Source: an uncultured Gammaproteobacteria bacterium
Lineage (GTDB): Bacteria > Pseudomonadota > Gammaproteobacteria > DRLM01
Assembly (NCBI GenBank): GCA_947259075.1
Contig: CAMYKQ010000053.1
Span: forward strand, 3,846-67,845
DNA: 64,000 bases
Reading direction: 5' to 3'
Shown: piece by piece, positions 1 through 64,000 of the stretch
How positions within the stretch are numbered: position 1 is the stretch's first letter
Layout: each line of letters starts with the position of its first letter
Position numbers and translations under genes: made by a program
Notes under the pieces: generated by a model
The model's input: only the letters and a program-made list of their open reading frames with translations
Told to the model about the DNA's origin: nothing
Database searches by the model: none

Positions 1-837
1 CGGGCCGCGGTGACGCTGGTTGACGATCAAGGCCAAGCCCTGACGCTGGGCGCGCCCGCGGTACGCATCATCGCCTTGTCACCGCATGTGGCGGAGTTGT
101 TGTTTGACGTGGGCGCGGGCGGCAAGCTGGTGGGCACGGTCAGCCGCAGCGATTATCCCGCCGCCGCGCGTAACGTGGCCTTGGTGGGTGACCACGCCCG
201 TTTGGACGTGGAACGTATCATCGCCCTCAACCCCGATGCGGTGGTGGCTTGGGGCGGCGGTAATCCCCCGCTCGATATCGAGCGGCTGCGGCAATTGGGC
301 GTGCCGGTGCTGGTGCTAGAGCCGCGTCATTTAGATGATGTGGCGCGGCATTTGGAATTGCTGGGGCAGCTCGCGGGCACGGAGACGCAGGCGCGGGCGG
401 CGGCGGCGGACTACCGTCACGGCCTTGCCGCGCTGCGCGAACGCTACGCGGGCCGCAGCATGGTGACGGTGTTCTACCAAGTCTGGCACGCGCCTTTGAT
501 GACGGTGGGCGGCGAGCAGATCATCAGCGAAGTGATTAGCCTGTGCGGCGGACAAAATATTTTTGCGGCGTTGCGCAGTTTGGCGCCCACGGTGTCGGTG
601 GAGTCGGTGGTGATGGCGGATCCGGCGCTGATCGTCACCGCGTCGGACCAGCCCGTCGCCCAGGCCTTGGCCAATTGGCGCGCGTGGCCGATGATGCGCG
701 CGGTGCGCATTGGCCAGTTGATGACGATCAGCCCCAATAATATCGCCCGCGCCACGCCGCGGTTATTACAAGGCGCGCAAGAGATGTGCGAAGCCATCGA
801 GGGGGCGCGCGCCGTGCCCTGGCGCGTGTCGCGCTGA
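1..837 (+). CDS. btuF: Cobalamin-binding periplasmic protein (N-terminus probably outside the window)
   Basis: RIIALSPHVAELLF, DYP, DVERIIALNPD and TPRLL motifs of BtuF/TroA-type binding proteins; frame open from the window start. Confidence 0.8.
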   Translation, partial: RAAVTLVDDQGQALTLGAPAVRIIALSPHVAELLFDVGAGGKLVGTVSRSDYPAAARNVALVGDHARLDVERIIALNPDAVVAWGGGNPPLDIERLRQLGVPVLVLEPRHLDDVARHLELLGQLAGTETQARAAAADYRHGLAALRERYAGRSMVTVFYQVWHAPLMTVGGEQIISEVISLCGGQNIFAALRSLAPTVSVESVVMADPALIVTASDQPVAQALANWRAWPMMRAVRIGQLMTISPNNIARATPRLLQGAQEMCEAIEGARAVPWRVSR

Positions 838-1748
838 TGCGCATCGGCATTGATTTGGGCGGCACCAAGATTGAAGGCGTGGCCTTGGACGCGGCGGGCG
901 CGGTGCTGGCGCGCCAGCGGGTGGCGACGCCCGCAGGTGATTATCAGGCCACGCTGCGCGCGATTGCGGCGGTGGTCGCCGACTTGGAGCAGCGCAGCGG
1001 CGCGCGCGGCAGCGTGGGCGTGGGCACGCCGGGCGCGCTGTCGCGGCTCAGCGGCATGCTGAAGAATTCCAATTCAGTGTGTTTGAATGGCCGGCCCTTG
1101 GCGCAAGACTTGGCCGCCTTACTGGCGCGGCCGGTGCGCATCGCCAATGACGCCAATTGTCTTGTGCTGTCGGAGGCGGTGGACGGCGCCGCCAGCGGCG
1201 CGGCCGTGGTGTTCGGCGTCATCCTCGGCACCGGCACGGGCGGCGGTATCGTGGTGAACGGCCGGGTGCTGGACGGCGCCAATGCCATCGCCGGTGAATG
1301 GGGCCACAATCCCTTGCCTTGGCCGCGTGATGATGAGCGTCCCGGCCCGGCCTGTTATTGCGGCAAGCACGGCTGCATCGAAACCTTTTTGTCCGGTCCC
1401 GGTTTGAGCCGCGATCATGCCGCCGTAAACGCCGAGACCTTGAGCGCGGAAGCGATCGCGCGCCGCGCCGATGAGGGCGATGCCGCGTGCCTCGCGACAC
1501 TGGCGCGTTACGAAGAGCGTCTGGCGCGGGCCTTGGCGGCGGTGATCAATCTGCTCGATCCAGAGGTGATCGTGCTGGGGGGCGGGCTGTCGAAATTGAC
1601 CCGGCTTTATGACAATGTGCCCGCGCTGTGGGGCCGCTATGTGTTTTCCGACCGGGTGGATACGCGCTTGCTGCCGGCGCGGCACGGGGATGCCAGCGGC
1701 GTGCGCGGCGCGGCCTGTTTGTGGGGGATGAATAATGCGTCTGCGTGA
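837..1748 (+). CDS. ROK family sugar kinase (fructokinase/Mak-like)
   Basis: MRIGIDLGGTKIE, ANDANC, GEWGH, CxCGxxGCIE motifs; ATG overlaps the upstream TGA. Confidence 0.9.
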   Translation: MRIGIDLGGTKIEGVALDAAGAVLARQRVATPAGDYQATLRAIAAVVADLEQRSGARGSVGVGTPGALSRLSGMLKNSNSVCLNGRPLAQDLAALLARPVRIANDANCLVLSEAVDGAASGAAVVFGVILGTGTGGGIVVNGRVLDGANAIAGEWGHNPLPWPRDDERPGPACYCGKHGCIETFLSGPGLSRDHAAVNAETLSAEAIARRADEGDAACLATLARYEERLARALAAVINLLDPEVIVLGGGLSKLTRLYDNVPALWGRYVFSDRVDTRLLPARHGDASGVRGAACLWGMNNASA

Positions 1749-2136
1749 AGCGCGGTGGCCTTTGCGCGGTTTTGCCTTGTGGCACGGCGTGGCGTGGGGC
1801 TTGGTGGGCGTGGTGCTGTATCTTTCTTTGATGCCGCAGCCGCCGCAACTCGACATCAGCAGCGGCGATAAACTGGGCCACCTCGCGGGTTATGCCCTGT
1901 TGATGGTTTGGTTCACCCAGCTGTATGCGCGGCCGGCGCACTGGCGTTTGGGCGTGGCCCTGTTCGCGCTTGGGGTGTTTATCGAATGCGTGCAGGGACT
2001 CACGGCCCACCGCAGTTTTGAATGGCTGGACATGGCGGCTGACGGCGGCGGCGTGCTGCTGGGCTGGTGGCTGGGCGGCACGGTGTTCGCCAGCGTGTTG
2101 CAGCGCGTCGCGGGTTTGCAGACGACGCGGCGCTAG
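1735..2136 (+). CDS. VanZ family membrane protein
   Basis: DKLGH..Y, IE..Q, R.FEW.D..AD motifs and hydrophobic helices. Confidence 0.8.
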   Translation: MRLREARWPLRGFALWHGVAWGLVGVVLYLSLMPQPPQLDISSGDKLGHLAGYALLMVWFTQLYARPAHWRLGVALFALGVFIECVQGLTAHRSFEWLDMAADGGGVLLGWWLGGTVFASVLQRVAGLQTTRR

Positions 2137-2204
2137 CGCTTGGCGCGCGTTCACCCTCGCGCCGCCGTCGATAAAATCAAGTGATGCTGAGTCCGCCGCG
2201 CGGC

Positions 2205-3287
2205 TTAGACCGCGGCGGCGGAGCGGCGTCTCGCGCCCCACAGCCCGATCAAGCCGCCCAACAGCAACAACGCGCTGCCCGGTTCTGGCACCGCGGCGAA
2301 GAATTCTTGCGCGATCAATTGATGAAATTTGGCGGTGGGGTGTTCCCCGTCCCAAAACAGGTATTCATCGGGATTGTTGCACACCGTGTCGCCGGGCCCC
2401 GCGGGCTCGACGAAGCCGCTATAACACGCCGCGCTGACATTGCTAAGGCCATAGGCGCCGAGATTGGCGACGACTTCGCGCAGATAGCTGAAGCTGTCGT
2501 AGTGAATTAGTTTGACGCCGGGGAGCAGCGCGCGCATATCGTTGAGCATGGAGCCGACGGCGCTGTTGTATTGCACCGTCAGCGCGGTCGCGGCCGGGGC
2601 CACCAGCGGCGGCGCGCCGGGGAAGAGGGGGTCGAGTTCGAAGACGTCGGGGACGAGACCTAGGTCGGGGATGCTGGGTATCAAGATGGTTTGCGCGCCC
2701 GCGGCGGCATAGGCGCCGATGACGTCTTTGATGCCGTTCACCGCGGCGTTCATGAATTGCGCGGCCAGCGCGGTCAAGGCCAGATCGCCGCTCAGCGTTA
2801 ACGGCAGGATGTCCGCCAAGTCATTGGCCCCCGACCACACCACGTATAAGGCGCCCGGATCATTGATGCCGCGGGCGGTGAAGGCCTCGCGTTGCAGGTT
2901 CAAACTCCAGGGCCGCGCGCCGGTGGGCAGGATGCCGCCGAGATTGAAGGGCGCGCTGGCCTCGAGGCGGTTGTAATCAGTGCGCGCGCCGCCGTAGGCG
3001 AAATTATTGCCGCCCGCCGAGGAGCGGGTCGAGGTCAGTCCCAGTTTGTCGGCGAGCAGGCCCGCGTAGTTTTCGCCATTGGCGAAACGCCCTTGGAAAT
3101 AATGATCGTCCGCGGGGATGGGCGCCAAACCCGGGGGGAACAAGTCTTGTGTGGCGGCGTAGAGATTGCCTTGGTCCGAAAGGCTGTCGCCCATGATGTA
3201 GAGATTGGTGTAGGGCAGCGCTTGGGCGCCCTGCTGCATGATAAGGGCGGTAAAAAAAACAATGAGGCCGATCAGCGGTTTTTTCAT
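2205..3287 (-). CDS. SGNH/GDSL hydrolase with PEP-CTERM sorting signal
   Basis: Signal peptide; GDSLSD, RFANG, GAND, DGEHPT blocks; C-terminal VPEP + hydrophobic helix + RRR. Confidence 0.9.
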   Translation of the reverse strand: MKKPLIGLIVFFTALIMQQGAQALPYTNLYIMGDSLSDQGNLYAATQDLFPPGLAPIPADDHYFQGRFANGENYAGLLADKLGLTSTRSSAGGNNFAYGGARTDYNRLEASAPFNLGGILPTGARPWSLNLQREAFTARGINDPGALYVVWSGANDLADILPLTLSGDLALTALAAQFMNAAVNGIKDVIGAYAAAGAQTILIPSIPDLGLVPDVFELDPLFPGAPPLVAPAATALTVQYNSAVGSMLNDMRALLPGVKLIHYDSFSYLREVVANLGAYGLSNVSAACYSGFVEPAGPGDTVCNNPDEYLFWDGEHPTAKFHQLIAQEFFAAVPEPGSALLLLGGLIGLWGARRRSAAAV

Positions 3288-3503
3288 GGGCCGTCTCCTT
3301 GGCGTGTTATACGGTTTTTGCGGTGCCGCCGGGCGGGTCCGTCGCTATGTTTGCCTCTGCCCGTGCGGGCGTCGCCGCAAATTGCTTGCATCCCTCTCCG
3401 GCTTGGCTTGTCTCAGCATGGACGCCATTAACGGCAACGCATGGCCGCGAACTTAACCCAGCCGTTCATGATAGGCAAGCGGCCGGGTGCTTGTTGGCTT
3501 CGC

Positions 3504-4364
3504 TCACGCCTCCGCGACGATATAGGCGATCCAGGCTTCTTGATTATCGGCTTGCAAGGTGTCTTCGTACTCGCCCGTGCCTTCTAAGTAATCATCGTCC
3601 TCATCGTCTTCTTCAAATTTCTCCCAATACACATGCACGCGCGAGAAACCCGCCTCCTCCAAGATTTCGCGCAATTCCGGCAAGGTCCACAAACGCCAGT
3701 CGTAGGTGAAGGCCTTGCGCAGCATGGAGCCGTCGCTAAAGCGGAAATGGATGTGACAGAGAAAATCGTGGGTGATGGGGTTGAACTTGGCTTGATCCCA
3801 GATATAAATGAAATCCTGGCCGTCCACCTCGCGGTCTTCTTCCAGCTCGCTCATGGTTTCCGTGCCGCCCAGCAAATCGAGCACGAAGAGGCCGTCGTCT
3901 TTTAAACCCGCGCGCGCCGTTTCGAAATAGCGGCGCAAGGCGCTGCGCTGTTTGAACACGCAATAACTGAAATTCATGGCGCAGGTGATATCCGCCTTGG
4001 GCTCGCTGATGTCCAGCACATTGGCGTGTTGCAGCGTGATGCGTTCGCTGACCTCGCGGCCCGCGGGCTTGAGATTGTGTTGCCTGCCCCAGTCCAAAGT
4101 GTCTTTGCACAAGTCCACGCCCAGCGCGCGGCGTTTGGAATTGGATTTACACCATTCCACGCACAGCAGCGCCGTGCCGCAAAAATCCTCGCGCAGCACC
4201 AGCGGCTTTTTACCGCGTAATTCCTTGTAGCGGTCGACGAAAAATTCCACCTCGAAATCCGGCGCCTGCACCGCGTGCTGATAGAGCACGTGACGGTCGG
4301 CCTGACTGGCGAGCGTGACGCCTGGCTTGCTGGATTTTTTGGCTTTGGCTTTGGCTGTCGGCAT
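3504..4364 (-). CDS. Class I SAM-dependent methyltransferase
   Basis: LREDFCGTA motif I, acidic GVD, NFSY, GLFVLD. Confidence 0.75.
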   Translation of the reverse strand: MPTAKAKAKKSSKPGVTLASQADRHVLYQHAVQAPDFEVEFFVDRYKELRGKKPLVLREDFCGTALLCVEWCKSNSKRRALGVDLCKDTLDWGRQHNLKPAGREVSERITLQHANVLDISEPKADITCAMNFSYCVFKQRSALRRYFETARAGLKDDGLFVLDLLGGTETMSELEEDREVDGQDFIYIWDQAKFNPITHDFLCHIHFRFSDGSMLRKAFTYDWRLWTLPELREILEEAGFSRVHVYWEKFEEDDEDDDYLEGTGEYEDTLQADNQEAWIAYIVAEA

Positions 4365-4458
4365 GGGCTGTGCTTCGCTGTGTTAAAAGAGGGGGATTGT
4401 AGGAAGCCTTGGCCGCGATGTCCATGTGTGTTGCGAAGCTAGTGCCTCCCGCGCAAAT

Positions 4459-4490
4459 AAAAACGCCCCGGTCCGTGCGGGCCGGGGCGT
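4459..4490 (-). terminator. Intrinsic terminator after the lipoprotein gene
   Basis: ACGCCCCGG(T/C)CCG stem with T-run on the minus strand. Confidence 0.6.
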
Positions 4491-4506
4491 CGTCGCGGCT
4501 TGGAAT

Positions 4507-4839
4507 TTAAGGCGCGACGGTTTGACGCATGCTTTCACCTTCGCGGCGCAGGCGTTCCGCCTTTTCAAGCGTCTTGGCCGCTTCAATGGCCTTTTCGCCG
4601 CGCTTGATCATTTCTTCACCCTCATCCTCCAAACGCTTGCCTTCCTTTATCATGTCCTTACCTTGGTCTTGCAGCGCCTCGCCCTTGGCGATGAGTTCAT
4701 CCCCGTTTTTAATCATCAGCTCGCCTTGGGCGAGGCGCTCGGGCGTCTCCGGCAACAGATTGGGCTCGGAGAAGATGGCGCAGGCGCTGAGGCTGAGCGC
4801 GGCGGCGGGGAGCAGTAAAAAGCGGGCATGCAATTTCAT
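4507..4839 (-). CDS. Hypothetical lipoprotein with G-x6 periodic helix
   Basis: Lipobox LSAC; RBS GAGGA; Gly recurring every 7 residues. Confidence 0.7.
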   Translation of the reverse strand: MKLHARFLLLPAAALSLSACAIFSEPNLLPETPERLAQGELMIKNGDELIAKGEALQDQGKDMIKEGKRLEDEGEEMIKRGEKAIEAAKTLEKAERLRREGESMRQTVAP

Positions 4840-4989
4840 CGGTGTTTCCTCATGACTACGGTTTGAGTTGAATGTGCATTATACCTGTGCGCTGACCCCG
4901 TCGAATGTAAAAAATTGTCTCCGTAGCGGGCCTCGCGGTTTTGCTAATATAAGCTGGCGCCATGATGGCGGCCGCAACGAGGACAGAGT

Positions 4990-5646
4990 ATGGAGAGCGA
5001 ATTTTGGCACGCGCGTTGGAAAGAAGGCCGCATCGGTTTTCACCAAGATGACATCAACCCCTATCTGCGGCGGCACTGGCCCAGCATGGGTCTGGCGCCG
5101 GGCGGCGCCATCTTCGTGCCCCTGTGCGGCAAGAGCCGCGACATGCTGTGGCTGCGTGAGCAAGGACATGCCGTGCTGGGGGTGGAAATCGTGCCGCAAG
5201 CCGTGGAGGCCTTCTTCGCGGAGAACAAGCTTGGCGCCGAGGTCTCGCAACACGGAGCCTTCAGTCTGTGGCAGAGCGAAGGCATCAAAGTATTTTGCGG
5301 TGACATCTTCAAACTCACGGCCGACGATGTCAGTGAAGTCACCGGCGTCTACGACCGCGCCTCGCTGATCGCCCTGCCGCCCGCCCTGCGCGAACACTAC
5401 GCGGCGCACCTGCGTGCGATCTTGCCGGGAAAATTGAGCACGCTCTTAGTCACCATGGATTACCCGCAAGCCGAAATGCAGGGCCCGCCCTTCGCGGTGA
5501 CGCCGCAAGAGGTCGAGGCCTTGTACAAAAAATATTTTGTAATAGACGAAGTGAGTGCCGCGGACATCTTGTCCGCCGAGCCGCGCTTCAAGGAGCAAGG
5601 CCTGAGGCGTTTATTGGAAAGGGTGTATGTGCTGCGGGCGCGGTAG
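4990..5646 (+). CDS. tpm: Thiopurine S-methyltransferase
   Basis: FWHARW..G.IGFH, VPLCGKSRD, YDRASLIAL, GPPF. Confidence 0.92.
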   Translation: MESEFWHARWKEGRIGFHQDDINPYLRRHWPSMGLAPGGAIFVPLCGKSRDMLWLREQGHAVLGVEIVPQAVEAFFAENKLGAEVSQHGAFSLWQSEGIKVFCGDIFKLTADDVSEVTGVYDRASLIALPPALREHYAAHLRAILPGKLSTLLVTMDYPQAEMQGPPFAVTPQEVEALYKKYFVIDEVSAADILSAEPRFKEQGLRRLLERVYVLRAR

Positions 5647-5896
5647 CCTTTGTGAAATTGAAAAAGCGGTTAAGGAATGGCCGACAGCGCGCTTTGCGAC
5701 CCGTTACGGCTGTTTCGGCTTCTAATGGGGGTAGGCGGGTTGTTATCGAATCCGGATATTTATCTTTTCGTGAAATGCCATGGTTATGTCCAATACGTGG
5801 ATTTAAGATTTGGGTAAAAAATCCATACCGACCGCAGATAGATTATCTTTGGTCGGTGCTAGATTGTTCTGCGTTTCAGGGTGCCAGCTTGGCTCA

Positions 5897-6247
5897 TTAA
5901 TTACCAGTGTAGTTCGCGGCTAAATACTGGCCTTCCGCGGACAGAAAAACGTAAAGAGTTTGTTTTTCAGGGTCGCTGATTTTTTCATTCTTGAAAACAA
6001 TAACCCATTCCAGTTGGCCGCCCAATTCCTTCTGTTCTGCCTTATGGATGGCAACGGAAGTCCAAGAGTCGTCAATCTTTTTTCTTTGAACCAATTTGGC
6101 CACACTGCTAATCGCAATTTCTTCGGCTTTAGCTTGGGTAACGGGCTCGTGTGAATGACCGTGACCATGGTCGTGTCCTGAGCCAGCGTGCACAGGGCTT
6201 GCCATCAGTAGAAATAGTGAAATTAATGTTGTAGTCAAGTAGCGCAT
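5897..6247 (-). CDS. Exported His-rich protein (DUF6488-like)
   Basis: Signal peptide, HDHGHGHSH, C-terminal LYVFLS..G.YLAANYTG; RBS GGAGG. Confidence 0.75.
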   Translation of the reverse strand: MRYLTTTLISLFLLMASPVHAGSGHDHGHGHSHEPVTQAKAEEIAISSVAKLVQRKKIDDSWTSVAIHKAEQKELGGQLEWVIVFKNEKISDPEKQTLYVFLSAEGQYLAANYTGN

Positions 6248-6264
6248 ATATCCTCCGGATAAGT

Positions 6265-6396
6265 TCAATTGATTGAGTCATGCTGAGTGGGTTGGTGAGA
6301 ATGATCTTCATCATGGCCATGTCCATGCTCGGATGAGCATGCCGATAATAGCGTTAAGCTTAAGAATGTAAATAGCATCAAAAATGACCTGCGCAT
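6265..6396 (-). CDS. 43-aa His-rich lipoprotein, absent from the ORF track
   Basis: Translates MRRSFLMLFTFLSLTLLSACSSEHGHGHDEDHSHQPTQHDSIN; AGGAGA RBS; lipobox LSAC; fills the operon gap. Confidence 0.75.
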   Translation of the reverse strand: MRRSFLMLFTFLSLTLLSACSSEHGHGHDEDHSHQPTQHDSIN

Positions 6397-6408
6397 TATT
6401 TATTTCTC

Positions 6409-7605
6409 CTAAAGTGAATCAATGTTTTCATGAATTGTTCTAGGCTGTGGTTCCGGCGCGGTAATTACCTTATTCTCATCCACAAGCTGATACTCGCCGT
6501 TGACTTTTAAAGTGATGGTGACGGGCGAGCGGGTGCTATTTTTCCAATACCAACCGTGTGTGCCTTCGAAAGAAGATGTTAGAGAGCCACTTGACTGGCT
6601 TTCAGTGCTCTTGCTAAAGCTCTCGAAATGGCCGGTTGTATCATCTGCAGGTTCGCCGTGGAAATCAAAGAATAGTTCCTCGCCGCCTGTTTGCCATGAA
6701 TATTTAAACGTCGCGCCTTTGGCTAAAAAGAGTTTGTACTCCTTGTCGCCTCTCGCGGGTATCGTGATCTCGATGGAGTCTTTCCATTCTGTAGATTCCA
6801 CATTTTCAAGTTTGGCTGCCATGGCCACAGGCTGCACAGGGGCTGCTGTGCTTGCGGCCAATTCTGCATTGGTGGTGTGCTCATAACCATGCATTTGCAT
6901 GAAAAAGAGATAAATCCCCATGGCAATCAGCGCGTAGTTTGTTACCAGGCTGAACGTCTTGAAGCCTTGGGATTTTCGCCATGCGGCAATCAGCAATAAC
7001 ATCAGAAATAGCGCGCTGATTTGCCCCAGCTCGATGCCAACGTTGAACGAAATAATATTCAGTAATAGTCCATCTTCGCTTAATGGTAAGTCCTGCAGAC
7101 GTGTAGATAGGCCGAACCCATGAATAAGGCCGAGTCCAACTATCATGAGCATCATGTTAGGTGGATTGATACCCAGATGCTTGCGAAAACCATCAATATT
7201 GGCGAAGGCGATATAACACACGCTGAGCGCTATCACTGCATCGATAAGGAAGTAGTTAAGCTGGATTGCATTAAATGTGGCATAAATTAGTGTGACACTG
7301 TGCCCCAGCGTAAACGCGGTGACATATTTGGCAATGTCCCGGAACGTGGTCAAGAAAAAGATGATCCCGAACACAAACGCCAGATGGTCGTAGCCGGAAA
7401 GCATATGCGTGGCACCTAGCCACATATACTGCATGTTGCCCCCATTGATGATCGCCTGTTTTTCCTCTTCAGACATCCCATGAGCAAAGGCAAGATTTGA
7501 AAAAAGCACGAACAGAGCTAGCCCGGTTATGAGGAAAAATAGATTTCGATTTTCTGGCATGATTGGATCATTATAAAGCAGTGCGCTTGTTTTGCTGCTG
7601 ATCAC
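6409..7605 (-). CDS. HupE/UreJ-family membrane protein with extra C-terminal soluble domain (start GTG 7605 or ATG 7560)
   Basis: HMLSGYDHL, AFTLGHSVTL, GLIHGFGL, FNVGIELGQ; C-terminal DFHGEP..GTHGWYW domain. Confidence 0.85.
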   Translation of the reverse strand: MISSKTSALLYNDPIMPENRNLFFLITGLALFVLFSNLAFAHGMSEEEKQAIINGGNMQYMWLGATHMLSGYDHLAFVFGIIFFLTTFRDIAKYVTAFTLGHSVTLIYATFNAIQLNYFLIDAVIALSVCYIAFANIDGFRKHLGINPPNMMLMIVGLGLIHGFGLSTRLQDLPLSEDGLLLNIISFNVGIELGQISALFLMLLLIAAWRKSQGFKTFSLVTNYALIAMGIYLFFMQMHGYEHTTNAELAASTAAPVQPVAMAAKLENVESTEWKDSIEITIPARGDKEYKLFLAKGATFKYSWQTGGEELFFDFHGEPADDTTGHFESFSKSTESQSSGSLTSSFEGTHGWYWKNSTRSPVTITLKVNGEYQLVDENKVITAPEPQPRTIHENIDSL

Positions 7606-7910
7606 AGGCGGCCCCCTTTTTTCACATCTGTTACCCAATAAATACCGTGACCTGTGAGATTGGCTTTGCTCTCACAAAGCCTCGCCAACACCGCATCCAC
7701 ATCTGCGTCATCAAGTAAAATATCTGTCCGTATGCGTGGAATGTAACCCACCACATCATCGTGTGCTGATAAAAAAGGATCGTTTTCCACTTCAGTTCCG
7801 TGGCCTTCGACATGGATGAAGGTAAAGCCTGGAACCTGATCGATCGTGCGTAATAGATTAGCCAATTGTTGCTGAATATTTGTATGAGCAATGAGCGTTA
7901 ATACTTTCAT
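7602..7910 (-). CDS. P-II-like protein (DUF3240-like, normally czcA-associated)
   Basis: GFT...EGHG, D.V.G, YW.T.V..GG.L; about 100 aa. Confidence 0.7.
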   Translation of the reverse strand: MKVLTLIAHTNIQQQLANLLRTIDQVPGFTFIHVEGHGTEVENDPFLSAHDDVVGYIPRIRTDILLDDADVDAVLARLCESKANLTGHGIYWVTDVKKGGRL

Positions 7911-8059
7911 GCGTAGTCCTCCGCAATGAATTGAAGATTTATGGGCGTCAGTACGATGCCAGGAATTGGCTGCGTTACTGCTTTTGAATTTATGGTGAAT
8001 TACCCTGAACCAGCTCGAATCTAATTCGAGTAAGCACCGGTGAATTGACGGTGAATCGC

Positions 8060-8479
8060 TTAAAGCGGAGGGGCGCGGAGAGATGGAAATAGGTGGAATC
8101 GCCTAGTAAGACTGGCATTGCCACGATAAGAAAGGAATCTTTCTCTGCATAACCCTGATGTGAGTAGGAACAGCACGAAGGTCAGCAACGCCAACGTTAA
8201 TACATTGACCGATGCCTGTTTTAATATGCAGTCCGGGCATGCATCAATCACAGATGTCACCTGATCATGGTGGTCCTGATGGGAGCTGTCAAAGGAAAGG
8301 TGAGTCTCATTCAGGTGTGAGTGATGATTTGGATCATCGATAGAATAATGGTTTTGATGTGAGTTGTGATCAAAGTCGTGGACATGCAGAGTCACGCCTT
8401 GGGCAGACAATATCAGCAATGAAAGCAATATCGTCCAGGCAAGCAATAGCCTCTTGTTAGTTTTACGGAAAAAATTCAT
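8060..8479 (-). CDS. His-rich CxxC/RAPP protein (DUF2946/CruR/CzcI-like)
   Basis: N-terminal hydrophobic helix, many His, ACPDC, C-terminal LRAPPL. Confidence 0.7.
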   Translation of the reverse strand: MNFFRKTNKRLLLAWTILLSLLILSAQGVTLHVHDFDHNSHQNHYSIDDPNHHSHLNETHLSFDSSHQDHHDQVTSVIDACPDCILKQASVNVLTLALLTFVLFLLTSGLCRERFLSYRGNASLTRRFHLFPSLRAPPL

Positions 8480-8732
8480 GGCGGCTAGTCTAGCAACGTT
8501 GAGGCCCAAGAGTAAATATCGGATATTCCATGGATACCTTTACATCAATGAGACATAGGCGTGTCATTTAATGTGCGTAAAACTCTCAGGAAGAATTATC
8601 AATTGATGTAGGAAAATGGCTGCAATGGGATAGCCGGAGTCGTTGATTGCAGGTCGCCCGAACTACTGCGGCTGGCTCTGAACTGTCTTTCATCCATCCC
8701 ATTCAGGGATGAGATCGGCGTACGCCGCCATC

Positions 8733-9506
8733 CTATTTTCCCCCGTGACTCGCATAAATCTCCCGCAGCTTCGGCACCGCTAAACCGGTCTCATCCGCGT
8801 GCCCCAAGGCGCGTTGCAGACGCGGCAATGCGGTGCGGCCGAGGCAGAGGTGGGCGGGGTCGCCGGCGAAGGCTTCGAGCATGCCTTCGATGAGGCGGTC
8901 GCGGGGAAGGTCGCGATCGGTGAGCCATTCTTGAATGCTGATGATTTCCTCGGCGATTTCGCGGGCGAGGCCTTGATGGTCACGCCATAGTTCGCTGACA
9001 TTGCCGCCGGTGACGAGGCCGGCGATGTTGATCGTGAGGATGTAGACGTTTTTGCGCACCAGTTCGAAGAGCAGTTCATCTTCGCTGGCGAGGACGCGGG
9101 CGGGGATGGCGACGGTGTTCAATGAGGCGCTGAGCGCGGCGGCGTGGGGGCCGTAGGCCGGTGAGGGCAGCAGCACTTTGGGTTCGGCGCCTTTTTTCTT
9201 TTCGAACCACACCGAGATCACGCTGGGTCCGGTGATGCCGTGCGCGCGCCAGTCGCGTGGCAGCAGTTCGTTTTGCAGCAGGCACAGGCGCTCTCGCCAC
9301 GGCGTGGGGATGATGTCCAAACAGGGGTGCAGATCTTTTTCGGCCACGGCCAGGAGCACGAGTTCTGGTTGTGGTATGCGCGCGGCTTCTTGCTGTATGT
9401 CCATGGCGCGGGTGATGGGGTAGACGGGGTGGCCGCCGCGGAGAAAACCGCGGGCGAAGACGGTGCCTAATTCACCCATGCCAATGATGACGACGGGATT
9501 GTGCAT
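8733..9506 (-). CDS. Rossmann-fold hypothetical protein (ketopantoate reductase-like)
   Basis: VIIGMGELG dinucleotide motif; LLQN motif. Confidence 0.65.
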   Translation of the reverse strand: MHNPVVIIGMGELGTVFARGFLRGGHPVYPITRAMDIQQEAARIPQPELVLLAVAEKDLHPCLDIIPTPWRERLCLLQNELLPRDWRAHGITGPSVISVWFEKKKGAEPKVLLPSPAYGPHAAALSASLNTVAIPARVLASEDELLFELVRKNVYILTINIAGLVTGGNVSELWRDHQGLAREIAEEIISIQEWLTDRDLPRDRLIEGMLEAFAGDPAHLCLGRTALPRLQRALGHADETGLAVPKLREIYASHGGK

Positions 9507-9632
9507 GTCGGGTGTTCCTTTAGTGAAAAGTGTTCGTTAGTCGTGCTTGCCTTCCATTTCGCCAGCGAGCGGATATGTGATTCATGTTGGTTAGCGTGCG
9601 GGGTGATGAAATGAGACGGTGCTTGTTTGATT

Positions 9633-9667
9633 CCCTCACCCCGGCCCTCTCCCGGAGGGAGAGGGGG
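9633..9667. repeat. Palindromic extragenic repeat CCCTCACCCC-GCCCTCTCCC..GGGAGAGGG
   Basis: Hairpin; a related copy lies at 50699-50733. Confidence 0.7.
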
Positions 9668-9826
9668 TTTTCGTGCGGGTTGAGTTGTTCCGTGTTCGCC
9701 TTGAGTCTTTCGCTGTTTCGTCGCTTGTTTTGGCCGATGGCCGTAATGAAAAATATAGTAGCTGGAGCAAATATGCCTGCGATTGCGAATTGATAACGGC
9801 GATGTATCAAGAGCGAAAACCCGCGC

Positions 9827-10375
9827 TCAATTCCAGTTGCGCTGCCACAGGACTTCGTGTCCGCCGACTTCGCGGTTGAGCACGCGGGCGAGGACGAAGA
9901 GCAAATCCGAGAGGCGGTTTAAATAAATGAGGGCGTGGCCGTTGACGTCGGCGTGGCGCCGCAAAGTGACTACGCGGCGTTCGGCGCGGCGGCACACGGC
10001 GCGGGCGAGATGGCAGGCCGCCGCCGCGGGGCCGCCGCCGGGCAGGATGAATTCTTTGAGGTGCGGCAAGTCGGCGTTGTGCTGATCGATGGCGCGTTCC
10101 AGGCGTTCAGCATCAGCGGGGGTAATCATGATATGCCCGGGAATGCAGAGCTCGCCGCCGACGTTGAAGAGGTCGTGTTGAATACGGGTGAGGTGGGCGT
10201 GCACGGTGCCGGGGAGTTTGTGCGCCAGCAGCACGCCGATGGCGCTGTTGAGTTCATCCACGGCGCCGAAGGCTTCAACGCGGGCGTCGTCTTTGCTGAC
10301 GCGGCTGCCGTCGCCGAGGCCGGTGCCGCCTTCGTCGCCGGTGCGGGTATAAATTTTTGAAAGCCGGTTTCCCAT
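9827..10375 (-). CDS. pduO: ATP:cob(I)alamin adenosyltransferase (PduO type)
   Basis: KIYTRTGD.G.T, G.VDELNS, FILPGG, RRAER, NRLSD. Confidence 0.93.
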   Translation of the reverse strand: MGNRLSKIYTRTGDEGGTGLGDGSRVSKDDARVEAFGAVDELNSAIGVLLAHKLPGTVHAHLTRIQHDLFNVGGELCIPGHIMITPADAERLERAIDQHNADLPHLKEFILPGGGPAAAACHLARAVCRRAERRVVTLRRHADVNGHALIYLNRLSDLLFVLARVLNREVGGHEVLWQRNWN

Positions 10376-10382
10376 GCGTGCC

Positions 10383-11114
10383 TCAGCCATCGGTTAAGTA
10401 GTATTCGATAGGCAGCACCATATCAAAATGACCGTTTTCCAGCCAGCCCGCCAGGCCGTCGAGTCGGGGGAGCTGGCGCAATACGCGCAGGGCGTCACGG
10501 TCGATGATGCCGTAACCGGAAGAACTGATGAGGTGGATGCCGCTGAGGCGGCCGTCGTGTTCCACCCGCAGACCGACGGCGACGTTGCCTTCCCAGCCGC
10601 GCCGTTTTGCTAGCAGCGGATAGCTGAAATAGGGTGCTACGGCGTCGCGCAGCCGCGTCAATAGATAGCGTTGCACGCTGGCGGGGTCGTGAGCGGCGGC
10701 GGTGTGTTCTGCTTCGCTTGGCGCGGCGGCGTCCATGCCCGCCGCCGTGGCTGCGATTGGATTGATGGCGTGCGGCGGCGCGGCGGTGATGGCCGTTGCG
10801 GCGGCGGGTGTTTGCGCCGTGTTGTTTACCGCGATGGGCAGCGGTGCAATCGAGGCGGCGTCCGGCGCGTCCGGCGCGGGCGTGGCTGGGTGCGATGCGG
10901 ATGCGGCGGTGTTTATCGCAGTGCCCGGGTTTGAGACGGGCGCAGTGGCGGGTGCGACGGCGGCGCCGGCCGCCGCTGCACCGCCGGAATTCAAGGTCAG
11001 CAGCAGCGGCCTCAACCCGGCAGGGTGAGGCGCCGTGCCGTAGTTCCAATACGCGAGCAGTCCCGCATGCAGCGCGAGGGAGAGCGCGAGAAAGCGGGCC
11101 GCGTTCGCGGTCAC
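10383..11114 (-). CDS. tonB: Energy transducer TonB
   Basis: SLALH anchor, Ala/Pro-rich linker, YP.LA.RRGWEG, SSG...D; GTG overlaps the btuB stop. Confidence 0.8.
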   Translation of the reverse strand: MTANAARFLALSLALHAGLLAYWNYGTAPHPAGLRPLLLTLNSGGAAAAGAAVAPATAPVSNPGTAINTAASASHPATPAPDAPDAASIAPLPIAVNNTAQTPAAATAITAAPPHAINPIAATAAGMDAAAPSEAEHTAAAHDPASVQRYLLTRLRDAVAPYFSYPLLAKRRGWEGNVAVGLRVEHDGRLSGIHLISSSGYGIIDRDALRVLRQLPRLDGLAGWLENGHFDMVLPIEYYLTDG

Positions 11115-12928
11115 GAGGCCGGGCTGTAGCGCGCCTCGATGAACAAGGCGCGTCCCATGGTGTTGAAGCCGTCGGCCAGTTCGTAATGCTTGTTGAAGAC
11201 GTTTTCGATCTTGCCGATCAAGCGCCAGTCTGGTTGCAGACGCCATTGCGCCGTGAGGTTCACCAGACCGTAACCGGCATTGTCGACGCTGGAGAAGGCG
11301 GAATCCTTGCGCTGGCTTTGGGTGATGAGGTCGGCGCCCAGTTGATACGCGCCGTGCTGGTACAGCAGCGAGGTGGTGAGGCTGCGTTTGGCGCGGCGCG
11401 GCAGGGCTTCGCCGCTGGTTTCATTTTCCGGGTCTTGCACGATGCCTTCCACGCGCATGCTGAAGGGGTGGAGGTTGATATTGTACGTGACTTCCACGCC
11501 GCGGATGCGCGCCTTGTCGACGTTTTGATTGGCGCCGGGGAGGGGGCCGAGAAAGCCGTCAGGATCGGTGAACTCGATGAGGTCTTCGATGCGGTTGTCG
11601 AAGAGGCTGAACGCGATGTCTTGACGCTCACTGATGCGATGACGCGCGCCCAGTTCGAGATTGCGCGAGGTTTCGGGGTCGAGCGCGGGATTGCCGCCGA
11701 AGCCGTAGCGGTCGGTCGCGTCCGGCGCGCGGAAGGCGGTGCCCGCCGCGGCGGTGAAGCGGGTGCGTTCGCTCAATTGATAGCCGTATTCCACGTCCCA
11801 AGTGGTGTGGCCGCCGAAGCTGTCGTGATCGGTGTAACGCCCGGCCAATAACAGATGATGATCGCCGAAGTGAATATCATCTTGCGCGTAAACCGCCTGC
11901 ACGTCCGTGGTTTCGTCAAAGCCGCTGCCGAAGATGCTGGAGCTGACATCTTCGCGCGAGAGCATCACGCCGGCGGTGAGCAATTGCCGCTCGTCGAGCT
12001 GCATATCGTTTTGCCAGTCGAGTTGATTACGGCGGGTGTGGGCGAAATCGTTGCTTTGGTTTTGGTCGATCTCATCGACGCTTTGGCTGAGTTGCAAGCT
12101 GGTGGCCCAGGTGTCGCGCGGCGTGGCCTTGAGTTTGAGCGAGGTGGCGCTGTTATTGAAATCCTGATCCAGCGGGGTGAGAAAGAAATCGAAATATTCG
12201 GTGTTGCCGCGGGTCTGCCAGCGGCGCAGTTCCACATCCAGCGGCCCGAAGTCGCGGCCGGCGTAAAGATTGAAACTAAGATTGTCGTAACCGCGTTCTT
12301 CGCTGGCGTCTTGGCGGGTGGGGAAACCATCGGTGCTGAGCGCGGCGGCGTCGATACCGGCGCGCGTCACGCCGTCGCCGAGGTGCACGCCGAGGCTTTG
12401 GCTGTGGCTGCCGTAGCGGCCGGCGCCGAAGGCGAAGTATCCGCGCGTGCCCTTGCCGCCTTGACGGGTGATGATGTTGATGACGCCGCCGATGGCCTCG
12501 GAACCGTAGAGGCTGGAGCGCGGGCCCTTCACCACTTCGATGCGCTCGATCATATCGGGACTGATGTTTTGCAGCGCCGCGCCGCCGATGCTGCCGGGAT
12601 TGATCTTGACGCCGTCGATCATCACCAGGGTGTGATTGCTCTCGGTGCCACGCATGAAGATCGAGGTGGCTTGGCCGGGGCCGCCGTTGCGGCCGATGTC
12701 CAAACCCGCGTGCAGGCGCAACAAGTCCGCCGCGTCGCTGGCGCTGCTGCGCTCGATGGTTTCGCGGTCGATGAGAATGACCGGCGCCAGACTTTGATCG
12801 GCGATTTGCGCGGTGCGGGTGGCGGTGACGACGATGGCCGCGGCGCTATCGGCTTGCGCGGCGCAAGCCGCGCCCTGAACGGTGACGCACAACACGGAAA
12901 TGACGGTGATGTTTTTAGATAATGACAT
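11111..12928 (-). CDS. btuB: TonB-dependent vitamin B12 receptor
   Basis: TonB box IVVTATR, RGTESNHTLVMIDG, IERIEVVKGPRSSLYG; downstream of a cobalamin riboswitch. Confidence 0.9.
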   Translation of the reverse strand: MSLSKNITVISVLCVTVQGAACAAQADSAAAIVVTATRTAQIADQSLAPVILIDRETIERSSASDAADLLRLHAGLDIGRNGGPGQATSIFMRGTESNHTLVMIDGVKINPGSIGGAALQNISPDMIERIEVVKGPRSSLYGSEAIGGVINIITRQGGKGTRGYFAFGAGRYGSHSQSLGVHLGDGVTRAGIDAAALSTDGFPTRQDASEERGYDNLSFNLYAGRDFGPLDVELRRWQTRGNTEYFDFFLTPLDQDFNNSATSLKLKATPRDTWATSLQLSQSVDEIDQNQSNDFAHTRRNQLDWQNDMQLDERQLLTAGVMLSREDVSSSIFGSGFDETTDVQAVYAQDDIHFGDHHLLLAGRYTDHDSFGGHTTWDVEYGYQLSERTRFTAAAGTAFRAPDATDRYGFGGNPALDPETSRNLELGARHRISERQDIAFSLFDNRIEDLIEFTDPDGFLGPLPGANQNVDKARIRGVEVTYNINLHPFSMRVEGIVQDPENETSGEALPRRAKRSLTTSLLYQHGAYQLGADLITQSQRKDSAFSSVDNAGYGLVNLTAQWRLQPDWRLIGKIENVFNKHYELADGFNTMGRALFIEARYSPAS

Positions 12929-13054
12929 GCGAGCTGCTTCCTGTTTTTCCCGCGCGCACCCGGCGGGTAATTTTATGGTGGCAGTGAAGGAGGCAGGCCG
13001 CGACGGATTGAAAGGCATCCGCCAGCATCGCCCGCCGCGACACCGTGCTTCGTT

Positions 13055-13255
13055 AACCGCAGGCCGGTCTCCGGGCTTGTGAGTGGATGGCTCCTGACGA
13101 ATCGCCTTCCCGCGCCGTGCGCAGTGGCGTATTGACCCGTCGTGACTCACTTACCGTTGCGGGGGCAGCGCCGGACTTGCTCGTTTGAGGCGAGCGCACC
13201 GGCTTCCCGTTTCATCCCGCGCCATGACTGGCGCAAGACACCTGCTGGTTTGATC
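13055..13255 (-). ncRNA. Cobalamin riboswitch
   Basis: AAACGGGAAGCCGGTG, GCTGCCCCCGCAACGGT, GCCACTG..GGGAAGGC and B12 box AAGCCCGGAGACCGGCC upstream of btuB. Confidence 0.95.
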
Positions 13256-13388
13256 GAGGCCGCACTTTACGGCGGCGGGGCGCGTCGTGTCAAGCCGGTT
13301 CAATCCCGGCTTTGCCGGCGTGATTTAACTGTCATGTGAGTTCGATGGATCAATGTCTTGCGAGCGGAGGCGTGGGTGGTGGTTGTGC

Positions 13389-13415
13389 TCAAGCGATTGA
13401 TGCCGCCGCCGTTAA
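13389..13415 (+). promoter_or_regulatory. Putative sigma-28 (FliA) promoter 1
   Basis: TCAAG-N14-GCCGTTAA versus consensus T(A/C)AAG-N14-GCCGATAA. Confidence 0.55.
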
Positions 13416-13483
13416 CCAGGGTTAAGCGGCGTCGTTTTGAGAATCAGGTAAAGCGGATAGTCATGCGTGATTCTCATAATGGT

Positions 13484-13510
13484 TAAAGGAACGCCGCACG
13501 CTGCCGTTAC
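13484..13510 (+). promoter_or_regulatory. Putative sigma-28 (FliA) promoter 2
   Basis: TAAAG-N14-GCCGTTAC. Confidence 0.6.
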
Positions 13511-13748
13511 AACTAACGTCAGCAAAAAACAGCGGCAAGTGTGTCTGGGTCAGAGAGCCGGACAGGCTTTGGATAAGGAGGACAGTCCGCTTACGGTCAT
13601 GCTCAGGACGAGTGTGAAGGCAGGGACGTGCCGCTAACCGCGCGGTGTCTACGCTAGCACGGGCTCAGCGCGGCGGCTACGCAAGGGTCTGCGGATTTTT
13701 CACCATTGCTTCTGTTTTTGATCAAGAACAGCGAAGAGGAAACTACAT

Positions 13749-14714
13749 ATGAATAAATTTGCAAAAATCATTACATCTGCGGGCTCGGCGGTGTTATTGC
13801 TCAGCGGTACCGCGATGGCGGATCCGCCGGCTGGCACCGCGTTCGATGCCTGGACCGCCGATGGCGCAACCAATACAATCACCTTCGGCGTCGCCTGTCC
13901 TGCAACTTACACCTGCGGCACGCCGGTGACGGGAAGCGGTTTCCTGCAGCGCCAGATCACCGATGGCAGCGGTAACCAATTCTTCCAAACCATCGTCGCA
14001 CCCGAGTCGGGCGCGGTGGGTTCGAAAGCGCCTAGCACCTTGGCCTTCACTGATGAAACCTTTGTCAGGGTTGGTGTCACCGGCATGGCGGGTAAACAGC
14101 GGGCGGTGGATTCCACCGTGTCGGGTCCCGATACCACCGCCGTCAATACCTCGACCATCGTCAATTCAGGCTGGGCGGCGGGCGGCGCGACCTACAAGGA
14201 TTTGGAAATCAGCCAAGCCATCACCGTCACCACCACGGCGACGAGTGAGGTGAGCTTGTATAATGGCTTTACCTTCAATCAAAACGGCACCAGTGCCGCG
14301 CCTACCGGTAAATTCATGGACGTGACTCAAGGCGTGTTGATCTTGGGTGATGGCACTACCACCGATAACTTGGGTGACGATGTGCAGAAATTCGTCATGC
14401 GCGAGGCCTCGGGTAACTTGAATGGCGCTGCCCGTGTCTTGGGCGCCACCCCTGCATTCCCGGGTAGCGGCACGGTCTTGTTGCAGGGCAAGGCCAGTAA
14501 CAACGACCTGGCCTGGTCCGCCACCGATGACGTGAAAGTCATCTGGGTAGGCCAACAGATGGTTGCCTCGGGCGTGGAGTCCTTCCGCTATCAGTTCTAT
14601 GACAACGTCACTTCAGTCGCCGCCGATTCCATTTCGGACTTTGCGGTCGGCTCAGCGAGTCCTTGGACTTGGGTGAACCCGTTCAGCACATTGCCGACCA
14701 TGACCGTTCCGTGA
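13749..14714 (+). CDS. Secreted Thr/Gly/Ala-rich hypothetical protein
   Basis: RBS GAGGA; Sec signal ending AMA; CPATYTC; own terminator. Confidence 0.85.
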   Translation: MNKFAKIITSAGSAVLLLSGTAMADPPAGTAFDAWTADGATNTITFGVACPATYTCGTPVTGSGFLQRQITDGSGNQFFQTIVAPESGAVGSKAPSTLAFTDETFVRVGVTGMAGKQRAVDSTVSGPDTTAVNTSTIVNSGWAAGGATYKDLEISQAITVTTTATSEVSLYNGFTFNQNGTSAAPTGKFMDVTQGVLILGDGTTTDNLGDDVQKFVMREASGNLNGAARVLGATPAFPGSGTVLLQGKASNNDLAWSATDDVKVIWVGQQMVASGVESFRYQFYDNVTSVAADSISDFAVGSASPWTWVNPFSTLPTMTVP

Positions 14715-14782
14715 TGAGCTGAGGTAAACGCTTTACTTGCCGGATTTTTTACCCTACGCAATTGCATGCTTCTTACCGGCTT

Positions 14783-14813
14783 GGGGAGGGGAAACCCTCC
14801 CCCTTCTTTTTTT
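14783..14813 (+). terminator. Intrinsic terminator
   Basis: GGGGAGGG-GAAA-CCCTCCCC followed by a T-run. Confidence 0.8.
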
Positions 14814-14939
14814 AGGGACTTGAAAATTTTCCGCGTTTTCATTTCGCCGTATTCATTGTATTCGTTCGCTCCCGTCTTCTTTTTAATCTTGTTACCATGC
14901 CGGACCTGACTCATTGCGTTATGAAAGGTCTTCGTGCCC

Positions 14940-15896
14940 ATGACCGCGACGTTTTATCGAGACTTGCCTCATGACATCACCGTCATCGACACCGGCTATC
15001 ATCGCCCGGGGTTTGATGCCAGTTATTTAATGCGCGCGGGCGCGGCGGCGGCCTTCGTCGACGTGGGCACTGCGTTCTCCGTGCCGCGGCTATTGCAAGT
15101 GCTCGCGGAGAAAAATATCGCGCGCGAACAAGTGCACTATGTGATGGTGACCCATGTGCATCTCGATCACGCGGGTGGCGCCGGGGTGTTGCTGCGGCAG
15201 CTGCCGCATGCGCGCTTGGTGGTACACCCGCGCGGCGCGGCGCATATGATCGATCCCGCCAAGCTGATCGCCGGGGCGGCGGCGGTGTACGGCGAGACGG
15301 AATTCATGCGCCTCTACGGTGAGATCGCGCCCATCTCCGCGCAGCGGGTCATCGAGGCCGCGGACGATTGGCGCCTGGATTTCAATGGCCGCGAATTAGT
15401 GTTTCTCGACACGCCGGGGCACGCGCGCCATCACTATTGTATTTACGACGCAAGCAGCCGCGGCATATTCACTGGCGACACCTTCGGTTTGTCGTATCGT
15501 GAATTCGATAGCGCGAATGGCCCGTTTATTTTTCCCACCACCACGCCGGTGCAGTTCGATCCCGAGGCGCTGCATGCCTCCATCGACCGCTTGCTGAGTC
15601 TGCAAGCCCAGCGCCTTTACCTCACCCACTACGGTTGCGTGCAAGACCCGCCGCGCCTCGCCGCGCGTTTGCACGAATTGATCGGCCAGTTCGTTGATTG
15701 CGCGCGCGCGGTGCAGGAGACCGGCGCCGCGCGGCAAGCGGCATTGGAGCAGGGCGTATTGCAAATCTTGCTGCGGGCGTTGACCGCGCATGGCTGTGAA
15801 TTGCCGCGAGCACGCGCCGCGGAATTACTGGCGGTGGATGTGCGCCTCAATGCCCAAGGTTTGGCGGTGTGGCTGGAGCGGCAAGCCAAAAGCTGA
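14940..15896 (+). CDS. MBL-fold metallo-hydrolase
   Basis: THVHLDHAGG, TPGHA.HH, FTGD, THYG. Confidence 0.9.
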   Translation: MTATFYRDLPHDITVIDTGYHRPGFDASYLMRAGAAAAFVDVGTAFSVPRLLQVLAEKNIAREQVHYVMVTHVHLDHAGGAGVLLRQLPHARLVVHPRGAAHMIDPAKLIAGAAAVYGETEFMRLYGEIAPISAQRVIEAADDWRLDFNGRELVFLDTPGHARHHYCIYDASSRGIFTGDTFGLSYREFDSANGPFIFPTTTPVQFDPEALHASIDRLLSLQAQRLYLTHYGCVQDPPRLAARLHELIGQFVDCARAVQETGAARQAALEQGVLQILLRALTAHGCELPRARAAELLAVDVRLNAQGLAVWLERQAKS

Positions 15897-15911
15897 TGCC
15901 GCCGCCGCGCA

Positions 15912-16535
15912 TCACGGCGCGGTGCTGAAGCGCGGCGGCAGTGCCGCCAAATCCTCGGGCCGGTCGATGTCGCCGCGTTCGCTGATTAAATTCCAGCGCC
16001 AGTTTAAGGTCTGCAAACGCGCGAGTGTTTCTTCCAAGACGGTGGCGCCGCCCCAGGCGATGTCTTGGAACAAGGCCGGATGGACGCGGCGCAAACCGAT
16101 CAGCCAATACCCCCCGTCCCGCGCCGGACCCAGTACCGCATCCGCGCCGCGGCGCAGCATCGCGGCCGCCTCATGCAAATCAGCCGGGCGCATCGAGGGG
16201 CAATCGCTGCCGCAGAGAATAATATACGGCGCGCGCCTCAGCGCGTTTGCAAATGCCTGTGCCATGCGCGCGCCCAAATCGGCGCCTTGTTGCGTATGCA
16301 GGCTCAGCGGCCAGCGTGCGCTCAGTTCGGTAAATACGGGATGCTGAGTGTCGGGGCTGCACCACAACTCCACGGGATAAAGGCTGGCGCAGGCCGTGGC
16401 GAGGGTGTGGCGCAGCAAGTCTTGATGCAATTCCGCCGCCTTTTCCACGCCGAGGACGGGAATCAAACGGGTCTTTACCTGTCCGGCGATGGGCGCCTTG
16501 GCGAAGACGAGCACGCGCGCATCAGTTGCGTTCAT
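15912..16535 (-). CDS. Arsenosugar/rSAM-associated transferase (TIGR04282/DUF2064-like)
   Basis: FAKAP..G.VKTRL, Q.G.DLG.RM, GSDCP, LGPA.DGGYWLIG, DID..EDL. Confidence 0.88.
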   Translation of the reverse strand: MNATDARVLVFAKAPIAGQVKTRLIPVLGVEKAAELHQDLLRHTLATACASLYPVELWCSPDTQHPVFTELSARWPLSLHTQQGADLGARMAQAFANALRRAPYIILCGSDCPSMRPADLHEAAAMLRRGADAVLGPARDGGYWLIGLRRVHPALFQDIAWGGATVLEETLARLQTLNWRWNLISERGDIDRPEDLAALPPRFSTAP

Positions 16536-17221
16536 GGCGTCCTGCCATTCTTGTCGTAGTCCCGCGCCAAACTTTGCGGGTCGGCGCCGAAAAAGTAGGC
16601 AAGGCGCAGCCGCCACATCAGCAGGATCGTGCGCAGGATGCCCCGTGTTTCCCAGCGGCGGCTGGAGCTGACGACGCGCGCGCGCAGACAGAGCGGGCGG
16701 CCGTGTTGTTTGAGTGTGCGTGACAGGGCGATGTCTTCCATCAGCGCGATGTCGGGGAAGCCGCCCACGCGCTCGAATAGGTCGCGCGCGGCGAAGAGGC
16801 ATTGATCGCCGGTGGCGATGCCGCTGAGACGTGAGCGCAGATTCATCATCGTTTCGATGAGCCGCAGCGCGGGATGCGTGCCGGAGAGGCGCAGATCGAA
16901 TCGGCCCCAGCGCCGTTTGGAATCGGCGAGCGCCGCATTTATCAATTCATCCGCGCCGGGCGGCAAGCAGGTGTCGGCGTGCAAAAACAGCAAGACCGCG
17001 CCGGAGGCCGCGGCGGCGCCCGCGTTCATCTGCCGCGCCCGCCCGCGCGGCGCGTGAATGAGTTGATCGCACAGCGGCGCCGCCAGCGCCGCCGTGCCGT
17101 CTTGGCTGCCGCCGTCGGCGACGATGATCTCGTGACCTGCTTGCCGCAGTGGTTGTAGGCCTTGCAGCGCGGCGCTGATGCCGGCTGCTTCGTTCAGCAC
17201 GGGGATGATGATGGAGATCAT
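16532..17221 (-). CDS. Arsenosugar/rSAM-associated glycosyltransferase family 2 (TIGR04283-like)
   Basis: ISIIIPVLNE, DGGS.D, GRA.QMNAGA, FLHADT, GDQ, MED, SSRRW. Confidence 0.9.
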   Translation of the reverse strand: MISIIIPVLNEAAGISAALQGLQPLRQAGHEIIVADGGSQDGTAALAAPLCDQLIHAPRGRARQMNAGAAAASGAVLLFLHADTCLPPGADELINAALADSKRRWGRFDLRLSGTHPALRLIETMMNLRSRLSGIATGDQCLFAARDLFERVGGFPDIALMEDIALSRTLKQHGRPLCLRARVVSSSRRWETRGILRTILLMWRLRLAYFFGADPQSLARDYDKNGRTP

Positions 17222-17288
17222 GCCTTGCCGCGGGCGAGCGTGATCGGGTGATGAGGTCGCGCGGAGTGCGTGCGTGGGCATGGCCAAT

Positions 17289-17618
17289 TTATTTCGGCGG
17301 CAGACTGGCGACAAAATCTTCGCAGAGGGTGAGCCATTCATTCAATGCCGCGTCCGCCGCGAAGCCGGGCGGCGCGACATGGACGAAGCCCTTCATGGCC
17401 CGGCCGGTGAAGTCCATTTCGCGCGCGTGCGGACGCTGGAGCGCCACCGCATACTGCGTGGGGCCGACGCGGGCCATGAGGCTGTCATTGAGAATGCCGC
17501 AGCACATATGGCCGCGGAGCATGAAGGCGATGCCGCCAAACATTTTCTTTTCCACGATATCGCCGCGCCCGGCGAAGTGTTCACGCACCCGTTGCGCCGC
17601 GCCTTCATCGTAGGCCAT
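17289..17618 (-). CDS. TfoX/Sxy N-terminal domain protein
   Basis: MAYDE, EKKMFGG, M.GFV, SLPPK. Confidence 0.8.
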   Translation of the reverse strand: MAYDEGAAQRVREHFAGRGDIVEKKMFGGIAFMLRGHMCCGILNDSLMARVGPTQYAVALQRPHAREMDFTGRAMKGFVHVAPPGFAADAALNEWLTLCEDFVASLPPK

Positions 17619-17644
17619 GCGTGGGTGTCCTTAAACTTGGCGCA

Positions 17645-18769
17645 TCAACAGCAGGCCGCGCCATCGTCACAACACGCGGCGTAATGCGCGGCACCCTTGG
17701 TTTCAGCCGCATCGCGGCGGGTGCCGCTGGGCGCGCACCAAGGCACGGGTTCTTGCAATGTCGCGGGGGTGATGCCGATGAAGTCGTTCTTCAGCGGGCC
17801 CTCGGTGAGGAATTTAAATGTGCGTTCGCACACCGCCATGCGTTCGCCGCGGGGGAAGTCATGGCCTTCGTCGTCGCGAATAAAGGCATAAGGCCCGCGA
17901 TAGATCACCGCGTGGCCGACATCGAAGCAGGCGGCATCCGAACGCTTGGTGGCAGTGAGTGTCGCGGAGCGGAATTCGATGTCCTCGATAACTTGCCAAG
18001 GCGCGGCGTCCCATTTGTCGTAACTCACCGCGAGAAAACCCGCCGCGGCGAAAGTACTGAGAAACTCCCGTTCCTGAAACGCGCCGGAGAGACAGCCGCT
18101 CCACAAGTCGGGGTCGTCCTTTAAATGTTGCGGCACGGCTTCGTCGCTGATGATGTCGGAGATCGCCACGCGGCCGCCGGGTTTCAAAACGCGGAAGATT
18201 TCCCGCACCAGTTGTTGTTTCTCCGCATCGCCCACCAGATTGAGCACGCAATTGGAGATCACCAGGTCTACCGAGTTGTCGGCGATGAGCGGGCTGTGTT
18301 GGCGTTGCTCGTTCTTCCACGCCTCAAGCCGGGCGAGGTCTTGAGTGTTGCGCACGGGGTGCTGGGCGAGAAAATTTTCCAGCGCGTCCACATCCAAGGC
18401 CAGGTCTTGAATATGGCCCTTGCGGAATTCCACGCGCGCGCCGCCGAGTTTTTGCGTCATCTCGTCTTGATATTTGCGCGCCAGGGCGAGCATGTCCTCG
18501 TTCATGTCCACGCCGATCACGCGCCCGTGTTCGCCCACCAGTTGCGCGGCCATGTAGCACACCTTGCCGCCGCCGCTGCCGAGATCGAGCACGACATCGC
18601 CCGTGCGCACGTAGCGCGACGGGTCGCCGCAGCCGTAATCCTTGTCGATGATTTCCTGCGGCAGCAGCGCCAGCAAGCTGCTGTCGTAATTCACCGGGCA
18701 GCACAGGCTGGGCTGCACGTCCTTGGCGCCTTCGGAGTAGCGCTCGAGTACCGCGGATTGCACGTTCAT
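17645..18769 (-). CDS. arsM: Arsenite methyltransferase-like (ArsM family)
   Basis: LCC, YGCGDP, LDLGSGGG, ISNCVLNL, WSGCLSGA; Cys-rich tail. Confidence 0.72.
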   Translation of the reverse strand: MNVQSAVLERYSEGAKDVQPSLCCPVNYDSSLLALLPQEIIDKDYGCGDPSRYVRTGDVVLDLGSGGGKVCYMAAQLVGEHGRVIGVDMNEDMLALARKYQDEMTQKLGGARVEFRKGHIQDLALDVDALENFLAQHPVRNTQDLARLEAWKNEQRQHSPLIADNSVDLVISNCVLNLVGDAEKQQLVREIFRVLKPGGRVAISDIISDEAVPQHLKDDPDLWSGCLSGAFQEREFLSTFAAAGFLAVSYDKWDAAPWQVIEDIEFRSATLTATKRSDAACFDVGHAVIYRGPYAFIRDDEGHDFPRGERMAVCERTFKFLTEGPLKNDFIGITPATLQEPVPWCAPSGTRRDAAETKGAAHYAACCDDGAACC

Positions 18770-18857
18770 ATACCTCACCTCCAAGAAAAACTAAATTAAT
18801 CTTTTACCGCTACTGCGTCGCGGCGCGCGATTTTTACCGCGGCCTCTCCAATTAATT

Positions 18858-19820
18858 CTAAGCCAAGGCGCCGCCGCAGCTGCTGCCTTGTCCCGCGGTG
18901 CAGCCGTAACAATGATCTTTCACCACGATGGGTTTACCGCTCAAGTCTGCTCCGAGAAGATCTTTAATGTGGCTGCGCGGGCGGCCGTCGGCGCGCAAGG
19001 GCAAGTCTAGCATTTGATTGAAGTCGCAATCGTAGACGTAGCCCCGCCAGTCCACGCTGATGAGCGAGCGGCACATCACGGCATCCAGGTTGCCGTCCTG
19101 ATGCGCGCCGCGCAGCAGGTTCATGTAGTCCTCGAACTGACCCTTGGAGAGCAAGGTGCTGCCGAAGCGCTGGATGGGCATATTGGCCAGGGTGAAGAGT
19201 TGATTGAAGACGATGCCGAAGTTTTCTTTCAAGTGTTCTTTATACGCGGCCTGTAAAGGCCCTTGCGCGGGAGGCAGTGAGGGACCCTGCGGGTTGTACA
19301 CTAAATTTAATATCAGTCCGCCGTTTTCTTTGCCGTAACCGAGGGCATTGAGTTTTTGCAGGGCGCGGATGCTGTTGCCGAACACGCCCTTGCCGCGCTG
19401 GCGGTCGACGTTGTCTTCGAGATAACAGGGCAGCGATGCGGTGATCTCGACGCGCTGCGCCGCGAGAAATTCGCCGAGGTCTTCATGGCCCGGCTCTTCG
19501 AGGATGGTGAGATTGCAGCGGTCGATGACGCGCAAGCCCCGCGCCCGCGCGGCGCGCACGATGTCGCGAAAGTGCGGATTCATCTCCGGCGCGCCGCCGG
19601 TGAGATCGAGCGTGTGGATGTCCGCGGCGTGGATGAACTCAATGAGCTGATCCGCGGTCTCGCGGTTCATGATTTCCTTACGCCGCGGCCCGGCGTTGAC
19701 GTGACAGTGCAGGCACTGCTGATTGCAGAGATAGCCGAGGTTCACTTGCAGTGTTTCGAGCATCTTGCGCCGCAGCGCGGGAAAGCGCGTCTGTTCCAAG
19801 TGGGGCAGGGTGGCTAGCAT
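18858..19820 (-). CDS. arsS: Arsenosugar biosynthesis radical SAM protein
   Basis: CNQQCLHC, DLTGGAPE, ASLPCY, YDCDFNQML, HCYGCTAGQGSSCGGA. Confidence 0.9.
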   Translation of the reverse strand: MLATLPHLEQTRFPALRRKMLETLQVNLGYLCNQQCLHCHVNAGPRRKEIMNRETADQLIEFIHAADIHTLDLTGGAPEMNPHFRDIVRAARARGLRVIDRCNLTILEEPGHEDLGEFLAAQRVEITASLPCYLEDNVDRQRGKGVFGNSIRALQKLNALGYGKENGGLILNLVYNPQGPSLPPAQGPLQAAYKEHLKENFGIVFNQLFTLANMPIQRFGSTLLSKGQFEDYMNLLRGAHQDGNLDAVMCRSLISVDWRGYVYDCDFNQMLDLPLRADGRPRSHIKDLLGADLSGKPIVVKDHCYGCTAGQGSSCGGALA

Positions 19821-19845
19821 CGTTGCATCCTTATTGGCATGAGCA

Positions 19846-20583
19846 TTACTCTTCCGCGCGCGCGCCGCCGGCGGACGTTTTATTTTTGGCGCGGATCTTT
19901 TTTATCACAATTGGCAGCAGCGCGAATACGCCCAGCAGCGCGAAGGCCGCCAAGGTTTCGCCGGAGACAAGCTCGCGGGTGGAGTTGATCCGGCCCAGCG
20001 ATTGCCCCAGATTGGCGAAGACGAAACTGCCAGGGATGATCCCGAGCGCGGTGGCCGCGACATAGACGCGGGTGGACACCGGCGTGAAGGCCGGCACCAG
20101 ATTCACCAGCCAAAACGGAAACAGCGGCACCAGGCGCAGGAACAGTAAATAGTTAAAGGCGTTCTCGTTGAAACCGGTCATGAGTTTATTGGCGCGCGCG
20201 CCCAAGCGCCGCCGCGCGGCCTCGGCGAAGAGATAACGCGCGGCGAGAAACACCAGCGTCGCGCCCAGGGTGGCGGCGAGCACGATGATGGCCGTGCCCG
20301 TCCAGCGGCCGAAGAGCATGCCCACCGCCAGCGACATGATGACCGCGCCCGGCACGCTCAACGCCACCGCCGCGGCGTAGATCAACACGGCGCCGCCGAG
20401 CAGCGTCCAATAATGGCGTTCGGCGAGCGCGAACAGGGCCTCACGATTTTCCTTGAGCGCGGCAAGTGTCAGCCATTCATTGCCGCCCAGGGCGAAGAAG
20501 GCGGTGATGCCGCCGGCGAACAGCGCCAGCACGGCGAGTTTGAGCCAGGTTGAGTTCGCCGATTTTTTGGGGGTTGGAACCAT
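19846..20583 (-). CDS. TVP38/TMEM64 (DedA/VTT) membrane protein
   Basis: GATLVFLAARY, LRLVPLFPFWLVN. Confidence 0.88.
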   Translation of the reverse strand: MVPTPKKSANSTWLKLAVLALFAGGITAFFALGGNEWLTLAALKENREALFALAERHYWTLLGGAVLIYAAAVALSVPGAVIMSLAVGMLFGRWTGTAIIVLAATLGATLVFLAARYLFAEAARRRLGARANKLMTGFNENAFNYLLFLRLVPLFPFWLVNLVPAFTPVSTRVYVAATALGIIPGSFVFANLGQSLGRINSTRELVSGETLAAFALLGVFALLPIVIKKIRAKNKTSAGGARAEE

Positions 20584-20708
20584 GTTCAGCCTTGTTTCGC
20601 CACGGTGTCGAATCTGTCAGCCATGGCACGAAAATAGACGATAGAGATGTTGTGGTGAATGACCGCAGCGTCGCGATCGCGAGTTTAGTCGCGCGGCGCG
20701 GCCCGACC

Positions 20709-20966
20709 TTACGAATGATCCGCTCCGGCGTCGAGCGTGTGGCGGATGCGTTGTTTCGCCGCGGCGGACAGGCGCGGCGCGTCACTCTCGTCGAGGTGTT
20801 CGGGTAAATGCCGCGCAACGCGCTGGAGGAAACGCAGCTGATGCGCGTATTGATGACACATCTTGCAGATCAGCAAATGCAGGCGCAGCCCCAGGCGCTG
20901 GCCGAAGGACAGCGGGCGGTCAAGCGACTGTGACACGAGCTGGCTGGCTTCTTTGCACGATAACAT
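20709..20966 (-). CDS. zf-HC2 zinc-binding anti-sigma factor
   Basis: MLSCKEA..HLLICKMC (HxxxCxxC); coupled to the sigma stop codon. Confidence 0.85.
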   Translation of the reverse strand: MLSCKEASQLVSQSLDRPLSFGQRLGLRLHLLICKMCHQYAHQLRFLQRVARHLPEHLDESDAPRLSAAAKQRIRHTLDAGADHS

Positions 20967-21547
20967 CAGGTGCGGTCCTCGGGCTGGCGCTGAAACCAGT
21001 GCGCATCCAAACACTGTCGCATCCGCATGCGCGCGCGTGAGAGGATGACCCACAGATTATTGGTCGTGTCCACGGCCAGTTCCTGACAAATCTCTTCGGT
21101 GCTCAAACCGTCCAGTTCGCGCATCATCAGCGCGTCTCCCATGCGCGGGGGCAGGTGTTCGATGCACTCGCTGAAAATGCGCCAGAATTCTTTTTGCTCC
21201 AGCGCCTTGTCCGGGTCGCTCCACTGACTGATGTCGATGTTCCAATGGCCGCGCCGGGTAAACAGCTCGTCAGTGCGGTCGGCGGCGGTGTCGATATCAT
21301 CGCCCAAGGGTAATTCGCGCCGCGCCTTGCGCAGATGATCGACGATCTTGTGTTTGAGAATGCCGGTGAGCCAGGTCTTCTCCGACGACTGTCCGGCGTA
21401 CCGCCCGTGCGCCTGCACCGCGGCGAGCAGGGTTTCCTGCACCATGTCTTCGGCCAGCATGCTGTCGCGCAAACGCACCATGGCGTAGCGGTAAAGGGCA
21501 TCGCCGTATTTATCCAGCCACTCGCTGGGTTCGCTGGTGATAGACAT
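20966..21547 (-). CDS. ECF sigma factor
   Basis: AEDMVQET, TWLTGILKHK, MRELDGLSTEEIC, SRARMR. Confidence 0.9.
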   Translation of the reverse strand: MSITSEPSEWLDKYGDALYRYAMVRLRDSMLAEDMVQETLLAAVQAHGRYAGQSSEKTWLTGILKHKIVDHLRKARRELPLGDDIDTAADRTDELFTRRGHWNIDISQWSDPDKALEQKEFWRIFSECIEHLPPRMGDALMMRELDGLSTEEICQELAVDTTNNLWVILSRARMRMRQCLDAHWFQRQPEDRT

Positions 21548-21599
21548 GCTGCGGGTCGCGTATCCAAGCCGGTTATGCGTGATTGCGCGCCTATGATAC

Positions 21600-23030
21600 T
21601 CATGCGCCGCGTAAACGGAAAATCCGTTTGATCCATTGCTTCGCGCCCGGGGTCAGCCCCGCCTTGAGGCGCTGGTCGGCCACACGGCGGTTGATCTGCG
21701 CCAGGGTTGGATAAATATGGATCACCCCCGAGAGATCCTTGGCCTTCATGCCTTTGGCGAGGGCGAGGACGTATTCGTGGATCAATTCACCGGCGTGGGG
21801 CCCCACCAGCGCCGCGCCCAAGAGTTTGCCTTTGGGGCCGGTGAGAATCTTGGCGAAGCCTTCGGTGTTGCCGTCGGCTTGCGCGCGGTCCAGTTCGTGA
21901 AAGGGAAAGGTGAAGGTTTGATGTTCGATGCCTTGCTGCCGCGCTTCATTTTCCGACAGGCCCACCCGCGCGACTTCGGGGTCGCTGTAGGTACACCAGG
22001 GGATCACGCGCCGTTCGACCTTGGCCGGCAGGCGGAACAGGGTATTGCGCAAGATCACCCCGGCGTGGTGTTCGGCCATATGCGTGAAGAGATAGGGGCC
22101 GGTGACGTCGCCGCAGGCGTAGATGTGTTTCGTGCTGGTACGCAGCCGCGCATCGCTCTGAATATAACCGCGCTGGGTCTCGACGCCGGCGGCCTCCAAA
22201 CCCAGGGACTCGCTGTTGGCGCGGCGGCCGGTGGCGATCAGCAGGTGCGTGCCGCGCAGTGTGATTTCCGCGCCGGTGGCGTCTTTGAGCGTGAGGCGGA
22301 TGTCACCGGCCTCGCCGCCGACGCGCAGGGCATCGCTATTGAGATGTAAATTCACGCCTTCGGCGCGTAAACGCGTTTCCACCACGGCGGCGACGTCGCG
22401 GTCTTCCACCGGCAGCAATTGCGGTCCGCGCTGCACCAGGCTGACTTCGCTGCCGAGGCGGGCGAAGGCCTGGGCCAGTTCCACGCCGATGGGGCCGCCG
22501 CCCAGTACGAGCAGCCGCGGCACCGCTTCGCGCAGCTCAAAAACGTTTTCGTTAGTGAGGTAGGGGACGCGGTCCAGTCCTTCGACGGGCGGCGCTGCCG
22601 GGCGCGAACCCGTGGCGATGACGAAATTTTTCGCGCGCAGCGCGCGGCCGTCTACCTCAAAGGTGTAGGGATTAGTGAAGTGACCCGCGCCGAAGATCAC
22701 CTCGATGCCCATGCCGCGGAAACGCTCGGGGCTGTCGTTGACCTCGATGGTTTGGATCACCGAATTCACCCGCAGCATGACCTGGCCGATATCTATTTTG
22801 GGCGCGTGGCCGGGCAGGCCGTAGGCCGCCGCCGTGCGCGCCAGATGCGCGACCTTGGCGGCATGCAGCAGGGCCTTGCTGGGGACGCAGCCGGTCCAGA
22901 GGCAATCACCGCCCAGGCGGTGTTTTTCCACCAGGACCACCTTGGCGCCGAGGGCCGCGCCGCCCGCCGCGACCACCAGGCCGCCGGCGCCGCCGCCGAT
23001 GACGCAGAGATCGAATTCGGTTTGACTCAT
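21600..23030 (-). CDS. FAD-dependent pyridine nucleotide-disulfide oxidoreductase (MerA/Lpd-like)
   Basis: GGGAGG, GGDCLWTGCVPSK, GGGPIG, HIYPT; lacks the MerA C-terminal CC pair. Confidence 0.88.
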   Translation of the reverse strand: MSQTEFDLCVIGGGAGGLVVAAGGAALGAKVVLVEKHRLGGDCLWTGCVPSKALLHAAKVAHLARTAAAYGLPGHAPKIDIGQVMLRVNSVIQTIEVNDSPERFRGMGIEVIFGAGHFTNPYTFEVDGRALRAKNFVIATGSRPAAPPVEGLDRVPYLTNENVFELREAVPRLLVLGGGPIGVELAQAFARLGSEVSLVQRGPQLLPVEDRDVAAVVETRLRAEGVNLHLNSDALRVGGEAGDIRLTLKDATGAEITLRGTHLLIATGRRANSESLGLEAAGVETQRGYIQSDARLRTSTKHIYACGDVTGPYLFTHMAEHHAGVILRNTLFRLPAKVERRVIPWCTYSDPEVARVGLSENEARQQGIEHQTFTFPFHELDRAQADGNTEGFAKILTGPKGKLLGAALVGPHAGELIHEYVLALAKGMKAKDLSGVIHIYPTLAQINRRVADQRLKAGLTPGAKQWIKRIFRLRGA

Positions 23031-23313
23031 GGCGTGGCTCCTTGGCGGTATTGCCCCGCGGTGATGGCGCGGCGCGTATCACCGTAGCGGGTTTCCGCCG
23101 GTGGGGCAATTAGTTGGGACGGATGGCGTGTGCATGAAGGCTGGCGCATGATCGGACAATGAGTCGCGGATCACGGCGATTCCTTACAGCTTAGGCGGCG
23201 CGGACGCGGGCTTGGGGTATATAATCCCCGGCACGCATAAAAATATGTCCGCCTCGCGGCAGAGACTAAAGAGGGGCATCACAATTAATAACGCGGGCTG
23301 GATGGGAGACAAT

Positions 23314-24477
23314 ATGAAGCTCGATCTCTTCTTGCAAATGATGGTCGACGAGGGCGCGTCTGACCTTTTCGTCACCGCGGGCGTGGTGCCCAGCATGAAG
23401 GTGCATGGTAGTGTCGAGCGTATCAGCAGCGAGGTGCTGGGGCCGGAGCAGGCGCGCGGCATGATCTACGCCATCATGAGCGAGGCCCAGCAACGCGAGT
23501 TCGAGGCCACGCGTGAATGCAATTTCGCCCTGCACAAACCGCGGCTGGGGCGGTTCCGGGTCAACGTGTTTCAGCACCAGAACAACATCGGCATGGTCTT
23601 GCGCCGCATCGAGACTCATATTCCCACCATCGATGAATTGCGGCTGCCGCAGCTGCTTGAAGAGCTGAGCATGACCAAGCGCGGCTTGGTGCTGGTGGTC
23701 GGCGCCACCGGCACCGGCAAATCCACTACGCTCGCGGCCATGGTCGGTCACCGCAACCGCAATGACCGCGGCCATATCGTCTGCGTCGAAGACCCCATCG
23801 AATTCGTCCACCAGCCGCAAGGCTGCATCATCACTCAACGCGAAGTGGGCATCGACACCGACTCCTTCGAGTCGGCCTTGAAAAACGCCTTGCGCCAGGC
23901 GCCGGACGTGGTGCTGGTGGGCGAAATCCGTTCGCGCGAGGCGATGGAGCACGCCCTCGCCTTCAGCGAGACCGGCCACCTGTGCTTGGCCACCCTGCAC
24001 TCTACTAATGCCGCGCAGACCCTGGACCGCATCGTGCATTTATTTCCGCGTGACCGCCGCGATCATCTCTTGCTGGACCTGTCGCTCAATCTTCGGGCCG
24101 TCGTTGCCCAGCGCTTGGTGCCTCGCGCCGAGGGTAACGGCCGGCGCGTGGCGATGGAGGTCTTACTCAACACGCCGCTGGCGGCGGATATGATTCATCG
24201 TGGCGACACCCATTTGCTCAAGGATTTGATGAAGCGTTCCGCCGAGCTGGGTATGCGCACCTTCGATCACGCGGTGTACGAGCTCTATAACCAAGGCGAG
24301 ATCAGCTACGACGACGCCCTTGCCCACGCCGACTCCACCAATGAGGTGCGTTTGATGGTCAAGCTCAACAAGGGTGGCGATCCGCGCGCCTTGGCCACGG
24401 AGGTGGAGCGGGCGGGCTTGGTGCGCAACCGGGACGAGGAGCCGCCCATCACCCAAGTGGGCGCCGTCAAAGTGTAG
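23314..24477 (+). CDS. pilU: Type IV pilus retraction ATPase PilU
   Basis: GATGTGKST, EDPIEF, QREVG.DT, LRQAPD, ETGHL..ATLH, NEVRLMVK. Confidence 0.85.
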   Translation: MKLDLFLQMMVDEGASDLFVTAGVVPSMKVHGSVERISSEVLGPEQARGMIYAIMSEAQQREFEATRECNFALHKPRLGRFRVNVFQHQNNIGMVLRRIETHIPTIDELRLPQLLEELSMTKRGLVLVVGATGTGKSTTLAAMVGHRNRNDRGHIVCVEDPIEFVHQPQGCIITQREVGIDTDSFESALKNALRQAPDVVLVGEIRSREAMEHALAFSETGHLCLATLHSTNAAQTLDRIVHLFPRDRRDHLLLDLSLNLRAVVAQRLVPRAEGNGRRVAMEVLLNTPLAADMIHRGDTHLLKDLMKRSAELGMRTFDHAVYELYNQGEISYDDALAHADSTNEVRLMVKLNKGGDPRALATEVERAGLVRNRDEEPPITQVGAVKV

Positions 24478-24492
24478 TGACGGCGGTGTGCT

Positions 24493-25779
24493 TCAGCGCG
24501 CGCCGCGCTCGAAGACGATTTTCCCCTTGAACAGCGTCCAATTCACCCGGCCCTTCAACTGCCAGCCCATGAAGGGCGTGTTGTGGCCGCGGCTGATCAG
24601 GGTCCGTTTGTCCAATTCCCAGTAGGCCTCGGGGTCGAAAACGCAGACATCGGCGGCGGCCCCCGCGCCGAGGGTGCCGGCCTTGAGCCCTAGCAGACGC
24701 GCCGGTTGCTGGCTTAGGCGCGCGATCACCTCACGCAGCGGCATCACGCCTTCCTCCACCATGCGCAGACTGAGCGGCAACAGGGTTTCCAGGCCCGACA
24801 GCCCCGCCGCGGTTTCGGCGAAGGGCCGCAGTTTGGCATCGCTCTCGTGGGGCTGGTGATCGGAGCAGATGGCGCTCAAGGTGCCCTTGGCCAAGGCGGC
24901 GCGCAGGGCGTCGCGGTCGCGTTCGGTGCGCAGCGGCGGCTGCACATGACACTGGCTGTCGAAAAATCCCAAATCGATTTCGGTGAGGTGCAAATGGTGG
25001 GCGCTGACATCGGCCGTCACCGGCAGGCCGTCATATTGCGCGCGCGCCACCATGCGCACCGCCTCGGCGGTGGAGAGCTGGCAGAAATGCGCGCGTACCC
25101 CGGTCTGGCGGATCAGCGCCAGGTCCCGGGCCACCGCCACGGTCTCCGCCGCCTCGGGGATGCCAGGCAGGCCCAGCCGGGTGCTGACTTGGCCTTCGTG
25201 GACGCAGCCGTTATTGCGCAGCGAGGGGTCCTCGGCGTGGAGGAAGACGGTTAAATCATGGGTGGCGGCGTATTCCATGGCGCGGCGCATCACTAAAGTG
25301 TTGCTGAGCGGCTGGCGGGCGTTACTCACCCCGACGCAGCCGGCGGCCTTGAGGGCGCCCATCTCGCTGAGGTGCGTGCCTTTCAGACCTTGGGTGAGGG
25401 CGCCGAGGGGGCGCACCCGCGCCAGGCCCGCTTTTTGAGCGCGGCGCTGAATCAGCGTCGCCACCGCGGGGGTGTCCACCACCGGGTCGGTGTCGGGCGG
25501 GCAGCACAGGGTGGTGATGCCGCCTGAGACCGCCGCCGCGGTCTCGCTGGCGATGGTGGCCTTGTGTTCCGCGCCCGGCTCGCGCAGGTGGGCGCGCAGA
25601 TCGACCAGGCCGGGGCAGACGATGTGGCCGCTGACGTCGATCTCGCGCTCGGCCTGAAAACCGTCCGGCGCCGCGCCGACGGCGGCGATGTGGCCGCCGG
25701 CGATCCACAGATCCAGCGGCGCGTCGATACCATTGGCCGGATCCACCACCCGGCCGCCAAAGAGGCGCAGCCGCATCAT
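24493..25779 (-). CDS. pyrC: Dihydroorotase-like protein (PyrC', likely non-catalytic)
   Basis: [19 protein letters not shown]; follows pyrB. Confidence 0.85.
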
Positions 25780-26756
25780 GCCGCCTTCCCTTCTCCCAGC
25801 GGGACCGTGCCCATGGCCATGGCCATCACCGCCATGCGCACCGCGATGCCGTGGGTGACTTGCTGCAGGATCACCGAGCGCGGGCCGTCGGCGACGTCCG
25901 AGGCCATTTCCACGCCGCGGTTGATCGGACCCGGGTGCATGACGATGGCGTCGGGCTTGGCGGCCGCGAGTTTGTCCTCGGTGAGGCCGTAGAGTTGAAA
26001 GTATTCGTGCTCACTGGGCAGCAGGGCGCCCTGCATGCGTTCATTTTGCAGGCGCAGGGCGATGACGACATCGGCGCCTTGCAATCCGGCGCGCAGATCG
26101 TGAAAGACATGCACGCCCAGCGTTTCCACCTCGGCGGGGATCAAAGTTTTCGGGCCGATCACGCGTACCTCGTTGACCCCCAGGGTGGTGAGCGCGTGGA
26201 TTTGCGAGCGCGCGACCCGCGAGTGGAGGATATCGCCGACGATGGCTACGGTCAGCGGCGCGAACTCGCCCTTCACCCGGCGGATGGTGAACATATCGAG
26301 CATCGCTTGCGTGGGGTGGGCGTGGCGGCCGTCGCCGGCGTTGATCACATGCACGTGCGGCGCGACGTGTTCGGCGATGAAATGCGCCGCGCCCGAGTCG
26401 GCGTGGCGCACCACGAACATATCGCAGTGCATCGCCTCGAGGTTGCGCAGCGTGTCCAGCAGGGTCTCGCCCTTGGTGGCGGCGGAGACGGTGATATTGA
26501 GATTGAGCACGTCCGCCGACAGGCGCTTGGCCGCGAGTTCGAAGGTGGTGCGGGTGCGGGTGCTGGACTCGAAGAAAAGATTGACGATGGTCTTGCCGCG
26601 CAGCAGCGGCACTTTTTTCACCGTCTGTTCGGTGACGCCGGCGAAGGATTCGGCGAGGTCGAGGATATCCACCAGCAGCGCCCGTTTCAGCCCTTCGATG
26701 CTGAGAAAGTGGCGCAGGCGGCCCTGTTCGTCCAATTGCAGATTACGCGACATCAT
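25776..26756 (-). CDS. pyrB: Aspartate carbamoyltransferase
   Basis: [21 protein letters not shown]. Confidence 0.95.
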
Positions 26757-26796
26757 GGTTGGGCGCGGCTTCCCTGTGCCTGTGAGTGAGTGAGCT

Positions 26797-27303
26797 TCAT
26801 CCGTCGCGGCGCACGCTGAGCTTGAGCGGCGCCGGGCCGGAGAGCTTGATATGTTCCGTGGGCGCCAGCGCGATGTAAAGCCCGGCGACGTCGGCTTGAA
26901 TGGGCAGCTCGCGGCCGCCGCGATCGACCAGGGCCACCAGCATGATGCTCGCCGGGCGGCCGTAGTCGAAGATCTCATTCAAGGCCGCGCGGATGGTGCG
27001 GCCGGTATAGAGCACGTCATCGACCAGTACGATGTGGCGGTCATCGACCGTGGCGGGCAACTGTGAGGGCCGCACCGCGGGATTGAGGCCGATGCGGGTG
27101 AAGTCGTCGCGATAAAAGGAAATATCGAGTTTGCCCAGCGGCTCGCTGAGTTTGAGCAGGGTGTGCAGGCGTTCCGCCACCCACACCCCGCCGGTGTGGA
27201 TGCCGATCAGCAGGGGATCGCGGATGCCGCGCGCGGTCCATTGCGTTTGCAATTCCGCCGCCATTCGTTCGAGTAGTTTTTCGACGTCGTGGTCTTGGCT
27301 CAT
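26797..27303 (-). CDS. pyrR: PyrR regulator / uracil phosphoribosyltransferase
   Basis: [26 protein letters not shown]. Confidence 0.95.
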
Positions 27304-27755
27304 CGTGTCGCGCCCAGGGTGTGTGAATGATCCGCCAGCCAGCTTTCCAAAATGATTTGCGCGGCGATGCGGTCCAGCTCTTCTTTGGCGGCGCGGCTGC
27401 GCGGCGCCTTGCGGCCGCGGTGGCTGACGCGTTGCGCCGCCTCGTGGGAGGAGAGCCGCTCGTCGATCAAGTGGACCGGCAGACCGTAACGCTGTTGCAG
27501 CGCCGCCGCGAAGGCGCGCACCGGCGCGGCCATGTCATGTTCTTTCTCATCCAGATGCGTGGGCAGGCCCACCACCAGCGCCTCGGGCCGCCAGGCGGCG
27601 ATCAATTCGTCGATGAGCGGCCAGTCGGCGTCTTCACCACGTGCCGCCACCGTGGCCAGCGGCCGGGCGCTGGCGGTGATGCCTTGCCCCACCGCGACGC
27701 CGATGCGCCTTTTGCCGTAATCGAAGCCGAGCACGGTGCCGGATGTCCCGTTCAT
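27300..27755 (-). CDS. ruvX: RuvX/YqgF nuclease
   Basis: FDYG..RIGVA, VVGLP, DERLSS, D..AA.IILE. Confidence 0.92.
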
Positions 27756-28312
27756 GCGTGACCGATTTGGCTGGAGAGGTGATTGAGGTCGACCCCCATC
27801 GAGGCCGCCGCCGCTTCCCAGCGCTGTTGCCACGGCGTATGAAAAATAATCTGCTGGTCGGCGGGGCCGGAGAGCCAAACGTTGTCGGCCATTTCCTGCT
27901 CCAGCTGGCCCGCGCCCCAGCCGGCGTAACCCAGGGCGACGAAGATGTCGCGCGGGCCCTTGCCGTGGGCGATGACTTCGAGGATGTCCTTGGAGGTGGC
28001 GAGGCCGATCCCGTCCGAGATGCGCAGCATGCTGTCCCAGTCCCCCGCCGGGGTGTGCAGCACGAAGCCGCGCTCGGTCTGCACCGGGCCGCCCATGAAC
28101 ACCGTGTGCCGCCCGGCCTGCGCGTCGTCGCTGTCGATGTGCATGTGTTGCAGCACCTCGCCCAGGCTGAGATTGAGCGGGCGGTTGATGACGATGCCCA
28201 TGGCCCCTTGCCCGGTGTGCTCGCAGATATAGGTGACGGTGCGCTGGAAGTTGGGATCCTCCAGCGTGGGCATGGCGATGAGAAATTGGTTGGAGAGGGA
28301 AAGCGTGCTCAT
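27752..28312 (-). CDS. yqgE: YqgE/AlgH family protein
   Basis: FLIAMP..DPNF, GGPV, GYAGW..GQLE.E. Confidence 0.93.
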   Translation of the reverse strand: MSTLSLSNQFLIAMPTLEDPNFQRTVTYICEHTGQGAMGIVINRPLNLSLGEVLQHMHIDSDDAQAGRHTVFMGGPVQTERGFVLHTPAGDWDSMLRISDGIGLATSKDILEVIAHGKGPRDIFVALGYAGWGAGQLEQEMADNVWLSGPADQQIIFHTPWQQRWEAAAASMGVDLNHLSSQIGHA

Positions 28313-28369
28313 GATGGCGGATAGTATCCGCTGAATCGCGCCGTGCTGACAAGCGAGCGCGCCGCGGCT

Positions 28370-29245
28370 TTAGTCGGAGGCGAAGCGGTTGCCGCCCAGG
28401 AATTGCCAGGCGCGGGTGATGTTGATGACGTCGTAGTTCTTGCGGTGTTCCGGCAGGAAGGGGGCGTAAGGGGCGGCGAGATGGACGATGCGCACGGCGG
28501 CGTCGTCCAGCGCCTTTTCACCGGAGGAGTGGGTGATCTCAACGTGACGCACGCTGCCGTCGGGGTTGATGGCGACGTTCATCACCAGGCTGCCGGAGAG
28601 GTTGCGGCGCCTGGCCTCTTCGGGGTAGTTGAGGTTGCCGATGCGTTCCACCTTGGTGCGCCAAGCCTCCATGTAGGCGGCATCGCGGTAGGCCTTGCTG
28701 CGCGAGGTGATGGTCAATTGCCGCGGGAGTTTGCTGTAGGCCCGGGAGGCGTCTTCGATCTCGGCGCTGAGCTGGGCGATCTCGCGGCTGCGCATGATGA
28801 GCTGGGCGGCGCTGGGGGTGGCGGCCGCCTCCTCGTCCGGGGTGGCGGCCGCCACGTCGGGCACCTCCGCCTCATCGGCTGCGCGGGTGATGAGTTTCGT
28901 GGTCTGCGGCAGCGGCGGCGCCGCCACCTGGCGCGGCGGGCTGATGATGTCGCTTTGTCCGCTCACGGGCAGCGGCGCGGGGGTGGGTGGCGGACGGGTG
29001 GGGCGGGTGGCTTGCTCGGTGTTGCCGCCGCCGTCTTGATTGGTTTGCGCCAGATAATCCGCCTCGTCCGGGGCCTTTTTGCTTTCCTCTTGAGCGAGGA
29101 TGACATCGAGGGTGGGATAGGGATTTTTTTTGGCCGGGTCCGGCGCGGCGAAGACGATGCCCAGCACGATGATGGCGTGCACGGCGATGGAGATGAACAG
29201 GGTCAGGCCCAAGCGGTCGGCGGGGGTGATGACGGCGGCGTTCAT
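28370..29245 (-). CDS. tonB: Energy transducer TonB (TonB3-like)
   Basis: SIAVH anchor, KVERIGNLNYP, SSG..LD.AA; conserved position beside yqgE. Confidence 0.88.
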   Translation of the reverse strand: MNAAVITPADRLGLTLFISIAVHAIIVLGIVFAAPDPAKKNPYPTLDVILAQEESKKAPDEADYLAQTNQDGGGNTEQATRPTRPPPTPAPLPVSGQSDIISPPRQVAAPPLPQTTKLITRAADEAEVPDVAAATPDEEAAATPSAAQLIMRSREIAQLSAEIEDASRAYSKLPRQLTITSRSKAYRDAAYMEAWRTKVERIGNLNYPEEARRRNLSGSLVMNVAINPDGSVRHVEITHSSGEKALDDAAVRIVHLAAPYAPFLPEHRKNYDVINITRAWQFLGGNRFASD

Positions 29246-29763
29246 GGTGACGCCCCGGCCCGCAGGCCTTTGAGGGTGAGCAGGGCGATGACCCCGCTCA
29301 CCGTGCCGAAGATCACCGCCGCGCTCATCAGCAGCGGAAACAGGTGCAGCAAGGCCTCGTGCGGAATGAACAGCCAATAGGCGGTCCAGAATTGCGCCGC
29401 CATATGCGCCAAGGCCGCCAGCAGGCTATAGCCCACCGGGCCGAACAGCCCGACCGGCGCCCAGCTGGCGAGGCGCAGCACCGCGACGCTGGCCACCGCC
29501 CCCGCCAGGCTGAGGGCGAAGGTGGGGGAGAGAAAGGTGCCGATGACGATGCTGCCCACCAGCACCCGCAGCAGCGCCACCCAGGCGGCGGTGGACCAGC
29601 CGTAGTGGATGAGGGCGATGACGGTGACCACATTGGCGAGGCCGGGTTTGACCCCGGGCAGGGGGCTGGGCAGGGCGCTTTCGGCGATATGAATGCTGAT
29701 CGCCAGGGCGGTGAGCCAGGCGATGCGGTGGTCGTCGCGGGTGCTGTGTACGGTTTCGCTCAT
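29242..29763 (-). CDS. Gx transporter family membrane protein
   Basis: E..LP.P.PGVK.GLAN, S..AA.AH..AQ. Confidence 0.82.
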   Translation of the reverse strand: MSETVHSTRDDHRIAWLTALAISIHIAESALPSPLPGVKPGLANVVTVIALIHYGWSTAAWVALLRVLVGSIVIGTFLSPTFALSLAGAVASVAVLRLASWAPVGLFGPVGYSLLAALAHMAAQFWTAYWLFIPHEALLHLFPLLMSAAVIFGTVSGVIALLTLKGLRAGASP

Positions 29764-29853
29764 GCCGTGATCGTCATTGGCCTGTCCCGGGCGCGCTGTT
29801 TCCCCTTCCTAACGGCGCGCGGGGGTGTTGTATTAATGCCGACAGTATTCCGC

Positions 29854-30216
29854 CTAAAAGTTGATGCTGTCAAAGCGCGGCCGCGCGCCCTGCAGGCTGA
29901 GGGTGATGCCATTGGGCAGGCAGGCGGCTAAGTCACCGGCCCGGGCCAGCCAGCCGCTGTGGACGCATTGCTGGCCGGGACAGGGCGAAGAGAGAAAACG
30001 CGCGCGGCCGTCTTTCACCTCCAGCACGCTGTCGCCCAGCGGGCCGTGGATATGCAGTTGCTGGTTGCGGCTCAAGGGTATTTCCAGCGGGGCTTGGCCG
30101 TTGGCGGCGATGCGCGCCCGGTCGGCGGGGCCGCCTGCGCCCCAATACTTCGTGTACAGCACGGGGAGCAGGGCGATGGCCAACAGGAGCACGAGCCAGT
30201 CGGCGCGGGTCATCAC
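29854..30216 (-). CDS. NusG domain II-containing protein
   Basis: N-terminal helix, G.LG, SPCP.Q.CV..G, CLPN. Confidence 0.85.
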   Translation of the reverse strand: MMTRADWLVLLLAIALLPVLYTKYWGAGGPADRARIAANGQAPLEIPLSRNQQLHIHGPLGDSVLEVKDGRARFLSSPCPGQQCVHSGWLARAGDLAACLPNGITLSLQGARPRFDSINF

Positions 30217-31280
30217 GGTTCACCGATGACGGTCTTGGGTTCGGGCTTGATCTCGAAGTGAATGCGCTTGGCCATGGCCGGGGTCAGGTACACCGTGCGG
30301 TCGGCACCCACCAGCATCACTTCTTTAAGGCCCATGCCGCGCACCACCTCCAGCCAGTTGTCCGGCCCGGCCACCATCAGCGCGGTGGAGGCGCCGCCGC
30401 CGACGCCGCCACCGGGATAGACCACCGTCGCCGACATCGCGCCGCTGGCGGGATAACCCGTGCGCGGGTCGAGGATGTGCTGGTAACGCTGGCCCTGGAA
30501 TTCGAAATACCGCTCGTAATCGCCGGAGGTGAACACGCTCTCGTCGCCGTGTATTTCCAGCGAGGCGAGCACGCCGGGGCCGCGCGGGTCGCGGATGCCG
30601 ATGCGCCAGGGCTGTCCGCCGCGCTGGCCGATGGCGCGCAGGTCGCCGCCGGCGTTGACGATGGCATTGCTGATGCCGTGCGCGCGCAGGGCGGCGATGG
30701 CCTGATCGACGCCGTAGCTTTTCACATAGGCGCCGAAGTCCAGCTGCACGGCGGGGTTACGGCTGCGCAGCTGATTGCCGTCCAGTTGCAAATCGTCCAT
30801 AGCTGGCTGCAGCGCCACGCGTTCTTTAACGGCGTCGGGGTGGGGCGGGGGCACATCGGCCGGGCGCTCGTCCATTTGAAAACCCCATTCGGCGAGCAAT
30901 TGGCCGATGGCGGGGTTGAACAGGCCGCCGCTCTGGCGCGAGAGGGCTTGCGCGCCGCGGATCACCTCGATTTGGTCCGGCGCCAGGTCCACGGTGCCGC
31001 CGCGGGCGAGCTGGGTATTGATCTCGGTGAGCGGACCCGGTTCCCACGCGTGCCAGCGGTGATGCAAGGCATTCAGGGTGCTGATGACCGCCGCGCTGGC
31101 CTGCTGGGCGCTGGCGGCGTCCGTGCCCCAGATGCTGATGTCCACCAAGGTGCCGAAGGCGAGCACCTGTTCTTGATGCAGGGGCTCGGGCGCGCGGCCG
31201 CAGGCGCTGAGCGCGAGGACGCCGAGTAGGGCGAAGAACCCAATGTAACGGGACGCGCGCGCCGCGAGCAAACCCTTCAC
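30213..31280 (-). CDS. apbE: FAD:protein FMN transferase lipoprotein
   Basis: Lipobox LSAC, GGD, TSGDYERYF, HILDPRTG. Confidence 0.92.
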   Translation of the reverse strand: MKGLLAARASRYIGFFALLGVLALSACGRAPEPLHQEQVLAFGTLVDISIWGTDAASAQQASAAVISTLNALHHRWHAWEPGPLTEINTQLARGGTVDLAPDQIEVIRGAQALSRQSGGLFNPAIGQLLAEWGFQMDERPADVPPPHPDAVKERVALQPAMDDLQLDGNQLRSRNPAVQLDFGAYVKSYGVDQAIAALRAHGISNAIVNAGGDLRAIGQRGGQPWRIGIRDPRGPGVLASLEIHGDESVFTSGDYERYFEFQGQRYQHILDPRTGYPASGAMSATVVYPGGGVGGGASTALMVAGPDNWLEVVRGMGLKEVMLVGADRTVYLTPAMAKRIHFEIKPEPKTVIGEP

Positions 31281-31282
31281 GC

Positions 31283-32251
31283 CTACGCCGTCCCGGCGCG
31301 CCGCGCCGCGAGTTTCTGTTCGATGCAGTCCATGAATTGCCCGCCGATGTCCAGGCCGTAGAGCGCGTCCAGTTCGCGGATGCAGGTGGGGCTGGTGACG
31401 TTGATCTCGGTGAGATAGTCGCCGATTACGTCGATGCCGACGAAGCTCAAGCCTTTTTCGCGCAGAGTGGGCCCGACTTGGGCGCAGATCCAGCGGTCGC
31501 GTTCACTCAAGGCCACGCCCACGCCGCTGCCGCCGGCGGCGAGATTGCCGCGGGTCTCGCCGGCGGCGGGGACGCGTGCCAGGGCATAGGGCACGGGTTC
31601 GCCGTCTAGCATCAGAATGCGTTTGTCGCCGTCGCGGATCTCCGGCAGATAACGCTGGGCCATGATGTAGCGTGAGCCGAGCTGGGTGAGGGTTTCGATC
31701 ACCACGCTGATATTGTGATCGCCGCTGTGCAGACGGAAGATCGCCTCGCCGCCCATGCCGTGCAGGGGTTTCAGAATGACATCGCCGTGCTCCTGCAAAA
31801 AGGCGCGGAGGTCAGCGGCGCTGCGCGTCACCAAGGTCGGCGGCGTGCATTGCGGAAACCAGGCGGTGAAGAGTTTTTCGTTGGCGTCGCGCAGGCTTTG
31901 CGGTTTATTGAGCACCAGCACGCCCTCGGCTTCGGCGCGTTCGAGCATATACGTAGCGTAGAGATATTCGCTGTCCACTGGCGGGTCTTTGCGCATGAGG
32001 ATGACATCCAGCGCCGCCAGCGGCAGGGTCTCGTGCGCGCCGAAGTGATGCCAGCGGTCCACGTCGCTTTGCACCGTGATCCGCCGTGTCCAGCCATAGG
32101 GAACGCCGTCGCGCAGGCTGAGATCACCCAGTTCGAGATAATACAGCTCCCAGCCGCGCGCCTGCGCCGCCAGCAGCATGGCGAGGGTGCTGTCTTTTTT
32201 GGGTTTGATGGCATCGATGGGGTCCATTACCACCCCGAGTTTGATGGTCAT
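31283..32251 (-). CDS. gshB: Glutathione synthetase
   Basis: VVMDPI, MRKDPP, RGNLAAGG, EINVTSPT. Confidence 0.96.
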   Translation of the reverse strand: MTIKLGVVMDPIDAIKPKKDSTLAMLLAAQARGWELYYLELGDLSLRDGVPYGWTRRITVQSDVDRWHHFGAHETLPLAALDVILMRKDPPVDSEYLYATYMLERAEAEGVLVLNKPQSLRDANEKLFTAWFPQCTPPTLVTRSAADLRAFLQEHGDVILKPLHGMGGEAIFRLHSGDHNISVVIETLTQLGSRYIMAQRYLPEIRDGDKRILMLDGEPVPYALARVPAAGETRGNLAAGGSGVGVALSERDRWICAQVGPTLREKGLSFVGIDVIGDYLTEINVTSPTCIRELDALYGLDIGGQFMDCIEQKLAARRAGTA

Positions 32252-32431
32252 GATTTTTTTCCAACGCGCAGGCGTAGCGTGGCGGCACGCAGGCCGTAGC
32301 TGTGGCGGCGGCTGGGCGAATAACGATGGCGTCTCATGATGGCGTGCATCCGCAGCTGGCTTGGAATAAAACGCAATTGTAGTCAGTTTGCGTCTTCACG
32401 TCTTCACGTCTGCGCCTCGGCGTTTACGCTT

Positions 32432-33727
32432 TTATACGGAAGCCGCGATTTCCCGCGCCGCCGCCAGCAGGGCCAGGCGCGCGATGACGCCGTAAGCGTA
32501 AAAACGATTGGGATGAGCGTCGGGCGCGCGGTTCACATCCGGGGTGTTGCAACACTCGGCGAAGGCCAGGGGTTCGAAGGCCATGCCGGGGGCGTTGAGA
32601 TTTTCATCGACGCCGCGGCCGGTGTGAATGCGGTAAAAACCGCCGACGACGAAGTGATCCATCATATACACCACCGGCTCGGCCACGGCTTGATGGTCAC
32701 CCCAAGTCTCGAAGGTGTAGACGCCTTCTTGCAAGATCACTTTGCTGATCTGCTGCCCGCCCTTGCTGGCGGCCATGCGGCTGCGCTGCTTGCGGTTGAG
32801 TTCGCGTATTTCTTGCGCCGAATGCACCATCATCACCCCCATGCCGTAGGTGCCGGCGTCGGCCTTCACCACCACGAAGGGGCGTTTGTCGATGCCGTAT
32901 TCGTCGTATTTGCGCTGGATGTTGGTGATGAGGGTCTCGACATTCTTCGCCAGGCAGTCTTCGCCCTCGCGCTTGGTGAAGTTGATCTCGCCGCATTGCA
33001 GAAACAGCGGATCGACCAGCCAGGGGTCGAGGTCGGTGAGTTCGGCGAATTCGCGCGCCACCGCGCGGTAATGATTGAAGTGATCGGACTTGAGACGGTT
33101 GGACCAGCCTAGATTGAGCGGCGGGATCACCGGTTGATCGAGTCCTTCCAGGATCGCGGGGCGGCCGCTGGATAAATCATTATTGAGCAGCACCATGCAT
33201 GGGTTAAAACCGGCGACGCCGAGTTTGTTGCCCTCGCGCGTCAAGGGTTCCAGGCGCACGCGGCGGCCGGAGGGCAGGCGGATCTCGCTGGGCTCGGTCA
33301 CTTCGTCGAGCAGCGAGCCGACGCGGACCTCGAAGCCCGCCTTACCGAGGATGTCGGTGAGGGTGGCGACGCTTTCCATGTAAAACAGATTGCGGGTGTG
33401 GTTCTCGGGGATCAGCAACACCTTGGCCGCCGCCGGACACACACGCTCGATGGCCGACTGCACCGCTTGAATGCACAAAGGCATGAAGGCGGGGGTGAGA
33501 TTATTGAAACCGGCGGGAAAGAGATTGGTGTCCACCGGCGCGAGCTTGAAGCCGGCGTTACGCAGATCCACCGAACAATAAAAGGGCGCGGGGGTCTCCA
33601 GCCACTGGCCGCGCAACCAGCCCTCGATGGCGGTCTGCCGTTCGAGTAAATGTTGTTCAATCATCAACAAGGGGCCGGTGAGGGCCGTGGTCAGGTGCGG
33701 GACTGCGTGCAGGTGTTCGATGCTCAT
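32432..33727 (-). CDS. gshA: Glutamate-cysteine ligase
   Basis: VPHLTTAL.GPL, SVDLRN.GFKLAPVDTNLFP, KAD.GTYGMG. Confidence 0.93.
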   Translation of the reverse strand: MSIEHLHAVPHLTTALTGPLLMIEQHLLERQTAIEGWLRGQWLETPAPFYCSVDLRNAGFKLAPVDTNLFPAGFNNLTPAFMPLCIQAVQSAIERVCPAAAKVLLIPENHTRNLFYMESVATLTDILGKAGFEVRVGSLLDEVTEPSEIRLPSGRRVRLEPLTREGNKLGVAGFNPCMVLLNNDLSSGRPAILEGLDQPVIPPLNLGWSNRLKSDHFNHYRAVAREFAELTDLDPWLVDPLFLQCGEINFTKREGEDCLAKNVETLITNIQRKYDEYGIDKRPFVVVKADAGTYGMGVMMVHSAQEIRELNRKQRSRMAASKGGQQISKVILQEGVYTFETWGDHQAVAEPVVYMMDHFVVGGFYRIHTGRGVDENLNAPGMAFEPLAFAECCNTPDVNRAPDAHPNRFYAYGVIARLALLAAAREIAASV

Positions 33728-33816
33728 GATTCACCACTGATTAGCCGCCGGAGGAGACGGCATCATAACACAGGGCGGTGAGGGTGCTGGCGAAGCGGGG
33801 GCGTGATGCGGGCGGG

Positions 33817-34377
33817 TCAGCGCGGGCCGCGCATGCGCGTCAAGCGCCAAGCGATGAGCGCGGCGGCGAACAGGCTGAGGCCGTGGGGCGTGGGCAGTTT
33901 ATTGCCGAAGGCGTCGTCGACGCGTGTTTTGAGCAGGGCGAATGCGCCGCCGCCGTTGCTGAGCGCGTCGAAACTGAGGGTGGCCAAGAGCACGTCCGCG
34001 GATTGCAGCAGGTCGAGTTCGATCTCGCTGAGCAGGGACACGGCGGCGATATTGACGGCGCCGGGGGATGATAAAAATTCGCTGAAGGTTTCGAAGGCGG
34101 CGGGGTCGGGGTCGCCGAGCTCGCCGCTGAAGCTGACGCCGTTGAGTGAAAACAGCGCGCCGTCATAGCCGATGTCGATGTCGTAAGCGCCGACCGAGGG
34201 CGCAAAGCCCGCGCCCAATCCAGTGACGCGCACTTGAACGTTGAGCACGTCGCCCGCGGCGACTGTTGCCGCGTCAGGTGTCAAATAAGCGAACACGGGC
34301 GCCGCCGCGGTGATCTGAGGAAAATGAATCAGAACGAGGAAGCCGAGCAGCGGCAGCAGCGGGTGTGAACGAGGCAT
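33817..34377 (-). CDS. Cohesin-like domain protein with variant PEP-CTERM tail
   Basis: Signal peptide; V..GD.LNVQV.V, GAYD.DI.YD..L, LATLSF.A..G cohesin-like pattern; LPTP + hydrophobic helix + Arg. Confidence 0.72.
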   Translation of the reverse strand: MPRSHPLLPLLGFLVLIHFPQITAAAPVFAYLTPDAATVAAGDVLNVQVRVTGLGAGFAPSVGAYDIDIGYDGALFSLNGVSFSGELGDPDPAAFETFSEFLSSPGAVNIAAVSLLSEIELDLLQSADVLLATLSFDALSNGGGAFALLKTRVDDAFGNKLPTPHGLSLFAAALIAWRLTRMRGPR

Positions 34378-34409
34378 GGCGTGATGACCCTTGGTTTAGG
34401 TGATGAAGT

Positions 34410-35099
34410 TTAAGTGATGAGGTGAGGCAGATTCAGTTCCGTCCGTGGACCTTGGCGCGCGGTGATTTTTAAAATAATTAAGGCCAGGCCGCCGCCGATG
34501 AGCAGCAAGAGCGTGGCGGGTTGCGGCAGCACGGCCACGGAGATGTCATCGCTGAGAAAACGGACATTGCCGGTGAAGGGATTGCCGATGTTGAAGGCGT
34601 CGAAGTCGACACTGGTGCCGAAGAACCAGCCGGGCAAGAGCGGGCTGAGTCCGTCGATGATCTGCGTGACGGAATCAGACGCCAGCGGATCGGCGGCTGG
34701 AAAATTAAAATCCATGGCGGCGAAGACCGCGGGACCAAGATCGGCGTTTTCGACCATGCCCACTTTTATGAAGCCGGGAAAGGTGACGTCGAATACATTG
34801 GTTTCATGTTCACCGGTGCTGCCGGTGCGCGAGATAAAATACGAGACGATGTCGAAGCCGACGTCGAAGGTCACGCTCTTGCGTGGCGCCAAGGTCGTGT
34901 CGTCGCTGGCGTCACCTAATTTGAGGACGGTGGATTTCTCGCCATTTTTACCCTTGACGATGAGGTCGGAGAGCACGAAGGTGTCCGTGTCGGAGTTGTT
35001 TCTCACTTCGATGATCTCACCGGCATGGGCGGGCGGAGGCACGGCCATAATAACCATGATGGCGGCGAAGAAGATGCTGATTGCGGCTGATGCTTTCAT
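34410..35099 (-). CDS. Secreted protein with variant PEP-CTERM tail
   Basis: Signal peptide ending AHA; LPQPATLLLLIGGGL; RBS AGGAG. Confidence 0.75.
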   Translation of the reverse strand: MKASAAISIFFAAIMVIMAVPPPAHAGEIIEVRNNSDTDTFVLSDLIVKGKNGEKSTVLKLGDASDDTTLAPRKSVTFDVGFDIVSYFISRTGSTGEHETNVFDVTFPGFIKVGMVENADLGPAVFAAMDFNFPAADPLASDSVTQIIDGLSPLLPGWFFGTSVDFDAFNIGNPFTGNVRFLSDDISVAVLPQPATLLLLIGGGLALIILKITARQGPRTELNLPHLIT

Positions 35100-35170
35100 G
35101 TTGTCACTCCTGTATTGCGGGGGCGAGGTTTTGCCCCCGGGTCAAGTGCGTGGGCGGCGGCGATCTATTG

Positions 35171-37039
35171 CTAGGGTGCGCACCGCGGTTTGTCACATTT
35201 GAGGGTGCAATAACGCGCATCGTTGACGGTGATTAAACCGTCGCCGTCGGCATCGAGCGGGTCCGCCGGGCCGAAGGCGCGCGCATTGCGTTGCGCGAAG
35301 ATGGAGCGGATGTCGCCGCGGTCCACCCTGTCGTCGTTATTGATGTCGCATATTTGCGCCACGAAGGTCGAGCCGTCTTCGGGGTCGAAGGCGCTGGGCA
35401 GGCCGTTGCCGTCCACCGCGACGATGCCTATCACCTCGCCGTCCTGGAGTTGCAATTGCACGCTGGTCTGCGTCGTGCCGCCGAGAAATTCAACGCTGGG
35501 GGCGGCGGGGTCATCAAATAATTCAGCGCTGCGGTAGATGTGGTACTCCGCGGCCGCCGCTACGCCGGACCAAACCAGTGTCATTAAATCACGGTTCTTG
35601 GCCGCGATGCGCAGATCGTCCACCACCGCTGGCGGCAGCGTGAGCGGCGGGCCGATGATGACTTGCACGGGGACAATCCGGCTTTCTCCCGGGGCGAGCA
35701 CGCCGCTGATTTGCGGCGGGCTGATTTGAATTTCCGTGGTCGCGGCGGAAGGGGCGAGCGTGACTTCAAAGGACTGGGCGCTGGTGCCGGGGTTGGTGAT
35801 GATTAAGTTGTAATTATGCGTCGCGGCGGGTTCGTCATCGGCGAAGAGCAGGCTGACGAGTTCAATGCCGTACGTGCCGGGTCCGGTCGCGCTGGCGTGA
35901 TCGGCTTGCACCAATTTGTCGTGCGGCACATAAATGGAATTGGGTATCTCGCTCAGCGGCGTGCCCGCCACATCGCCGGTGACGCGGCCCAGGCCGTCAC
36001 TCACGCCGAGGCGCAGGGCGAAGGTTTGGCTCTCGATCTTCGCGCCGTTTTTTTTATGGGACTCCAATTTCTTCCAGCCGCTGAAGCCGGGTGTGCCGGT
36101 GGCGGTGAAGGCGAAGTCGGTTGGCGTGCTGGTGACGCGCAGATGCGTGGTGCGCACCCAAATGTCGGCGTCGTGAAAACTGGTGGGTAAAACATAGCCG
36201 GCGTGACCCGTGCCGCTGAGATAGCTCTTGCTGTCAGTGAAGGATTCCCACGGGTCGAAGAAATGCCATTTACCGCCGTACCACACATTGGCCGCGGCGG
36301 TTTGCACGTCATAGCTGCCGTCGGCGAAGGAGGGTAATACGTTTTTCTCGCGCACGGGGAAGCCCAGTTCCCGTACCAGCGAGGTGAAGAACAGCGCGGT
36401 TTCGATGCACATGAATTGATTGCCCGCGCGCGGTTTGCCGATGTCGATGGTGCCGTCGTCGGCGAGCTTGCAGATGTCGGCATCGTCTTCAAAATCCGAG
36501 GGCTGGCCTTTGGGGTAGGTGAGGTCTTCGACGAATTTGTAAATATTGTTGATGATGGCCTCCGCGTCGGCGGGCATTTTGTCGGCGTAGTTGCCGCCGC
36601 CGGCTTTAGGCCTTGGACCATCTTTGTGACCGGGCGCGCCGGGCAGCGGCGAGGGGCTTTGCGCCGCCTCGTAGCCGTTCTTCGGACCTTGGTAACGCGC
36701 GGCCTTGTAGGCGATGCGCGCGCGGCAGGCGCTGTCGTGGTTGGAGGAGGCGCCGCCGCGTTCGTAATAATCGCGCTGCGCCGCATCGGCGTTTTCTTTT
36801 TTGTATTCTTTGCTGTCGCGTTCTTTTTTGCCGGCCTCGTAGGCGCTGGCGGGCACGCTGGCCTCGCCATTATTGTTGAAGCCGTTGCTCGCCAATCCGG
36901 CTGGATCATCGCCCGCGGAATAGAGTGGCAGCAACAGGAGCGTGGCGGCGAAGGTGATGAGGACGGCGGAGCGGCCCCGCGTGCGATGAGATGAGGCCGC
37001 GCGGCTGCTTTGGGCGGCATTCACTCCTTGCCTGTGCAT
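35171..37039 (-). CDS. Secreted transglutaminase-like / Ig-FN3-like / dockerin protein
   Basis: C.ETA..F..L.RELGFP.R and W.FFDP core; L.W..V..A..Y.IYRS FN3-like; duplicated DINNDDRVD / DADGDGLITVND loops at the C-terminus. Confidence 0.75.
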   Translation of the reverse strand: MHRQGVNAAQSSRAASSHRTRGRSAVLITFAATLLLLPLYSAGDDPAGLASNGFNNNGEASVPASAYEAGKKERDSKEYKKENADAAQRDYYERGGASSNHDSACRARIAYKAARYQGPKNGYEAAQSPSPLPGAPGHKDGPRPKAGGGNYADKMPADAEAIINNIYKFVEDLTYPKGQPSDFEDDADICKLADDGTIDIGKPRAGNQFMCIETALFFTSLVRELGFPVREKNVLPSFADGSYDVQTAAANVWYGGKWHFFDPWESFTDSKSYLSGTGHAGYVLPTSFHDADIWVRTTHLRVTSTPTDFAFTATGTPGFSGWKKLESHKKNGAKIESQTFALRLGVSDGLGRVTGDVAGTPLSEIPNSIYVPHDKLVQADHASATGPGTYGIELVSLLFADDEPAATHNYNLIITNPGTSAQSFEVTLAPSAATTEIQISPPQISGVLAPGESRIVPVQVIIGPPLTLPPAVVDDLRIAAKNRDLMTLVWSGVAAAAEYHIYRSAELFDDPAAPSVEFLGGTTQTSVQLQLQDGEVIGIVAVDGNGLPSAFDPEDGSTFVAQICDINNDDRVDRGDIRSIFAQRNARAFGPADPLDADGDGLITVNDARYCTLKCDKPRCAP

Positions 37040-37749
37040 GATGGCATCCCTGGTGTTGCTGTCGCGGGCGTTCTTGTTTTTTATTTATAGCTAGAGAATA
37101 GGTGGTTTATTTACATTTTCCAGTGGGGTGAGTGCCAGGCGATACCGCGGGACACTACTAGTGCCTATGCGCAAAGTTATGCGCGGCTCCAATTGAAATC
37201 AGCGTTGTGGGAGGGGGCAGGGCGGCGCGCCGCCAGTGCCGCGGCGGCCGTGCGCGGAATGCATGGCTTGAGGCGCAGGCCAGGGTCGCACTCGCCGTGT
37301 TTGTAATTCATTTAAGCGGGATGGCCGCGCAGCGGCGTGTCCGTGCCGGATCGGTGTGAGAGTGCCGAACCCGTGAGCAATGCTCAGCGTGGTGACGCGT
37401 GAAGCGTATCTTGCCGCCGCGCGGCGCAACAGCGGTGAAATGACCGCGGTGGCGGACATGCCCGCGATGAGCCGCCCGCCGTTCCGCGCCGCGAGTGCTT
37501 GAGTATGGTCTTTACCGGGCGGCGGTTCGCGGCGATGGGCGGGTGATTTTCCGGGTTCTTCTCGCGGCTATTTTATAAGCGCCGGCCAGTGGCCGTATCG
37601 TTTCCGCCGCCCGTTGCGCGCGCTGGGCGCTGAGACTTAACTGATAGTGAACCGCCTTCTCGTGGGCCGTTGTTTACGCGCCGGGGGCGTTGGCCTGCCG
37701 CCGGGGCGGGCAGGTCACGCGCTAGCGATAAAAGCACATTATCCGCCGC

Positions 37750-37779
37750 AATATACATTCGTGAATGTTTGTATATAAT
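37750..37779 (+). promoter_or_regulatory. AcrR-type operator abutting a TATAAT -10 element
   Basis: ATACATTCGTGAATGTTTGTA resembles the E. coli AcrR site; upstream of the RND operon. Confidence 0.7.
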
Positions 37780-37859
37780 CGTCGCTTCATGTTCTCAACT
37801 GGACTCAGGCCATGACGCGTGCTCCCCTAATAAAATTTTCTGGCGAAGACGGACGGGCA

Positions 37860-39023
37860 ATGAACCGGCGAGTGTGGTTTGCCGCCGGGGCCATGGCGGT
37901 CGCGGCCCTGCTCGGCGCCTGTGGCAATAGCGGCCAGGCCGCCGGGCCGGGGGAGGGGGGCGGCATGCCGCCCATGCCGGTGACGGTGATCGAGGCCCAG
38001 CCGCAACAGCTGCCGCGGATCATCGAGGCGGTAGGTCAGACCGAGGGCTCGAAAGAGGTCGAGGTGCAGGCGCGGGTCTCCGGTGTTTTAACCAAGCAGC
38101 TCTTTGAAGAAGGCGACAAGGTTAAACGAGGCGCCGCCTTGTTCAGCATCGACCGCGCGCCCTTCGAGATCGCGCTGGCGCAAGCCCGCGCCGCCTTGGA
38201 GCAGGATAAGGCCAATCTGGAAAAGGCGCAGCGCGAAGCGGCGCGTTTGCAACCTTTGGTCGGCGAAAAGGCCGTGAGCCAAAAGGAGGCGGATGATGCC
38301 AATAGCGCGTTGCTCGCGGCGCAGGCCTCGCTCGCGGCCAACGAGGCCCGCGTGCGCGACGCCGAGTTGAACCTGTCTTATACCCATATCACCGCGCCGA
38401 TCTCCGGCGTCACCGGCCGCGCCCAGTTTTCCGAGGGCACGCTGGTTGTTCCCGGCACTGCGTCGAGCGTGTTGACCACGCTGCAGATCATTGATCCGAT
38501 CTGGGTGCGTTTCGCCTTCTCCGAAAGCGAAACCTTGCAGCTGCGCCGCGCGGGCGGCAAGGCCGAAGTCAATTTGCTGTTGCCCGATGGCAGCCTGTAC
38601 GGCAAAACGGGCGTGCTCAATTTTATCGCCTCGACCGTCAACACCGATACCGGCATGGTGGAGATGCGCGCGGAATTCCCCAACCCCAAAACCCTGCTGT
38701 TGCCGGGCCAGCTGGTCCGCGTCCAAGTCGCCATCGGTGAGCGCGAGGCCTATCTGGTGCCGCAGGCCGCCCTCGCCCAGACCGATCAAGGCAAGCTGGT
38801 GTTCACCGTCACCCCGGACAACACCGTGGCGCCGCGGCCAGTCGAGACCGACGGCTGGTCGGGCAATAATTGGGTGGTGAGCAAAGGCCTCGCGCCCGGT
38901 GACAAGATCATCACCGACAATCTCATGAAGCTGCGCCCCGGCGCGGCGGTGATGCCGCATGCGCCCGGCGAAGGTCCGGGCGCGGGCGATGCGGCGGCGG
39001 CGGATAAACCGGCTCAGAAATAA
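37860..39023 (+). CDS. RND efflux periplasmic adaptor (AcrA/MexA-like)
   Basis: Lipobox LGAC, EV.ARVSG, ITAPISG, LLPG. Confidence 0.92.
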   Translation: MNRRVWFAAGAMAVAALLGACGNSGQAAGPGEGGGMPPMPVTVIEAQPQQLPRIIEAVGQTEGSKEVEVQARVSGVLTKQLFEEGDKVKRGAALFSIDRAPFEIALAQARAALEQDKANLEKAQREAARLQPLVGEKAVSQKEADDANSALLAAQASLAANEARVRDAELNLSYTHITAPISGVTGRAQFSEGTLVVPGTASSVLTTLQIIDPIWVRFAFSESETLQLRRAGGKAEVNLLLPDGSLYGKTGVLNFIASTVNTDTGMVEMRAEFPNPKTLLLPGQLVRVQVAIGEREAYLVPQAALAQTDQGKLVFTVTPDNTVAPRPVETDGWSGNNWVVSKGLAPGDKIITDNLMKLRPGAAVMPHAPGEGPGAGDAAAADKPAQK

Positions 39024-39067
39024 TAACGAGTATGCCCACGGCCCGGTATCTCAGCGAAGGCTAAACC

Positions 39068-42000
39068 ATGTCAAAATTTTTCATTGATCGTCCCATCTTC
39101 GCCAGCGTCCTGGCCATCATCATCGTGCTGGCCGGTTTGGTCGCCGCGAATATTCTGCCCATCGCGCAGTACCCCGAAATCTCGCCGCCGACCGTGACCA
39201 TCACCGCGTCGTATCCCGGCGCCTCGGCGGAAACCCTGGCCAAGACCGTGGCCGCGCCCATTGAAGAACAACTGTCCGGCGTCGAGAACCTGCTCTACTT
39301 CAACTCGACGGCGGCATCCAATGGTTCGATCAATATCACCGCCACCTTCGAGGTCGGCACCGACGTCGACAAGGCGACCTTCAACGTCAATAACCGGGTG
39401 CAACTCGCCGCGCCGCGCCTGCCGGACGAGGTGCGGCGCAACGGCGTCACGGTCGCCAAACGCTCGCAGAATATCTTGCTGGTGGTGGCGCTCAATTCGC
39501 CGAACAGCACCTATGACATGCTGTATCTGTCGAACTACGCGACTCAGAACGTCCTCGATGATTTGAAACGTATCCCCGGCGCGGCGGATGTCTTCATTTT
39601 TGGCGCGCGCGATTATTCGATGCGGGTGTGGCTGAAACCGGACCGCATGGCCCAGCTCGGTCTCACCGTCAGCGACATCACCAGCGCCATCAACTCACAG
39701 AATGCGCAGTACGCCGCAGGCAAGATCGGCGCCGATCCCGCGCCCGCGGGCCAGCAACTGGTCTACACCGTCACCGCGCGCGGACGCATGCTCCAGCCCG
39801 AGGAATTCGGCAATATCATCCTGCGTTCCAACGGCCCCGGCGGCGTGCTGAAACTCAAGGACGTGGCGCGCATCGAACTCGGCGCGCAGAGTTATGACCA
39901 GGCCAACAGCGTCAACGGCCAGCCCGCCATCGCCATCGCGGTGTTTCTGCAATCCGGCGCCAACGCCATTGAGGTGGCGCAATCCATTCGCGACACCATG
40001 GCGGAATTGAAAAAGGAAAACTTCCCCGAGGACGTCGATTATCTGATCCCCTACGACACCACGCGCTTCGTCTCGGCCTCGATCGAGGCGGTGATACAAA
40101 CCCTGCTCGAAGCCGCGCTCCTGGTGTTGCTGGTGGTGTTCCTCTTCCTGCAAACCTGGCGCGCCACCTTGATCCCCATGATCGCGGTGCCGGTGTCGCT
40201 GATCGGCACCTTCGCCGGTTTGTGGCTGTTCGGTTTTTCGATCAACACGCTCACCTTGTTCGCCATGGTGCTGGCGGTGGGCATCGTCGTCGACGACGCC
40301 ATCGTGGTGCTGGAAAACGTCGAGCGCCTGATGCGCGAACGCCTGCTGAAACCCTTCGATGCCGCGGTCGAGGCCATGCGCGAGGTGCAGAACGCCGTCA
40401 TCGGTATCGTCCTGGCCTTGGTCGCGGTGTTCATCCCCGTCGCCTTTCTCGGCGGTATCGCCGGTCAGCTCTATCGTCAATTCGCGGTGACCGTGGCCAT
40501 CGCCGTGGCGCTCTCCGGGGTCGTGGCGCTGACCTTGACGCCGACGCTGTGCGCGATGCTGCTCAAACCGCACAATGACGCGGACGGTAAAATGGCGAAA
40601 CTGTTTCGCCCCTTCAACCGCGGCTTCAATTGGGTGACGCAGCATTTTCTCGCGGCGGTCAGATTGGCCTTGGGCTGGCGCATCACCGCGCTGACGGTGT
40701 TCGCGGTGTTCATCGGCATCGTCGCGCTGTTGTTCTGGCGCATACCCGGCAGCTTCGTGCCGCCGGAAGATCAAGGTTACATCATCAGCGCCGTGGTGCT
40801 GCCCGACGGCGCCACCTTGGCGCGCACCGAAAAGACCACGGCGCAGTTACGCACGATGATGAACGGCAATCAGGCGATAGAGAATATTTTCATCGTCAAC
40901 GGCTTCGACCTCATCAGCGGTAGCAACAAGAGCAATTCCGCCACCATCTTCATGCCGCTGAAGCCTTGGGAAGACCGCGAGCAAACCGCGCAGCAACTGG
41001 CGCAGGAAGTCAGCGGTAAAGGCTTCATGCTCTCCGACGGTCTCGCCTTCGCGTTCAATCCGCCGGCCATACGCGGCCTCGGCGCCACCGGCGGCTTTGA
41101 GGTCTATGTGCGCGGCCGCACCGACCCCGATCCGCAACGCCTCGCGCAAGTGACCAACGACTTCATCGCCGCGCTCGGTCAACACCCGGCCTTGGAAGGT
41201 TTGCGCACTCTTTATCATCCCACCGTGCCGCAGCTGCGCGTCGAGGTGGATCGCGAGAAGGCCTTGCTGCTCGGGGTGCCGGTCAGCGAGGTCTTCGGCG
41301 CCTTGCAGGCGCAGATGGGCTCGCTCTACGTCAATGACTTCAACAAGGCGGGGCGCACCTATCGCGTCACCATCCAGGCCGATGCCCAGTACCGCGCCAA
41401 GCCCGAAGACTTGGGCAATGTCTATGTGCGTTCAACGACGACGCAAACCATGATCCCGCTCAAGACGCTGATCACGGTGGAGAACATCATCGGGCCGGAA
41501 CAGGTCGAGCGTTACGATGGCTATATCGCCGCCAAGGTGCTGGGCAGCGCCAAGGCCGGCTACAGCTCGGGTGAGGCGATACAGGCGGTGGAGCAGCTCG
41601 CGAAACAGTCTTTACCCAAGGGGTACGACATCGAATGGACCGGCCAGGCCTTCCAGGAAAAACGCACGGGCAGCGCCTCGGTGTTCGCCTTCGGCTTCGC
41701 GCTGGTCATGGTCTATCTGATTCTGGCGGCCTTGTACGAACGCTGGGGGGTGCCGGTGGCCGTGGTGCTCGCCGTGCCCTTCGCCTTATTGGGCGCGCTC
41801 GGTTTCGTGTTTCTGCGCGGCATGGATAACGACATCTACTTTCAGATCGGCTTGATCGTGCTGATCGGCCTGGCGGCGAAGAACGCGATCCTCATCGCGG
41901 AGTTCGCCATGCAGGGCATGGAGCAGGGCATGGACGCCGCCGCGGCGGCGGTGGAGGCGGCGCGCTTGCGCTTCCGTCCCATCGTCATGACCTCGCTGGC

Positions 42001-42217
42001 CTTCGTCTTCGGCGTGTTGCCGCTGGTGTTCGCCACCGGCGCCGGCGCTGCGGCGCGGCAATCCATGGGCACCGGCGTGGTCGGCGGCATGATTATCGCC
42101 ACCTTCATCGCCCCCATCTTCGTGCCGCTGTTCTTCACCTTGTTCGCGCGCAAGCCGCGGCCTTCTCATCACCATGACGCGCCGCCTAGCATCGTAGTGG
42201 AGGGGGATAAATCATGA
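39068..42217 (+). CDS. RND efflux permease, HAE1 (AcrB/MexB-like)
   Basis: FFIDRPIFA, GIVVDDAIVV, KNAILI, RFRPIVMTS. Confidence 0.96.
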   Translation: MSKFFIDRPIFASVLAIIIVLAGLVAANILPIAQYPEISPPTVTITASYPGASAETLAKTVAAPIEEQLSGVENLLYFNSTAASNGSINITATFEVGTDVDKATFNVNNRVQLAAPRLPDEVRRNGVTVAKRSQNILLVVALNSPNSTYDMLYLSNYATQNVLDDLKRIPGAADVFIFGARDYSMRVWLKPDRMAQLGLTVSDITSAINSQNAQYAAGKIGADPAPAGQQLVYTVTARGRMLQPEEFGNIILRSNGPGGVLKLKDVARIELGAQSYDQANSVNGQPAIAIAVFLQSGANAIEVAQSIRDTMAELKKENFPEDVDYLIPYDTTRFVSASIEAVIQTLLEAALLVLLVVFLFLQTWRATLIPMIAVPVSLIGTFAGLWLFGFSINTLTLFAMVLAVGIVVDDAIVVLENVERLMRERLLKPFDAAVEAMREVQNAVIGIVLALVAVFIPVAFLGGIAGQLYRQFAVTVAIAVALSGVVALTLTPTLCAMLLKPHNDADGKMAKLFRPFNRGFNWVTQHFLAAVRLALGWRITALTVFAVFIGIVALLFWRIPGSFVPPEDQGYIISAVVLPDGATLARTEKTTAQLRTMMNGNQAIENIFIVNGFDLISGSNKSNSATIFMPLKPWEDREQTAQQLAQEVSGKGFMLSDGLAFAFNPPAIRGLGATGGFEVYVRGRTDPDPQRLAQVTNDFIAALGQHPALEGLRTLYHPTVPQLRVEVDREKALLLGVPVSEVFGALQAQMGSLYVNDFNKAGRTYRVTIQADAQYRAKPEDLGNVYVRSTTTQTMIPLKTLITVENIIGPEQVERYDGYIAAKVLGSAKAGYSSGEAIQAVEQLAKQSLPKGYDIEWTGQAFQEKRTGSASVFAFGFALVMVYLILAALYERWGVPVAVVLAVPFALLGALGFVFLRGMDNDIYFQIGLIVLIGLAAKNAILIAEFAMQGMEQGMDAAAAAVEAARLRFRPIVMTSLAFVFGVLPLVFATGAGAAARQSMGTGVVGGMIIATFIAPIFVPLFFTLFARKPRPSHHHDAPPSIVVEGDKS

Positions 42218-43668
42218 GTACACCATCCCGCTTTACCGCGTTACCGGGTATTACCGGCCTGGCCGCGATCGCCTTGCTCAGCGCTTGCACGCTGGGCCCG
42301 GACTACGCCCGCCCCGATCTGGTCTTGCCCGCCGCTTATTCTGATGCTGCGCAGAGCGGCGATGCGGTCCGGGAACAAGCAGCGATCACGTCCGATTGGT
42401 GGACGCTGTACGGTGATGCGACGCTCAACGGCTTGGTGGCGGCCACGCTGCGCAATAACACGGACTTGCGCCGGGCGGTGGCGCAGATCGACGCGGCCCA
42501 GGCGGTGTTGGAGCAAACCGGTTCCGCCTACTTCCCCCAAGTCGATCTGGAGGCCTCCAGCAGCCGTTCGCGTACCAGCACCTTGAACGCGCAGCCGCTG
42601 CTTTCGGGCACGCCGGCGATTTCCAACGCAAATCGCTTGGCGCTGTCCACATCCTTTGAAATCGACTTGTGGGGCAAGCTGCGCCGCGCCTCCGAGACGG
42701 CGCGCGCCCAGCTCTTGAGCACCCGCTATGCCCGTGACGTTACCGCATTGAGTTTGGCCAGCACCACCGCGCAGGCTTATTTCGCGTTGCGTTCCCTGGA
42801 TGCGCAGATCGCCTCGACCCAAGCCACCCTGCGTTCACGCGATGAAGCGCTTGCGGTGGTAAAGAGCCGTGCCGCCGGCGGTCTCGTCTCGGAATTAGAC
42901 GTCAACCAAGCCCAGGGCGCGCGCGCCGACGCCGCGCTGCAATTGCGCGAGTTGCGGCGGCAACGGGCCCTGCTGGATCACCAGCTCGGCGCGCTCACCG
43001 GCAAACTGGACTTGCGGATCGCGGCGGGGGATCTCATGCAGCTGCCCATGCCGGCATTGCCGCCGGCCGGTCTGCCCTCGACTTTGGTGGAACGCCGGCC
43101 CGATGTGCAACAGGCGGAGCAAGTGCTGATCGCGGCCAACGCCCAAATTGGCGCGGCCAAGGCGGCGCAATTGCCGACCTTTTCCCTCACCGGCAACTTC
43201 GGCGGTTCAAGCAAGGAATTGAGCGACATCCTCGAACCCGGCGCGCGCATTTGGTCCTTGGGTCTGTCGGGCGTGTTGCCGATCTTCGACGCCGGTAAAT
43301 ACGCGGCGCGCACCCGCGAGGCCGAAGCGGTGCAACGCCAGGCATTGGCCAGTTATCAAAAGAGCGTCGAGACCGCCTTCAAGGAAGTGGCCGACGCCTT
43401 GAGCAACGCGGCGCACGGCGCGGCCGCGGCCAGCGATCTGCAAATCAAGCTCGATGCGGCGCGTAATGCCTTGCGGTTGTCGGAGCTGCGCTACAACGCG
43501 GGTTATTCAGGCTATCTTGACGTGCTCGATGCGCAACGCGGCGCCAATGCCGCCGAACTGGCCTTGGTGCAAAACCGCCAGGCGCAACTGGAATACAGCG
43601 TCGATCTGATGAAGGCCTTGGGCGGCGGCTGGTCGCCCCAGGGCGATGCGCCCATGGCGCAACGCTGA
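42214..43668 (+). CDS. Outer membrane efflux lipoprotein (OprM/NodT family)
   Basis: LSAC.LGPDY.RP, FEIDLWG, RRPDV, KALGGGW. Confidence 0.93.
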   Translation: MSTPSRFTALPGITGLAAIALLSACTLGPDYARPDLVLPAAYSDAAQSGDAVREQAAITSDWWTLYGDATLNGLVAATLRNNTDLRRAVAQIDAAQAVLEQTGSAYFPQVDLEASSSRSRTSTLNAQPLLSGTPAISNANRLALSTSFEIDLWGKLRRASETARAQLLSTRYARDVTALSLASTTAQAYFALRSLDAQIASTQATLRSRDEALAVVKSRAAGGLVSELDVNQAQGARADAALQLRELRRQRALLDHQLGALTGKLDLRIAAGDLMQLPMPALPPAGLPSTLVERRPDVQQAEQVLIAANAQIGAAKAAQLPTFSLTGNFGGSSKELSDILEPGARIWSLGLSGVLPIFDAGKYAARTREAEAVQRQALASYQKSVETAFKEVADALSNAAHGAAAASDLQIKLDAARNALRLSELRYNAGYSGYLDVLDAQRGANAAELALVQNRQAQLEYSVDLMKALGGGWSPQGDAPMAQR

Positions 43669-43672
43669 GCCT

Positions 43673-44290
43673 ATGGTGCGCAAAACCAAATTCGAGACCG
43701 CGCAGACGCGGTTGCAAATCATCGCCGCGGCGCGCGAGGTCTTTGCCGAGCGCGGCGTCAGCCGTACCACCTTGGCGCAGATCGCCAAGGCGGCGGGCGT
43801 CACCCGCGGTGCCATCTACTGGCACTTCAAAAACAAGCCGGACTTGTTCTTCGCCATGCTGGAGCAGGTGTCCCTGCCCTTCATCGACCGCATCGACGAA
43901 ACCCTGCCCGAGGAAAATCCGGGTGACCCGCTGCGCGGGGTGCAAGCCAGCATGAGTGAAGTCCTGCGGCTGCTCAAAGAAGACATGGTCGCACGCACCA
44001 CCTTCGAGATCGTCGTCCTGAAATGCGAATATGTCGATGAATTCGCCTCGCTGGATATCCGCGTCAACAAAACCGGCTGCGCCTTCGTGCAAAAAATGAT
44101 AGGCGCCTACAGCGATGCGAAAAAACGAGGATTGCTGCGCGAGGGCATCGATCCGGCCCAGTGCGCCCTCGACAGTTATATATTTATAAAAGGGATAATT
44201 CAGCTCTGGCTTTCCGACACGGACGGCAGCCTCATCCGCGGCAAGGCGCAATCCCTGATCGACGCCCACATCGCCATGCGCTACAAATAA
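43673..44290 (+). CDS. TetR family regulator (AcrR-like)
   Basis: MVRKTK..A..TR, GVTRGAIYWHFKNK. Confidence 0.92.
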   Translation: MVRKTKFETAQTRLQIIAAAREVFAERGVSRTTLAQIAKAAGVTRGAIYWHFKNKPDLFFAMLEQVSLPFIDRIDETLPEENPGDPLRGVQASMSEVLRLLKEDMVARTTFEIVVLKCEYVDEFASLDIRVNKTGCAFVQKMIGAYSDAKKRGLLREGIDPAQCALDSYIFIKGIIQLWLSDTDGSLIRGKAQSLIDAHIAMRYK

Positions 44291-44462
44291 TTTCGCGCGC
44301 GAAGACCCGGGCGCGCAAAAAAAGCGGTCCCAGCTTGGGCGCGCGGAGCAGGGCGAAGCGACGGATTCCGCCGGATGCCTGTTGGGATTCGAGGCACAAA
44401 ATGGGCCACGCTTAACTGAACACGGCGCGCACCCACCCCCCGTTTAATTTTGAAGCCAGGCG

Positions 44463-45194
44463 CTAGCTGAAATCACCCCAGCGCGTCAGCAGGGCGGCGA
44501 GCGCCGCCAGCGCCGCGGTTTCGGTGCGCAGAATGCGCGGACCTAAACGCAGGCCGGTATAGCCCGCGCCTTTGGCGAGATTGATTTCTTGCTCGCTCAA
44601 GCCGCCCTCGGGGCCGACGAGCAGGGTGACGGGTCCGGTGGGAGTGGCGAGCGCGTTGAGTTGGGTGTCCGCTTGCGGGTCGAGCACCAGCGCCAGGCCC
44701 GTGGCGGTCTCGGCCAGCCAATCGCGCAGCGGGCGCGGCGCGGCGATCTCTGGCACGCGATTGCGGCCGCATTGTTCACAGGCGCCGCTGACGACGGCCT
44801 GCCAGTGCTGCACGCGTTTGTCCAAACGCTCACCGCTCAATTGCACGCCGCAGCGCTCGGTGAATAAAGGGATGATGCGGCTCACGCCCAACTCCACCGC
44901 CTTTTGCACGGTGTAATCCATTTTTTCGCCGCGCGAGACGCCTTGCGCCAGCCACAGTTCGAGCGGCGGCTCGCGTCCGGTGGCGTGAAAGGCGCCGACG
45001 CGGACGCTGACATGGCGCTTATCCACGCTATCGATGACCGCTTCGAATTCACCGCCCTCGCCGTTGAACAAAATCAGCGGCGCACCGACCGGCAGACGCA
45101 ACACGCGCGCGACGTGGTTGGCGGCCTTATCATCGAGCAGCACGCTGGCGCCGTGGCCGAGGGGAGCGGGATGATAGATGCGCGGGATTCTCAT
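44463..45194 (-). CDS. rsmE: 16S rRNA m3U1498 methyltransferase
   Basis: H..RVLRL, QKAVELG, EQCGR, GPEGG, LG.RILRTETA. Confidence 0.95.
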   Translation of the reverse strand: MRIPRIYHPAPLGHGASVLLDDKAANHVARVLRLPVGAPLILFNGEGGEFEAVIDSVDKRHVSVRVGAFHATGREPPLELWLAQGVSRGEKMDYTVQKAVELGVSRIIPLFTERCGVQLSGERLDKRVQHWQAVVSGACEQCGRNRVPEIAAPRPLRDWLAETATGLALVLDPQADTQLNALATPTGPVTLLVGPEGGLSEQEINLAKGAGYTGLRLGPRILRTETAALAALAALLTRWGDFS

Positions 45195-45454
45195 GGGGTG
45201 GGGATTATAACGGTGAAAGCGTCTACGGCCTATCGCGGTGCGATTAGACAGCGCATTTTTCAGCCGTCATCGTCGCTGCGCTTTATTGCCGCGTCCTGCG
45301 CGCACGTACTCAATTTATGGCTCGATGAACGCCAAGAATTAAAAGATCGTCATCCGTATAGTGGGCTATTGCCGGTCGTTGAGAATGCAATTTCTGCTTG
45401 CGTTTTCACATCATCGTAGCGATAGCGCGGCGTGGGTGCAGCGCATCATGGTGG

Positions 45455-45496
45455 CCTCATGCGGCGGATCGTCCTGCCGGCATCCGCCGCATGAGG
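45455..45496. repeat. Perfect 15-bp inverted repeat
   Basis: CCTCATGCGGCGGAT / ATCCGCCGCATGAGG. Confidence 0.7.
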
Positions 45497-45659
45497 GCGT
45501 GATATTACGTTGCGAATGTACCTGCTTGTCGGCGTCATAATGTCCCGGGGTCACTTGATTCTTCACGGGGAAACAGCCGGCGGAACGCCCGTTGGGCTTC
45601 CGCCCTGCATGGGCTACCCTTTATTTTTCACTATTATTTCTCACACCCTGCGCGGCTTA

Positions 45660-45763
45660 ACCACCCCGTCGGCTGCGCCGCCACCCCTCCTTGGCAAGGA
45701 GGGGATCGCTATTTTTTTCTCCCCTCCTCCTCGAGGAGGGGTGCCCCGCAGGGGCGGGGTGGT
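45660..45763. repeat. REPIN-like doublet of palindromic repeats
   Basis: ACCACCCCG..CCCCTCCT..AGGAGGGG followed by its inverse ending CGGGGTGGT. Confidence 0.75.
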
Positions 45764-45900
45764 GAGGTCGCGGCGATGAGCGTGAGTTGGATAATGAAAG
45801 TCCCGAAGCCGCGTAGAAGAAAGTACCTCGCCCGCGGGGGCGAGACCCCGTATTCAATACAATGGGTCGGAGATGGCGCGACATTAAGCCATGGCTTCCA

Positions 45901-45942
45901 CGATCGATGCGGTTCATTGCATTCGCCGCATCCTACGGGCTC
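45901..45942 (-). repeat. GTAG-family REP, left copy
   Basis: Minus strand reads GTAGGATGCGGCGAATGCAATGAACCGCATCGATCG. Confidence 0.8.
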
Positions 45943-45944
45943 TC

Positions 45945-45990
45945 GGAACGAGCAGCGCTTTTTGCTGTCCCCTGGAGCTATTTGTTAAGC
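45945..45990 (-). mobile_element. Truncated integron attC (left arm only)
   Basis: Minus strand GCTTAAC(RYYYAAC)-AAATAGCTCCAGGGGACAGCAAAAAGCGCTGCTCGTTCC overlapping the gene's 3' end. Confidence 0.6.
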
Positions 45991-46865
45991 GATTTTTCAT
46001 ATTGCTCTAAATGCTCATAGAAATATCCATGCAAAATGGCATACCTGAAGGCGAGCTTTGAATTCTGCGCCTCTTGATGTATTTCCAGTTGTTCATCTAT
46101 GAAAGACTTTGCGCGATCGTAAATTACATCATCAGCACCACCCATCAGATGATTTCGGAAGAATTTTCCCAAATAGCTAACAATCACTCTTCCATCAAAA
46201 TCCCGCGCAAGCATATTCAAACTCGCCTCAGCCATTTTCTTTGTTATTTGACACTCGAAGTCATTTTCATTGCATTCTGTTTTCGCATGTCCAAGTAGGT
46301 AATTTAGAACCTCATCTGAGACCACAACACGCGGATATTGAGCCACATATGATTCGAGCTCATAAGCATCTGCTATAGCTTTCCCATAGAGTTCATTTTT
46401 ATGTAACTCGGCTGCCACCCCTATTGACACGCCGATGCGAACTGGCCTCTTTTTAGCCAGTCCTAGCAAGCACAATCCTCCACACGCCGCCAATGCGCCA
46501 TAGACCCCTTTTGAGGGGGAATACTGCTCATCTATTCGTAGTGGCACATAAATAACCAATCCATCAGAAAAATGCTGAAATTTAATTTCTGCTTTATTTA
46601 GCTTATTAAAACCCGACAGTGCATTTAGTGGGTTGTTCTTTTCATTCTTTGTGAATGAATTAAAATAGTCAGAGGCAGTTTTTTGTAAATCATAGACAGC
46701 GCCAACAGTATCCTTAACCACCTGAACGAACTCGGAATATTCAGGCCCATTCTCGTCACTTGGCAAGGCATCAAGCTTCCTTAGCCTTTCTCTTTGACCA
46801 AGCAAATCAACAAATGCCACTAAGTAATGACCAAATGTGAGCGTGTCGTCCTTTGATTTTCTCAT
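45978..46865 (-). CDS. AT-rich hypothetical protein with degenerate class III nucleotidyl cyclase-like motifs
   Basis: AFVDLLG, FSDG, VRIGVSIG, YG.AIADAYELES..A.YPRV. Confidence 0.7.
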   Translation of the reverse strand: MRKSKDDTLTFGHYLVAFVDLLGQRERLRKLDALPSDENGPEYSEFVQVVKDTVGAVYDLQKTASDYFNSFTKNEKNNPLNALSGFNKLNKAEIKFQHFSDGLVIYVPLRIDEQYSPSKGVYGALAACGGLCLLGLAKKRPVRIGVSIGVAAELHKNELYGKAIADAYELESYVAQYPRVVVSDEVLNYLLGHAKTECNENDFECQITKKMAEASLNMLARDFDGRVIVSYLGKFFRNHLMGGADDVIYDRAKSFIDEQLEIHQEAQNSKLAFRYAILHGYFYEHLEQYEKSLNK

Positions 46866-46888
46866 CGTCTTTTTCGCTTAACGTTGAA

Positions 46889-46928
46889 GAGCTCGTAGGA
46901 TGCGGTGAGGCACGAACCGCATCGATCG
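46889..46928 (+). repeat. GTAG-family REP, right copy (inverted relative to the left copy)
   Basis: GTAGGATGCGGTGAGGCACGAACCGCATCGATCG. Confidence 0.8.
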
Positions 46929-46989
46929 AGTTCAATAGATTCATTCCACGCCGGCGAGTGTTATCCTTTCGCCGCCACCCCACATTCTT

Positions 46990-48354
46990 TCATTCTTCAG
47001 TGGCAAACCGTATCCCTGCCCACGCCGCTTCCGCCATCAGTTGTATTTCTTCCGGCGTGATGATGTAAGGCGGCATGAAATAGACTACGTTACCCAGCGG
47101 CCGCAGCAGCACGCCTTTTTCCAAGGCATGTTGATACACGCGCAGGCCGCGGCGTTCTTGCCAGGGGTAAGGCTCGCGCGCTTTTTTATCTTTCACCATC
47201 TCGATGGCGACGATCATGCCGCGCTGGCGCACTTCGGCGACGTGCGGGTGCTCGGCGAAATGCGCCGTGGCCGCGTGCATATGCGCGGCGAGGGCGCGAT
47301 TGCGGACGATGATGTCGTCTTGCGCGAAGATGTCGAGGGTGGCCAGTGCGGCGCGGCAGCCGAGCGGGTTGCCGGTGTAGCTGTGCGAGTGCAGAAAGGC
47401 GTTGAGTTTTTCGTAGTCGTCGTAAAACGCCTGATAGATTTCCTCGCGGGTGAGCACGGCGGCCAAGGGCAGATAACCGCCGGTGAGGCCTTTGGAGAGG
47501 CACATGAAGTCCGGCGTGATGCCGGCCTGCTCGCAGGCGAACAGCGTGCCGCTGCGGCCGAAGCCCACGGCGATTTCGTCGGCGATAAGGTGGACGCCGT
47601 ATTCATCGCAGGCGGCGCGCAGTAATGTCAAATACACGGGGTCGTACATGCGCATATTGCCGGCGCATTGCACCAGCGGTTCGACGATGACGGCGCAGAC
47701 CTCGTCGGCGTGCTGCGCCAGCGCGCGGCGCATGTGTTCGAACATGCGGGTGGAATGTTCCGCCCAATCGCTGCCCGGCTCTCGCGCAAAGCAGTCGGGC
47801 GAGGGCACGGTGATGGCCTGCATCAATAAGGGTTGGTAGATTTCTTTGTAGAGCGCGACGTCGCCCACCGCCAGCGCGCCGAGGGTCTCGCCGTGGTAGC
47901 TGTTGCTCAGGCTGATGAATTTGGTCTTGCACGGCGCGCCGCGATTGCGCCAGGTGTGAAAGCTCATCTTCAGCGCCACCTCCACCGCGGAGGAACCGTT
48001 GTCGGCGTAGAAACAGCGCTTGAGGCCGGGCGGCGCCAGCGCGGTGAGGCGTTCTGCGAGTTCGATCGCGGGTGTGTGGGTGAAGCCCGCCAGCAGCACG
48101 TGTTCCAGATTTTCCAATTGATCGCGCAGCGCGGCGTTGATGCGCGGATTGGCGTGGCCGAAGAGATTCACCCACCACGAGCTGATGGCGTCGAGATAGC
48201 GCTTGCCGTCGAAGTCTTCCAGCCACACGCCCGCGCCGCGGCGGATGGGGATGAGCGGCAGGGTTTCGTGATCCTTCATTTGCGTGCAGGGGTGCCAGAG
48301 CACGGCCAGGTCGCGGGCCATCAGGGCGGCATTCGTGTGTTTGGCGGCGGGCAT
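46990..48354 (-). CDS. bioA: Adenosylmethionine-8-amino-7-oxononanoate transaminase
   Basis: WHPCTQM, SSWWVN, YHGET, DEIAVGFGR, SKGLTGG, LRPLG. Confidence 0.95.
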   Translation of the reverse strand: MPAAKHTNAALMARDLAVLWHPCTQMKDHETLPLIPIRRGAGVWLEDFDGKRYLDAISSWWVNLFGHANPRINAALRDQLENLEHVLLAGFTHTPAIELAERLTALAPPGLKRCFYADNGSSAVEVALKMSFHTWRNRGAPCKTKFISLSNSYHGETLGALAVGDVALYKEIYQPLLMQAITVPSPDCFAREPGSDWAEHSTRMFEHMRRALAQHADEVCAVIVEPLVQCAGNMRMYDPVYLTLLRAACDEYGVHLIADEIAVGFGRSGTLFACEQAGITPDFMCLSKGLTGGYLPLAAVLTREEIYQAFYDDYEKLNAFLHSHSYTGNPLGCRAALATLDIFAQDDIIVRNRALAAHMHAATAHFAEHPHVAEVRQRGMIVAIEMVKDKKAREPYPWQERRGLRVYQHALEKGVLLRPLGNVVYFMPPYIITPEEIQLMAEAAWAGIRFATEE

Positions 48355-48440
48355 CCGTGTCGGCTGTATGGGTTGTGGGCAGGCGCGCTAGGTTAGCACA
48401 GCGCCCGCGCCGTGGCGGCAGTGACAACAAGGATAAAGCG

Positions 48441-48535
48441 TGTCGGGATTATTTACAGGCTGGCGTGACGGCCGCTTGCGGGATCATTAAAGCCGTTTAA
48501 AAAAAGCAGCTTAACGAGTTGGCAAGCATGTTGCT
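48441..48535 (+). promoter_or_regulatory. TGT-N11-ACA enhancer plus sigma-54 promoter (PEP-CTERM regulon type)
   Basis: TGTCGGGATTATTTACA at 48441-48457; TGGCAAGCATGTTGCT at 48520-48535. Confidence 0.75.
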
Positions 48536-48691
48536 ATTACCCTGTCGCGGATGTATCGCGCCGGTTGCCCGGTCTAGGGTAACCACTAAAGCCTTCCACG
48601 GATGTACCTCAAGGATGTATCTCTCTATGTAATGGGCGACGGACCCCCTGCTTTGCGCGTTGTTTGGTTTCACAAAGCATTGGGATAATTC

Positions 48692-49690
48692 ATGATCAAG
48701 TCGCTGTTATTTTCCACCGCCATTTTGCTGGGCGTGAGCGGCACCGCCGCCGCGGCGCCGCTGTTATTGGAAGGCAATTTCATCCGCGTCACCATCGGTG
48801 ATGACGGCACCTTGGGTAATGGCTACGGGCCGGAACCGGGTTTGCTGTACGACGCCACGGGTTCACGCAATTTCACCGGCGATGATTTTCTCAAGCCGGG
48901 TTTTCCCTGGGAATTCTTCACGGTGAAGGCCAACGAGGTCGGCGTCACTGGCAACAATAATGACACTGATTTTTGGATGCGCGATTTCCGCTTCAACTTG
49001 ATTGAGGATTTGAGCGGCCAGCAGGGTTTCGACCGGCATGTGCGTTGGCTCGGCACCAGTGAATCGATGCAGTTGAGTAACGATTTCTTTTTCAATGACG
49101 ACGATCAGTCGATTCAAGTCCGCACGACCATCACCTCATTATTGGATCTCAGCGGTCTGCGTTTCGCGCGCAGCATCGACCCCGATCAAGACGTCGAAAC
49201 GTACGGCGATTATGAAACCCGCAACGGCCGTGGTTACGACGCCAATGGTGATGGCGATTTCGGCGGCGCGGGTGACGTGGCGCCGCAAAACTGGGTGCAT
49301 GCGCAAGGCGCGCGCAGCGGTTTGAGTGTGGGGCTGTACTCGGATTCACCCTATGCGCACGACACCGGCGTTTCCTACGATTGGCTGCTCGATCCGGATT
49401 TCTTTCTCGCCGGCATCGATGAGGGCGATGGCGATAATGCCTTGGGCATAGGCTTTAATCTCGGGGATCTGGCGCGAGGGCAGTCGGTTTCATTTATGTA
49501 TGCCTACGTCTTGAGCGCCAGCCTGGGCGGCGCGCAATTCCCCGTGCTTGGCGCGCAGCGCGAGGATGAACCGGCGGAGAGTTCTTTGTCCGTCAGCAGC
49601 GTCCCCGAGCCGGGCACGCTGATCTTGATGAGTTTGGGGGTCGCGGCTTTGGGGGTTTTCACCGGGCGCAGGGCGCGCAATAAAACATAA
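48692..49690 (+). CDS. PEP-CTERM sorting domain protein
   Basis: Signal peptide; DPDQD and DANGDGD acidic loops; VPEPGTL + hydrophobic helix + RRARNK. Confidence 0.9.
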   Translation: MIKSLLFSTAILLGVSGTAAAAPLLLEGNFIRVTIGDDGTLGNGYGPEPGLLYDATGSRNFTGDDFLKPGFPWEFFTVKANEVGVTGNNNDTDFWMRDFRFNLIEDLSGQQGFDRHVRWLGTSESMQLSNDFFFNDDDQSIQVRTTITSLLDLSGLRFARSIDPDQDVETYGDYETRNGRGYDANGDGDFGGAGDVAPQNWVHAQGARSGLSVGLYSDSPYAHDTGVSYDWLLDPDFFLAGIDEGDGDNALGIGFNLGDLARGQSVSFMYAYVLSASLGGAQFPVLGAQREDEPAESSLSVSSVPEPGTLILMSLGVAALGVFTGRRARNKT

Positions 49691-49720
49691 ATTATAACTA
49701 CAAACATAAAACTAAAAATT

Positions 49721-49751
49721 GAAACGGCTCATTACGAGCCGTTTTTTTTTT
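49721..49751 (+). terminator. Intrinsic terminator (possibly bidirectional)
   Basis: AAACGGCTC-ATTAC-GAGCCGTTTTTTTTT between convergent genes. Confidence 0.8.
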
Positions 49752-49771
49752 GCGGATGAAGCGGGCTGAAC

Positions 49772-50635
49772 TTAACCCGGCTTGGAGATGATGCCGAGGT
49801 TTTGCCAGATCGTCGTGGTCGGGCCGGCCTGGTTCATCGTGTAGAAATGCAGACCCGGCGCGCCGCCGTCCATGAGCGTGCGGCACAGCTCGGTGGTGAC
49901 GTCCATGCCGAAGGCGCGCAGGGATTTCAGATCATCGCCGTAGGCTTCGAGACGTTTGCGGATCCAGCGCGGGATTTCCGCGCCGCAGGCGTCGGAGAAG
50001 CGCGCCAGCTGGATGTGATTGGTGATGGGCATGATGCCCGGCACGATGGGCAATTCCACGCCCAGTTGCTCGCAGTCGTCGACGAAACGGAAATAGGCGT
50101 CGGCGTTGTAGAAGTATTGGGTGATGGCGGCATCGGCGCCGGCCTCCACTTTGCGTTTGAAGTTGAGCAGGTCTTTGCGCGCGTTGCTCGCTTGCGGATG
50201 AAACTCCGGATAGGCCGCGACTTCGATGAAGAAATGATCGCCGGTCTCCTTGCGGATGAATTCGACCAATTCATTGGCGTAGCGGAACTCGCCCGCCTCG
50301 CGCATGCCCGAGGGCATGTCGCCGCGCAGGGCGACCAAATGGCGGATGCCTTGGGCTTGGTAGTTTTGCAGGATGCCGCGAATGCTGTGCTTGGTTGATC
50401 CGATGCAGGACAAGTGCGGCGCGACGTCGATGCCGGTCGCTAGTTTGATCTCGCGTACGGTGTCGAAGGTGCGTTCCTGTGTCGAGCCGCCGGCGCCGAA
50501 GGTCACCGAGGCGAAGCAGGGTTTGAGCGGCGCGAGCTGGGTGTAGGTCTCACGCAGTTTCGCGGCGCTGTCTTCCGACTTTGGCGGAAAGAATTCGACG
50601 CTATAGGCTTTGGGATAATTTTTTTGCGATTTCAT
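49772..50635 (-). CDS. metF: 5,10-methylenetetrahydrofolate reductase
   Basis: S.EFFPPK, SVT.GAGG, ALRGD, AYPE.H, ITQYF, HFYT.N. Confidence 0.95.
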   Translation of the reverse strand: MKSQKNYPKAYSVEFFPPKSEDSAAKLRETYTQLAPLKPCFASVTFGAGGSTQERTFDTVREIKLATGIDVAPHLSCIGSTKHSIRGILQNYQAQGIRHLVALRGDMPSGMREAGEFRYANELVEFIRKETGDHFFIEVAAYPEFHPQASNARKDLLNFKRKVEAGADAAITQYFYNADAYFRFVDDCEQLGVELPIVPGIMPITNHIQLARFSDACGAEIPRWIRKRLEAYGDDLKSLRAFGMDVTTELCRTLMDGGAPGLHFYTMNQAGPTTTIWQNLGIISKPG

Positions 50636-50698
50636 GGGGCGCCATTTCAGATGCAGGACGGGTTGGGCGCCATCAATATTACGCCTCTTGACCGGCAT

Positions 50699-50733
50699 CC
50701 CTCTCCCGCTTGCGGGAGAGGGATGGGGCGAGG
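50699..50733. repeat. Palindromic extragenic repeat (same family as 9633-9667)
   Basis: CCCTCTCCCGCTTGCGGGAGAGGG. Confidence 0.65.
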
Positions 50734-50813
50734 CTCTATATCGCGCCGTAACCCGCCAACTTGTCGCGTAGCGACTCCTTCAATTGTGCAAGGTGCGCCT
50801 TGCGGCGCGGTTT

Positions 50814-50849
50814 GGTGGGTTACGCGGCTGCGCCGCTAACCCACCCTAC
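50814..50849 (-). repeat. GTAG-family REP (second sequence type)
   Basis: Minus strand GTAGGGTGGGTTAGCGGCGCAGCCGCGTAACCCACC. Confidence 0.75.
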
Positions 50850-50851
50850 AT

Positions 50852-52264
<1,413 letters not shown>

Positions 52265-52284
52265 AGTGGATCTCCTAAATATCT

Positions 52285-52362
52285 TAAGAGCGCCGTTTTT
52301 ACAGAACCGCTTTCCTCGAGCCTGGCGGGGACTCCGCTGCAGCGCCCCTCGAGGAAAGCGGT
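52285..52362 (-). ncRNA. SAH riboswitch
   Basis: GAGGGGCGCTGCAGCGG..CCGCCAGGCTC..AACGGCGCTC upstream of ahcY. Confidence 0.92.
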
Positions 52363-52369
52363 GTGAAGA

Positions 52370-53530
52370 TTACAGGCCCGCGGCGGCGCGCAAGGCTTCG
52401 GCCTTGTCGGTGGCTTCCCACGGCACATTGATGTCCTCGCGGCCGAAGTGGCCGTAGGCGGCGGTCTGCTTGTAGATCGGCTGCAACAGATTGAGCATGG
52501 TGACGATACCGCGCGGACGCAAATCGAACTGCTCGCGGATCAACTCGATGATGCGCGCCTCGCTGATCTTGCCGGTGCCGAAGGTGTCGACGCTGATGGA
52601 AGTAGGCTCGGCCACGCCGATGGCGTAGGAGACCTGAATCTCGCAGCGGTCGGCGATGCCGGCGGCGACGATGTTCTTGGCGACGTAACGGCCGGCGTAA
52701 GCGGCGGAGCGGTCGACCTTGGTCGGATCCTTGCCGGAGAAGGCGCCGCCGCCGTGACGGGCCATGCCGCCGTAGGTGTCGACGATGATCTTGCGGCCGG
52801 TGAGGCCGCAGTCGCCCACGGGGCCGCCGATGACGAAGCGCCCGGTGGGGTTGACGAAATACTTGGTGGTCTTCGTGAGCCATTCTTCGGGCAGCACCGG
52901 CTTGATGATCTCTTCGATCACCGCCTCGGTGAGGGCCTTGTGGCTGACATCGGGGTTGTGCTGGGTGGAGAGCACCACCGCGTCCACCGCCACCGGCGTG
53001 GCGCCGTCGTAGCGGATGGTGACCTGGCTCTTGGCGTCGGGGCGCAGCCAGGGCATGACGCCGTTCTTGCGCAGCTCGGCTTGGCGGCGCACCAGGCGGT
53101 GGGCGTAGGTGATGGGGGCGGGCATCAGCACGTCGGTCTCGTTGGTGGCGTAACCGAACATCATGCCTTGGTCGCCGGCGCCTTGTTCGTGATTCTCGGA
53201 TTCGTCCACGCCCATGGCGATGTCGGCGGACTGTTTGCCGATGGCGGTGAGCACGGCGCAGGATTCCCAGTCGAAACCCATCTCCGAGCTGTTATAGCCG
53301 ATGTCCTTGATGGTTTGGCGCACGACGGCCTCGGAATCGACCCAGGCCTCGGTGGTGACTTCACCCGCGAGCATCACCATGCCGGTCTTGACCAGGGTTT
53401 CGCAGGCCACGCGGGCCTTCTTATCTTGGGCCAGGATGGCGTCCAGGATCGCGTCGGAGATCTGGTCGGCGACTTTGTCGGGGTGGCCTTCCGAGACCGA
53501 TTCGGAAGTGAATAAATGCCAATTGCTCAT
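52370..53530 (-). CDS. metK: S-adenosylmethionine synthetase
   Basis: [27 protein letters not shown]. Confidence 0.98.
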
Positions 53531-54135
53531 GTGCGCGTGTCCTCGTGCCGGGGTGCTGGCCAGGCCAGCCAGGCCCTATAAATCATGAAGGTAATAACAG
53601 TGGGTTGTCTTAAAAACCGCATGCCCGCAGCATTGGGCACAGGTTCACCCCATCCAAACGGCACATATTAACCTGCCCTAGCCTGGGGTGCCAGTTCTCC
53701 AATGATAGGGCGCTTAACGGCGGATCGGCCGAATGGATGAGCATATCCTAGGGAAATGGTAAGAGAACGGCCCCGCCCTTGCCCAAACGGGACGGGTGAG
53801 AGAGAATTACCGGTCCTTAGCGGGTGGCGGGTCTTTGGGTCGTCGCCATATGTTAGTGAATGTTGATAAAATGGCCGCCATGGGCGCTACGGGTCCGCCC
53901 GCCGAGCTGCCGGGTAAGATAGCCCTAAGCTGACGGGATGTGGACCGGCAGGATAAAAACGCGCCTCGCGGGGGTGGGTGGGTTTGAGCCTCTGAGGGTG
54001 GGGGTGCCGCTCTAATTTTTTCCCTTCGTACATCGAATTATTGCCGCTCCGTGATGCTGACCGATGCCGGTCACGGGCGATGAAACCAGTTTTTTTGGTA
54101 CTACTGACGTTTATTTTTTATTTTAGGAGAGACGC

Positions 54136-56133
54136 ATGCCTTCGCGCAGAGAACTAGCCAATGCCATTCGTGCCCTGAGCATGGACGCCGTTCAAAAGGC
54201 CAACTCCGGTCATCCCGGAGCGCCCATGGGAATGGCGGACATCGCCGAGGTGTTGTGGAATGACTTCATGCACCACAACCCCAGCAATCCCAAGTGGCCC
54301 AATCGCGACCGCTTCGTGCTGTCGAATGGTCACGGTTCGATGTTGATCTATTCCCTGCTGCACCTCACCGGCTATGACCTCGGCATCGAGGATCTCAAAC
54401 AGTTCCGTCAACTGCATTCCCGCACCCCGGGCCATCCTGAATACGGCTACACCCCCGGCGTCGAGACCACCACCGGCCCGCTGGGCCAGGGCATCACCAA
54501 TGCCGTGGGCATGGCCATCGCCGAGAAGATGCTGGCCGGCCAGTTCAATCGTGACGGCCACAAGATCGTCGATCACTACACCTATGTCTTCATGGGTGAC
54601 GGCTGCATGATGGAAGGCATCTCCCACGAGGCCTGCTCGCTGGCGGGCACGCTGGGTTTGGGCAAGCTCATCGCCTTCTGGGACGACAACGGCATCTCCA
54701 TCGACGGTCACGTCGAGGGCTGGTTTACCGATGATACCCCCAAGCGTTTCGAGGCCTATGGCTGGCATGTGGTGCGCGACGTCGACGGTCATGACGCCGA
54801 GGCGGTGAAGAAGGCCCTGATGGAAGCCCGGTCCGTAAATGACAAACCCACCATGATCTGCACCAAGACCGTGATCGGTTGGGGCGCGCCGAATTTGTGC
54901 GGCAGCCACGATTGCCACGGCGCGGCCTTGGGTTTGGATGAAGTCGCCGCCACCCGCGAAAACCTGGGCTGGAAACACGCGCCTTTCGAAGTGCCCGACG
55001 ATATCTACGCCGGCTGGAACGCGCGCGACAAAGGCGCCAAGGCCGAGGCGGCTTGGGCGGAGAAATTCGCGAAATATAAAGCGGCTTTCCCCGATCTCGC
55101 CGCCGAGTTCGACCGCCGCGTCGTCAAGGGTGAGTTGCCGGGCAATTGGGCCGCGAAAGCCAAAGAATTCGTCGCCGCGTGCAACACCAAGGCCGAGAAG
55201 ATCGCCACCCGCAAGGCCTCGCAGAACGCGATCAGCGCCTTCGCGCCCTTGCTGCCGGAAATCGTCGGCGGTTCGGCCGACCTCGCCAGCTCCAATCTGA
55301 CCTTGTGGAAAGAGGCCAAAGGCATCAGCAATACCGTGTCCGATGGCAATTACATCTATTACGGCGTGCGCGAATTCGCCATGTCCGCCATCATGAACGG
55401 CATCAGCCTGCACGGCGGTTTCATCCCCTACGGCGCCACCTTCCTCACCTTCTCCGACTACGCCCGCAACGCGGTGCGCATGGCGGCGCTGATGAAGATC
55501 CGCAGCATCTTCGTCTACACCCACGACTCCATCGGTCTCGGCGAAGACGGCCCGACGCATCAACCCATCGAGCACGTCACCTCCTTGCGTATCATCCCTA
55601 ATATGCAAGTCTGGCGTCCGTGCGACACCGTGGAATCAGCCGTAGCTTGGCAAGCGGCCGTCGAGCGCAATGACGGTCCCAGCAGCTTGATCTTCTCGCG
55701 TCAGGCCTTGGCCCATATGCCGCGCAATGAGCAGCAGATCGCCGATATCCGCCGCGGCGGTTACACCTTGCTGGACTGCCAGGGCGCGCCGCAGGCCATC
55801 ATCATGTCCACCGGCTCCGAAGTGGAGATCGCCGTGGCCGCGGCCAAGACCCTTAGCGATAACGGCGTGCGCGTGCGCGTGGTGTCCATGCCCTGCACCA
55901 ATGTCTTCGATAAGCAAGATGCCGCCTACAAAGAGGCCGTGTTGCCCAAGGCCGTCAAGGCGCGGGTGGCCATCGAGGCGGGCGTCAGCGAATTCTGGGC
56001 GCGTTTCGTGGGCGATCAAGGCAAGGTCATTGGCATCGACCGCTTCGGCGAGTCCGCGCCTATCGCCGCCTTGTACAAGGAGTTCGGCTTCACCGCGGAG
56101 AACGTGGTCAAGGCGGTCCAGGAGCAGCTTTAA
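54136..56133 (+). CDS. tkt: Transketolase
   Basis: [34 protein letters not shown]. Confidence 0.98.
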
Positions 56134-56143
56134 GAATTTTAAT

Positions 56144-56214
56144 AACCACGAAGAACACGGAGGCGCGGAGACAAAAATGGGTTCTTCTCCGCGCCCTCGG
56201 TGAACTCCGTGGTT
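56144..56214. repeat. Long imperfect intergenic palindrome
   Basis: AACCACG..GAGGCGCGGAGA / TCTCCGCGCCCTC..CGTGGTT. Confidence 0.65.
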
Positions 56215-56216
56215 GA

Positions 56217-57251
<1,035 letters not shown>

Positions 57252-57260
57252 AGAGGACAA

Positions 57261-57300
57261 GGGTGCGGGTTAGGCCGTGTTTTCGCGGCCTAACCCGCCC
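57261..57300. repeat. REP-like hairpin related to 50814-50849
   Basis: GCGGGTTAGGCCG..CGGCCTAACCCGC. Confidence 0.55.
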
Positions 57301-57475
57301 AAGCCCGGCGCAGGCAAACGCACGCCGAATATGAAAGTCGATAAGATGCACTGTAGCGCGATGGAGTGCGCGATGCTGAGCCATCGTTCAATCCACCCCG
57401 CATTTTGCCGAGAGTTATGCGGCAAGGCCCCGAGCCAGCCTTGCCAGATAATTCTTAACTTGTGAGGAGTAAGCC

Positions 57476-58654
57476 ATGCCCGTAATCAAGATGACCAGTC
57501 TCGATCTGGCCGGTAAGCGTGTATTGATGCGCGAAGATCTCAATGTGCCGTTGAAGAATGGTCAAGTGGCCGATGACACCCGTATCCGCGCTTCGCTGCC
57601 CACCATACAGCGCGCCGTGAAGGCGGGCGCCAAGGTGATGGTGATGTCGCACCTGGGCCGTCCCGAGGAGGGCGTGTTCAGCGAGGAAAATTCCGTGAGG
57701 CCCGTGGCCGAACACATGGCCGGTCTGCTGGGGCAGCCGGTGCGGGTGGTGAAGGATTATTTGAACGGCGTGGACGTCGCCGCCGGTGAGGTGGTGATGT
57801 TCGAGAACGTGCGCTTCAACAAGGGCGAGAAGAAAAACGCCGACGCGCTGGCCAAGCAATACGCCGCGCTCTGCGACGTATTCGTGATGGACGCCTTCGG
57901 CACCGCGCATCGCGCCGAGGCTTCCACGCATGGCGTCGCCAAATTCGCGCCGGTGGCTTGCGCCGGTCCGCTGCTGGCGGGGGAATTGGATGCGCTGGCG
58001 AATGCGCTGGAGAATCCCAAGCGGCCGATGGTCGCCATCGTCGGCGGTTCGAAGGTCTCGACCAAGCTCACCGTGCTGGAATCGCTGTCCAAGGTCGTCG
58101 ATCAATTGATCGTCGGCGGCGGTATCGCCAACACCTTCATCGCCGCGGCCGGCAACAAGGTCGGCAAATCGCTGTGCGAGAATGATCTTATTCCGCAGGC
58201 GCGGAAACTCACCGAGCAGGCGCGTGCCCGCGGCGGCGATATCCCCGTGCCGGTGGACGTGGTCTGCGGCAAGGAGTTTTCCGAGAGCGCGCGCGCTGAG
58301 TTGAAGCATGTGAGCGAAGTGGCCGACGATGACATGATCTTCGACGTCGGTCCCGAGACCTCCAAGCAATTCGCGCAAATTTTGAAGAACGCCGGTACCA
58401 TCGTCTGGAACGGTCCGGTCGGCGTTTTCGAGTTCGATCAATTCGGTGAAGGCACCAAGGCCCTGGCCCAGGCCATCGCCGAGAGTCCGGCGTTCTCCAT
58501 CGCCGGCGGCGGCGATACCTTGGCCGCGGTGGCTAAATACGGTATCGCCGACAAGGTGTCTTATATTTCAACGGGTGGCGGCGCCTTCCTGGAGTTTTTG
58601 GAAGGCAAGGAGCTGCCCGCGGTGGCGATCTTGAAAGAGCGCGCCAAGGGCTAA
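57476..58654 (+). CDS. pgk: Phosphoglycerate kinase
   Basis: [30 protein letters not shown]. Confidence 0.98.
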
Positions 58655-58753
58655 ATCAAAAATATACGCGTATATTAATCAGGAGGCAGATCACTGCCGG
58701 TCAATGCGGCGTTCCCATCGAGGGCGTTGCCCATAACAGGCAGTGACACATTT

Positions 58754-60199
58754 ATGTTAAGAAGAACCAAAATTCTGGCCACTCTCGGCCCCGCCACCGA
58801 TGACCTCAAGGTCTTGGACGGTATCATTCAAGCCGGGGTTGATGTGGTGCGCATCAATTTCTCCCATGGCGATCCGGCCGACCATCAGCGGCGGGTGGAA
58901 GCGGTGCGTAATCGCGCCCGCGCCCACGGCCGCCAAGTGGGCGTGCTCGCGGATTTGCAGGGACCGAAAATCCGCATCGATCGTTTTAAAGATAAATCGA
59001 TCACCTTAGTGGAAGGCGAGCGCTTCACCCTGGATGCCAATTGGCCCGCCACCGAGGGTAATCAAGAACGCGTCGGACTGACCTACAAGGAGCTGCCCAA
59101 CGACGTCAACCGCGGCGATACGCTCTTGCTCGACGACGGCCGTATCGTCTTGTGGGTGGAAAAGGTCGACGGCGCTGAGATCATTTGCAAAGTGGTGGTG
59201 GCCGGTAAGCTCTCCAACAACAAAGGCATCAATCGCCAGGGCGGCGGCTTGTCCGCGGCCGCTTTGACTGAAAAAGATATCGCCGACATTAAAACCGCGG
59301 CGGAGCTGCAGGCCGATTATCTCGCCGTGTCCTTCCCGCGTTGCGCCGACGATATTCACTTGGCCCGGCGCTTGTTGCGCGAGGCTGGCGGTCAGGGTGA
59401 CATCGTCGCCAAGATCGAGCGCGCCGAGGCCGTGACGGCCATCGAGGAAATCATCGCCGCCACCGACGCAGTGATGATCGCCCGCGGCGACCTGGGCGTG
59501 GAGATCGGCGACGCCGAGCTGCCGGCGGTGCAAAAAGACATCATCCGTTTGGCGCGCTCCATGAACCGGGTCTCGATCACCGCGACGCAGATGATGGAGT
59601 CGATGATTGAAAACCCCATCCCCACCCGGGCCGAGGTCTTCGATGTGGCCAATGCCGTGCTCGACGGCACCGACGCGGTGATGCTCTCGGCGGAGACCGC
59701 GGCGGGAAAATACCCGGTGAAGGCGGTGAGCGCCATGGACCGCATCTGCCGCGAGGCGGAGAAGCAGCCCTTGGCGAAGACCTCCGATCACCGTTTGAAT
59801 ACCCGCTTCGGCCGCACCGACGAGGCCATCGCCATGGCGGCGATGTATACCGCGAATCACTTGGGCGTGCGCGCCATCGCCGCCTTGACCGAATCCGGCT
59901 CCACGCCTTTGTGGATGTCGCGCATCAGTTCCGGTATTCCCATCTACGCCTTGACGCCCCATGTGGCGACGCGTAGAAAAGTGACACTCTATCGCGGCGT
60001 TTATCCCGTGAGTTTCAAAGTGGAAAGCACCAATCACGCCGTGGTCAACAAAGAGGCGGTGGATGAGCTGGTGCGGCGTGGCGCGGTGCGTGACGGGGAT
60101 TTGGTCATCATCGCCAAGGGCGATCTGATGGGGGTGCATGGTGGCACCAATGCCATGAAGATCGTGCGGGTCGGTGATATGCTCGCGGGCTCGGATTGA
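58754..60199 (+). CDS. pyk: Pyruvate kinase
   Basis: [40 protein letters not shown]. Confidence 0.97.
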
Positions 60200-60283
60200 T
60201 TCCGCCCCGCACGGAAAGCGTTCTTTAGATTTTGCATGAAACGTTAATATTCGGTAACCAACAGACACATTGAGGAGAATACT

Positions 60284-61348
60284 ATGGCCCTGATATCTTT
60301 GCGCCAGCTCTTGGACCACGCGGCGGAACACAGTTATGGCGTCCCCGCGTTCAACGTCAACAACCTGGAGCAGATGCGCGCCATCATGGAGGCCGCGGCC
60401 GAAACCGACAGCCCGGTGATCGTGCAGGCCTCCGCCGGCGCGCGTAAATACGCCGGCGCGCCCTTTCTGCGCCACCTGATTTTGGCTGCCGTTGAAGAAT
60501 GGCCGGAAATTCCGGTGGTGATGCACCAGGACCACGGCGTCAGCCCGGCGGTGTGCCAGCGCTCCATCCAATTGGGCTTCACCTCGGTGATGATGGACGG
60601 CTCGCTGAAAGAAGACGGCAAGACCCCGGCTTCTTATGACTACAACGTCGAAGTGACCCGCAAGACCGTGGAAATGTCCCACTCTTGCGGCGTGTCGGTG
60701 GAAGGTGAGCTGGGTTGCTTGGGTTCACTGGAAACCGGCATGGCCGGTGAGGAAGACGGCATTGGCGCCGAAGGCACCTTGGATCACAGCCAATTGCTCA
60801 CCGACCCCGAAGAGGCCGCCGACTTCGTGAAGAAGACCAAGGTCGACGCCCTGGCCATCGCCATCGGCACCAGCCACGGCGCGTATAAGTTCTCCCGTCC
60901 GCCCACCGGCGATATTCTCGCCATCGGCCGCATCAAGGAGATTCACGCCCGCATCCCCAACACCCACTTGGTGATGCACGGTTCGTCTTCCGTGCCGCAG
61001 GAATGGCTGAAGATCATCAACAGCTACGGCGGCGACATGGGCGAAACCTACGGCGTGCCCGTCGAGGAAATCGTCGAAGGCATCAAGCACGGCGTGCGCA
61101 AGGTCAACATCGACACCGATCTGCGCATGGCCTCCACCGGCGCGATGCGCAAGGCTATGGCCGACAACCCCAAGGAATTCGATCCGCGCAAATTTTTCTC
61201 CGCCACCATCAAGGCGATGAAGGACATCGTCAAGGCGCGTTACGAGGCCTTCGGCACCGCCGGCAACGCCTCCAAGATCAAACCCCTCAATCTTGAGGCG
61301 ATGGTCAAGCGTTACGATAAAGGCGAGCTGGACCCCAAGGTCAACTAA
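60284..61348 (+). CDS. fba: Fructose-bisphosphate aldolase class II
   Basis: [33 protein letters not shown]. Confidence 0.97.
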
Positions 61349-61378
61349 GTTAAAGCCATTCGTTTTAGACGACGATAT

Positions 61379-61410
61379 AAAAAGCGGGCCTTGCGCCCGC
61401 TTTTTTTTTG
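61379..61410 (+). terminator. Intrinsic terminator
   Basis: AAAAAGCGGGC-CTTGC-GCCCGCTTTTTTTTT. Confidence 0.85.
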
Positions 61411-61545
61411 CTAAGTGCAGCGTGACGTCGTGGCGCGCCGGGGCCGGGCTTAATCTGATGCGGAAGACCGCATGACGCTCACTGGGTTGTGAGGTCATGC
61501 TGCGAATGGCATGCGTGGCAGGCGCTAGTTAAGAAAGGGGCGGCT

Positions 61546-62922
61546 ATGAAAATGCCGGATATCGATAGCTTGCTCAACTTGGCGAAGGACGTGCCGGATC
61601 ACTATGCCTTGCATTTGGCCGAGGTCAACAAGGAGACCGATGTCCTCGCCACCGAGGATATTTACAACAATAACGGCGTGCTGCTGACCCGCAAAGGCGC
61701 ATGCATCGATCACGCTACCGCCATGCGCCTGGTGCAGCACAAACTCTTCAAGCCCCTGGAGCAACAAGTCCAGCTCAGCGACAGCCTGGATAAAAACGCC
61801 CTCTACCAAGCCACCTTGGCGATGTTGCAGCGTTATCCCGATTTGGCGCAGATCCATGCGGCATTGAATTTTGATCCATCCTGCCGCGAGGTCTGGGCGA
61901 AGACGGATATCTTTCCGCTCATGATCCAAAAGCTCTCGGTGCTCAAACGCCGCTTGCCCCAACAGTTTGAAAACGCCTTGTTCTGCGGCTGGCTCTCGCT
62001 GCTGACCGTGCGCGAGATGGGCATGGATCTGTCCAGCGCATCTTCGGCGCTGCTCGCGGGTTTGATCCATGATGTCGGTTTTCTGCATATCCTGCCCGAT
62101 CTTCTGAACAAAAAGGGCGCGCTCAGCCCCGAGGAATGGCGGGCGGTTCAGTCCCATGTGGTGATAGGGCGGGTCTTCGTGGAGTCTATTTCTGGGGTGA
62201 ATCCCGATATCGCGCGCGCGGTGCTCGAGCATCATGAACGCTGTGATGGCACCGGCTATCCTCTCGGCCGCGGCGACGAGCGGCTGGCGGTCTTGGGTAA
62301 GGTGCTGGGCATGGCCGACAGCGTCTATGCCATCCGCGTCAATCAATTTCAAAAAAGCGGGCGTACATTGCGAGATTTGATGCCCTATCTGCAAATGAAT
62401 GATGTCACCTATTCCTTGCCGGTCTATCGCGCAATGATGACTATCCTGAAAAAATCGTCATTACAACCGGTCTTGATCAACAGTTACGGCACAGTGGCGG
62501 CGATGGCGCAGTTTCTGCGGAGGCGCGCGGCGATCCTGCTTACAATCCGTGGACTCTTGATGCAGTTGCACGCGCTCTTGACGGAGCGCACTTCGCCGCA
62601 AACGCTATCGGCGTCTTGCGCCACGCTCTTTGCGGTATTGAACAACGTCTTGAGCAAAACCACCCAGGCGGGTTTGGAAGGCGAGGATATTCTGCAATGG
62701 CTGGATGCTTGCGCCCAGGATAATGACGCCAGCGCCCTGCGGGAACTCAATGAACTGGAGCTGATGGAAAACGAATTGATCTGGCACGTCGGTAATGTGC
62801 AGCGTACCGCCGGGGTATACCTCACCCACGAATGCCCCGAAGAGAACATACTTTGCCAGCCCCTGCATCAACTCCTGGGCAAGATCAGCGCCGCCTTGGC
62901 GGAAGAGCGTTGTCTGAAGTGA
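61546..62922 (+). CDS. HD-GYP domain protein
   Basis: IHDVG, EHHERCDGTGYP. Confidence 0.85.
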   Translation: MKMPDIDSLLNLAKDVPDHYALHLAEVNKETDVLATEDIYNNNGVLLTRKGACIDHATAMRLVQHKLFKPLEQQVQLSDSLDKNALYQATLAMLQRYPDLAQIHAALNFDPSCREVWAKTDIFPLMIQKLSVLKRRLPQQFENALFCGWLSLLTVREMGMDLSSASSALLAGLIHDVGFLHILPDLLNKKGALSPEEWRAVQSHVVIGRVFVESISGVNPDIARAVLEHHERCDGTGYPLGRGDERLAVLGKVLGMADSVYAIRVNQFQKSGRTLRDLMPYLQMNDVTYSLPVYRAMMTILKKSSLQPVLINSYGTVAAMAQFLRRRAAILLTIRGLLMQLHALLTERTSPQTLSASCATLFAVLNNVLSKTTQAGLEGEDILQWLDACAQDNDASALRELNELELMENELIWHVGNVQRTAGVYLTHECPEENILCQPLHQLLGKISAALAEERCLK

Positions 62923-62938
62923 GCGGGACGAATGCCGT

Positions 62939-63946
62939 TCAGGCGCGGTAATAGTCCTTGTACCAGCGCACGAAATTCTCTATCCCTTGCTCAATCGGGG
63001 TGTCGGGCTTGAAGCCCACGTCCTGCACCAGGGCGTCGATGTCCGCATAGGTGGCGGGCACATCGCCCTGCTGCAGCGGCAGCATGTTCTTCTCTGCTTT
63101 TTTGCCCAGGCATTGTTCCAGCACTTCGATGTAGCGCATCAGTTCCACCGGCTGATTATTGCCGATGTTGTAGAGCCGGTAGGGCGCATGGCTGGTGGCG
63201 GAGTCCGGCGCGTCGCCGCTCCAGTCCGGATTGGGCTGCGGCAGATGGTCGAGGGTGCGGACCACGCCCTCGACGATGTCGTCGATGTAGGTGAAGTCGC
63301 GCTTGTGCTGGCCGTGATTGAAGACGTTGATGGGTTTGCCTTCGAGAATATTCTTGGTGAACATGAACAGCGCCATGTCCGGACGGCCCCAGGGGCCGTA
63401 CACGGTAAAGAAACGCAGGCCGGTGGTGCGCAGGCCGTAGAGATGGCTGTAAGTGTGCGCCATCAATTCGTTGGCTTTTTTAGTGGCGGCGTAGAGGCTC
63501 ACCGGGTGATCGACGTTGTGATGCACCGAGAAGGGCATATTGGTGTTGGCGCCATAGACCGAGCTGGTGGAGGCGTAGACCAGATGCTCGACGCCGTGAT
63601 GACGGCAGCCTTCGAGGATATTGAGAAAGCCGACGACATTGCTTTCGACGTACACGTGGGGGTTTTCGATGGAATAACGCACGCCCGCCTGCGCCGCGAG
63701 ATTCACCACGCGCTGGGGTTGATGTTGCCTGAAGACGGCGGTGATGGCCTCGCGGTCTTCCAGGCTCGCCCGCACATCGGTGAAATTTTTATGCGCGGTG
63801 GCGCGCGCCAGCCGCGCCTTTTTCAAATTGACGTCGTAGTAGTCGTTGAGATTGTCGATGCCGATGACCTCGTCGCCGCGCGCCAGCAGTTTAAGGGCGA
63901 GGGCGTTGCCGATGAAGCCGGCGGTGCCTGTCACTAATACTTTCAT
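62939..63946 (-). CDS. NAD-dependent epimerase (UDP-glucuronate 4-epimerase-like)
   Basis: [29 protein letters not shown]. Confidence 0.92.
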
Positions 63947-64000
63947 TGTGTCTCTTTTCGCTGAGGCGGCCGGCGCCGTCGCTGGCCGCCTTATGGTTTA

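Follow-up and report, generated by a model that had tools for sequence, protein, structure and literature searches.

Integron gene cassettes have mostly been studied in arrays, and their becoming ordinary chromosomal genes is poorly documented. In a cassette, the ORF is preceded, a short way upstream, by a GTTRRRY-type core site, which is the remainder of R', and followed by an RYYYAAC core site, R''. According to work by Loot et al. in 2024 (Nat Microbiol), the integrase reportedly also mediates cassette insertion at non-classical genomic sites, termed attG. The excerpts available from three reports describe insertions that the integrase makes into the genome at secondary or attG sites (PMC4889954, PMC12901181, PMC12614218), and the first of these, in the part accessible to us, also states that single attC sites may stem from cassette degradation and that secondary sites in the chromosome can receive cassettes (Cury et al. 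2016, PMC4889954). REP hairpins are treated in a literature of their own, together with REPINs and REPtrons (PMC3116915 and PMC3337134). As far as the extracts of one such study go, REP-associated transposases cut at a CT dinucleotide, TnpA-REP links cleaved REP DNA in vitro to foreign 3'-OH ends, and TnpA-REP and IntI are compared by analogy only (PMC8266576). The accessible portion of another report indicates that in fluorescent pseudomonads recently acquired DNA is poor in REPs (PMC3390384). We found no report in the literature that links REPs with integron cassettes.

The locus described here lies in a window of 64 kb, by which we mean the whole stretch of DNA that was analyzed, and it is probably a stranded, degenerate, solitary integron gene cassette situated between genuine REPs (Table 1). 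Its ORF sits between bioA (46990-48354, minus strand) and rsmE (44463-45194, minus strand) in a region of low GC content, with values of 0.34-0.485 in 200-nt windows across 46000-46899 versus 0.60 (60.2%) for the genome, of which 3.10 Mb were surveyed, in keeping with the AT-rich ORF of the preliminary description. The spacer between rsmE and bioA contains at least four other repeat families besides the REPs. The MITE-like repeat lies outside the cassette and belongs to a repeated module of ~300 bp (45648-45941) that ends in REP_L, is 87.5% identical to C25:19925-20221, and has another copy at the very start of contig C36. The DNA beside the C25 copy of this module was considered as a further cargo and rejected, as it gave no attC match and holds small ORFs only. 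A scan of 44000-49000 against Rfam at E <= 10 returned chance microRNA-type matches only and no attC-like family.

Table 1. Features of the cassette locus and of the adjoining repeat module, with positions in the window.
Feature	Position	Strand	Description
MITE-like double-hairpin repeat	45648..45775	.	Abundant, in dozens of copies (75-96% identity) spread over many contigs; also in congeners
Conserved segment of the module	45776..45900	-	Common to C25 and C36; related pieces in G001 and G003
REP_L	45901..45944	+	Hairpin with stem GATGCGG/CCGCATC (45906-45912 and 45926-45932), CCTAC foot ending at 45936, and GGGCTCTC extension; foot toward the ORF
Truncated attC	45945..45990	-	R'' GCTTAAC (45990-45984, overlapping the last codons of the ORF), 5-nt spacer, L'' arm GCTCCAGGGGAC, loop
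Cargo ORF, 295 aa	45978..46865	-	Predicted class III nucleotidyl-cyclase-like fold and C-terminal helical domain
R'-type core site GTTAAGC, cassette 5' boundary	46876..46882	-	Exact inverse of R''; the ATG follows 10 nt on, at 46865; an identical site stands 10 nt ahead of the start codon in homologue L071
12-nt linker GAGCTCTTCAAC (minus-strand reading)	46883..46894	-	Separates R' from the REP_R foot; similar to an attC 3' end
REP_R	46895..46928	+	GTAGG foot (46895-46899) and hairpin with the same stem as REP_L; foot toward the ORF

Comparison with relatives revealed the empty state of this position. In G001, G002, G008, G009, and G004, rsmE lies next to bioA; the matches to the two genes are 286 nt apart in G001 and 118 nt apart in G002, both congeners that lack the gene here, and 102 nt apart in G008, versus ~1850 nt in the present genome. 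The rsmE-bioA spacers of the relatives contain no REP and no repeats. The body of the ORF had no match in any of the 40 other genomes, the sole match covering the last 23 nt of the ORF. No empty REP pair was found in the 40 relatives, and no joint across 459xx-468xx was found in four metagenome runs, which contain at most 0.11 of the sampled words and are therefore uninformative on habitat or absence; because no empty REP pair was seen in either the relatives or the runs, we infer the insertion target.

The two ends of the ORF carry the core sites of a cassette. Every feature of the arrangement put forward in the preliminary description (GTTAAGC, the ATG, and GCTTAAC) was found where it had been placed, and a single ORF thus lies between a GTTRRRY-type core and an RYYYAAC core that are complementary at 7 of 7 positions. 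Beyond R'' and the L'' arm, no matching L' or R' is present in the truncated attC, and the attC-like left arm was correctly described as stopping, since this stretch folds no better than shuffled sequence (z -0.53). With filters off, R1, the attC covariance model built in this study, scored the 3' end of the ORF (45931-45990, minus strand) at 8.5 bits (E 6.9 over the window) and its 5' end (46876-46936, minus strand) at 11.9 bits (E 1), against 31-72 bits for real sites, and no complete, folding attC was recognized at the ORF. Of the attC at its 3' end, only the 5' half is recognizable. HMM profiles of the two halves of attC, built from the R1 seeds and searched against both strands of the window (128 kb of strand), had their best matches exactly at the two ends of the ORF: the 5'-half profile (R'' and L'') matched 24 nt at 45990-45967 (E 0.41), at the 3' end, and the 3'-half profile (L' and R') matched 46892-46877 (E 3.7), at the 5' end. 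The linker covered by the latter match also pairs within the extended palindrome of REP_R, the extended hairpin having a folding energy of -12.6 kcal/mol and a z of -3.5.

An attC of genome G029 is a positive control for the part that is missing here, as its 5' half is 94% identical to the truncated site, a proper L' and R' follow, and the site scores 34.2 bits. Near-identical metagenome contigs delimit the cassette at each junction. In run X2, the first 64 letters of a 255-nt contig match 46820-46883, and the rest of that contig gave no listed match to the stretch; in X3, a contig matches the 3' end of the ORF, and its loose end agrees, by eye, to ~45945 and then departs from the REP_L extension. 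As similarity to these contigs stops at 46883 and ~45945, the cassette-derived DNA is 45945-46882. The 5' border is a canonical integrase boundary. The 3' border lies inside the attC, 46 nt past the start of R'', and is not an integrase product because the attC is cut mid-site. A site halved in this way would likely be missed by standard attC detection.

The family to which the gene belongs is typically cassette-borne and is found from Nitrospirota to Proteobacteria. Among 1271 candidates, 145 relatives of the ORF protein were obtained at E <= 0.001, none of them with a Pfam domain, and 122 homologue loci were analyzed, 42 from species genomes and 80 from metagenomes. Detection of attC based on minimum free energy (MFE) was too strict (16, and then 36, of the 122 loci) and served only for picking seeds. 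The R1 model, which is not that of IntegronFinder, was built from 28 seed attCs, located beside homologues and in the C36 array of the present genome. Since RNAalifold gave no consensus on the seed alignment, a structure of 18 pairs was supplied by hand and checked by pair counts, with 82.3% of cells paired versus 71.0% in shuffles, and none of 500 shuffles reached the observed covariation. R1 is weak on long or unlike attCs: the third attC of C36 scored just 18.4 bits, and an attC identified by eye on C47 was not among the 6 matches at E <= 1. At E <= 0.1, it produced 97 matches (25 + 72) of 19-72 bits in the 122 loci, all on the strand of the homologue and distributed over 50 of the loci. 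An attC directly follows the homologue in 41 of the 122, including 18 loci that held no seed; two or more attCs are present in 22; and an intI lies upstream of the homologue, on the other strand, in L080 and L098. These figures answer in the affirmative the question of whether homologues reside in cassette arrays. In one of the loci (L071, 64% identity), GTTAAGC, 10 nt, and the ATG are followed by GCTTAAC at the stop codon and then by an intact 78-nt attC of 42 bits, so that the core sites are the same as those here, at the same offsets. Each of the three findings named in the preliminary description as speaking against a cassette turned out the other way, as homologues have attCs, occur in arrays, and are absent from the position in relatives.

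The present genome encodes an integron integrase and has cassette arrays on other contigs. A genome-wide search for intI identified the integrase on the 4.3-kb contig C23, which has its last 127 nt in common with the end of C22, with 461-462 bits to TIGR02249 versus a cut-off of 265. R1 detected attCs on C36, C63, C41, and C49 (31.8-48.5 bits), of which C36 carries, following a core gene, an array of four cassettes that adjoins no integrase. The contig that bears the locus has no match to an integrase or a Y1 transposase, in agreement with the earlier statement that the window holds neither an integrase nor a RAYT gene, and both are encoded on other contigs. Homologues in arrays, matching core sites, an IntI and arrays in the same genome, and an empty locus in relatives all support the identification of the ORF as an integron-type cassette.

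The hairpins on either side of the cassette are genuine REPs of a low-copy variant, being short imperfect palindromes with a GTAG foot that are repeated in extragenic DNA. As proposed, they form an inverted pair with both feet toward the cargo and an exactly shared outer 15-mer, which has 4 copies in the 3.10 Mb against an expectation of 0.0; a second inverted arm of 21 nt (90%) spans the feet. Within one mismatch, copies of the 15-mer occur on C25, C30, C36, and C50 besides the two here, with a further degenerate copy on C20, and the GATGCGG stem variant is represented by 3 perfect and 4 degenerate copies (C20, C25, C30, and C50). REP copies of 97% identity are present in the congener G003, single or as feet-outward doublets, and in the metagenome runs X1-X4 REP-only matches with unrelated flanks start at 46895. 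The genome-wide search proposed for this REP and for tnpA(REP) recovered REP copies elsewhere and four Y1-transposase matches, none of the latter on this contig. One RAYT gene (C29:70677-71018) has on either side REPs that carry the same 13-nt TTCATTTCATTCA-type loop and CCTAC foot, their stem being GTTGGGC and not GATGCGG, and none of the four transposase matches was flanked by the GATGCGG variant. Together, the C29 and local hairpins look like a single REP family with a compensatory stem change. Because the raw count of hairpins followed by CTAC (102) was not above that of control tetramers (79-271), only stems seen at least twice were used for the REP catalogue of this genome, in which the clearer doublets, by reading, have feet outward and spacers of ~60 nt. 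Canonical REPINs are inverted pairs ~60-70 bp apart with feet outward, whereas the REPs here are 958 bp apart with feet inward and a gene between them, and the bracket is thus not a REPIN.

Cassettes and REPs also meet at other loci. In the present genome, the C36 array ends, ~95 nt past its last attC, in the same REP module as at the cassette, and on C63 a cassette with an attC of 36.5 bits has a REP unit directly against its 5' end. C47 carries an ORF of lower GC content enclosed by feet-inward REPs that belong to another family; upstream of this ORF is an attC that is complete by eye, its own R'' is complementary to the upstream R', and its L'' runs into a REP-adjacent motif. This locus was found via REP pairs and hence is not an unbiased count, and a neighboring repeat copy considered as its empty site is suggestive only, the downstream REP family being different. 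REPs of a third family, two copies of which are also present in this genome, enclose two homologues elsewhere with their feet in the same orientation: in L028 (a 74% homologue) the REP foot begins 7 nt past the stop codon, and L061 (a 37% homologue) adjoins a RAYT remnant. Among the 120 other homologue loci whose flanks were searched for inverted repeats, just 2 had such brackets, and a different inverted repeat, of 78 nt, flanks the homologue in L054. Among 55 family-level REPs with both flanks readable, DNA below 50% GC occurs on the foot side of 12 and on the hairpin side of 3, against a background of 5.0% of 300-nt windows, a statistic that is inflated by feet-outward REP doublets and is to be read with the enrichment of contig ends in repeats. 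No REP-like hairpin was seen at 17 of 19 attC loci of relatives, the exceptions being G003:C73 (three hairpins) and G010:C4 (one lone match). The recurring junctions make a non-random link between REPs and cassettes plausible.

These junctions bear most directly on an origin by REP-linked capture, in which single-stranded hairpin recombination would have joined a cassette or array fragment to REP-flanking DNA, with REP clusters as capture sites. In one candidate route, a REP-associated transposase would transfer a strand to a free 3' end that had stalled in the attC hairpin; in another, the hairpin would cause template switching or breakage. The cassette's own attC is cut mid-site exactly where the REP unit begins, as such a capture would have it, and similar junctions exist at C47, L028, L061, C36, and C63; the excess of low-GC DNA on the foot side of REPs and, in the accessible part of the study concerned, the strand joining performed by TnpA-REP in vitro (PMC8266576) point the same way. 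However, the 5' junction is exactly an integrase-type boundary, and neither the enzyme nor the junction signature was found, the C47 junction not being at a CT dinucleotide. The rarity of brackets among homologue loci and of REP-like hairpins at the attC loci of relatives also argues against capture, and the counts in its favor are biased by the ascertainment of C47, by feet-outward doublets, and by contig ends. We therefore consider this origin unlikely. Of the idea, raised in the preliminary description, that the cassette was captured into or moved by REP-associated recombination, what stands is that the junctions recur at other loci; the 5' junction is where an integron integrase would cut. 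Doubtful, too, is the general process that could be drawn from it for this lineage, whereby recombination of single-stranded hairpins would lodge cassette fragments between REPs, the enzyme being either a REP-associated transposase or the integrase at work on DNA next to REPs, with a REP replacing the 3' half of the attC, and so turn mobile cassettes into fixed, REP-bracketed chromosomal genes.

It is improbable that the cassette was already in the spacer and that the REPs, or the ~300-bp module, were inserted or recombined alongside it at a later time, removing the 3' half of the attC. REP_L terminates a module that recurs at C25 and C36 and so could have arrived by recombination between module copies, and the abundance of other repeat families in this spacer, set beside the repeat-free spacer of the relatives, would accord with such an event. 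Against it, both feet point toward the ORF, the extension that the two REPs share beyond the foot (GRGCTCT) suggests a cognate pair, and acquired DNA is REP-poor in fluorescent pseudomonads, according to the available part of that report (PMC3390384). That no cassette is involved at all, an ordinary horizontally acquired gene having 7-nt inverse cores by chance, is very improbable, for although the full-length attC match is not significant and the 7-mer pair alone is weak, L071 has the same cores at the same offsets with an intact attC, the 24-nt attC 5' half is the best match in the 128 kb of strand and is 94% identical to that of the G029 attC, and 41 of the 122 homologues are directly followed by an attC.

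For the stranded, degenerate cassette, which is the reading that we prefer, the following course of events may be proposed. The cassette would have come from an integron pool, plausibly that of this genome itself, and the integrase would have placed it at a non-classical genomic GTT site, giving rise to the exact 5' junction. The 3' half of the attC would then have been lost at the junction with the left REP module, with the consequence that excision would no longer be possible. Insertion by the integrase should leave a whole attC, and a later deletion must therefore be assumed; of the pattern expected for a secondary or attG insertion, with both G|TT junctions present and the whole attC kept, the 5' junction fits and the 3' junction does not, as it lies inside the attC. 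Once in place, the ORF is probably transcribed by read-through from bioA and the transcript stopped by the hairpin terminator of the module. The DNA from bioA to the ORF holds no promoter-like site, and the conserved segment of the module contains, after REP_L, a terminator-like hairpin (45846-45825, minus strand), which makes read-through from bioA the likeliest mode of expression.

The AlphaFold model of the cargo protein, computed on 34 sequences (pLDDT 87.6, pTM 0.87), has a class III nucleotidyl-cyclase fold. Foldseek against the PDB returned 84 matches at E <= 0.001, those listed being adenylyl or guanylyl cyclases or the cUMP/cCMP synthases 7r65 and 8jsf, and for residues ~10-200 the matches had a probability of 1.00, E values of 7e-5 to 4e-4, target TM scores of 0.47-0.67, and 13-17% identity. 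The alignment has 30 invariant columns, including D20, D101, and R143 in strand-end motifs. Going by motifs, D20 and D101 are the putative metal-binding aspartates and R143 the putative phosphate-binding arginine of the cyclase fold, and the usual Asn/Arg pair of class III cyclases appears to have been replaced. Sequence comparison placed none of the family over the threshold of PF00211, with 1 of 34 members at E 0.13; Pfam, PADLOC, and NCBIfam contained no family for the protein; and a profile search of the PDB by sequence gave nothing below E 0.088. In a protein atlas, the nearest named cluster was adenylate/guanylate cyclase (0.86), which serves as a lead only. The cargo is probably a divergent class III nucleotidyl cyclase, and since a cassette gene travels alone, it would probably work as a single-gene unit. 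A role in nucleotide signaling or in defense is a guess.

The significance of the locus lies in the end state that it represents, at base-pair resolution, for a cassette that has become part of a chromosome, with the integrase-type 5' boundary kept, the attC halved, and the gene positioned behind a housekeeping gene. If the meetings of cut attCs with REP feet, at four loci here and at two homologues elsewhere, were to reflect a mechanism, two hairpin-based DNA systems would be tied together, and REPs would take part in the domestication of foreign genes. The family of the cargo, with its predicted cyclase fold and no Pfam family, is a candidate for functional testing. It resembles class III cyclases, including the Pycsar cUMP/cCMP synthases (3r5g, 1ybt, 7r65, and 8jsf), in fold over residues ~10-200 and in its two invariant Asp and one Arg, and it differs from them in its low sequence identity, the lack of a Pfam match, an extra helical C-terminal domain of ~100 aa, and the absence of an adjoining effector gene.

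Among described DNA elements, CALINs and isolated cassettes, as presented in the available part of their description, resemble the locus in that a cassette lies away from intI with an IntI elsewhere in the genome (Cury et al. 2016, PMC4889954), but here half an attC only is present and the cassette is boxed by REPs. Insertions at attG resemble it in that a single cassette occupies a spacer of the chromosome, with its 5' junction at G|TT and possibly a GTT in the target, but should keep the whole attC, whereas the cassette here is without L' and R'. Group IIC-attC introns, according to the excerpt available, are likewise mobile and home to attC hairpins (PMC3001079), which is a precedent for attC sites attracting hairpin-seeking elements; here, by contrast, no intron or reverse transcriptase is present and the neighbor is a REP. 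With the REP, REPIN, and REPtron systems, which involve a RAYT or TnpA-REP, as far as the extracts go (PMC8266576), the locus has in common GTAG-footed imperfect palindromes in extragenic DNA and, in the same genome, a RAYT whose REPs have the same loop and foot. A stranded, degenerate cassette is a known kind of element, seen here in a decayed state; its REP bracket is unusual, and the orientation of that bracket recurs.

The spacer between rsmE and bioA spans about 1.8 kb in the window, as against roughly 100-290 bp in relatives, and it has grown mostly through repeats, several of which lie to the left of the cassette-type ORF (table). Dozens of copies of the double-hairpin repeat among them are scattered over the genome, and congeners carry it too; it is a family separate from the GTAG-footed REP, and far more abundant.

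Features of the rsmE-bioA spacer and of related loci
Feature	Location	Strand	Remarks
Double-hairpin repeat	window 45648-45775		CCCCTCC...GGAGGGG twice
Two more hairpin repeats	window 45434-45610		rsmE-bioA spacer
GGCGGAAC-type REP	window 45578-45606		one of the two repeats in the row above; exact copies on contigs C17 and C21 of the source genome
Four-cassette array (CALIN)	C36:1-2812 (locus L010)	minus	no adjoining integrase; directly after core gene
Lower-GC ORF, 181 aa	C47:15010-15555, within C47:14705-15841		outside the window; flanked on both sides by REPs of the CCCGGAT family whose feet point inward
Integron integrase gene	C23:3044-3985 (locus L005)		source genome
Homologue of the window's ORF, 37% identical	within L061:3472-4920, contig VBWC01000019.1		Gammaproteobacteria MAG; directly after a RAYT remnant

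Elsewhere in the source genome, the REP-bracketed ORF on contig C47 is preceded by an attC-like site that, read by eye, is apparently complete, and the R'' and L'' parts of its own site end abruptly at the REP-adjacent motif AACGCGCGTAAGGCGG. The four-cassette array on contig C36 terminates, at the contig start, in the same REP module that forms the left flank of the window ORF, and in its fourth cassette R' is complementary to R''. An integron integrase is encoded on contig C23, where its frame is open for approximately 100 codons further upstream than the family match. This contig is only 4313 bp long and closes with 127 nt that recur unchanged at the end of contig C22; attI and the first cassettes are thus absent from the assembly.

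REPs and RAYT sequence also accompany a homologue in another genome. At L061, the elements are arranged in the order REP, RAYT remnant, REP, homologue, REP, and the remnant matches RAYT only over its last ~50 residues, its front being occupied instead by other repeat-derived sequence. In the source genome itself, the RAYT genes on contigs C11, C29, and C39 are adjoined by AT-rich stretches, and the REPs beside these genes belong to a set of 12 in which the foot side is below 50% GC.

Homologues of the cyclase-fold ORF are also found in complete integrons on two metagenome contigs (L080 and L098), where intI lies on the opposite strand; at L080, the homologue has four attC matches before it and two after it.
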